Counted from the stretch's first letter, positions 1-32,000 are shown. The stretch is 32,000 nt of DNA from Propionibacterium ruminifibrarum (GCF_900289195.1 NZ_OMOH01000004.1:324456-356455); one strand, 5' to 3'. Translations and numbers: made by a program. Notes: generated by a model not told the origin, from the letters alone.

Positions 1-628
1 CCTGCAGGGTGGGCAGGCCGGCCACGAGGTCGGCGAAGTGGTTCGACAGGCGGGTCTGCTGGGTGAAACGCCGGTCGACCTGCTTGGCGGTTGCGATGCC
101 GATGAGCGCCATGAAGACCGGGATGAGGGGGATCGTCACGGCGATCATGACTGCCGAGCGCAGGTCCTGGGTGAGGATCGCGACGCCGATGATGAGCGGC
201 ACGCTGGCGGCCATCATGAGTTGCGGCAGATATTTCGAGTAGTAGCCGTCGAGGGCGTCAAGCCCCTGCGTGACGAGCGTGATGAGCGTGCCGGAGGGCG
301 CCGACGCGTCGTTGGGTTGCTGCAGGCGGGCCCGCATGACGTCGGTACGAAGCTGGGACTTCACGGCGGAGCAGGCGCGATGGGCGAACAGCTGCGAGAC
401 CCAGTTCAAGATGGCGCGTGCGGCGAAGACGGCCAGCAGCAGGACCGCGGTGCGCGCGATACCGTCCATGTCGCCGGTGTCGACGACGTGTGCGACGCCG
501 TCTGCGATGAGCCGCGCCTGGGCGAGCACGAGGAAGGCCGTCGCCACGCCGACCAGCGCGATCGCGACGAGGAAGAATCTCGTCGCCCTGGCCCGCCTGA
601 TCAGGCGCGGGTCGAGTGGGCTCGGCAT
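1..628 (-). CDS. cydD: Thiol-reductant ABC exporter subunit CydD, N-terminal part (gene continues past the left window edge)
   Basis: Absent from the ORF track because it is open at the window edge. My minus-strand translation from the ATG at 628-626 reads MPSPLDPRLIRRARATRFFLVAIALVGVATAFLVLAQARLIADG...KQVDRRFTQQTRLSNHFADLVAGLPTLQ, which is an ABC transmembrane-domain N-terminus. GGAGGAG (complement of 637-643) lies 8 nt upstream. The gene sits directly downstream of cydA-cydB, as in cydABDC clusters. Confidence 0.75.
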   Translation of the reverse strand, partial: MPSPLDPRLIRRARATRFFLVAIALVGVATAFLVLAQARLIADGVAHVVDTGDMDGIARTAVLLLAVFAARAILNWVSQLFAHRACSAVKSQLRTDVMRARLQQPNDASAPSGTLITLVTQGLDALDGYYSKYLPQLMMAASVPLIIGVAILTQDLRSAVMIAVTIPLIPVFMALIGIATAKQVDRRFTQQTRLSNHFADLVAGLPTLQ

Positions 629-768
629 CGGCCGGTCTCCTCCCCCAGTCGTTCCGCACTGCCGCCGTGGGCCCTCGCACACGATTTTTCACGATGATAC
701 CCATGAAAATAATGTCGGCAGGGCAACTCCCAGTGAGACCGTACCTGCATGGTCCCGCCGCCGGCGAC

Positions 769-1905
<1,137 letters not shown>

Positions 1906-1919
1906 GGGTCGGTCACCTC

Positions 1920-3428
1920 TCAGTACGCGAAGGACATCGGGCGGTCGGTGTCGCTCGCGGCGGGAGCGACCAGTTCGGGCAGACCTTCCCTGATCGTCCG
2001 GATGAACAGCTTCAGCACGACCACGGCCACGGCGGCGTAGATCAGCGTGTACAGGACCATCGTGAGGAGCACGTCGAGTGCGCTGTTGCCCGGTGAGACG
2101 CCGGCGGCGGTGGGCAGGACGCCATAGACGATCCAGGGTTGACGGCCCATCTCGGTGAAGATCCAGCCGAAGGAGTTGGCGAACAGCGGCAGGAACGGCA
2201 GACACACCATGACGGCGGTGTAGAGACGGCCCCCGCCGGGGACACGGCCGGCGCGGGTGAGCCACAGCATGACGGCACCGATGCCGATGGCCAGGCAGCC
2301 GAGGGCGATCATGAGGCGGAAGCTGTAGAAGCTCACCATCACGTTCGGCACCGGGTCGACCGGCATGTCCCTGAGTTCGGCGGCGAATGCCTCCTGCAGC
2401 TGGTTGACCTCGCCGTCGTTGTCCCGGTAGCCCTCGTCGAGGTACTGCTGGCGCAGGTCCTGGATGCCCTGGACGGTGGCGTTCGGGTCGTGCTGGGCGA
2501 GGACCGACAGCACGTAGGGCACCTCGATGCTGAGCACCTTGTGGTAGGTGGTCTCGGCGCCCTCGCCCTCGGTGGTGATGATGGCGACGATGGAGAACGG
2601 CGCGCCCTCCTCGGCCTCGATGAGTCCCTCGGACGCGGCCAGTTTCATGGGCTGGTACTGGGTCTCGACCTGGGCCTGCAGGTCACCCGAGACGAGGGTG
2701 GCGGCGCCGGCGAACAGCAGCACCCAGGCGCCCAGGCGGGCGGACTTGCGCCACGTGTCGACGTCGGCCTGCCCGCCTGCGTCGGCCAGGGCCTCACGCC
2801 GCTTGGCGGCGAGCCACCAGCCGCTCACGCCGAGCAGCAGGGCGCCGGCGACCATGAGTGAGGCGCCGATCTGGTGCGGGAAGGTGGCGAGGAAGAAGGG
2901 ATTGGTGAGCACATCGGTGAAGCTCGACAGCTCGGCGCGTCCCGCCGCCTCGTTGTAGACGGCGCCGACCGGGTTCTGCATCCAGCAGTTGGCCGACAGG
3001 ATGAAGGCGGCCGAGGCGGTGCTGCCGAGGGCGACGAGGTAGATGCAGGCCAGGTGCAGCGCCCTGGGCAGCCGGTTCCAGCCGAAGATCCACAGGCCGA
3101 TGAAGGTTGACTCCATGAAGAAGGCGATCAGGGCCTCGAGCGCCAGGGGTGCGCCGAAGATGTCGCCGACGAACCGTGAGTACTCCGACCAGTTCATGCC
3201 GAACTGGAACTCCTGCACGATGCCGGTGACGACACCGGCGGCGAAATTGATGAGCATGAGCTTGGCGAAGAACTTCACCAGGCGCAGCCATTGGTCGTCT
3301 CGCGTACGCATCCAGGCGGTCTGCATCCCGGCGATGAGCCAGGTGATGCCGATGGTGATGGGTACGAAGAGGAAGTGGTAAACGGTGGTGATGCCGAACT
3401 GCCACCGCGAGAGAACCTCAGCGTCCAT
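1920..3428 (-). CDS. cydA: Cytochrome bd ubiquinol oxidase subunit I
   Basis: ORF-track entry 1920..3464 has a TTG start. I prefer the ATG at 3428, which gives MDAEVLSRWQFGITTVYHFLFVPITIG, the canonical CydA N-terminus. The rest is a long polytopic protein with a Q-loop-like hydrophilic insert. Confidence 0.9.
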   Translation of the reverse strand: MDAEVLSRWQFGITTVYHFLFVPITIGITWLIAGMQTAWMRTRDDQWLRLVKFFAKLMLINFAAGVVTGIVQEFQFGMNWSEYSRFVGDIFGAPLALEALIAFFMESTFIGLWIFGWNRLPRALHLACIYLVALGSTASAAFILSANCWMQNPVGAVYNEAAGRAELSSFTDVLTNPFFLATFPHQIGASLMVAGALLLGVSGWWLAAKRREALADAGGQADVDTWRKSARLGAWVLLFAGAATLVSGDLQAQVETQYQPMKLAASEGLIEAEEGAPFSIVAIITTEGEGAETTYHKVLSIEVPYVLSVLAQHDPNATVQGIQDLRQQYLDEGYRDNDGEVNQLQEAFAAELRDMPVDPVPNVMVSFYSFRLMIALGCLAIGIGAVMLWLTRAGRVPGGGRLYTAVMVCLPFLPLFANSFGWIFTEMGRQPWIVYGVLPTAAGVSPGNSALDVLLTMVLYTLIYAAVAVVVLKLFIRTIREGLPELVAPAASDTDRPMSFAY

Positions 3429-3650
3429 GGCAGGCAGGCTAGGCCCTGCGACACCCTGACGCAAAAATCAGGGATCGCACCGTTCGCGTCCGGCTGACGA
3501 GTCCGCCCCCCGAACCTCTCGACAACTGTTTAGGTCTGGCCCCAGCCATACAAAACAGCCAGAGAAATTCCTTGTCGGAGAGGATTCTTCCGGTCATTTC
3601 ACCTGTTGTGAACACGGCGCTCCCCAGCCGGGGGAGAACCCACTGGGAGG

Positions 3651-4274
3651 CTATGCCCGCAGGAGGAGGGGGGCGTCGGCGGGGTCGGTGAGACCCGCCG
3701 GCCAGGCGTAGGCCTCGGCCCGGCCACGGGCCCGTGACCAGGGCACGGGGCCATCGAGGGCATCGGCCATGCCCATGTAGACGCCGAACAGTTCCGCGGT
3801 GGCCCGCGCATCCCCCAGGGCGGAGTGGGCGTGCTCCAGGTTGACGCCCGCCGCCCGGCAGCAGTCGGCGAGCTTGAAGGTGGGCGGGCGGGGGCTCAGC
3901 AGCCTGCGGCCCAGGCGCATCGTGCAGGCCGAGGGCATCCGCTCCGGCGGCAGCTCGGTGCCGACGCGCCGCAGCTCGGAGTCGAGGAAGGACACGTCGA
4001 AGGACGCGTTGTGCGCGACGACGAGCCTGCCGCGCAGCTGGTCGACGAGACGCCCGGTGACCTGTCCCAGGGTGGGGGCGGCGGCGACATCGCGTTCGGT
4101 GATGTGGTGCACGGCGGTGGCCCCCACATCGCGGCCCGGTTGGATGAGCGTGCCCCACTCCCCCTGCCTGCGGCCCTGCTCGTCGAGCAGCACGACGCCT
4201 ATCTCGACGATCCGGTCGCCCATTCTCGGCGAGAATCCGGTCGTCTCGAGGTCGAGCACTGCGTATCCGGGCAT
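3651..4274 (-). CDS. DEDDh-family 3'-5' exonuclease (DnaQ / DNA polymerase III epsilon-like), stand-alone
   Basis: ORF 3651..4397 trimmed to the ATG at 4274 (MPGYAVLDLETTGFSP...). The three Exo motifs are visible: LDLETTG, VAHNASFDVSFL and HSALGDARATAELF. Confidence 0.85.
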   Translation of the reverse strand: MPGYAVLDLETTGFSPRMGDRIVEIGVVLLDEQGRRQGEWGTLIQPGRDVGATAVHHITERDVAAAPTLGQVTGRLVDQLRGRLVVAHNASFDVSFLDSELRRVGTELPPERMPSACTMRLGRRLLSPRPPTFKLADCCRAAGVNLEHAHSALGDARATAELFGVYMGMADALDGPVPWSRARGRAEAYAWPAGLTDPADAPLLLRA

Positions 4275-4494
4275 GCAGCGATTCTTGCACCCGGCACCGA
4301 CCGGCCCGAGCCCCGTCCATCGACCCGGCGCCCACGACCGGCCGGAGCCCGGCCGTCTCACCACAACGGCCAGGACCCTCGCCTCGAAATGTCCCAATCC
4401 CCATGACCGGGGACCACCAAGACCGGTAGGTTCGGAACATCACCCCAGACCGGTCACCCCGGACGACCCGTCTCCATGGAAGGAGATCGACCTC

Positions 4495-5580
4495 GTGAGC
4501 GCACCCCAGCCGCCGGGCACCGGCCTGCCCGCCGCCCCGAAACCCGCCGGGCGACGTCCCGTGAACCAGCGGCTCATCGTCGGCATCGTCATCGCCCTCG
4601 CCCTCGCGATGGTCGCCGCCGGCATCGTGACCAGCTGGGTGCGCGACCGCGGGACGCTGGGGAAGGCCCGGGAGGTCGTCGAGGACTACCTGACCGCCGT
4701 CGCCGAGGGGGACGCGGACCGGGCCCGCAGCCATCTGGACACCTCTCGCAACTATTCCGGGGACGACTCCCTGCTCACCGACGAGGTGCTCCGGGCCTCG
4801 AAGGAACGCGCGCCGATGAGCGGCATCGACGTCGGCGAGGCCACCAAGGATCAGGACCGATCGGCCACCTATCACGTGCCGGTCTCCTACACCGTCGGCG
4901 AGGACACGGTGTCCACCACCGTCGAGGTGCAGGTCATCAGCTCCCCCGACGATCCCGTGGTCATCAGCCTCACGCGTCTGAGGCTGGACCAGTACAGGGG
5001 TGCCGAGGTCACGGTCAACGGCGTCACCGCGCGCAGCAACGCCCCGGCCGTCTTCCCCGGCAGCTACACGGTGGCGCCCGCCAGCGAGTACCTCGAGATC
5101 GTCCGCGGCGACGTCGCGGCAACCGACGTCGCCAAGGAGGACTACACCCCGTCGAAGGAGAGCCATCTGGCCGTCTCCGAAGCAGGCGTGGAACTGTTCC
5201 GCGACAAGGTCGTCGCCGAGGCCGAGAGGTGCCTGGCCTCCACCAGGCTCGACCCGGGCTGCGGCGCCGTGATGCCCCAGCACCCGGACCCGGCCCTCTA
5301 CTTCAAGTGCGCCGAGGTCAGGGAGGGCTCGGTCCACCGCTGGCAGGAGCCCGAGGAGGCCGCCAGGCTGCACTCGGTGACACCCGAACCCAAGATCGGG
5401 TCACCGACCGTCATCAGGGCAGATGGTGACCAGCTCGGCCGCATCAGGCTCACCGCCACCTGCCGCCAGGGCGACACCTGGAGCGAACGTGAAATGGACC
5501 GGTACGACCCGGGCACCCGGTTCGGTTCCCCGTCCCTCGACCTGACCGATCCGGACCGGAAGATCATGTGGACCACCTGA
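4495..5580 (+). CDS. Uncharacterised single-pass membrane protein, tandem-paralog family, copy 1
   Basis: Frame of ORF 3799..5580, trimmed to the GTG at 4495. GGAAGGAG at 4478-4485 lies 9 nt upstream. The product then begins VSAPQPPG, like the MS(T/A)PQxPG starts of the paralogs. It has a short Pro-rich tail, one hydrophobic helix (LIVGIVIALALAMVAAGIV) and an ectodomain with all family blocks: YLTAVAEGDA, SLLTDEVL, VNGV..VFPGSY, YLEI, VSEAG..FR.KVVAEA..CLASTRLDPGCG, SVHRWQEPEEAA, TATCRQGDTW, FGSPSLDLTDPD. Confidence 0.8.
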   Translation: MSAPQPPGTGLPAAPKPAGRRPVNQRLIVGIVIALALAMVAAGIVTSWVRDRGTLGKAREVVEDYLTAVAEGDADRARSHLDTSRNYSGDDSLLTDEVLRASKERAPMSGIDVGEATKDQDRSATYHVPVSYTVGEDTVSTTVEVQVISSPDDPVVISLTRLRLDQYRGAEVTVNGVTARSNAPAVFPGSYTVAPASEYLEIVRGDVAATDVAKEDYTPSKESHLAVSEAGVELFRDKVVAEAERCLASTRLDPGCGAVMPQHPDPALYFKCAEVREGSVHRWQEPEEAARLHSVTPEPKIGSPTVIRADGDQLGRIRLTATCRQGDTWSEREMDRYDPGTRFGSPSLDLTDPDRKIMWTT

Positions 5581-5647
5581 CCCGCCGGCACGCCCTGTCC
5601 GGGCCGGCCCGTTCGTCCGGCTCGCCCCGACCAGGAAGGATCATTCC

Positions 5648-6871
5648 ATGAGCACACCCCAGCCACCGGTCCACGGCGCACCGGGCCCGTTCCCGATGGG
5701 CGGCCAGGCCCCCCAGAACGCGTGGCCCGGCCAGGCCCCCCAGAACGCGTGGCCCGGCCAGGGCCCCTATGCGGGGGCCTGGCCCACGCCGGGCGGCACG
5801 CCCGCTCCGACGGGTCGCACCACTCGACCAAGGAGGACCCGGGCAGTCATCATCATCGGCGCGGTCGTGCTGGCGCTGATCATCGGCGCCGCCCTGACGC
5901 GCACCGCCCTGGGTGGCTCCGACGAGGACCTGTCCAGGAAGATCGTCGAGGAGTACCTCACCGCGGTCGCCGAGGGAGACGCCGACAAGGCCAAGGGCTT
6001 CCTGTCCTACTCCTCCGCTGACGAGTCCCTGCTCACCGACGAGGTGCTCCGCGTCTCGAACGAGCTCGCCCCGATGACGAACATCACCGTCGGCAGTGTC
6101 ACAGCGAGCAGCGAACACGCCAACGACTACCTGGTGCAGGCCTCCTATGACATCGGGGACGAATCCGTCTCGACCACCATGACGGTGTTCATCACCAGCA
6201 GGAGGTCACTCCTGCCCAGCAAGAAAATCGTGACCATCACGGACCACACAAGACTGTCACTGAGTTTGTTCGAAGACGTCGACTTCACGGTCAATGGCGT
6301 CACTCCCGACACGGACTATCCCGACGTCTTCCCCGGCACCTATGAGTTGGCGGTGAGCAACGAGTACCTCGAGATCACCGGCGACCCCATCGCGGCCCTC
6401 GACCCGGCCGGGAACGCCTATTCCCCCTTCGACACGGGTCCCGACGGGCGGCGCGAGAAGAACACCGTGGGCGTCTCCGAGGCCGGCGTGCAGATGTTCC
6501 GCGAGAAGGTCGTCGCCGAGGCCACCGAATGCCTGGCCTCCACCAGGCTCAGTCCCGGCTGCGGCACCTGGGTGCCGCAACGCCCGGACAGAGAGTTACG
6601 ATGCGAAGAGGTCCGCGAGGACTCGGTCCACCGCTGGCAGGAGCCCGAGGAGGCCGCCAAGCTGCAAAATGTCACGCCCGTCCACAGGCTCGGTCCGCCG
6701 ACAACCCTCGAGGCCGTTTCCACCCAACTCGGCGACATCGAGGTCACCGCCACCTGCCGCCAGGGCGACACCTGGACCGAACAGCGACTGTACAGCTATG
6801 AGGCCACCTATTTCGGCACCGCCTCCATCGACCTGACCGACCCGGACCTCGCGGTCGTCTGGGGCCGCTGA
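5648..6871 (+). CDS. Uncharacterised single-pass membrane protein, tandem-paralog family, copy 2
   Basis: ORF-track entry of 407 aa. The product starts MSTPQPPV and has a Pro/Gly/Gln/Trp-rich tail with a duplicated GQAPQNAWP. The predicted helix is AVIIIGAVVLALIIGAAL, followed by the conserved ectodomain blocks. AGGAAGGA lies upstream of the ATG. Confidence 0.85.
   Translation: MSTPQPPVHGAPGPFPMGGQAPQNAWPGQAPQNAWPGQGPYAGAWPTPGGTPAPTGRTTRPRRTRAVIIIGAVVLALIIGAALTRTALGGSDEDLSRKIVEEYLTAVAEGDADKAKGFLSYSSADESLLTDEVLRVSNELAPMTNITVGSVTASSEHANDYLVQASYDIGDESVSTTMTVFITSRRSLLPSKKIVTITDHTRLSLSLFEDVDFTVNGVTPDTDYPDVFPGTYELAVSNEYLEITGDPIAALDPAGNAYSPFDTGPDGRREKNTVGVSEAGVQMFREKVVAEATECLASTRLSPGCGTWVPQRPDRELRCEEVREDSVHRWQEPEEAAKLQNVTPVHRLGPPTTLEAVSTQLGDIEVTATCRQGDTWTEQRLYSYEATYFGTASIDLTDPDLAVVWGR
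5702..5755 (+). repeat. Perfect 27-nt in-frame tandem duplication (ggccaggccccccagaacgcgtggccc x2) inside the copy-2 tail
   Basis: 5702-5728 and 5729-5755 are identical, followed by a partial third unit (ggccagggcccc). Each unit encodes GQAPQNAWP. Confidence 0.95.
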
Positions 6872-6981
6872 GCACGCCGGCACGGCCCACGTGCGACCCG
6901 GGCGCCGCCCGCACGGTTCATGACACGCCCGGCCGGCGACCGCGCGCCTGGGATGATGGTGCCGCGGAGAGGAGCACGCCC

Positions 6982-8202
6982 ATGAGCACACCCCAGCACC
7001 CCGGCGACGGCGACGCCGGGCAGCCGGCCGACTGGGCGAGCCGGCCGGCCAGGCCCGCCGACGGCTGGTGGCCGAGCCCAGCGGCGGCCGGCCCGGGCCA
7101 CGAACCCACGGCCGCAGCACCTGCGTCCGTGCAGGGCGCCGTCACCGGGCGGGCGGGGCGCCCGGCTCTCGCCGTGGCGTCCACCGGCGGATCGAGGGCG
7201 ACGGTCGTCATCGTCGCCGCGGTCCTCCTGGCCATGCTCATCGCCGCCGTCACGCTGAGCACCGCCGTGAACTCGAACGAGGGCCGCGCCAGGCGGATCG
7301 TCAGGGAGTACCTCACCGCGGTCGCCGAGGGGGACGCCGAGAAGGCGCGCGGCTACCTGAGCGAGGTCGACGACGACTCCCTGCTCACCGGCGAGGTGCT
7401 CCGCGTCTCGAACGAGCTCGCCCCGATGACCGACATCTCCGTCGGCAGGGTGAGGCACTCGCGCTACATCAGCACGGACTACCAGGTGCGGGTCTCCTAC
7501 CGGATCGGAGACGAGACGGTCTCGACCATCATGGATGTGTCCCTCCCCCGCCAGAACTCGTCCACCGCGGTCAAGAGCGCCGGTGTCGCCAGCCTCTCCT
7601 CGCTGTGGCTGACCGGGTTCGGCGACATCGACGTCACGGTCAACGGCGTCATCCCCGACACGAACAGACCGGCCGTCTTCCCCGGCAACTACAAGATCGC
7701 GGCGAGCAACGAGTACCTCGAGATCACCGGCGACCCCATCGCCGCCACCGACCCGTCCGAGCACAGTTACTCCGCCGCTGCCGCCGGCAATGAGTTGGCC
7801 GTCTCCGAGGCCGGCGTGCAGATGTTCCGCGACAAAGTCATCGCCGCCGCCCGGGAATGCCTGGCCTCCACCAAACTCAGCCCCGGCTGCGGCACCAAAG
7901 TGCCCCAGTACCCGAACAACAATCCACGGTGCGAGGAGGTCCGTGAGGACTCCGTCCACCGTCGGCAGGAACCCGAGGAGGCAGCCAAACTGGAGTCGTT
8001 CACGCCCAAGCTCAAGGCCGGGGCCCCGATGACCATCACGGCCGGCCCCACCGATCTCGGCTACTTCACGCCCACCGCCACCTGCCGCACGGGCGACACC
8101 TGGACCGAGCAGCAGTTGTACGGCCCCACCGAGGCCACTCGTTTCAGCGCCCCGTCCATCGACCTGACCGACCCCGACCTCGCGCTCGCCTGGGAGGGCT
8201 GA
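6982..8202 (+). CDS. Uncharacterised single-pass membrane protein, tandem-paralog family, copy 3
   Basis: ORF-track entry of 406 aa. The product starts MSTPQHPG. The tail contains DWASRPARPADGWWP and the predicted helix is VVIVAAVLLAMLIAAVTL. The conserved ectodomain blocks are present. GGAGAGGAG lies upstream. Confidence 0.85.
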   Translation: MSTPQHPGDGDAGQPADWASRPARPADGWWPSPAAAGPGHEPTAAAPASVQGAVTGRAGRPALAVASTGGSRATVVIVAAVLLAMLIAAVTLSTAVNSNEGRARRIVREYLTAVAEGDAEKARGYLSEVDDDSLLTGEVLRVSNELAPMTDISVGRVRHSRYISTDYQVRVSYRIGDETVSTIMDVSLPRQNSSTAVKSAGVASLSSLWLTGFGDIDVTVNGVIPDTNRPAVFPGNYKIAASNEYLEITGDPIAATDPSEHSYSAAAAGNELAVSEAGVQMFRDKVIAAARECLASTKLSPGCGTKVPQYPNNNPRCEEVREDSVHRRQEPEEAAKLESFTPKLKAGAPMTITAGPTDLGYFTPTATCRTGDTWTEQQLYGPTEATRFSAPSIDLTDPDLALAWEG

Positions 8203-8210
8203 GTACCGCC

Positions 8211-9242
8211 ATGAGACCGCACACCACCCCGAACACCACGAAGCGCACGGCCGTCGTCGCTACCGTCCTCCTGTCCCTGGTCATCGGTGTCGCGCTGGCG
8301 ACCGCCATCTGGCACCGGGCCGCCATCGGGCACCGGGACGGGCAGGCGGCCAGGGAGACGGTCGGGGCCTATCTCACCGCCGTCGCCGAGGGAGACGCCG
8401 AAACGGCCCGCGGCTATCTGGGCGAGGTCGACGACGACTCCCTGCTCACCGACGAGGTACTCGAGGAATCCCGTGCGCGCGCCCCCATGACCGACATCAC
8501 CGTCGGCCGCGCCACCAAGAACTGGCTCGAAGACGGCGTCTACGACGTGCAGGTCGCCTACACCCTCGGGGAGGAGGTCTCCACCGTCATGCGAGTGGAG
8601 ACCGCCGGTGGCCTGGTCATCACCAGCGTGTCCTGGTTGTGGCTGGCCGAGTTCACCGACGTCGACTTCACGGTCAATGGCGCCATCCCCGCCACCGATG
8701 AACCGAACGTCTTCCCCGGCAGCTATCTGCTGGAGGCCAGCAACGAGTACCTCGAGATCGCCGGCGAGCCCATCGCGGCCACGGACACGAGCATCGCGCC
8801 CTACGGCCCCTCTGTGGAGAACGAGCTGGTCGTCTCCGAGGCCGGCATCCAGATGTTCCGCGGCAAGGTCGTCGCCGAGGCCACCGAATGCCTGGCCTCC
8901 ACCAGGCTCGACCCCGGCTGCGGAATCCACGCGATACCCCAGTACCCCGACTCGGTACCCGAATGTGAGGAGATCGGTGAGGACTCCGTCCAACGCCACC
9001 TGGACGCCGGCCAGGCAGCCCGGCTCGAAACGGTGACCCCCGAACCCGACCATTGGGAGCCGACCATCATCAAGGTCCTGTTCACCGAGCTCGGCCGCTT
9101 CACCGTCACCGTCAGTTGCCGCACCGGCGACACCTGGAGCAGCCGCGAGATCGCCGACTACAGCCAGATCCGGGGCCTCTTCTTCGGTTCCCCGTCCATC
9201 GACCTGACCGACCCCGATCTCGCGGTCGTCTGGGACAGATGA
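8211..9242 (+). CDS. Uncharacterised single-pass membrane protein, tandem-paralog family, copy 4 (lacks the Pro-rich tail)
   Basis: ORF-track entry of 343 aa. The ATG lies only 8 nt after the copy-3 stop. About 12 residues precede the helix AVVATVLLSLVIGVALATAI. The ectodomain blocks are conserved (YLTAVAEGDAETARGYL, VSEAGIQMFRGKVVAEATECLASTRLDPGCG, FGSPSIDLTDPDLAVVW). Confidence 0.85.
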   Translation: MRPHTTPNTTKRTAVVATVLLSLVIGVALATAIWHRAAIGHRDGQAARETVGAYLTAVAEGDAETARGYLGEVDDDSLLTDEVLEESRARAPMTDITVGRATKNWLEDGVYDVQVAYTLGEEVSTVMRVETAGGLVITSVSWLWLAEFTDVDFTVNGAIPATDEPNVFPGSYLLEASNEYLEIAGEPIAATDTSIAPYGPSVENELVVSEAGIQMFRGKVVAEATECLASTRLDPGCGIHAIPQYPDSVPECEEIGEDSVQRHLDAGQAARLETVTPEPDHWEPTIIKVLFTELGRFTVTVSCRTGDTWSSREIADYSQIRGLFFGSPSIDLTDPDLAVVWDR

Positions 9243-9361
9243 CCCGCCACACCGACACGGGCCGCCGCGACCACCTGGGGCACACCCCCTGTTCCGACGC
9301 AGTCCGCTCTGGCGAGGCGGCCCTGTCCCTGCCATGATGGCCCGCAGGAGAGGACCCCACC

Positions 9362-10507
9362 ATGAGCGCACCCCGGCAGTCCGGCGCAGACGGCGCCGGA
9401 GCGGCCCACGACTGGGCGAGCCGACCGGCCCGGCCCTCCGACGGCTGGCGGCCGGGACAGACCCCGCACACCGGGGTACCCGCCCCGGCGGGCCCGGCCG
9501 GCACGCCGCAGCCCGCGCAACTCATCGCCATCGGCGCGCTCGTCCTCACCCTGCTCATCGGCGCCATGACGGCAGCAATCGTCGCGGACCGCTCCGCCCT
9601 GCGGACCGCGGAACGGGCCGCCCAGGAGGCCGCCCGGACCTATCTCACCGCCATCGCCGAGGGGGACGCCGAGACGGCCCGCGGCTACCTGGAGGTCGAC
9701 GACGACTCCCTGCTCACCGACGAGGTGCTCCGGGTCTCGAACGAGCTCGCCCCGATGACCGACATCACCGTCGGCGAGGTGACCAGGGACAGACGTATCG
9801 TCACCCACCAGTGGGTGCGTGTCGGCTACCGCGTCGGTGGCGTGGAGGTCTCCGCCCTGTTGAGCGTGAGTCGCTCCGATGATCCGACCATCTTCAACGC
9901 CTCCGAGCTGTCGCTGCACGGGTCCCCCGACGTCGGTATCACGGTCAACGGCGCCATCCCCGCCACCAGCTCGCCGACCGTCTTCCCCGGCACCTACGAG
10001 CTGGCGTCCAACAACGAGTACCTCGACGTCACCGGAGAGCCCATCGCCGCCATCGACCCGACCGAGTACTTCTACGATTCCCTCGGCACGGAGAACGAGG
10101 TGGTGGCCTCCGAGGCCGGCGTGCGCATGTTCCGCGAAAAAGTCGTCGCCGCAGCCCAGGAGTGCCTGGCCTCCACCAGACTCGACGCCGGCTGCGGCAT
10201 CGACGTGCCCCGGTACCCGGAGGGCCTCTCGGAGTGCGAGGAGATCCGGGAGGATTCCGTCCACCGCAGGCAGGACTCCAGCCAGGCGGTCCTGCTCGAA
10301 ACGGTGACCCCCCGCTTCAAACCCTTCGAACCGAACGCCCTCTGGGCTCCCTTCATCGACCTCGGCCGCGTCGACATCACCGTCACCTGCCGCGTGGGCG
10401 ACACCTGGACCAATCGTGAGATCACCAGTCACGGCAGGTGGCGCTTCTTCGGTTCCCCGTCCATCGACCTGACCGACCCCGACCTCGCGGTCGCCTGGAA
10501 CGCCTGA
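9362..10507 (+). CDS. Uncharacterised single-pass membrane protein, tandem-paralog family, copy 5
   Basis: ORF-track entry of 381 aa. The product starts MSAPRQSG. The tail contains DWASRPARPSDGWRP and the predicted helix is LIAIGALVLTLLIGAMTAAIV. The conserved ectodomain blocks are present. CAGGAGAGGA lies upstream. Confidence 0.85.
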   Translation: MSAPRQSGADGAGAAHDWASRPARPSDGWRPGQTPHTGVPAPAGPAGTPQPAQLIAIGALVLTLLIGAMTAAIVADRSALRTAERAAQEAARTYLTAIAEGDAETARGYLEVDDDSLLTDEVLRVSNELAPMTDITVGEVTRDRRIVTHQWVRVGYRVGGVEVSALLSVSRSDDPTIFNASELSLHGSPDVGITVNGAIPATSSPTVFPGTYELASNNEYLDVTGEPIAAIDPTEYFYDSLGTENEVVASEAGVRMFREKVVAAAQECLASTRLDAGCGIDVPRYPEGLSECEEIREDSVHRRQDSSQAVLLETVTPRFKPFEPNALWAPFIDLGRVDITVTCRVGDTWTNREITSHGRWRFFGSPSIDLTDPDLAVAWNA

Positions 10508-10737
10508 CCCCACCAGCACCGACCCGGCTCACCGAGGGCGGGCTTCATGGCCGGCCCTCTGAGATGCCGGGGACGTGCGGCGCCGACGCATGCGGCCGAT
10601 CAGCGCCGTCGGCGGCCTGTTCAGCGCGAGACAATCAGGGCATAGTAGGGGTCATCACCCATGAACACCCTATTCATGGCATGGCCAGAACCAGGGGATC
10701 CCATCGTGGACACCGCGTTCCGGACGGCGCATTCTCC

Positions 10738-10743
10738 TAGAAT
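10738..10743 (+). promoter_or_regulatory. Candidate -10 hexamer (TAGAAT) for copy 6
   Basis: TAGAAT fits the actinobacterial TANNNT -10 pattern. It lies 30 nt upstream of the 10774 ATG, with GGAGAGGA in between. It sits in a lower-GC 266-nt spacer, the only long gap in the array. No convincing -35 was seen. Confidence 0.3.
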
Positions 10744-10773
10744 GGCTATCCCACAGGAGAGGACCAACCCCCT

Positions 10774-12162
10774 ATGAGCACACCTCAGCAGCCGGGCGCA
10801 GGCGGCGCCGGGCAGAACAACTGGGCGAACCAGCCCTCCCAGCCGAACAGCGGCTGGCAACCCGGCCAGGGCGCCCCGAGCCAGAACCCCATGGGAAACC
10901 AGGGCGCCCCGAATCCGAACGCGCCGTGGCAGCAGCAGCCGCAACAGGGATACCGGCCCCAGCAGGGATACGGGCAGCCGGCGACGCAGCCGCAGCCCAC
11001 CGCCTTCACCGCCCAGGGCCCCACGCAGCCCAACCCGGCACAGCAGCCCCAGCAGGGCGCCTGGCCGGGCCAGCCCAACGCCTACCCTGGGCAGCCCAAC
11101 GCCTACCCGGGGCAGACCGCGTACGCGGGTGCACCGGCCGGCCCCGCGGGTTCCCCGCCCAAGTCGAACTCCAAGAAACTGGTCATCATCATCGGCGCGA
11201 TCGTCCTTGCGCTGATCATCGCCAGCGTGCTGGCCTTCGCCCTCCTCCGGGGCGGTTCGAAGGAACGGAAGGCCAAGCAGGCCGTCCAGGGCTACATCAC
11301 CGCCATCTCCGAGGGCGACGCCAACAAGGCCAAGGGGTACCTTTCCGACTCGCTGAGCGACACGTCCCTGCTCACCAACGACGTGCTCAAGGATTCCAAC
11401 GAGCGTGCACCGATCACGGACATCGCCGTCGAGGACGCACAGCAGGTCACCGGCTCCGACATCGAGTACCTGGTCCCCGTCAGCTACACCATCGACGACA
11501 CGGCCACCCGAACCTCGCTCGTGGTTTCCTTCTACAGCAACAACGATCCCGTCGTGGAGGCGCCCTCCACCCTGCCGCTGAGCCTGCTCGAGGATGTTGA
11601 GATCCAGGTCAACGGGGTCACGCCGGACAGCGATTCGCCGTACGTCTTCCCCGGGAGCTACAACGTCACCACCGACAACAAGTACCTGACGATCGAGGAC
11701 GGCGAGATCGAGGCCTACAGCCCCGAAGAACTCATTCTCGACATCCCTGATGTCGCGGTCTCCGAGGCAGGCAAGCAGATGTTCCGCGAGAAGGTCGTCG
11801 CCGCGGCCACCGAGTGCCTGGCCTCCAACCGGCTCGACTCCGGCTGCGGAGAACCGCTCCCGGCCACCTGGGAGACCGGCGAGACCCTCGACGAGGGCAC
11901 CGTCAAGCGTTCGCAGAACGCCGCGGAGGCCGCCAAGCTGCAGTCGGTGTCCCCCTCTCTCGGCCTCAAGGGACCGACCATCCTCTCGGCGTCCTACGCC
12001 GACCTCGGCACCATCGACACCACGGTCGGCTGCAGCAAGGACGGTCAGCACGGCGAGTGCAGCGTGCACAAGACCCTCTTCGGGGTGGAAACGGGCTGGT
12101 ACTTCGGGTCCCCGTACATCGACGTGACCGACCCGGACCTCGTGGTCAAGTGGGAGGACTGA
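10774..12162 (+). CDS. Uncharacterised single-pass membrane protein, tandem-paralog family, copy 6 (most divergent, longest Gln/Pro-rich tail)
   Basis: ORF-track entry of 462 aa. The product starts MSTPQQPG. It has a roughly 135-aa Q/P/G/N-rich tail with NNWANQPSQPNSGWQP and GQPNAYP repeats, and the predicted helix LVIIIGAIVLALIIASVLAFAL. The ectodomain keeps YITAISEGDA, SLLTNDVL, VNGVTPDSDSPYVFPGSY, VSEAGKQMFREKVVAAATECLASNRLDSGCG and FGSPYIDVTDPDLVVKW. Confidence 0.85.
   Translation: MSTPQQPGAGGAGQNNWANQPSQPNSGWQPGQGAPSQNPMGNQGAPNPNAPWQQQPQQGYRPQQGYGQPATQPQPTAFTAQGPTQPNPAQQPQQGAWPGQPNAYPGQPNAYPGQTAYAGAPAGPAGSPPKSNSKKLVIIIGAIVLALIIASVLAFALLRGGSKERKAKQAVQGYITAISEGDANKAKGYLSDSLSDTSLLTNDVLKDSNERAPITDIAVEDAQQVTGSDIEYLVPVSYTIDDTATRTSLVVSFYSNNDPVVEAPSTLPLSLLEDVEIQVNGVTPDSDSPYVFPGSYNVTTDNKYLTIEDGEIEAYSPEELILDIPDVAVSEAGKQMFREKVVAAATECLASNRLDSGCGEPLPATWETGETLDEGTVKRSQNAAEAAKLQSVSPSLGLKGPTILSASYADLGTIDTTVGCSKDGQHGECSVHKTLFGVETGWYFGSPYIDVTDPDLVVKWED
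11068..11130 (+). repeat. 21-nt in-frame tandem repeat (GQPNAYP, GQPNAYP, GQTAYAG) in the copy-6 tail
   Basis: 11068-11088 is ggccagcccaacgcctaccct and 11089-11109 is gggcagcccaacgcctacccg. A degenerate third unit spans 11110-11130. Confidence 0.9.
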
Positions 12163-12797
12163 CCGGCTCTTCCGTCCCGGCGACGGTCCCGGCCGGGGAC
12201 GCCCCGGCGCGGGCAGCCGGTCTGGCCCGTGACGGACGACGTCTCCTCGGCATCGCCGGGGAACCCGGGTCTGGCAAGTCGACGCTGGCCGCCTCGCTCC
12301 AGGACTTCCTGGGCGGGGCGGCCGTCGTCGTCCCGATGGACGGTTTCCACTTGGCCCAGCAGCAGTTGGAGCGGCTGGGGCTGGCCGAGCGCAAGGGTGC
12401 TCCCGACACGATGGACGCCTGGGGTTTCCTGGCTCTGGTGAGACGCCTGAAAGCGGCGGATGAGCCGACCGTCTGGGCTCCGGAGTACCGCCGCGAACTG
12501 CACAACGGCGTCACTGGAGCGATCGAGGTGCCGGCAAGCGTGCCGCTCGTCATCCTCGAGGGCAACTATCTTCTGCTCGACACCGAGCCGTGGGCGCGCA
12601 TCCGTGCCCACCTCGACGAGAGCTGGTTCGTGTCACTGGATGCCGCCGTCCGGTTGGAACGACTGGTCGCCCGTCACATCGCCACCGGCAAGTCGCCGGA
12701 CGCGGCTGCTGCGTGGGCGAACGGCCCCGATGAGGAGAACGCGCGCGTGATCCGCGAGAGCGCGAAGAACGCCGACGTGATCGTCGAGGGCCGCTGA
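12150..12797 (+). CDS. P-loop nucleoside/nucleotide kinase family protein (uridine kinase / FrcK-like)
   Basis: Frame of ORF 11814..12797. Walker A is GIAGEPGSGKST, followed by VVPMDGFHL and ERKGAPDTMD, as in the Udk/PRK/FrcK-like kinase family. There is no in-frame ATG between the copy-6 stop and the P-loop. The best candidate start is the GTG at 12150, 13 nt inside copy 6. A CTG at 12159 directly follows GGAGGA. The start is uncertain. Confidence 0.7.
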   Translation: MGGLTGSSVPATVPAGDAPARAAGLARDGRRLLGIAGEPGSGKSTLAASLQDFLGGAAVVVPMDGFHLAQQQLERLGLAERKGAPDTMDAWGFLALVRRLKAADEPTVWAPEYRRELHNGVTGAIEVPASVPLVILEGNYLLLDTEPWARIRAHLDESWFVSLDAAVRLERLVARHIATGKSPDAAAAWANGPDEENARVIRESAKNADVIVEGR

Positions 12798-12849
12798 ACC
12801 CGGTGCACCGCGTCCAGGCGGGCTTGGTCTGCCCATTTAGGCTGAGCCC

Positions 12850-13224
12850 ATGACCAATCCCACCAAACCCGACGTCACCCTACCGTCCGCCGCCCCCACC
12901 AGCCTCATGGTCGAGGACCTGGCCACGGGCGATGGCACCGAGGCAACAGCAGGCTCACTCGTCGACGTGCACTACGTGGGCGTCGCGCTGAGCACCGGCG
13001 AGGAGTTCGATTCGAGCTACGACCGCGGGCAACCGCTGACCTTTCGGCTCGGCGCCGGTCAGGTCATCACCGGCTGGGACAGGGGTGTCCAGGGCATGAG
13101 GGTCGGCGGCAGGCGCCAGCTCGTCATTCCCCCGCACATGGGCTATGGCGCACGCGGGGTCGGTGGCGTCATCAAACCGAACGAGACGCTCGTGTTCGTC
13201 TGTGACCTCGTCGACGTGCACTGA
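12850..13224 (+). CDS. FKBP-type peptidyl-prolyl cis-trans isomerase
   Basis: ORF-track entry of 124 aa. It carries VDVHYVGVALSTGEEFDSSYDRGQPLTFRLGAGQVITGWDRGVQGMRVGGRRQLVIPPHMGYG, the classic FKBP domain signature. Confidence 0.9.
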   Translation: MTNPTKPDVTLPSAAPTSLMVEDLATGDGTEATAGSLVDVHYVGVALSTGEEFDSSYDRGQPLTFRLGAGQVITGWDRGVQGMRVGGRRQLVIPPHMGYGARGVGGVIKPNETLVFVCDLVDVH

Positions 13225-13250
13225 GCCGCGGCAAGGGCCCGTAACAGAGC

Positions 13251-13286
13251 GGTGGGCTCGGCGCATCCGACGTCGCCGAGCCCACC
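13251..13286. terminator. 13-bp perfect GC-rich hairpin downstream of the FKBP gene
   Basis: GGTGGGCTCGGCG (13251-13263) pairs with CGCCGAGCCCACC (13274-13286) across a 10-nt loop. It starts 27 nt after the stop. There is no T-tract, as is common for actinobacterial hairpin terminators. Confidence 0.5.
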
Positions 13287-13525
13287 ATCACCGCTCCGGC
13301 TCCGAGATCTAGGCAACCCCCAAGCCCATCTCGGCGGAGCAGCGTTCCGCGCAGTGCGCGGATTCCGATTCCCCTCGATCCACAGGAGGGGGAATCGCAC
13401 CCCATATGGATTGAGTGGCCGACCCGAGGGCCTGCCCTCGATCCATGGAGAAGATAATCACTCTCAAACGCGAGAACAAGCTATGTGCTGTCAGTGGATT
13501 TTCTGTGAAGATGAGTCCGGTCGGT

Positions 13526-14251
13526 TCATCGCCGCAGCAGGCCCGCAGCCAGTTCCCCGGCCCAGCTGTACTCGGTCATCTCGATGACACGTGACGGGGC
13601 GAGTTCGGCGCCCCAGCCGATGCCGGCGCATGAGACGGCGATGGTGATACAGACGTCCTGCAGGCCGGGGACGAGCCATTCGGGTTCGGCCTGCTCGTTG
13701 ACGAGCTCGCAGAACTCGTGGCGGTCGCCGGCGAGGGCGGCACGGACGACGAGCATGGCGTAGGCGCGGGCGGCGACCTCGGCCTGCTGCTCGGACTCGG
13801 TGACGAGCCGCTGTCCCAGTGTCGTGGCCACGAGCTGGGGAAGATCCTCGGGGGCCAGACCGGCACCGCGTTCGGCCAGCCAGTCCGGCACGAGCACGGG
13901 CTCGCCGGAGTCGACGGCGGCCCGCATCCGCGTGCCGAGGTCGGTGAGCATGCTGCACGCCAGTGACAGCGCGCCCACGAACTGGCAGACGAAGGTGACC
14001 CCATAGGTCAGCCAATTGCTCTCGTCGGAGTCGCCGATGCCCTGGCCCGCCTCGACGGCGCGAGCGTCGGACAGGAGCACGCTCTTGTTGAGCCGCCATG
14101 CCTCCTCCCAGGGAACCGTCACGGAGTAGGGCTGGTAGTGGATCTCGCCGTTCTCGTCCGGAGCGGGCGTGGGCACGGGCTCGGCGTCGGGGTCGCCCCA
14201 CCACTCACCCGTGATCGGGTAGGTGATCTTCTTGTCATGGCTCATGCTCAT
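13526..14251 (-). CDS. Acidic hypothetical protein, no recognisable domain
   Basis: ORF 13526..14323 has strong G/C third-position bias throughout. The start is uncertain: the ATG at 14251 (MSMSHDKKITYPITGEWWGDPD, GAAGGG upstream) or the ATG at 14296. It follows the histidine kinase gene on the same strand. Confidence 0.65.
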   Translation of the reverse strand: MSMSHDKKITYPITGEWWGDPDAEPVPTPAPDENGEIHYQPYSVTVPWEEAWRLNKSVLLSDARAVEAGQGIGDSDESNWLTYGVTFVCQFVGALSLACSMLTDLGTRMRAAVDSGEPVLVPDWLAERGAGLAPEDLPQLVATTLGQRLVTESEQQAEVAARAYAMLVVRAALAGDRHEFCELVNEQAEPEWLVPGLQDVCITIAVSCAGIGWGAELAPSRVIEMTEYSWAGELAAGLLRR

Positions 14252-14380
14252 GGTCAGGCCCTTCGCGTGCGGGACTCGTGGAGTGTTGGTCATCATCGTC
14301 AGGCGCCCGGCGGGCAACCGCACTGCGCCGAGACTACCGGTCGGCTCAGTGCGGCCCTCAGCCGCCCCGACGACTTCGGT

Positions 14381-15283
14381 TCACTCGGCGAGCGGCAGCC
14401 TCACGGTGAGGACGATGTCCTTGTCGTCAAGGGCTGCGTGGACCGTGCCGCCCATCCTGTCCACGAGTTCGGCGACGATGGACAGCCCGAGTCCCGCGTG
14501 CGGGCCGCTGCGCGCCGGGTCGGCGCGCCAGGAGCGCTCGAACAGGTGCCGCACGTCGGTCTCGTCGATTCCCGCCGCCGGGTTCGCCACGACGAGCACG
14601 GCCGTGTCGGCGTCCCGGGACAGTTCGACGCGCAGGGCTCCCCCGCCGTGGACGAGGGCGTTCGAGACGAGGTTGGTGATGACCCTGGTGAACGCCGTGA
14701 CGTCGACGCGCACCGGCAGCGACGTGGGCGGCAGGGTGACGACTGGTTCGGCGCCGCCCGCAGCGAAGTGCGTCTGGAAGCCGAGCAGGGCCTGGGAGAC
14801 GAGGTCCGTCGCATCGGCCCTCTCCAGGCGGAGCGTGTGATCGGCCGAGTCCAGGACGCTCAGCTCGAAGAAGTCGTCGACGAGCCGGGACAGATCATCC
14901 ACCCTTGCCAGCACCACATCCAGCCGGCCGGGGACGGCGTGGGGACCGTCCCGTTCGACCAGCTGCAGATAGCCCTTCACGGCGATCATCGGGGTCTTCA
15001 GGTCGTGCGAGATGTTGGCGATCTCGCGGCGCAGCCGCTCCTCGCGCCGCTCGGCCGCGGCCAGGCGTTCCTGCCCGTCCCGCCAGGCCAGGTCGATCTC
15101 GGCGGCCAGGGCCTCCAGCTCGTCGTCTCGGGTGTCCACCACCAGGGGCGCCTGCGCCCCTGTAGACCTGCGATCGGCGACCTGGGCTCGCAGCTCCCCG
15201 ATGCGGGCGCGCAGGCGCCGGGGGCGTTGCGCGAGCAGGATCGCGGCGAGCGCCAGCACGCCCGCCGCGATCCATCCGATCAT
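14381..15283 (-). CDS. Sensor histidine kinase with one N-terminal TM helix and no extracytoplasmic sensor domain
   Basis: ORF-track entry of 300 aa. The N-terminal helix is MIGWIAAGVLALAAILLAQ. A coiled region follows, then the H-box REIANISHDLKTPMIAVKGYLQL, the N-box VITNLVSNALVHG and the G-box GLGLSIVAELVDRMGG. Confidence 0.9.
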   Translation of the reverse strand: MIGWIAAGVLALAAILLAQRPRRLRARIGELRAQVADRRSTGAQAPLVVDTRDDELEALAAEIDLAWRDGQERLAAAERREERLRREIANISHDLKTPMIAVKGYLQLVERDGPHAVPGRLDVVLARVDDLSRLVDDFFELSVLDSADHTLRLERADATDLVSQALLGFQTHFAAGGAEPVVTLPPTSLPVRVDVTAFTRVITNLVSNALVHGGGALRVELSRDADTAVLVVANPAAGIDETDVRHLFERSWRADPARSGPHAGLGLSIVAELVDRMGGTVHAALDDKDIVLTVRLPLAE

Positions 15284-15295
15284 GCCTCGATCCTG

Positions 15296-16123
15296 TCAGC
15301 TCAGCTCGCGGTTGCGCAGCCGCGCCACGCAGGCCGCCAGGAGCAGCGGGATCCCGACACCGACGAGGATCCACGCCTGGGTGAGCAGTTCGGGCTCGGC
15401 CCAGTACCGGGAGATCTGGTAGACGTGGCGCACCGGGTTGATCGAGGTGACGAATTCGAAGACCCTGCCCGGCTCATCGCCGCCGAACGACATGGCGATC
15501 GGATGGGCCATGACGAGGACGACCAGCAGGATGAGCGAGACGATACGGCTGGACGTGAGGAGGGCCGCCGTGGCGCCCAGGAGCATGACCACCGTGTACA
15601 CGCAGAACTGCACCGTGACGAAACCGAGCCAGGTGCGCACCTGGGCGCCGGTGAGTGACTGGTGCTCGCCGACGAGCACCAGCCCCATGGTGAGGCCGTT
15701 GTGCGCGAACCACAGCACGCCCGTGACGAGGAGACCGACGACGAGCTTGGAGCAGAACAGCTTCACCTGCGACTGGCCGGCCGCAACGGCGAGCTTCGTG
15801 ATGCCGGAGCGGTCGTCGGCAGTGGTGATCGTCGTCATCGTGATCATCATGGCGAACAGGGCGATGATGCCGAAGCACGACGCCGAGTAGACCAGCTCCC
15901 AGAACTGCGGGTTGTCGGGGTCGGCGTAGGCGAAACCGACGAAGCCGTCGATGAGGGCCACGCCATCCTTCTGGCCGACAGCGCCGCCGAAGGAGAAGAC
16001 CCCCTCACCCTGGATGAAGAGACAGAGAAAGCCGATGACGAGCGCGAATGACGGGATGATGGTCTTCGCGAAGCGTGAGCGGGTGAAGCGGTAGAGGTCG
16101 GCGCGCATGATGTTGACGAACAT
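15296..16123 (-). CDS. ABC-2 type transporter permease
   Basis: ORF-track entry of 275 aa. It is polytopic, with about six hydrophobic segments. The N-terminus MFVNIMRADLYRFTRSRFAK is typical of ABC-2 / antimicrobial-peptide immunity-type permeases. The start lies 1 nt after the ATPase stop. Confidence 0.8.
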   Translation of the reverse strand: MFVNIMRADLYRFTRSRFAKTIIPSFALVIGFLCLFIQGEGVFSFGGAVGQKDGVALIDGFVGFAYADPDNPQFWELVYSASCFGIIALFAMMITMTTITTADDRSGITKLAVAAGQSQVKLFCSKLVVGLLVTGVLWFAHNGLTMGLVLVGEHQSLTGAQVRTWLGFVTVQFCVYTVVMLLGATAALLTSSRIVSLILLVVLVMAHPIAMSFGGDEPGRVFEFVTSINPVRHVYQISRYWAEPELLTQAWILVGVGIPLLLAACVARLRNRELS

Positions 16124-16124
16124 C

Positions 16125-17027
16125 TCAGGCTCCTTTCACGATCTCGGTGAAGTAGTCCTCGAGGCTCATCGAGCGGGCCTCCAGGGCACTGACGGCGATG
16201 CCGGCGGCCACGAGCCCGGCGTTGATGGCGGCGGCCTCGTCCAGGCGCTCGGTCAGGACGATCTCGTTTCCGGTGACGGTGTAGCGCCTGATGCCGAGGG
16301 ACTCCTCCAGGACGGTGACCGCCCGGGCCGGGTCGTCGACGGCGATCCGCAGGCCCCGCTCGCACCGTGCGTGCAGTTGCTCGGCACTGATCTGCTGGGC
16401 CAGTCGGCCGTGGTGGATGAAGCCGTACCAGCTGGCGAACAGGTCGAGTTCGGCGAGCAGGTGCGAGGAGACGAGGATCGTCGCGCCCTCCTCGTGGGTG
16501 CGGCGGACGAGCTCCCGGCGGATCGTGACCATCCAGGTGGGGTCGAGGCCGTTGACGGGTTCGTCGAGGATGAGCAGCTCGGGATTGCCGAGGAAGGCGG
16601 CGGCGAGACCGAGCCGCTGACGCATGCCGAGGGAGAAGGCGCGCGCGTTCTTCTTCCCGGTGTCGGCGAGGCCGACGAGGTCGAGGGCCTCGTCCACCCA
16701 GTGCCGGCCTGCCAGCCCGCGCTGGATGCGCAGGGCCTCCAGGTTCTGGCGGGCGGTGAGGTCGAGGCTGAGGGCAGGGGCGTCGATGAGGGCACCGATT
16801 CTGTGCCGCTGCTCGTTCAGTCCCGTGGCGTGGCCGAACAGTTCGATGCTGCCGCTCGTGGGCCTGGCCAGTCCCGTGAGCAGCCGGATGAGCGTCGTCT
16901 TCCCGGCCCCGTTCTGGCCGACCAGACCGTAGATCTGTCCCGGCTGCACCTCGATCGACACCTCGTCGAGGGCTCTGAGTCGCCCATACGCCTTGGTGAG
17001 GCCCTGTGTGCGGATGATGGTCTCCAT
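16125..17027 (-). CDS. ABC transporter ATP-binding protein (BcrA/CcmA-like, with C-terminal extension)
   Basis: ORF 16125..17084 trimmed to the ATG at 17027 (METIIRTQGLTKAYG...). Walker A is GQNGAGKTT, the signature is FSLGMRQRLGLA and Walker B is LLILDEP. Confidence 0.9.
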   Translation of the reverse strand: METIIRTQGLTKAYGRLRALDEVSIEVQPGQIYGLVGQNGAGKTTLIRLLTGLARPTSGSIELFGHATGLNEQRHRIGALIDAPALSLDLTARQNLEALRIQRGLAGRHWVDEALDLVGLADTGKKNARAFSLGMRQRLGLAAAFLGNPELLILDEPVNGLDPTWMVTIRRELVRRTHEEGATILVSSHLLAELDLFASWYGFIHHGRLAQQISAEQLHARCERGLRIAVDDPARAVTVLEESLGIRRYTVTGNEIVLTERLDEAAAINAGLVAAGIAVSALEARSMSLEDYFTEIVKGA

Positions 17028-17092
17028 CGCCCACTCCTGTCCCGGGGACGCGCCCCGCTGTCTGACTGATGGGACGATCCTCATGGGCGGAT

Positions 17093-17134
17093 CTCAAGAA
17101 AATGTGAAGAGACGGGTCAAGAATTCCTCAAGAA
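17093..17134 (-). promoter_or_regulatory. Four direct repeats at 11-12-nt spacing, a candidate OmpR-family response-regulator binding array
   Basis: The minus strand reads TTCTTGAG (17134-17127), TTCTTGAC (17123-17116), CTCTTCAC (17111-17104) and TTCTTGAG (17100-17093). The repeats sit in the lower-GC 116-nt gap between the RR stop and the ABC ATPase start. Confidence 0.5.
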
Positions 17135-17143
17135 ACGACGAGT

Positions 17144-17830
17144 TCAGGCCGGGCGCAGCGTGTAGCCGATGCCCCAGACGGTGCGAATCGGGTCGTCTCC
17201 GCTGGCCTCGCGGATCTTGCGACGCAGATTCGACATGTGCGTGTTGACGGTGCGCTCGTCGTATCCGGCCTCGGCTCCCCACACCTCGGCGTAGAGCTGG
17301 GGTTTGGACAGGACCAGGCGCGGGGCACGGATGAGTGCGGTGAGCAGGCCGAACTCGGTGCTCGTGAGGGCGAGTTCGTGGCCGCCGGCGGTGGCCCGCC
17401 GCTCGGTTTCGTCGAGCAGCAGGCCGGCGGCCTCGTGGACGACCCCGACCGTCCCCGCGCTGCCGGCGCGGCGCAGCGCAGCCTCGGCTCGGGCGACGAC
17501 CTCGTCGACGTCGAAGGGCTTGGTGACGTAGTCGTCGGCGCCCATGTGCAGCAGGTCGATCTTGGTCCGGGTGGTCTCGCGGGCGGAGACGACGATGACG
17601 GGCACCTGTGACTCGGCGCGGATCGCGGCGAGGACCTCGTCTCCGCTCTTGAAGGGCAGCATGAGGTCGAGGAGCACCAGGTCGGGGTGCTCGGCGTGGG
17701 CCATACGGATGCCGTCGGGCCCGGTGCGTGCCGCGACGACGCGCCAGCCCTGCTCGGCGAAAATGTCGCCGAGCAGCCGGCCGGCCTGTTTGTCGTCCTC
17801 GACGATCAACACCACGGGTTCGGAGTCCAC
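17144..17830 (-). CDS. OmpR/PhoB-family response regulator
   Basis: ORF 17144..18013 trimmed to the GTG at 17830 (VDSEPVVLIVEDD...). This gives about 228 aa, typical for the family. The receiver domain shows LVLLDLMLP and DDYVTKPF. The winged helix shows LTSTEFGLLTAL and IRTVWGIGYTLR. Confidence 0.88.
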   Translation of the reverse strand: MDSEPVVLIVEDDKQAGRLLGDIFAEQGWRVVAARTGPDGIRMAHAEHPDLVLLDLMLPFKSGDEVLAAIRAESQVPVIVVSARETTRTKIDLLHMGADDYVTKPFDVDEVVARAEAALRRAGSAGTVGVVHEAAGLLLDETERRATAGGHELALTSTEFGLLTALIRAPRLVLSKPQLYAEVWGAEAGYDERTVNTHMSNLRRKIREASGDDPIRTVWGIGYTLRPA

Positions 17831-17842
17831 GGCGCCATTGTG

Positions 17843-17860
17843 CCAGCGGCAGACCGCTGG
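17843..17860. terminator. Short hairpin between the copA stop and the response-regulator start
   Basis: CCAGCGG (17843-17849) pairs with CCGCTGG (17854-17860) across a 4-nt loop. There is no T-tract, so this is weak. Confidence 0.3.
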
Positions 17861-17886
17861 GGCCCGGCCCGCGTCCGTCCCGAGGC

Positions 17887-20160
17887 TCAGCGCGTCGGCC
17901 GGAAGCCGCGCAGGCGCAGGCTGTTCGTCACGACGAAGACCGAGCTGAACGCCATGGCGGCACCGGCGATCATCGGGTTGAGCAGGCCTGCCGCGGCGAT
18001 CGGGATGGCGCACACGTTGTAGAAGAAGGCCCAGAACAGGTTGCCGTGGATGGTGCGCAGCGTGGCGCGCGAGAGGTCGATGGCGTCGACGGCGAGCATG
18101 AGGTCGTGGCGCATGAGCGTCAGGTCACTGGCCGCGATGGCAGCGTCGGTGCCGGTGCCCATGGCGATGCCGAGCTCGGCGGCGGCCAGGGCGGCGGCGT
18201 CGTTCACGCCGTCACCGATCATGGCGACCCGGTGGCCCTTCTCGCGCAGGTCGGTGATGACGGACAGCTTCTGCTCGGGCAGCACCTGGGCGTGCACCTC
18301 ATCGATGCCCACCTGGGAGGCCACGTGGCCGGCCGCCCGCTCGTTGTCGCCGGTCAGCATGACCGTGCGCAGGCCCAGCGCGTGGAGGCGCTCGACGGCT
18401 CGCGCCGAGTTGTCGGCGACCTCGTCGGAGACGGCGATGACCCCGCGGACGGCGCCCGACCAGGCGACGAAGACGACCGTCGCCCCCTGAGCTGAGGCGG
18501 TGTCGGCGGCCTCGGTGAGCGGGCCGGGGATCGGCAGGGCCTGCTCCTCCATGAGGGCCGTGTTGCCCGCGAAGGCCGTCCTGCCCTCGAGATCGGCCTG
18601 TACGCCGCGGCCCGGGATGATGCGGAAGCCGTCGGCCGGTGGCACGGCTCCCTGCTCCGCGGCCCTGGCGACGATGGCCTCGGCGATCGGGTGCTCCGAG
18701 CCGGCCTCGAGCGCCGCGGCGTTGGCGAGGACGGTGGCGTCGTCCTCGCCGTCGGCCGGCACGACCCGCTGAACGCTCATCTCGCCCCTGGTGAGGGTGC
18801 CGGTCTTGTCCATGACGACCGTGTCGATGGTCCGCGCCTGTTCCAGGGCCTCGGGGCCGCGGATGACGACACCGAGCTGGGCGCCGCGCCCGGTGCCTGC
18901 GAGCAGGGCGGTCGGGGTGGCCAGGCCGAGGGCGCAGGGACAGCTGATGATGAGCACCGAGACGCCCGCGGTGATGGCGAAACTGGCGCCTGCGCCTGCG
19001 ATGAGCCAGCCGAGCAGGGTGACGAGGGCGATACCGATGACGACCGGCACGAACACGGAGGCGATCCGGTCGGCCAGGCGTTGGGCATTGGACTTGCCGG
19101 TCTGGGCCTGTTCGACGAGGTGGGCGATCTGGGCCAGCTGGGTGTCGGCGCCCACGGCCGTGGCCCGCACGACGATGCGGCCCGTGGTGTTGAGCGTGGC
19201 GCCGACGACCCGGTCGCCCGGGCCGACCTCGACGGGAACGGACTCGCCCGTGATGACGTGGGCGTCGATGGCCGAATTGCCCTCGACGACCTCGCCGTCC
19301 GAGGCGACCTTCTCGCCGGGGCGGACGACGAAACGCCGGCCCACCGTGAGGGTCTCGATCGGCTTGGTGGTCTCGGTCCCGTCGTCGTCGAGGACGTGGA
19401 CGAGTTTGGCCCCCATCTTGAGCAGCTCACGCAGGGCCGAGCCGGCCTCGGACTTGGAACGGGCCTCGATCCAACGGCCCAGGAGGATGAAGGTGATGGT
19501 GCCGCAGGCCGCCTCGAAGTAGACGGCGTCGAGGTTGTCGGCGCGCATCAGGTGAAGGCTGAAGGGGTGCTTCATGCCGATCATTCCGGCATTGCCGAAG
19601 AGCAGGCAGTAGGCACTCCAGAAGTAGGCGGCCAGCGTGCCGACGGAGATGAGCGTGTCCATCGTGAAGGCGCCGTGCCTGAGGTTGACCCACGCGGAGT
19701 GGTGGAAGCTCCAGCCTCCCCAGAACAGTACGGGGGTGGTGAGCACGAGACTCGCCCACTGCCACCCGGGGAACTGCAGGGGGGTGATCATCGACACGAG
19801 GATGACCGGCACGGCGATGCAGGCCGAGAAGACGAGGCGGCGCCTGATCCGGTCCGCGTGCTCGCGGGCCCTGGCCTCGGTGTCCTCGGCGGGATCGGGC
19901 AGGCTGGCGTCGTAGCCGGCGGCGCGGACCACCTCGATGAGTGACTCCGTGCTGGTGCCGTAGGGGGCCAGCACGTGCGCCTTGTTCGTCGCATAGTTCA
20001 CCGCGGCCTGGACGCCGTCGACCTTGTTGAGTTTCTTCTGGATGCGCGCGGCGCAGGAGGCGCAGGTCATGCCCTGCACGTCGAGGTCGATGCTCGAGAA
20101 CTCCGGCGACGCGGTCCTGCCGGCGCCCGAGTCGGGCTCGGTTCTCACGGTGTCAGTCAT
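17887..20160 (-). CDS. copA: Copper-translocating P1B-type ATPase
   Basis: ORF 17887..20262 trimmed to the ATG at 20160, with GGGAGG upstream. It has the HMA motif GMTCASCAARIQ, the TM CPC motif CPCALGLATP, the phosphorylation site DKTGTLT and the hinge GDGVNDAAAL. Confidence 0.92.
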   Translation of the reverse strand: MTDTVRTEPDSGAGRTASPEFSSIDLDVQGMTCASCAARIQKKLNKVDGVQAAVNYATNKAHVLAPYGTSTESLIEVVRAAGYDASLPDPAEDTEARAREHADRIRRRLVFSACIAVPVILVSMITPLQFPGWQWASLVLTTPVLFWGGWSFHHSAWVNLRHGAFTMDTLISVGTLAAYFWSAYCLLFGNAGMIGMKHPFSLHLMRADNLDAVYFEAACGTITFILLGRWIEARSKSEAGSALRELLKMGAKLVHVLDDDGTETTKPIETLTVGRRFVVRPGEKVASDGEVVEGNSAIDAHVITGESVPVEVGPGDRVVGATLNTTGRIVVRATAVGADTQLAQIAHLVEQAQTGKSNAQRLADRIASVFVPVVIGIALVTLLGWLIAGAGASFAITAGVSVLIISCPCALGLATPTALLAGTGRGAQLGVVIRGPEALEQARTIDTVVMDKTGTLTRGEMSVQRVVPADGEDDATVLANAAALEAGSEHPIAEAIVARAAEQGAVPPADGFRIIPGRGVQADLEGRTAFAGNTALMEEQALPIPGPLTEAADTASAQGATVVFVAWSGAVRGVIAVSDEVADNSARAVERLHALGLRTVMLTGDNERAAGHVASQVGIDEVHAQVLPEQKLSVITDLREKGHRVAMIGDGVNDAAALAAAELGIAMGTGTDAAIAASDLTLMRHDLMLAVDAIDLSRATLRTIHGNLFWAFFYNVCAIPIAAAGLLNPMIAGAAMAFSSVFVVTNSLRLRGFRPTR

Positions 20161-20295
20161 GTCAGTGCCTCCCGCGCCCGGATGGGGCGCTCCATCGTGT
20201 CGTGGGAATGAGACGTCGGCGGCCGGGGCACTGCGCGCCGCCGGCTGGGCCTGCCAGCGCATCGGCGATCTGCGCGGTGGGGCCCCCGCCAGGCG

Positions 20296-20508
20296 TCAGA
20301 CGGCAGTGACCTGGTAGTCGCCGGCCTCGTCGACGGCTTCGGCGATCTTCGCGAAGTCGACCGGGGCGTCGCTGGTGACGACCATGGAGCCGTCGTCGAG
20401 GGTGACCTTGACGTCGGTGACGCCATCGATGGCCGAGACCTCTTCGGTGACGTGGTTGACGCAGTGCTCGCAGGTCATGCCGGTGACGGTGTAGTGGGCT
20501 GTGGTCAT
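20296..20508 (-). CDS. copZ: Copper chaperone, heavy-metal-associated domain protein
   Basis: ORF-track entry of 70 aa. It starts MTTAHYTVTGMTCEHCVNHV, which carries the MxCxxC motif. GAGGGGGAG lies upstream. Confidence 0.9.
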   Translation of the reverse strand: MTTAHYTVTGMTCEHCVNHVTEEVSAIDGVTDVKVTLDDGSMVVTSDAPVDFAKIAEAVDEAGDYQVTAV

Positions 20509-20589
20509 GTTCTCCCCCTCATGTGTGGTGGTGTCTTCGTGCCCGGGAACGGGCGGGTGCCCGCCCTGGGGATTCGAGCAGCCGAGCGA

Positions 20590-20946
20590 TCAGGAGCGGA
20601 CGAGCCTGGCGATGGCGTCGTGGGCCTCGGCCAGTTTGATCTCGGCCTCGTCACCGCCGGCACGCGCTGCGCGGACGACGCAGGTGCTCATGTGCTCGTC
20701 GAGCAGCCCCAGGGCGACGGATTGCAGGGCCTTCGTCGTGGCCGAGATCTGGGTGAGGATGTCGATGCAGTACTTCTCGTCCTCGACCATCTTCTGCAGG
20801 CCACGCACCTGCCCCTCGATGCGGCGCAGACGTTTGAGGTAGTTGTCCTTGTTGTCGAGATAGCCGTGATGGTGTCCGCACTCCGGGTCCTGGCAGCATT
20901 CGGACGTGGTGCGGGCGTCCTCGCCGGCGATCCTCAGCTCGCTCAT
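20590..20946 (-). CDS. csoR: CsoR-family copper-sensing transcriptional repressor
   Basis: ORF 20590..20952 has a TTG start. I prefer the ATG at 20946 (MSELRIAG...). The core is YLKRLRRIEGQVRGLQKMVEDEKYCIDILTQISATTKALQSVALGLLDEHMSTC, a CsoR/RcnR fold with the C-H-C ligand pattern. It is the first gene of the csoR-copZ-copA unit. Confidence 0.88.
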   Translation of the reverse strand: MSELRIAGEDARTTSECCQDPECGHHHGYLDNKDNYLKRLRRIEGQVRGLQKMVEDEKYCIDILTQISATTKALQSVALGLLDEHMSTCVVRAARAGGDEAEIKLAEAHDAIARLVRS

Positions 20947-20959
20947 AGCCAAGAGACTA

Positions 20960-20999
20960 ATACCCCTCTAGGGTATTTTCAAATACCCTAGAGGGGTAT
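20960..20999. promoter_or_regulatory. Tandem CsoR-type operators forming a 40-bp palindrome
   Basis: ATACCCCTCTAGGGTAT (20960-20976), TTTCAA, then ATACCCTAGAGGGGTAT (20983-20999). The two 17-mers are exact reverse complements, and each is itself an ATACCC/GGGTAT pseudo-palindrome. The nearest edge lies 13 nt upstream of the csoR ATG. It abuts a TAGTCT -10-like hexamer (complement of 20954-20959). Confidence 0.7.
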
Positions 21000-21131
21000 C
21001 CGAGACGCGAATGAACCACCCTGCCCCACATGCTCAAACCGTCAATCATCGGCCACCCATAACCCCTAGTGGTTGAGCGCGAAATACCCTTAGGGGTCAC
21101 CCGGTCGTCGTCACCTCGCGGCGGTGCATCA

Positions 21132-21164
21132 TTATCCACAGCACGACACCGCGGTCGTGGATAA
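21132..21164. promoter_or_regulatory. Inverted pair of DnaA-box consensus 9-mers
   Basis: TTATCCACA at 21132-21140. The complement of 21156-21164 reads TTATCCACg, an 8/9 match. Confidence 0.5.
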
Positions 21165-21367
21165 CCATGGCGCGCGGCGGGGCCATACCTCATGCGTCCC
21201 GGAAGCTCAAATCGGGACCAGACGGCGCACTTCTCACAGAATTTCTCACAGCAAATACTTATCTTTGCTTGTCAAGTCGGTTTTCATAGAGAAAAATCTG
21301 TGAGCGCACAGAGCTGTGCACAAGTCGTCCACGCGACACGCCGCGGCCTTCCACACCTACCCGGAAA

Positions 21368-21390
21368 TTGTCCACACCCCCTGTGGACAA
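21368..21390. promoter_or_regulatory. Inverted pair of perfect actinobacterial DnaA boxes, also a 9-bp hairpin with a CCCCC loop
   Basis: TTGTCCACA (21368-21376), CCCCC, then TGTGGACAA (21382-21390). The T-rich run ctctgttttctttggtttct (21391-21410) follows. Confidence 0.55.
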
Positions 21391-21600
21391 CTCTGTTTTC
21401 TTTGGTTTCTCCCGCGTTGAACGCCCCGCGTTCGCGGCGCTAGCGTGAGGGCCCGCGAGCCGGTCTCCGGGGCCCGAACGGATGGTTCTCCATCCGGGGA
21501 GCGGCCCGGTGGTTTTGTCAGTGGCGGCCTCTAGCGTGCCGAGTGCCACTGGTGGGACCGGGCCGGTTGCAGGGAACGAAGCAATGGGAGGGGAAGGGCG

Positions 21601-22959
21601 ATGACCATCACGTCCATCATGAGCGAGGAGCCCCCTGCCGAGGCCCTCGACCGTGTTCCCCCGCAGGACATCGACGCAGAGAAATCGGTGCTGGGCGCCA
21701 TGCTGCTGTCCAAGGACGCCATCGCCGACGTCACCGAGGAGCTGCGCCCCGACGACTTCTACCGTCCCAACCACGAGGCGATCTTCAACGCCATCATCGA
21801 GCTCTACGGCCACGGCGAGCCCGCCGATGCGGTGACGGTCGCGGCCCAGCTCGAGAGGACCGGTGAGCTCGAGCGGGTGGGGGGCCGGGTCTATCTCATC
21901 GACCTCATGCAGTCGGTCTCGATCGCGGCGAACGCCGGCCACTACGCGCAGATCGTCCACGACAAGGCGACGCTGCGCCGCCTCGTCGAGGCCAGCATGA
22001 AGATCTCCCAGCTCGGCTACCAGGGCGCGGGCGATGTGCCGGACATCGTCGACGCGGCCCAGCAGGCGATCTACGAGGTGTCGGACATCAACACCTCCGA
22101 CGACTACCAGTCGTTGAAGGACCTGCTGGAACCGACCATCGATGAGATGGAGGCGATCCAGTCGCACGACGACGCCATGTCGGGTGTGCCCACCGGTTTC
22201 GCCGAGCTCGATGAACTCACCAACGGCCTGCACGCGGGCCAGATGGTCATCGTCGCGGCCAGGCCGGCGGTCGGCAAGTCCACGCTCGCCCTCGACCTGG
22301 CGCGTTCGGCCGCGGTGAAGAATGGCTTGACCACTGTCTACTTCAGCCTTGAGATGGGCAAGACCGAGCTGGTGATGCGTCTGCTGTCGGCCGAGGCGGG
22401 CGTGCCGCTCAACCACATCCGCAACGGCAAGATGAGCGAGGACGACTGGCAGCAGATCGTCCGCAAGACGGGTCACGTGCAGGAGGCGCCGCTGTTCATC
22501 GACGACTCGCCCAATCTGACGATGATGGAGATCCGCTCCAAGGCCCGGCGGCTGCGCCAGCGCAACGACCTGCGCCTGGTGATCATCGACTACCTGCAGC
22601 TGATGAGCTCGGGCCGCAAGGTCGAGAGCCGCCAGCTCGAGGTCTCCGAGTTCAGCCGCCAGATCAAGCTGCTCGCCAAGGAGCTCCAGATCCCGGTAAT
22701 CGCGCTCTGTCAGCTCAACCGCGGGCCCGAGCAGCGCAACGACAAGAAGCCCATGCTGTCCGATCTGCGCGAGTCGGGCTCGCTGGAGCAGGACGCCGAC
22801 GTCGTCATCCTCCTGCACCGTGAGGACGCCTACGACCGGGACAGCCCCCGCGCGGGTGAGGCCGACTTCATCGTCGCCAAGCACCGCAACGGGCCGACCG
22901 CCACCGTCACCACGGCCTTCCAGGGCCACTACTCGCGGTTCGTCGACATGCAGCGGTGA
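21601..22959 (+). CDS. dnaB: Replicative DNA helicase
   Basis: ORF-track entry of 452 aa. The N-terminal domain shows PPQDIDAEKSVLGAMLLSKDAI. Walker A is AARPAVGKST, and IIDYLQLM plus a RecA-like C-terminal domain follow. GGGAGGGGAAGG lies upstream. No intein-sized insertion is present. Confidence 0.93.
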   Translation: MTITSIMSEEPPAEALDRVPPQDIDAEKSVLGAMLLSKDAIADVTEELRPDDFYRPNHEAIFNAIIELYGHGEPADAVTVAAQLERTGELERVGGRVYLIDLMQSVSIAANAGHYAQIVHDKATLRRLVEASMKISQLGYQGAGDVPDIVDAAQQAIYEVSDINTSDDYQSLKDLLEPTIDEMEAIQSHDDAMSGVPTGFAELDELTNGLHAGQMVIVAARPAVGKSTLALDLARSAAVKNGLTTVYFSLEMGKTELVMRLLSAEAGVPLNHIRNGKMSEDDWQQIVRKTGHVQEAPLFIDDSPNLTMMEIRSKARRLRQRNDLRLVIIDYLQLMSSGRKVESRQLEVSEFSRQIKLLAKELQIPVIALCQLNRGPEQRNDKKPMLSDLRESGSLEQDADVVILLHREDAYDRDSPRAGEADFIVAKHRNGPTATVTTAFQGHYSRFVDMQR

Positions 22960-23059
22960 CGATCTCGCCGCCCGCGCCCGCGAGTACGCCGTCTACCTGG
23001 CCGGCGACCGGCTCGAGGCCCTCTGCGACCACGAGTGAGCATCCGGCCGATCGCCGCGC

Positions 23060-23099
23060 CTCGCCGGTCTGCGTCTCAGAGCAGGGGCAGACCGGCGAG
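23060..23099. terminator. 13-bp perfect hairpin between convergent dnaB and the arginase-fold gene
   Basis: CTCGCCGGTCTGC (23060-23072) pairs with GCAGACCGGCGAG (23087-23099) across a 14-nt loop. It overlaps the last codons and stop of the minus-strand gene. Confidence 0.5.
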
Positions 23100-23969
23100 C
23101 ATCGTCTGAAGGCGGATGACGCTGCGCGGGATGAACTCGGCGACCGTCAGACCGACGACGTCGGCCGCGCCGGCCAGGTCACCGATGACCCGGCGCACCT
23201 GGGCGCCGGTCAGCCCGCCGGGCACCTGCCCGAGACCGAGGACGACCTCGTCGGAGTCGACGACGTCCACGTCGAGGTGGATGGCGACCCTGTGCGCGCC
23301 GGTCGACGCGAGCCAGTCAAGCAGCGGCCGCGTGCTGTCGCGCAGGTCGTCGGGGCCGAAGGATGACAGGCCCCACTCGCCGACGTGCGCGTAGGCGTCC
23401 TCGACCCAGTCGTGCAGTCCGGCGAGCGCGACGCGCGAGGCGTCGACCGTGGCGGGCAGCATGCCGACGAGTTCGGGGTCGCCGCGCCCGAGGAGCGCGC
23501 TGACGGCCATGGCGTGCCAGCCGTCGTAACCGGTGTCGGGGGTGTCGACGTCGGGATGCGCGTCGAGCCAGACGATGGCCAGGTCGTCGCCGTACCTGGC
23601 GGCGAGGCTGGTGAACGGGGCGACGGAGACGGAACACTCGCCGCCGAGGGTGCAGATGCGTTCGGCGCCGGGGCAGGACTCGATGGCCTCGAGGGCGGCC
23701 CGGAGGCCGGCGCGGATCGCCGAGCGTGACTCGATCCCGCCGGTGGAGCCCTCGTCCGGGTCGCCGCCGTCGATGGGGACGATGCGGGTCGGCCCGGCGT
23801 GCTCGGGCAGGATCGCCTGCAGCACCTTCGTGCCGACCGTATAGGCCCGTCGGGCCCGGTCGATCTCGATGCCGGGCAGCAGTTCGGCGACGTTCGCCGC
23901 GTCGGCGCCCTGCCACTGCGGCCAGACGAGACGGAGAGTGGTCGTGCTGTTCGGGCCGGTGATGCTCAT
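23076..23969 (-). CDS. Arginase/ureohydrolase-fold protein with a divergent first metal motif
   Basis: ORF 23076..24107 trimmed to the ATG at 23969, with AAGGAG upstream (MSITGPNSTT...). The family motifs WLDAHPDVDTP and IHLDVDVVDSD are present. TLGGECSV stands where GGDHS is expected. Confidence 0.8.
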   Translation of the reverse strand: MSITGPNSTTTLRLVWPQWQGADAANVAELLPGIEIDRARRAYTVGTKVLQAILPEHAGPTRIVPIDGGDPDEGSTGGIESRSAIRAGLRAALEAIESCPGAERICTLGGECSVSVAPFTSLAARYGDDLAIVWLDAHPDVDTPDTGYDGWHAMAVSALLGRGDPELVGMLPATVDASRVALAGLHDWVEDAYAHVGEWGLSSFGPDDLRDSTRPLLDWLASTGAHRVAIHLDVDVVDSDEVVLGLGQVPGGLTGAQVRRVIGDLAGAADVVGLTVAEFIPRSVIRLQTMLAGLPLL

Positions 23970-24039
23970 TCTCTGCTCCTTGTCCTCGTCATACCGGTCA
24001 TGCCTGCCGTTCCGGCTGCCCGGCCCCTTGCGGCCGAGT

Positions 24040-24636
24040 TCAGTAAACGCTCCTGACCGCCTGCCACAACAGCTCGTGGCCCTCGGGGCCGGGGTGGATG
24101 CCGTCAACGAGCAGGTCGGCGCGCCCTTCGAGCGCCGGCCACGGGTCGATGAAACCGTGGCCGTTGTCCGGCGCCCACTGCGACAGCGCCCGGCGCAGCA
24201 GGCCGGCCGCCTCCAGCGTGACGTCCAGGCCCATCCCGGTCTTGTTGGCCTTCTCGTCGAACCAACCCGGGCCCATGACGACGACCCCTACTCCACGGCG
24301 TGCGAGGGCGTCGGCGGTCAGGTCCATGAGGGTCAGCACGTCGAGCGGGCTCGCCCTGACCCCGTCCACGCCGGCCAGGTCATTGATCCCGGCGGCGAGG
24401 ATGATCGCGTCGGGCTGCCGCGACAGGGCCTCGTCGACGGTGGCCCGGCTCAGGACGCGCAGCGTCGCACCGGGCCACGACAGGTTGAAGACGCGGTTGG
24501 CCTGTTCGTCGAGGGCGATGTGATGCTGGGCCAGCCGGTGGGCCCAGCCGCCGGAGGCGTCCGCCCGCCCGTAGGCGATCGAGTCGCCGACGATCGCGAT
24601 GCGCCTGAACCCGCTCAGGACCCCAGTGGCGGCCAT
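24040..24636 (-). CDS. SGNH/GDSL-family hydrolase
   Basis: ORF 24040..24687 trimmed to the ATG at 24636. Block I is IAIVGDSIAYG, block III is AAGINDL and block V is DGIHPGPEGH. Confidence 0.82.
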   Translation of the reverse strand: MAATGVLSGFRRIAIVGDSIAYGRADASGGWAHRLAQHHIALDEQANRVFNLSWPGATLRVLSRATVDEALSRQPDAIILAAGINDLAGVDGVRASPLDVLTLMDLTADALARRGVGVVVMGPGWFDEKANKTGMGLDVTLEAAGLLRRALSQWAPDNGHGFIDPWPALEGRADLLVDGIHPGPEGHELLWQAVRSVY

Positions 24637-24795
24637 CTCACCCTGCCTTCCGCGGACGTCTCCCGGCTCGTCAGTGCACCCGGGCACACCAGTGAGACTA
24701 GCCCCTCGGCACGGCCGCGTGGACTGGCGGTCCAGCCGCGAAGGACCTCAACCAGTGCCGGCATGGGCCCGAGGATCGTCAGCGTCGGACGACGG

Positions 24796-25509
24796 TCAGC
24801 AGGGGCTCAGGGCCCCGTCGCTCATGCGCAGCACCCGGTCGCACACCGGCAGCAGCCGCTCGTCGTGGGTCACCATGACCGCGGCCCTGCCTCGTTCGTG
24901 GGTCTGTTCGGCGAGCAGCCGGGCCACGACCTTCGCGCGTCCCGAGTCGAGCGCGGCCGTCGGCTCGTCCGCCAGGACGACCTGCGGGTCGTGGTACAGC
25001 GCCGTCGCGATCGCCACCCTCTGCCGTTCGCCGCCGGACAGTTCCTCCGGGTACTTGTCCCGGTGGTCGGCGATGCCCAGGGCCTCCAACAGCCCGGCCC
25101 GCCGCGCCTCATCCGCGGCGGTGCGTTCCACCTTGTCGTGCAGGGCGAGCTGATCGGTGACCCTCAGATAGGGCACCAAGCCGGCGTCCTGCAGGACGAA
25201 ACCCATCTCGCGGTGGCGTCGCCGTGCCCGCTCCTTCTCGGGCAGCCCGGTGATCTCCCGGCCCGCCAGGAGGACCCGGCCCGCGCTCGGGGTGCGCAGC
25301 CCGCCCATGACGGTCAGCAGCGTCGACTTGCCCGAGCCGGACGGCCCGAGGACACCGACGAGTTCGCCTGCCCGGACGGTCAGGTCGGTCGCGTGCAGGG
25401 CGTCGATCGTCTCGTCGCCCTGGCGGTACTGCTTGCTCACCCCGGACAGTTCGAGCACGGGTGCGCCGTCCTGGGCCGCGCGCCGCGCCCTGTCCGCCCC
25501 GGCGCTCAT
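24796..25509 (-). CDS. ABC transporter ATP-binding protein (MacB/FtsE/LolD-like)
   Basis: ORF-track entry of 237 aa. Walker A is GPSGSGKSTLL, the signature is LSGGERQRVAIA and Walker B is VVLADEPT. The start overlaps the permease stop by 4 nt (ATGA). Confidence 0.9.
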   Translation of the reverse strand: MSAGADRARRAAQDGAPVLELSGVSKQYRQGDETIDALHATDLTVRAGELVGVLGPSGSGKSTLLTVMGGLRTPSAGRVLLAGREITGLPEKERARRRHREMGFVLQDAGLVPYLRVTDQLALHDKVERTAADEARRAGLLEALGIADHRDKYPEELSGGERQRVAIATALYHDPQVVLADEPTAALDSGRAKVVARLLAEQTHERGRAAVMVTHDERLLPVCDRVLRMSDGALSPC

Positions 25510-26618
25510 GCGATCGCCTCCGCGGGGTCGATGCGTGACACGAAACGAACCGAGATGAGCCCACCGATCACCGAGCAGAGCACGAAGGCGGCCAGGATCG
25601 CCGCGTACTGGCCGGGCATGACGCGGAAGGGGATCTGCTCGGGCAGGACGAGCGAGGTCGCCGCGGTGAGCGCGAAACCGGCCAGCACCCCCGTCGCCGA
25701 CAGCACGGCGGCCTGGACGACACCCGATCTCACGAGGTAGTTCGTCGGCACGCCGCGGGCCTTCATGATGCCGAAGACGGGTTTCTTCTGCAGGTTCAGC
25801 ACGTACAGGAAGATCGCCAGCACCAGGGCCGCGATGACGATGAGTGCGGCCACCATGAGCGAGAAGGTGGCGACCTGAGCGCTGTAGCCGCTCAACGTGT
25901 TGATGAACTCCTGGGTGCTCAGCGCCTGCAGCCCTGCGTCGTCAAGGCTCTGCCGGGTCCGTTCGGGGACGGTCTGCTCATCGGATGCCGCGTGGTGGAC
26001 GAGCAGCGCGTTGACCGCGGGGACGAGGGTGTTCGGCGTGTTGGCGAGGACCGCTTGGCGGTCGGCGAAGACCATCGGCGCCGTCGTATAGGTGTCATCG
26101 TGCGTGAACCCGACGACGGTCCACCGGTGCTCCGAGCCGACCAGCTGGAAGACGGTGCCCAGCCCCCAGCCGTCGCGTTTCAGCGAGTCGTCGACGACGA
26201 CCTCGTCGGCGGCATCGACGACGTCCCTGCCCTCGACCACCTGGGGGCGGGCGAAGCCACCGAGGTCGAGGCCGAAGACGTACAGGTCGGAGCGCGTCTC
26301 CCCGGACGCCGCGCCCGAGACGGGCCTGGCGGTGCCCGCCACGAGGGCCAGCTCGTCGACCCCCTGGGCGGCCAGCGCACCGGTCCCGGCCTCCACCTGG
26401 TCCCGGCTCAGGAACGAGGCGTTGATCTGCTCGTTCGAGTCCTCGGTGATGACGACGGCCGCGGCATCGCGCTGCTCGATCCCGGTGCGGTAACTGCTGG
26501 CCAGGCCGTTCGCCAGCCCGTCGAGGAAGAACGTGAGGTAGGCCACGAGGGCGACGACCGCGACGGCGAGGGCGAACTTGGATGGTTGATGGCGTATTTC
26601 ACGCAGTGCGAGGAACAC
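25506..26618 (-). CDS. FtsX/MacB-type ABC transporter permease
   Basis: ORF 25506..26846 trimmed to the GTG at 26618, which gives (M)FLALREIRHQPSKFALAVAVVALV, a typical FtsX-family N-terminus. It has a large extracytoplasmic loop between TM1 and TM2 and three C-terminal TM helices. The start is moderately uncertain. Confidence 0.8.
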   Translation of the reverse strand: MFLALREIRHQPSKFALAVAVVALVAYLTFFLDGLANGLASSYRTGIEQRDAAAVVITEDSNEQINASFLSRDQVEAGTGALAAQGVDELALVAGTARPVSGAASGETRSDLYVFGLDLGGFARPQVVEGRDVVDAADEVVVDDSLKRDGWGLGTVFQLVGSEHRWTVVGFTHDDTYTTAPMVFADRQAVLANTPNTLVPAVNALLVHHAASDEQTVPERTRQSLDDAGLQALSTQEFINTLSGYSAQVATFSLMVAALIVIAALVLAIFLYVLNLQKKPVFGIMKARGVPTNYLVRSGVVQAAVLSATGVLAGFALTAATSLVLPEQIPFRVMPGQYAAILAAFVLCSVIGGLISVRFVSRIDPAEAIA

Positions 26619-26767
26619 ATGACTCCGAACTCGATGGTGACCATTGACGTTCGGGGGTTGGCACCGAGGATAGCAACCGGAGCCGCGGCGCCGAAGCGAC
26701 GGTTCCGGGGCTCCCGCCCGTCTCGCGTAGCGGGCGCCGTGTGGAGCCCGCCCATAGGATTGAGCGC

Positions 26768-27559
26768 ATGACTGCCAAGGATCCCCTGTGGGAGCTGATC
26801 CGCTCAGAGGCGCGGCGTGACGCCGCCGAGGAACAGCTCCTCGCAAGCTTCCTGCACGCCTCGATCCTGGACCACGACCGCCTCGAGGACTCGATCAGTT
26901 TCATCCTCGCGTCCAAGCTGGGCAGCGAGACGCTGTCGAGCATGAGCCTGCGCCGGCTGATCGACGACGCCCTCGTCGCCGAACCCGGCATCGGCGTGGC
27001 GATCCGTGAGGACCTGCGCGCCGTGCTGCGCCGCGACCCGGCCTGCCGCAGCTATTCGACGCCACTGCTGTTCTTCAAGGGCTTCCACGCCCTGCAGTCC
27101 TACCGGGTCGCCCACCACTACTGGGTGGCCGGCCGCACCGTGCTGGCCCTGTACCTGCAGAGCCGTATCTCGGAGGTCTTCGCCGTCGACATCCACCCCG
27201 GTGCGCGCATCGGCAAGGGCATCATGTTCGACCACGCGACGAGCGTCGTCATCGGCGAGACGGCGGTGGTCGAGGACGACTTCTCGATGCTGCACGAGGT
27301 GACGCTCGGCGGCACCGGCAAGATCGGCGGCGACCGCCACCCGAAGATCGGGCGCGGCGTGACCATCGGCGCCGGCGCGAAGGTGCTGGGGAACATCCGG
27401 GTCGGCGACGGCGCCCAGGTGGGTGCCGGTTCGGTGGTGCTCAAGGACGTGCCGGCCCACGCGACGGTCGTCGGGGTGCCGGCCAGGGTCACGAACGCCC
27501 CCGTCGAGGCCGCCCCGTCCGACAGCGGCAGGCCCGGCGAGGGCGCGGCTGCGGACTAG
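26768..27559 (+). CDS. cysE: Serine O-acetyltransferase
   Basis: ORF 26741..27559 trimmed to the ATG at 26768 (MTAKDPLWELIRSEA...). It has a SATase N-terminal helical domain and left-handed beta-helix hexapeptide repeats (IHPGARIGKGIMFDHATSVVIGETAVV...IGRGVTIGAGAKVLGNIRVGDGAQVGAGSVV). Confidence 0.88.
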   Translation: MTAKDPLWELIRSEARRDAAEEQLLASFLHASILDHDRLEDSISFILASKLGSETLSSMSLRRLIDDALVAEPGIGVAIREDLRAVLRRDPACRSYSTPLLFFKGFHALQSYRVAHHYWVAGRTVLALYLQSRISEVFAVDIHPGARIGKGIMFDHATSVVIGETAVVEDDFSMLHEVTLGGTGKIGGDRHPKIGRGVTIGAGAKVLGNIRVGDGAQVGAGSVVLKDVPAHATVVGVPARVTNAPVEAAPSDSGRPGEGAAAD

Positions 27560-27601
27560 CCCCGGACAGCGGACCGCCGTCGCTGCGGCGGCATGCCCCC
27601 G

Positions 27602-27745
27602 TCAGGGCTGGTCGCGGCGCCCCCTGTTCGAGCCGCGCACGGCCGCGGACAGGACGCTGGCGATGGCCAGGATGAGCAGTGCGGGCAGCCCCTCGCCACG
27701 GAAGGCACCACCGCCGCGCTGTCTCCTGGTTTGGTTCCTTGCCAT
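27602..27745 (-). CDS. Possible 47-aa small membrane protein (below the ORF-track size cutoff)
   Basis: My translation is MARNQTRRQRGGGAFRGEGLPALLILAIASVLSAAVRGSNRGRRDQP. It has a basic N-terminus and C-terminus around one hydrophobic helix. About 80% of third positions are G/C. AAGGGG lies 5 nt upstream of the ATG. It fills an otherwise empty 400-nt gap. Confidence 0.3.
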   Translation of the reverse strand: MARNQTRRQRGGGAFRGEGLPALLILAIASVLSAAVRGSNRGRRDQP

Positions 27746-27963
27746 CGTCACCCCTTGTCACACTGAACGCCGTTGGTCACGGCGCAACCCGCGGGCGCAC
27801 CAAGTGCGCTCGCCGCGCCACGTAAGGCTAACGCAGTCCGGCGCTGGGGAGCCAGGTGTCCATTCCGGCGGGCCACGGCCGGACCACGCGTCTTCTTGGC
27901 GGGTGGACGTCTCAGCTCGTGGGCCGCAGCGGGCGGGCCCCTGGCCTCGGTACGCTGAACGCC

Positions 27964-29193
27964 ATGCGAATGATCCGCCCCGAGGACCTCGGCACCGTGA
28001 CCGCAGGCCTTCCCGACGAACCACGACTTGTCGCCCCCGGCAGCTTCTCCACCCCCCTCGAGCTGCTGAACCTCTTCGACGCCCGGCTCGAACGCTGGGC
28101 GCTGTTCTGCGTCAACGCCCCCGCGGGCATCCCCTCGCGCGAGGGCCTCACCCACGAGACCATCTTCCTCGGCCCGGCCATGCGCGCCTCGGGCCGCACC
28201 CGCTACTTCCCGATGCGGCTGTCCCTGTCGACGCGGCTGTTCCGCACATCCTGCCCGCCCGACGTGGTCGTCCTGCACACCACGCCGCCGCGCGACGGCA
28301 AGGTCTCCATGGGCATCGAGGTGCAGGTGATGTCCGGCGCCATCGAGGCCGTCCGGGCCCGTGGCGGGCTCGTCGTCGCCCAGGTGAACCCGCAGATGCC
28401 GTTCATTCACGGCGACGGCGTCCTCGACGTCGACGACATCGACTACGGCGTCGAGATCGACCACCCGATGATCACGATCCCCGAGCCCGTCCCCGACGAC
28501 GCCTCACTGCGGCTGGGCGAACTCATCGCGGACCGGGTCGAGAACGGTTCGAGCATCCAGGCGGGCATCGGCGCCGTGCCCGACGCGGTGCTCGGCTGCC
28601 TGCACCAGCGCCGCGGCCTGCGGTTCTGGAGCGAACTGGTCAGCGATGGCGCCATGCTGCTCGACCGGGCGGGCGCCCTCGACCCCGACGTCCCGCTCAC
28701 CGGCACCTTCATGCTGGGCACCCAGGAGTTCTACGACTGGGCCGACGACAACCCGAGGGTGCAGCTGCGGCGCTGCGAGGTGACGAACGACCCGGCCGTC
28801 ATCGCCTCCTTCCCGAAGGTCGTCAGCGTCAACACGGCCATGCAGGTCGACCTGTTCGCGCAGACGAACGCGACCCGCCGCGGCGACCGCATCTACTCGG
28901 GCACCGGCGGCTCGACCGACTTCCTCGTCGGCGCCATGCACTCCGAGGGCGGCGAGGCGATCATCGCCCTGCACAGCTGGCACCCGAAGGCGGACGTGTC
29001 GACGGTCGTACCGAAGATCGCCTCACCGGTCACCTCGCTGCAGATGAGCGCGATCGCCACCGAGAACGGCATCGCGCAGGTCTTCGGCAACGACGAGCAC
29101 GAGCAGGCCCGGCAGATCATCGAGCAGGCCGCACACCCGAACGCCCGGGACGAGCTGCGCGAGGCCGGTCGGGCGATGGGTCTGAAGGTCTGA
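27964..29193 (+). CDS. Acetyl-CoA hydrolase/transferase family protein (4-hydroxybutyrate CoA-transferase-like)
   Basis: ORF 27856..29193 trimmed to the ATG at 27964 (MRMIRPEDL...). The family GxGGxxDF motif is present as SGTGGSTDFLVGA. The length and the N- and C-terminal lobes fit the family. Confidence 0.8.
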   Translation: MRMIRPEDLGTVTAGLPDEPRLVAPGSFSTPLELLNLFDARLERWALFCVNAPAGIPSREGLTHETIFLGPAMRASGRTRYFPMRLSLSTRLFRTSCPPDVVVLHTTPPRDGKVSMGIEVQVMSGAIEAVRARGGLVVAQVNPQMPFIHGDGVLDVDDIDYGVEIDHPMITIPEPVPDDASLRLGELIADRVENGSSIQAGIGAVPDAVLGCLHQRRGLRFWSELVSDGAMLLDRAGALDPDVPLTGTFMLGTQEFYDWADDNPRVQLRRCEVTNDPAVIASFPKVVSVNTAMQVDLFAQTNATRRGDRIYSGTGGSTDFLVGAMHSEGGEAIIALHSWHPKADVSTVVPKIASPVTSLQMSAIATENGIAQVFGNDEHEQARQIIEQAAHPNARDELREAGRAMGLKV

Positions 29194-29255
29194 GCGGGCA
29201 GGCCCAGACCATCTTCACCTTCGTAACGGAGCGGCGTGGCCTATAGGCTCTGTCC

Positions 29256-29453
29256 ATGGATGAGGCCGCGTGGCGTGAGGCCTGGTTGCGCGCGCACCGG
29301 GTGATCAGTGGCGACCATGCGGACCTCGGGATGCAGTTGCTCGTTAGACGTCCTGGCCCAGCATCAGGAACGCACCATGGTGAGGACTTCTCCCACGCCA
29401 CAGCAGTCGCCGCGGGCATCACGGACCACACCACCGAGAGTCGCAACAGATGA
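29256..29453 (+). CDS. Possible leaderless 65-aa ORF, unknown function
   Basis: ORF-track entry MDEAAWREAWLRAHRVISGDHADLG.... TAGGCT (29244-29249) lies 6 nt upstream of the ATG, the same hexamer and spacing as at the FKBP gene. Third-position G/C is only about 72% and drops in the middle, so this is weak. Confidence 0.25.
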   Translation: MDEAAWREAWLRAHRVISGDHADLGMQLLVRRPGPASGTHHGEDFSHATAVAAGITDHTTESRNR

Positions 29454-29485
29454 TCCGACGGCAAACAGACGGGAAGGGGCGGGCC

Positions 29486-29764
29486 ATGAGTGCTGAACGG
29501 AGCGTTCACGTGGTGGCCAGTGGCCTCGTCCAGGGCGTCGGTTTCCGCTGGCACACCCTGCAGCAGGCCGAGGCGCTCGGCCTGACCGGGTGGGTGCGGA
29601 ACCTGCCGAACGGCGACGTCGAAATGTTCGTCCAGGGCGGCGAACTCGTGGTCGAGACCTTCCTGGCCTGGCTGCGGGAGGGGCCCGGTTACGCGCAGGT
29701 CCGCAGGCTCCGGGTGCGCGAGGCGCCGCGGCAGGGGGGCCTGACCGGGTTCACGGTCCGCTGA
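29486..29764 (+). CDS. acyP: Acylphosphatase
   Basis: ORF 29450..29764 trimmed to the ATG at 29486, with GGGAAGGGG upstream. It carries VHVVASGLVQGVGFRWHTLQQAEALGLTGWVRNLPNGDVEMFVQG, the acylphosphatase signature. The product is 92 aa. Confidence 0.88.
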   Translation: MSAERSVHVVASGLVQGVGFRWHTLQQAEALGLTGWVRNLPNGDVEMFVQGGELVVETFLAWLREGPGYAQVRRLRVREAPRQGGLTGFTVR

Positions 29765-29842
29765 TCCGGCAACGCACTGAGCCCCAGTCCCCCACCCAAC
29801 CGGCCAGGGCCCTCTCCGGTGCGAGGATGTTGGATGCTCTCC

Positions 29843-30023
29843 CCCGCCCGGGCGGGCCGGCACTCACCGCGTACTTGTTCTCGGTACTCAAAGCTTGCTT
29901 CCCCCTACCCGGGCGGGCTGGGCGCAGACGTGCCCCTCACCACAATGCGGGTCTGGTCCCGGCCCAGGGTTTCGGTGGGCCGGGTACGAGAGCGACGCAT
30001 CGCAGGGCACCCCGCCGGGCGGG
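29843..30023. repeat. Three copies of a GC-rich palindromic element (CCCGCCCGGGCGGG type) in a convergent intergenic region
   Basis: CCCGCCCGGGCGGG lies at 29843-29856 and is a perfect palindrome. cCCCGGGCGGG lies at 29908-29917, in a similar cccc..CCCGGGCGGGCTGG context. CCCGCCGGGCGGG lies at 30011-30023. Confidence 0.6.
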
Positions 30024-30048
30024 CCAGGACATGCCGGGCCTTCCCGCC

Positions 30049-31884
30049 TCATTCCTGCTGGCCGTTGTTGGCCGCCCAGAACCGTTCGGCCTCGTCGCTG
30101 CGGCCCTCGCGGTCGAGCCAGTTGGCGCCGAGGGCGGCGAACTCGCCGCGCAGCCGGGCGTCCTGCATCCGATCGGCCAGCTCCATTCCGGCCGCGATGT
30201 CGGTGAAGGCGCCGCGCTCGTCGTTGACGGCCAGCCGGATTCGGGCGCGCAGGTCGAGTGTCGAGGCCGCGAACTCCTCGTTGCCGTGGGCGAGGATCTG
30301 CTCGGGCGCGTCACCGAGCTCGCTCAGGGCCTGGTCGTAGGCGCGGTGGGTGGCCAGCAGCCGCACCCGGTCGATCGCGACGTCGAGCATCGTCATCTCG
30401 GTGTCGATGTTCGTCCGTTCCGCGAACTCGGTGTCGGCCAGCACCCGGTCGCGCAGCGTCTGACCGGCCTCCGCCGCCTCGGCGTGCACGGCCAGGCCGG
30501 CGTCCAGTCCGTCGGCGTCGGCCGCCGCCCACATGCGGCGGCGCTGCAGTCTCAGCAGTTCCATCTCGTCGCCGGCGGCGCGGGCCTGCTCGACGGCCTG
30601 GGTGTACGCCCGCAGCGACTCGACCGCATCCGCATCGCGCAGTTCGTCGCCGACGATCCCGAGCAGGAAGGCCGCGGCTCCCGGGGCGTCCAGCTGCTGG
30701 GCGTCGGCTGCGCCGCGGCGGGCCAGCGAGACGGCCCGGTCGCTCTCCCCCAGCGTCTGGCACAGCCGGGCGCCCATGTGCAGCAGGTTGGCGCGCTGGT
30801 AGAGCATCTGGTCCGGGCTCCAGGACACGTACGGGTCGTCGGGGATCTCCAGGTCCGCCAGGGCCTGCTCGACGATCTCGATGGCCTCCACGGTCCTGCC
30901 CTGGCGCATGAGCAGGTCGGCCAGGTCCCACCGGACGTTGGTCACGACGGCCCTCCTGCCGGAGGCCTGGGCGGCGGCGAGTGCCCTCTGGTAGTAGTGC
31001 TCCGCCTCGGGGGCGTCGCCGCACGTCTCGCTCATGAGCGCCCGCTGGCCCAGTGCGTTGGCGAGGAAACCGATCGTGCCCATCCGCGAGTGGTACTCGA
31101 TGAGCCTGTCGCACACCGCCATCGCCTCGTCGCGCTCGTCCGCGTTCCACAGGGTCGAGATCCTGGACATGCCCAGGTGCTGCCTGATCGAGGGGAATTC
31201 ATCGGGGTCGGGGAAGTAGGACTCCACCTCGCCCCAGGTGCTGTGCACCAGGTCGGGCGCCGAACCGGCCTGCAGCAGCAGGTGGCCGAGGGCATTGCGT
31301 TCCCGGGGCTCGGAGCCGGGTGTGACCCCCAGCGCGAGCAGTTCCTCGCGGCGCTGCCGGCAGGCCTCCGGGGAGTCGGCGTCGAGCGGCGTGTGGTTGA
31401 GCGCCGACAGGACACGGCCGGGTGAGCCCGTGGCGCGGATGCGGGCGAGCAGTTCGTCAGCACGATCCTGGTCGTGGGTGATCGTCATGGCCAGCCAGTA
31501 CTCGACACCGAGCGCCCTGTCGGGTCGACCACTGGCCTGCAGCAGGCGGATGCCGGTCTCGTTGCTCTCCAGTTCGGCCGAGACCCGCAGGTCGGGGTCG
31601 AGGCCGGTGATGTTGAGCTCGGCGAGCGCGACCTGCTCCTGGAAGTCCGGGTCATCGCTGATGTCGGCCTGCTCGATCGCCTTCTCTCGCAGCTCGCGCC
31701 AGCGCGCCAGCAGGGCACGCTCTGCGCTGAGCCCTCCCCAGCGTACGATGCGGTCGGCCAGCCCCATGAGATCCATGACGCCGGCGTCCGCGATCTCGTC
31801 CGGCCCGGGAGACAGCGGGTGCTGCGAGTCGCCGTCGGGGGCGAAGACGCTGCGGGATCCGGCGACGCCCGGGGTGAGGGGCAT
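30049..31884 (-). CDS. Large soluble alpha-helical (TPR-like) protein of unknown function
   Basis: ORF 30049..31977. I prefer the ATG at 31884 (MPLTPGVAGS...), because codons upstream of it lose the G/C third-position bias. The body is Ala/Leu/Asp/Glu/Arg-rich with recurring helical-repeat-like segments (AEHYYQRALAAAQASG, AIEIVEQALADL, SLRAYTQAVEQARAAGD). I recognise no catalytic motif. Confidence 0.65.
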   Translation of the reverse strand: MPLTPGVAGSRSVFAPDGDSQHPLSPGPDEIADAGVMDLMGLADRIVRWGGLSAERALLARWRELREKAIEQADISDDPDFQEQVALAELNITGLDPDLRVSAELESNETGIRLLQASGRPDRALGVEYWLAMTITHDQDRADELLARIRATGSPGRVLSALNHTPLDADSPEACRQRREELLALGVTPGSEPRERNALGHLLLQAGSAPDLVHSTWGEVESYFPDPDEFPSIRQHLGMSRISTLWNADERDEAMAVCDRLIEYHSRMGTIGFLANALGQRALMSETCGDAPEAEHYYQRALAAAQASGRRAVVTNVRWDLADLLMRQGRTVEAIEIVEQALADLEIPDDPYVSWSPDQMLYQRANLLHMGARLCQTLGESDRAVSLARRGAADAQQLDAPGAAAFLLGIVGDELRDADAVESLRAYTQAVEQARAAGDEMELLRLQRRRMWAAADADGLDAGLAVHAEAAEAGQTLRDRVLADTEFAERTNIDTEMTMLDVAIDRVRLLATHRAYDQALSELGDAPEQILAHGNEEFAASTLDLRARIRLAVNDERGAFTDIAAGMELADRMQDARLRGEFAALGANWLDREGRSDEAERFWAANNGQQE

Positions 31885-32000
31885 GGGGGTTAGGTGTTGT
31901 GGGTCATGACGTTGTGGGCGCTGGGGGTGGGGAACGGGTCTCTGTCCGGCACGATGGGTGGTGCTGAAACCGTTCATCTGTTGACAGGAGACCCGTTCCA

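What the first reader, a model, noticed from the sequence alone, without database searches (positions are those of the whole stretch)
4687..10492. Mosaic of near-identical nucleotide blocks between paralogs, suggesting gene conversion alongside hypervariable segments
Several blocks are identical or nearly so at the DNA level, including synonymous sites. Neighbouring segments differ in sequence and in length.

Blocks I verified by reading:
- 6026-6078 (copy 2), 7378-7430 (copy 3) and 9707-9759 (copy 5): 53 nt, with one mismatch each relative to copy 2.
- 6473-6504 and 7801-7832: 32/32.
- 6506-6550 (copy 2) and 8865-8909 (copy 4): 45/45.
- 5328-5365 (copy 1) and 6622-6659 (copy 2): 38/38.
- 5450-5482 and 6744-6776: 33/33.
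- 9179-9217 (copy 4) and 10444-10482 (copy 5): 39/39.

Partner combinations change from block to block (2=3=5, 2=4, 1=2, 4=5). That pattern is expected from patchy recombination between copies rather than simple vertical divergence.

Between the blocks lie at least five short variable stretches. They follow VST.M.V, PIAA.D, PGCG, VTP and GDTW. These could be surface loops under diversifying selection.
Basis: seen in the sequence. Interest (0 to 1): 0.62.

Follow-up and report, generated by a model that had tools for sequence, protein, structure and literature searches.

The report
Old surface-protein gene array, variable loops
Six neighbouring copies of an uncharacterised membrane-anchored surface protein in a Propionibacterium share identical DNA blocks mainly because conserved motifs are written in a very biased codon dialect, with only a little copy-to-copy gene conversion; the segments between the blocks are predicted loops, and they are also where strains of this species differ most.

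Summary
They exceed a codon-usage null: 11 exact runs of 32 nt or more against 0.14 to 1.7 expected.

Five of the six blocks are also within 1-4 nt in copies from other species, four of them in non-orthologous copies. There conserved motifs plus GC3 of 0.91 suffice. The array is old. P. australiense keeps 1:1 orthologues of c3 to c6 in the same order. Within-genome paralog identity equals cross-genome identity.

A minor conversion signal remains:
- Long runs among c3, c4 and c5: 11 within genomes against 1 across genomes.
- Paralog-shared species-specific sites: 50 against 26, p = 0.008.
- PHI p from 0.08 to below 0.001.

In this window only block 1 (6026-6078 = 7378-7430 = 9707-9759) is clearly species-specific.

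The variable stretches are real. They are enriched in predicted loops and are strain-level hot spots. Diversity is 0.010-0.073 in c1 to c5 against about 0.001-0.002 in neighbouring genes. No paralog donor for the c3-c5 patches and no reverse transcriptase were found.

Interest is moderate.

The parts
4495..5580 (+). copy 1 (c1), 361 aa, GTG start; short tail + TM helix + ectodomain
   Evidence: Orthologue in another species (P0005/L049) is its sister in the tree. Strain diversity pi = 0.013.
5648..6871 (+). copy 2 (c2), 407 aa. The window carries a singleton allele that is about 15% divergent in DNA from the allele in all other strains.
   Evidence: dS 0.18, dN 0.12; window allele 1 member, other allele 7 members; pi 0.073
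6982..8202 (+). copy 3 (c3), 406 aa; orthologue of P. australiense copy a
8211..9242 (+). copy 4 (c4), 343 aa. It has no Pro-rich tail and starts 8 nt after c3. Orthologue of P. australiense copy b. AF2 model pLDDT 88.9.
9362..10507 (+). copy 5 (c5), 381 aa; orthologue of P. australiense copy c
10774..12162 (+). copy 6 (c6), 462 aa. This is the ancestral type: it is the only type present in the single-copy species. It is identical between two strains.
6026..6078 (+). block 1 in c2 (SLLTDEVLRVSNELAPMT), the best candidate conversion tract. It equals 7378-7430 (c3) and 9707-9759 (c5).
   Evidence: c3 and c5 differ from c2 by 2 nt over the 54-nt codon frame, while their orthologues G4a and G4c differ by 10 and 7. 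The derived Leu in 'NEL' is shared only by c2, c3 and c5; 12 against 2 mismatches in a 48-nt window. Quartet P sites at 7406, 7410 and 7418.
7378..7430 (+). block 1 in c3
9707..9759 (+). block 1 in c5
6473..6550 (+). blocks 2 and 3 in c2 (VSEAGVQMFRE / KVVAEATECLASTRL). They equal 7801-7832 (c3) and 8865-8909 (c4). This motif is conserved across species.
   Evidence: P. australiense copies a, b and c are within 1-3 nt, except copy c in block 3 (5 nt). No post-speciation conversion is needed.
6622..6659 (+). block 4 in c2 (SVHRWQEPEEAA), equal to 5328-5365 in c1
   Evidence: G4a 2 mismatches; c1-like gene of another species 36/38
6744..6776 (+). block 5 in c2 (TATCRQGDTW), equal to 5450-5482 in c1
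   Evidence: other species 32/33
9179..9217 (+). block 6 in c4 (FFGSPSIDLTDPD), equal to 10444-10482 in c5
   Evidence: over the 42-nt codon frame G4c has 3 mismatches, against 2 for c5; strain L028 has a derived variant here.
7606..7705 (+). strain-hypervariable patches in c3. There are three alleles among seven strains at 7606-7634.
   Evidence: no donor in any paralog for the L028 allele (the L048 allele was not searched)
8594..8637 (+). strain-hypervariable patch in c4 (residues 128-143, after VSTVMRVE): 17 differences, +3 nt
8767..8815 (+). strain-hypervariable patch in c4 (residues 186-202, after PIAATD): 21 of 49 nt differ
9072..9088 (+). strain-hypervariable patch in c4 (residues 288-293), including a 3-nt deletion
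5700..7030 (+). divergent tract that separates the window's c2 allele from all other strains. Its ends lie near the conserved 5' ends of c2 and c3.

Best explanation
The region is an old tandem array of six full-length genes. They encode a single-pass membrane protein with four parts:
- a Pro/Gln-rich cytoplasmic tail;
- a TM helix;
- an extracellular NTF2-like domain;
- a beta-rich, four-cysteine domain with no solved counterpart.

The array evolves by birth and death, not by concerted evolution. The c6 type is ancestral, the c1-c5 clade arose from it, and the copies predate the split from P. australiense.

The nucleotide-identical blocks are the protein's conserved core motifs. With GC3 of 0.91, about 74-87% of identical residues use the identical codon whatever the relationship, so conserved motifs read as identical DNA. 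Which copies match depends on which copies still keep the consensus motif.

On top of this there is occasional short-tract (about 30-60 nt) conversion between neighbouring copies. It is clear for block 1 here and clearer still between copies b and c of P. australiense.

The stretches between the blocks are mostly predicted loops. They diverge among paralogs and are also the places where strains differ. The strain differences are clustered, in-frame multi-nucleotide patches, plus whole-gene allele replacement at c2, and they also raise dS. The c3-c5 patches tested have no donor in the genome.

Inferred: these alleles are exchanged between lineages by homologous recombination. They are kept by diversifying or frequency-dependent selection, or by relaxed constraint, on exposed loops of a cell-surface protein. 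The ligand or antagonist (phage, host, neighbour) is unknown.
For: Shown:
- Blocks verified.
- Six copies only, all in the array.
- GC3 is 0.91.
- The identical-codon fraction at same-residue columns is 0.77-0.84 among c3, c4 and c5 (0.63-0.73 in pairs with c6). Within-genome and cross-genome non-orthologous pairs are alike. Orthologues reach 0.82-0.87.
- Five of six blocks are within 1-4 nt in copies from other species, four of them in non-orthologous copies.
- Orthologue order c3-c6 = a-d.
- Quartet sites are overwhelmingly orthologue-type: 81-237 against 3-20.
- The ML tree and three segment trees never group copies by genome; orthologous pairs are sisters except c3/G4a and c5/G4c in the middle segment, which is unresolved.
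- Copy number across species is 0, 1, 4 and 6.

Minor conversion:
- Runs of 32 nt or more among c3, c4 and c5: 11 within genomes against 1 across.
- Observed against calibrated null: 11 against 1.7.
- P = 50 against X = 26, p = 0.008. The c6 control gives 16 against 21.
- PHI p = 0.083, 0.023 and below 0.001.
- Block 1 pattern.

Loops and strains:
- AF2 pLDDT is 88.9.
- 66% of variable columns are loop against 37% of core columns, p = 9e-6.
- pi is 0.0013-0.0022 in neighbouring genes (0.0026 and 0.0065 averaged over the whole upstream and downstream flanks), against 0.013, 0.073, 0.013, 0.023 and 0.010 in c1-c5.
- Strain pN is 3.8 times higher in variable than in core columns. pN/pS is 0.89 against 0.51.
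- No donors for the patches.
- At 19210-19237, strain L028 matches another species' contig 39/41. This is weak support for inter-lineage recombination, and it lies at the very end of the L028 contig.
Against: - Even cross-species non-orthologous pairs show more long identical runs than a site-independent calibrated null (15 against 6.6). This could reflect conversion before speciation rather than constraint. The two cannot be separated with these data.
- pN/pS in the loops is about 1, not above 1, so diversifying selection is not demonstrated and relaxed constraint fits equally well.
- dS between the species is near saturation, which weakens any dN/dS argument.
- Several strain sequences are metagenome assemblies.
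- Only one other multi-copy species was available as a control.
- No donor lineage for the divergent alleles was found.
- Function, surface exposure and expression are inferred. They rest on a structure model, a TM helix and weak similarity to the Rv0361 family, whose M. tuberculosis member was detected at the cell surface (PMC2891697).
Confidence: 0.6

Rival explanations
1. One reading: ongoing patchy gene conversion among the six copies is the main cause of the identical blocks, with selection keeping the loops different.
For: - Within-genome excess of long exact runs.
- P exceeds X.
- PHI p below 0.001 with ten sequences.
- Block 1.
- Strong b-c homogenisation in P. australiense, with runs of 58, 51 and 45 nt that include the cytoplasmic tail.
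- The cross-species excess over the calibrated null could be conversion that predates speciation.
Against: - Five of six listed blocks are about as close in other species' copies.
- Overall within-genome identity is not raised.
- No tree or segment tree groups copies by genome.
- PHI on the six window copies alone gives p = 0.083.
- No between-strain patch in c3-c5 is templated by a paralog; for c2, site-by-site comparison shows no consistent donor.
Confidence: 0.17
2. There is no gene conversion at all. Every identical block is conserved motif plus codon bias. The within-genome excess comes from species-specific codon or mutation bias, or from parallel selection.
For: - Codon identity is about 0.8 in every class of pair.
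- One synonymous Gly codon (VSEAG) is GGC in all six window copies but GGT or GGG in all four P. australiense copies. This looks like a lineage effect.
- The rare GAA shared by c2, c3 and c4 could be ancestral, with parallel drift to the preferred GAG elsewhere.
Against: - Quartets that include c6 show no P excess (16 against 21), although c6 shares the same genome-wide biases.
- Block 1 shares a non-synonymous derived state (R to L) with identical flanking codons in three copies.
- In P. australiense, copies b and c share a 58-nt identical run in the poorly constrained tail.
Confidence: 0.15
3. A programmed diversification system acts on the loops. Candidates are a diversity-generating retroelement, or cassette-based antigenic variation with silent donors.
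For: Strain differences come as tight multi-nucleotide, in-frame patches. One spot has three alleles.
Against: - No reverse transcriptase in the 100%-complete genome.
- No template or donor copy of any tested patch allele anywhere in the genome or the arrays.
- Substitutions are of all types, not adenine-specific.
- All six copies are full-length genes, each with its own ribosome-binding site.
Confidence: 0.03
4. Assembly artefact: paralogs were collapsed or chimerised in draft or metagenome assemblies, which created false mosaics and false strain patches.
For: Most strain sequences are MAG or metagenome contigs. Tandem paralogs are hard to assemble.
Against: - Chimeras would copy paralog sequence, yet the tested c3-c5 patch alleles match no paralog and the c2 alleles show no consistent paralog donor.
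- Independent assemblies agree base for base on the common alleles (L026 = L027, L046 about equal to L047).
- All reading frames stay open, and all indels are multiples of three.
Confidence: 0.05

Closest known systems
Rv0361 family membrane protein (NCBIfam NF051431) / DUF4878 (PF12870) NTF2-like extracellular domains
   Same: A single N-terminal TM helix is followed by an NTF2-like domain with the YLTA..GDA..A..YL start. All six copies hit NF051431 at E 3e-4 to 4e-7. Foldseek aligns the model's N-domain to the NTF2-like N-terminal domain of PBP5/PBP2a (E 4e-3) and to the DUF4878 structure 3K7C. Rv0361 was detected in the membrane and at the cell surface (PMC2891697). DUF4878 is thought to be an extracellular ligand-sensing module (PMC3924330).
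   Different: Scores are below both curated cut-offs (21-30 against 37 bits; 12.6 against 24.1 bits). The match covers only the first third or so of the ectodomain. The roughly 200-aa four-cysteine C-terminal part has no Pfam family and no PDB fold match. The tandem six-copy arrangement has not been described for Rv0361.
Birth-and-death multigene families of bacterial surface proteins with occasional conversion (for example Helicobacter pylori babA/babB/babC, mycobacterial PE/PPE and esx paralogs; from my own knowledge)
   Same: Several full-length paralogs share conserved cores and variable exposed segments. Copy number differs between species. Short conversion tracts overlie old divergence.
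   Different: The copies here are strictly tandem with preserved order and 1:1 orthologues. Conversion is much rarer. No expression-site switching is apparent.
Mosaic alleles made by inter-strain recombination at surface or target genes (for example pneumococcal pspA or pbp mosaics, Neisseria porB/opa; from my own knowledge)
   Same: Diversity is 5 to 50 times that of neighbouring genes and is confined to one locus. Divergent tracts have sharp edges and raised dS. Different strains carry divergent segments in different genes of the array.
   Different: No donor lineage has been identified. Many patches are only 20-50 nt long and sit exactly on loops. The selective agent is unknown.
Cassette-type antigenic variation (pilE/pilS, vlsE, tprK, msp2; from my own knowledge)
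   Same: It is a family of related sequences with conserved frameworks and variable segments.
   Different: There are no silent or truncated cassettes, and no single expression site. Variant patches are not templated by other copies.

Membership tests
Rv0361 family membrane protein (NF051431) | Whole-protein score at or above the curated cut-off (37 bits) | tested here: not met
   21.0-30.4 bits for the six copies. The matches cover the TM helix and the first NTF2-like part only.
DUF4878 (PF12870) | Pfam gathering score (24.1 bits) / NTF2-like fold | tested here: inconclusive
   By sequence only c6 hits, at 12.6 bits. By fold, 3K7C aligns with TM 0.50 normalised by target length, E 0.057, and PBP5 N-domains align at E 4e-3.
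Concerted-evolution (gene-conversion-homogenised) multigene family | Paralogs within a genome are closer to each other than to their orthologues in a related species | tested here: not met
   Orthologues are 80-87% identical in DNA against 59-73% for window paralogs. Within-genome identity equals cross-genome non-orthologous identity. No tree or segment tree groups copies by genome; orthologue pairs are sisters except in the unresolved middle segment.
Concerted-evolution (gene-conversion-homogenised) multigene family | Significant recombination signal and tracts between copies | tested here: inconclusive
   PHI p = 0.083 (six copies), 0.023 (c1-c5) and below 0.001 (ten sequences). A GENECONV-like run test gives global p = 0.008 for c1-c2 and 0.0015 for c2-c3, but it is confounded by clustered slow sites. 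Block 1 is species-specific.
Birth-and-death tandem gene family | Old duplicates with 1:1 orthologues across species, and copy number that differs between species | tested here: met
   c3-c6 correspond to a-d in the same order. Among nine genomes of the genus (the window's included), copy number is 6 (this genome), 4, 1, 1 and 0 in five. Tree.
Cassette-based antigenic variation | Silent or partial donor cassettes that template variation in an expressed copy | tested here: not met
   All copies are full length with a start codon and a ribosome-binding site. The tested strain-variant patches in c3-c5 have no donor in the genome or arrays.
Diversity-generating retroelement | Reverse transcriptase plus a template repeat, with adenine-specific changes | tested here: not met
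   No PF00078 match in the genome. No second copy of any patch. Changes are of all base types.
Loops under diversifying selection | dN/dS above 1 at exposed sites | tested here: inconclusive
   Between strains, pN/pS is 0.89 in variable columns (1.2-1.5 in c3 and c4) against 0.51 in core columns. There are too few alleles for site models.

The most novel reading that the evidence does not exclude
The array encodes a repertoire of surface receptors whose loops are deliberately kept diverse, for example as phage-receptor or decoy variants or as recognition modules. The loop patches (multi-allelic, in-frame, 20-50 nt, without any template in the genome) would then arise by a localised, untemplated or cross-strain diversification process not yet described for actinobacteria.
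Probability: 0.1. Interest if true: 0.8.

Novelty: new member of a known kind. Interest (0 to 1): 0.38.

Why it matters
Methodological point: in high-GC genomes, identity 'including synonymous sites' is weak evidence for gene conversion. Codon bias alone keeps about 74-87% of codons identical at conserved residues, even between species. A cross-species, non-orthologous control is needed.

Biological point: the work defines an uncharacterised actinobacterial ectodomain family. A search found 642 cluster representatives at E of 0.001 or better, and there is no Pfam model for most of the ectodomain. In one Propionibacterium lineage the family has expanded to six tandem copies. There it is the local hot spot of strain diversity, concentrated in loops of a confidently modelled fold. 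This pattern usually marks proteins that face phages, hosts or competitors. It gives a concrete set of loops to test.

Tried and rejected
- Pfam gave no hit above threshold.
- A GENECONV-like permutation on polymorphic sites was significant for c1-c2 and c2-c3. I discounted it because sites that are polymorphic only through c6 cluster in conserved motifs.
- A regex donor search timed out. It was replaced by blastn-short.
- A multi-strain MAFFT run timed out. It was replaced by pairwise projections.
- A metagenome scan with c4 found nothing. Alignment A1 was too diverse to search with. Alignment A2 found only single-copy relatives at 37% identity, so no further strains came from there.
Read-level checks of the window's singleton c2 allele and of within-sample polymorphism could not be done.
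- Foldseek on the whole model found only the NTF2-like N-domain. The C-terminal domain was not searched separately.
- The promoter and terminator scan gave nothing useful for this GC content.
- DGR was rejected. Cassette donors were rejected. Assembly chimeras were rejected because patch alleles match no paralog.

Full report
**What is there**

The window is 67-73% G+C. Positions 4495-12162 carry six tandem + strand genes:

| Copy | Coordinates | Note |
|---|---|---|
| c1 | 4495-5580 | GTG start |
| c2 | 5648-6871 | |
| c3 | 6982-8202 | |
| c4 | 8211-9242 | |
| c5 | 9362-10507 | |
| c6 | 10774-12162 | |

- Each copy except c4 has its own GGAGAGGA-type ribosome-binding site.
- These are the only copies in the 2.78 Mb genome.
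- Named homologues come from Propionibacterium australiense, P. acidifaciens and uncultured Propionibacterium, so the genus is Propionibacterium.
- Each protein has a Pro/Gln-rich N-terminal tail (nearly absent in c4, short in c1), one TM helix and an ectodomain of about 300 aa with four conserved cysteines.
- Pfam gives nothing above threshold. NCBIfam gives sub-threshold hits to the Rv0361 family over the TM helix and first domain.
- An AlphaFold2 model of c4 built on 27 sequences is confident (pLDDT 88.9, pTM 0.77).
- Foldseek aligns only its first extracellular domain. The matches are NTF2-like domains: the PBP5/PBP2a N-terminal domain at E 4e-3 and the DUF4878 structure 3K7C.
- The ectodomain family has 642 cluster representatives at E of 0.001 or better.
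- Upstream on the minus strand lie cydA and an RNase T-like gene. Downstream lie a PRK-family kinase and an FKBP gene.

**Check of the observation**

- The paralogs are only 40-58% identical in protein and 58-71% in DNA, so exact runs of 32-53 nt do stand out.
- I kept the six protein sequences and drew codons independently from the array's own usage. The expected number of exact runs of 32 nt or more in the 15 pairs is then 0.14, against 11 observed.

**Why most blocks do not need gene conversion**

Codon bias:
- GC3 of these genes is 0.91.
- At columns where two copies have the same residue, the fraction with the identical codon differs little between the classes of pair.

| Pair class | Among c3, c4, c5 | Pairs with c6 |
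|---|---|---|
| Within-genome paralog pairs | 0.77-0.83 | 0.69-0.72 |
| Cross-genome non-orthologous pairs | 0.77-0.84 | 0.63-0.73 |
| True orthologues | 0.82-0.87 | |

- Synonymous sites are thus close to an equilibrium set by codon preference. Identity 'including synonymous sites' carries little information here.

Age of the array:
- P. australiense (G004) has four copies in the same order. They are 1:1 orthologues of c3, c4, c5 and c6, at 65-75% protein identity.
- Two other species have a single c6-type copy. Five genomes of the genus have none.
- Quartet analysis gives 81-237 sites supporting the orthologue topology, against 3-20 for the paralog-by-genome topology.
- An ML tree pairs c1 with a c1-like gene of another species. 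It pairs c3 with a, c4 with b, c5 with c, and c6 with d.
- Trees for three separate segments never group copies by genome.
- Within-genome paralog identity is the same as cross-genome non-orthologous identity. For c3-c5 it is 0.718 against 0.717 and 0.688. For c4-c5 it is 0.734 against 0.736 and 0.736.

The blocks in other species:
- In blocks 2, 3, 4 and 6, non-orthologous P. australiense copies are within 1-3 nt of the window copies.
- In blocks 4 and 5, a c1-like gene of yet another species is 36/38 and 32/33 identical.
- 'Closer to a non-orthologous copy than to the orthologue' windows occur about as often across genomes as within them (control).
- The reason is that individual copies drift away from a shared consensus motif. 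This reproduces the 'changing partners' pattern without recombination.

**What remains of gene conversion**

A residue of signal does remain.

| Test | Within genomes | Control or null |
|---|---|---|
| Exact runs of 32 nt or more, c3/c4/c5 and their orthologues | 11 (4 here, 7 in P. australiense) | 1 in equally many cross-genome pairs |
| Runs of 32 nt or more, window pairs, cross-species-calibrated null | 11 | 1.7 |
| Runs of 32 nt or more, P. australiense pairs, same null | 7 | 1.1 |
| Runs of 32 nt or more, cross-genome pairs, same null | 4 (these are cross-genome pairs) | 1.6 |
| Paralog-shared species-specific sites (P) against the symmetric homoplasy pattern (X) | 50 | 26, p = 0.008 |
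| Same, quartets with c6 | 16 | 21 |

- PHI p is 0.083 for the six copies, 0.023 for c1-c5 and below 0.001 for ten sequences.
- In the window, the convincing tract is block 1. Copies c2, c3 and c5 share RVSNELAPMT with 2 or fewer nt differences. The orthologues of c3 and c5 differ by 10 and 7 nt and keep the ancestral Arg.
- In P. australiense, copies b and c share runs of 58, 51 and 45 nt, including part of the cytoplasmic tail.
- Short-tract conversion therefore occurs in this family. It touches about 1% of sites and does not shape the overall mosaic.
- Caveat: cross-species pairs also exceed the site-independent null (15 runs of 25 nt or more against 6.6). This may be stronger codon conservation inside motifs, or conversion that predates speciation. 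I cannot separate the two.

**The variable segments and the strains**

Position in the structure:
- Columns that vary among paralogs are 66% loop in the model, against 37% for core columns (Fisher p = 9e-6).
- They include the stretches after VST.M.V, PIAA.D, PGCG, VTP and GDTW.

Strain sequences:
- Seven contigs from close strains were recovered, including two complete arrays. All the complete arrays have six copies.

Diversity along the region:

| Region | pi |
|---|---|
| cydA and the cydDC-like gene upstream, RNase T-like gene, PRK, FKBP | 0.0013-0.0022 |
| c1 | 0.013 |
| c2 | 0.073 |
| c3 | 0.013 |
| c4 | 0.023 |
| c5 | 0.010 |
| c6 | 0.003 |

The c2 allele:
- The window's c2 allele is a singleton. 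Seven other contigs carry another allele, 79% identical in protein, with dS 0.18 and dN 0.12.
- The divergent tract runs from about 5700 to about 7030. It ends near the conserved 5' ends of c2 and c3.

The patches:
- In c3, c4 and c5 the differences are tight patches on the same variable segments: 7606-7705, 8594-8637, 8767-8815, 9072-9088, 9172-9191, 9858-9888 and 10436-10444.
- Indels within the coding patches are multiples of three. One spot carries three alleles.
- P. australiense copy b resembles the window's c4 allele at the four c4 patches, so the L028 versions are probably the derived ones (compare).
- Between L028's c4 patches the divergence is about 3%, against about 0.5% outside. 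This fits a single imported tract of about 600 nt from a lineage whose loops had diverged strongly.
- No tested patch allele (strain L028's, c3-c5) matches any paralog or any other place in the genome.
- The genome has no reverse transcriptase.
- Strain pN is 3.8 times higher in variable than in core columns. pN/pS is 0.89 against 0.51.
- The loops are therefore fast-evolving and tolerant or favoured for change. Positive selection is not proven.

**Mechanism I commit to**

Shown:
- The array is old and orthology is preserved.
- Codon-bias-driven nucleotide identity occurs at conserved motifs.
- A small conversion component exists.
- The variable segments are loops and strain diversity is concentrated in them.
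- Intragenomic templates are absent.

Inferred:
- The divergent alleles move between lineages by homologous recombination. One 41-nt stretch at 19210-19237 in strain L028 matches another species' contig 39/41, but it lies at the end of the L028 contig, so it is weak support.
- The alleles persist because the loops face a changing antagonist or ligand at the cell surface.

Function is unknown beyond 'membrane-anchored extracellular NTF2-like plus beta-domain protein'.

**Comparison with known systems**

The region works like a birth-and-death surface-protein family with mosaic alleles.

It fails the defining tests for:
- a concerted-evolution family;
- cassette-type antigenic variation;
- a DGR.

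It is below threshold for both Rv0361 and DUF4878 membership. Tandem paralog families with variable loops and occasional conversion are well known. The protein family is uncharacterised, but the phenomenon is a new member of a known kind.

**Verdict**

- Observation: confirmed.
- Interpretation: partly supported.
- Interest: 0.38.
- The scan's earlier notes on this stretch describe the same array, the tail-less c4 and the tail repeats. My results agree with them. They did not change my reading.

Noticed in passing
window 5701-5800 (c2 cytoplasmic tail): In-frame repeat copy-number variation between strains. The window has GQAPQNAWP twice (407 aa), most strains have it once (398 aa), and L029 has a shorter version (388 aa). 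Local pi is 0.34.
   Followed up: partly
window 8190-8250 (c3/c4 junction): c4 starts 8 nt after the c3 stop and lacks the Pro-rich tail. Its P. australiense orthologue (copy b) has a full MSTPPRPG... tail. The tail and the spacer were therefore probably deleted in this lineage, which couples c4 to c3.
   Followed up: partly
window 4305-4412 (upstream of c1): There are nine differences in about 110 nt between the window and all five other strains, in the c1 upstream non-coding region. The neighbouring RNase T-like gene has almost none. The c1 leader or promoter may also be a divergent allele in this genome.
   Followed up: no
L023 (P. australiense array), copies b and c: Copies b and c share exact runs of 58, 51, 45 and 35 nt, including the cytoplasmic tail (DGWQPGQATHTGMPATTGPAGAPSPTR). 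This is a much stronger conversion signature than anything in the window's array.
   Followed up: partly
window 6485-6487 and homologous codons in all copies: The Gly codon of VSEAG is GGC in all six window copies and in the two single-copy species. It is GGT or GGG in all four P. australiense copies. This is a lineage-wide synonymous shift at one site. Three such sites exist in one direction and none in the other.
   Followed up: partly
window 19166-19237: Strain L028 differs by 12 nt in about 70 nt here, at the very end of its contig. The last 41 nt of its version match a contig of another Propionibacterium species (L024 1087-1127) at 39/41. This could be inter-species recombination or a contig-end artefact.
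   Followed up: no
window 10536-10558 (c5-c6 spacer): A small indel-rich polymorphic patch lies inside a GC-rich inverted-repeat-like stretch in the 266-nt spacer. It may be a terminator stem that varies between strains.
   Followed up: no
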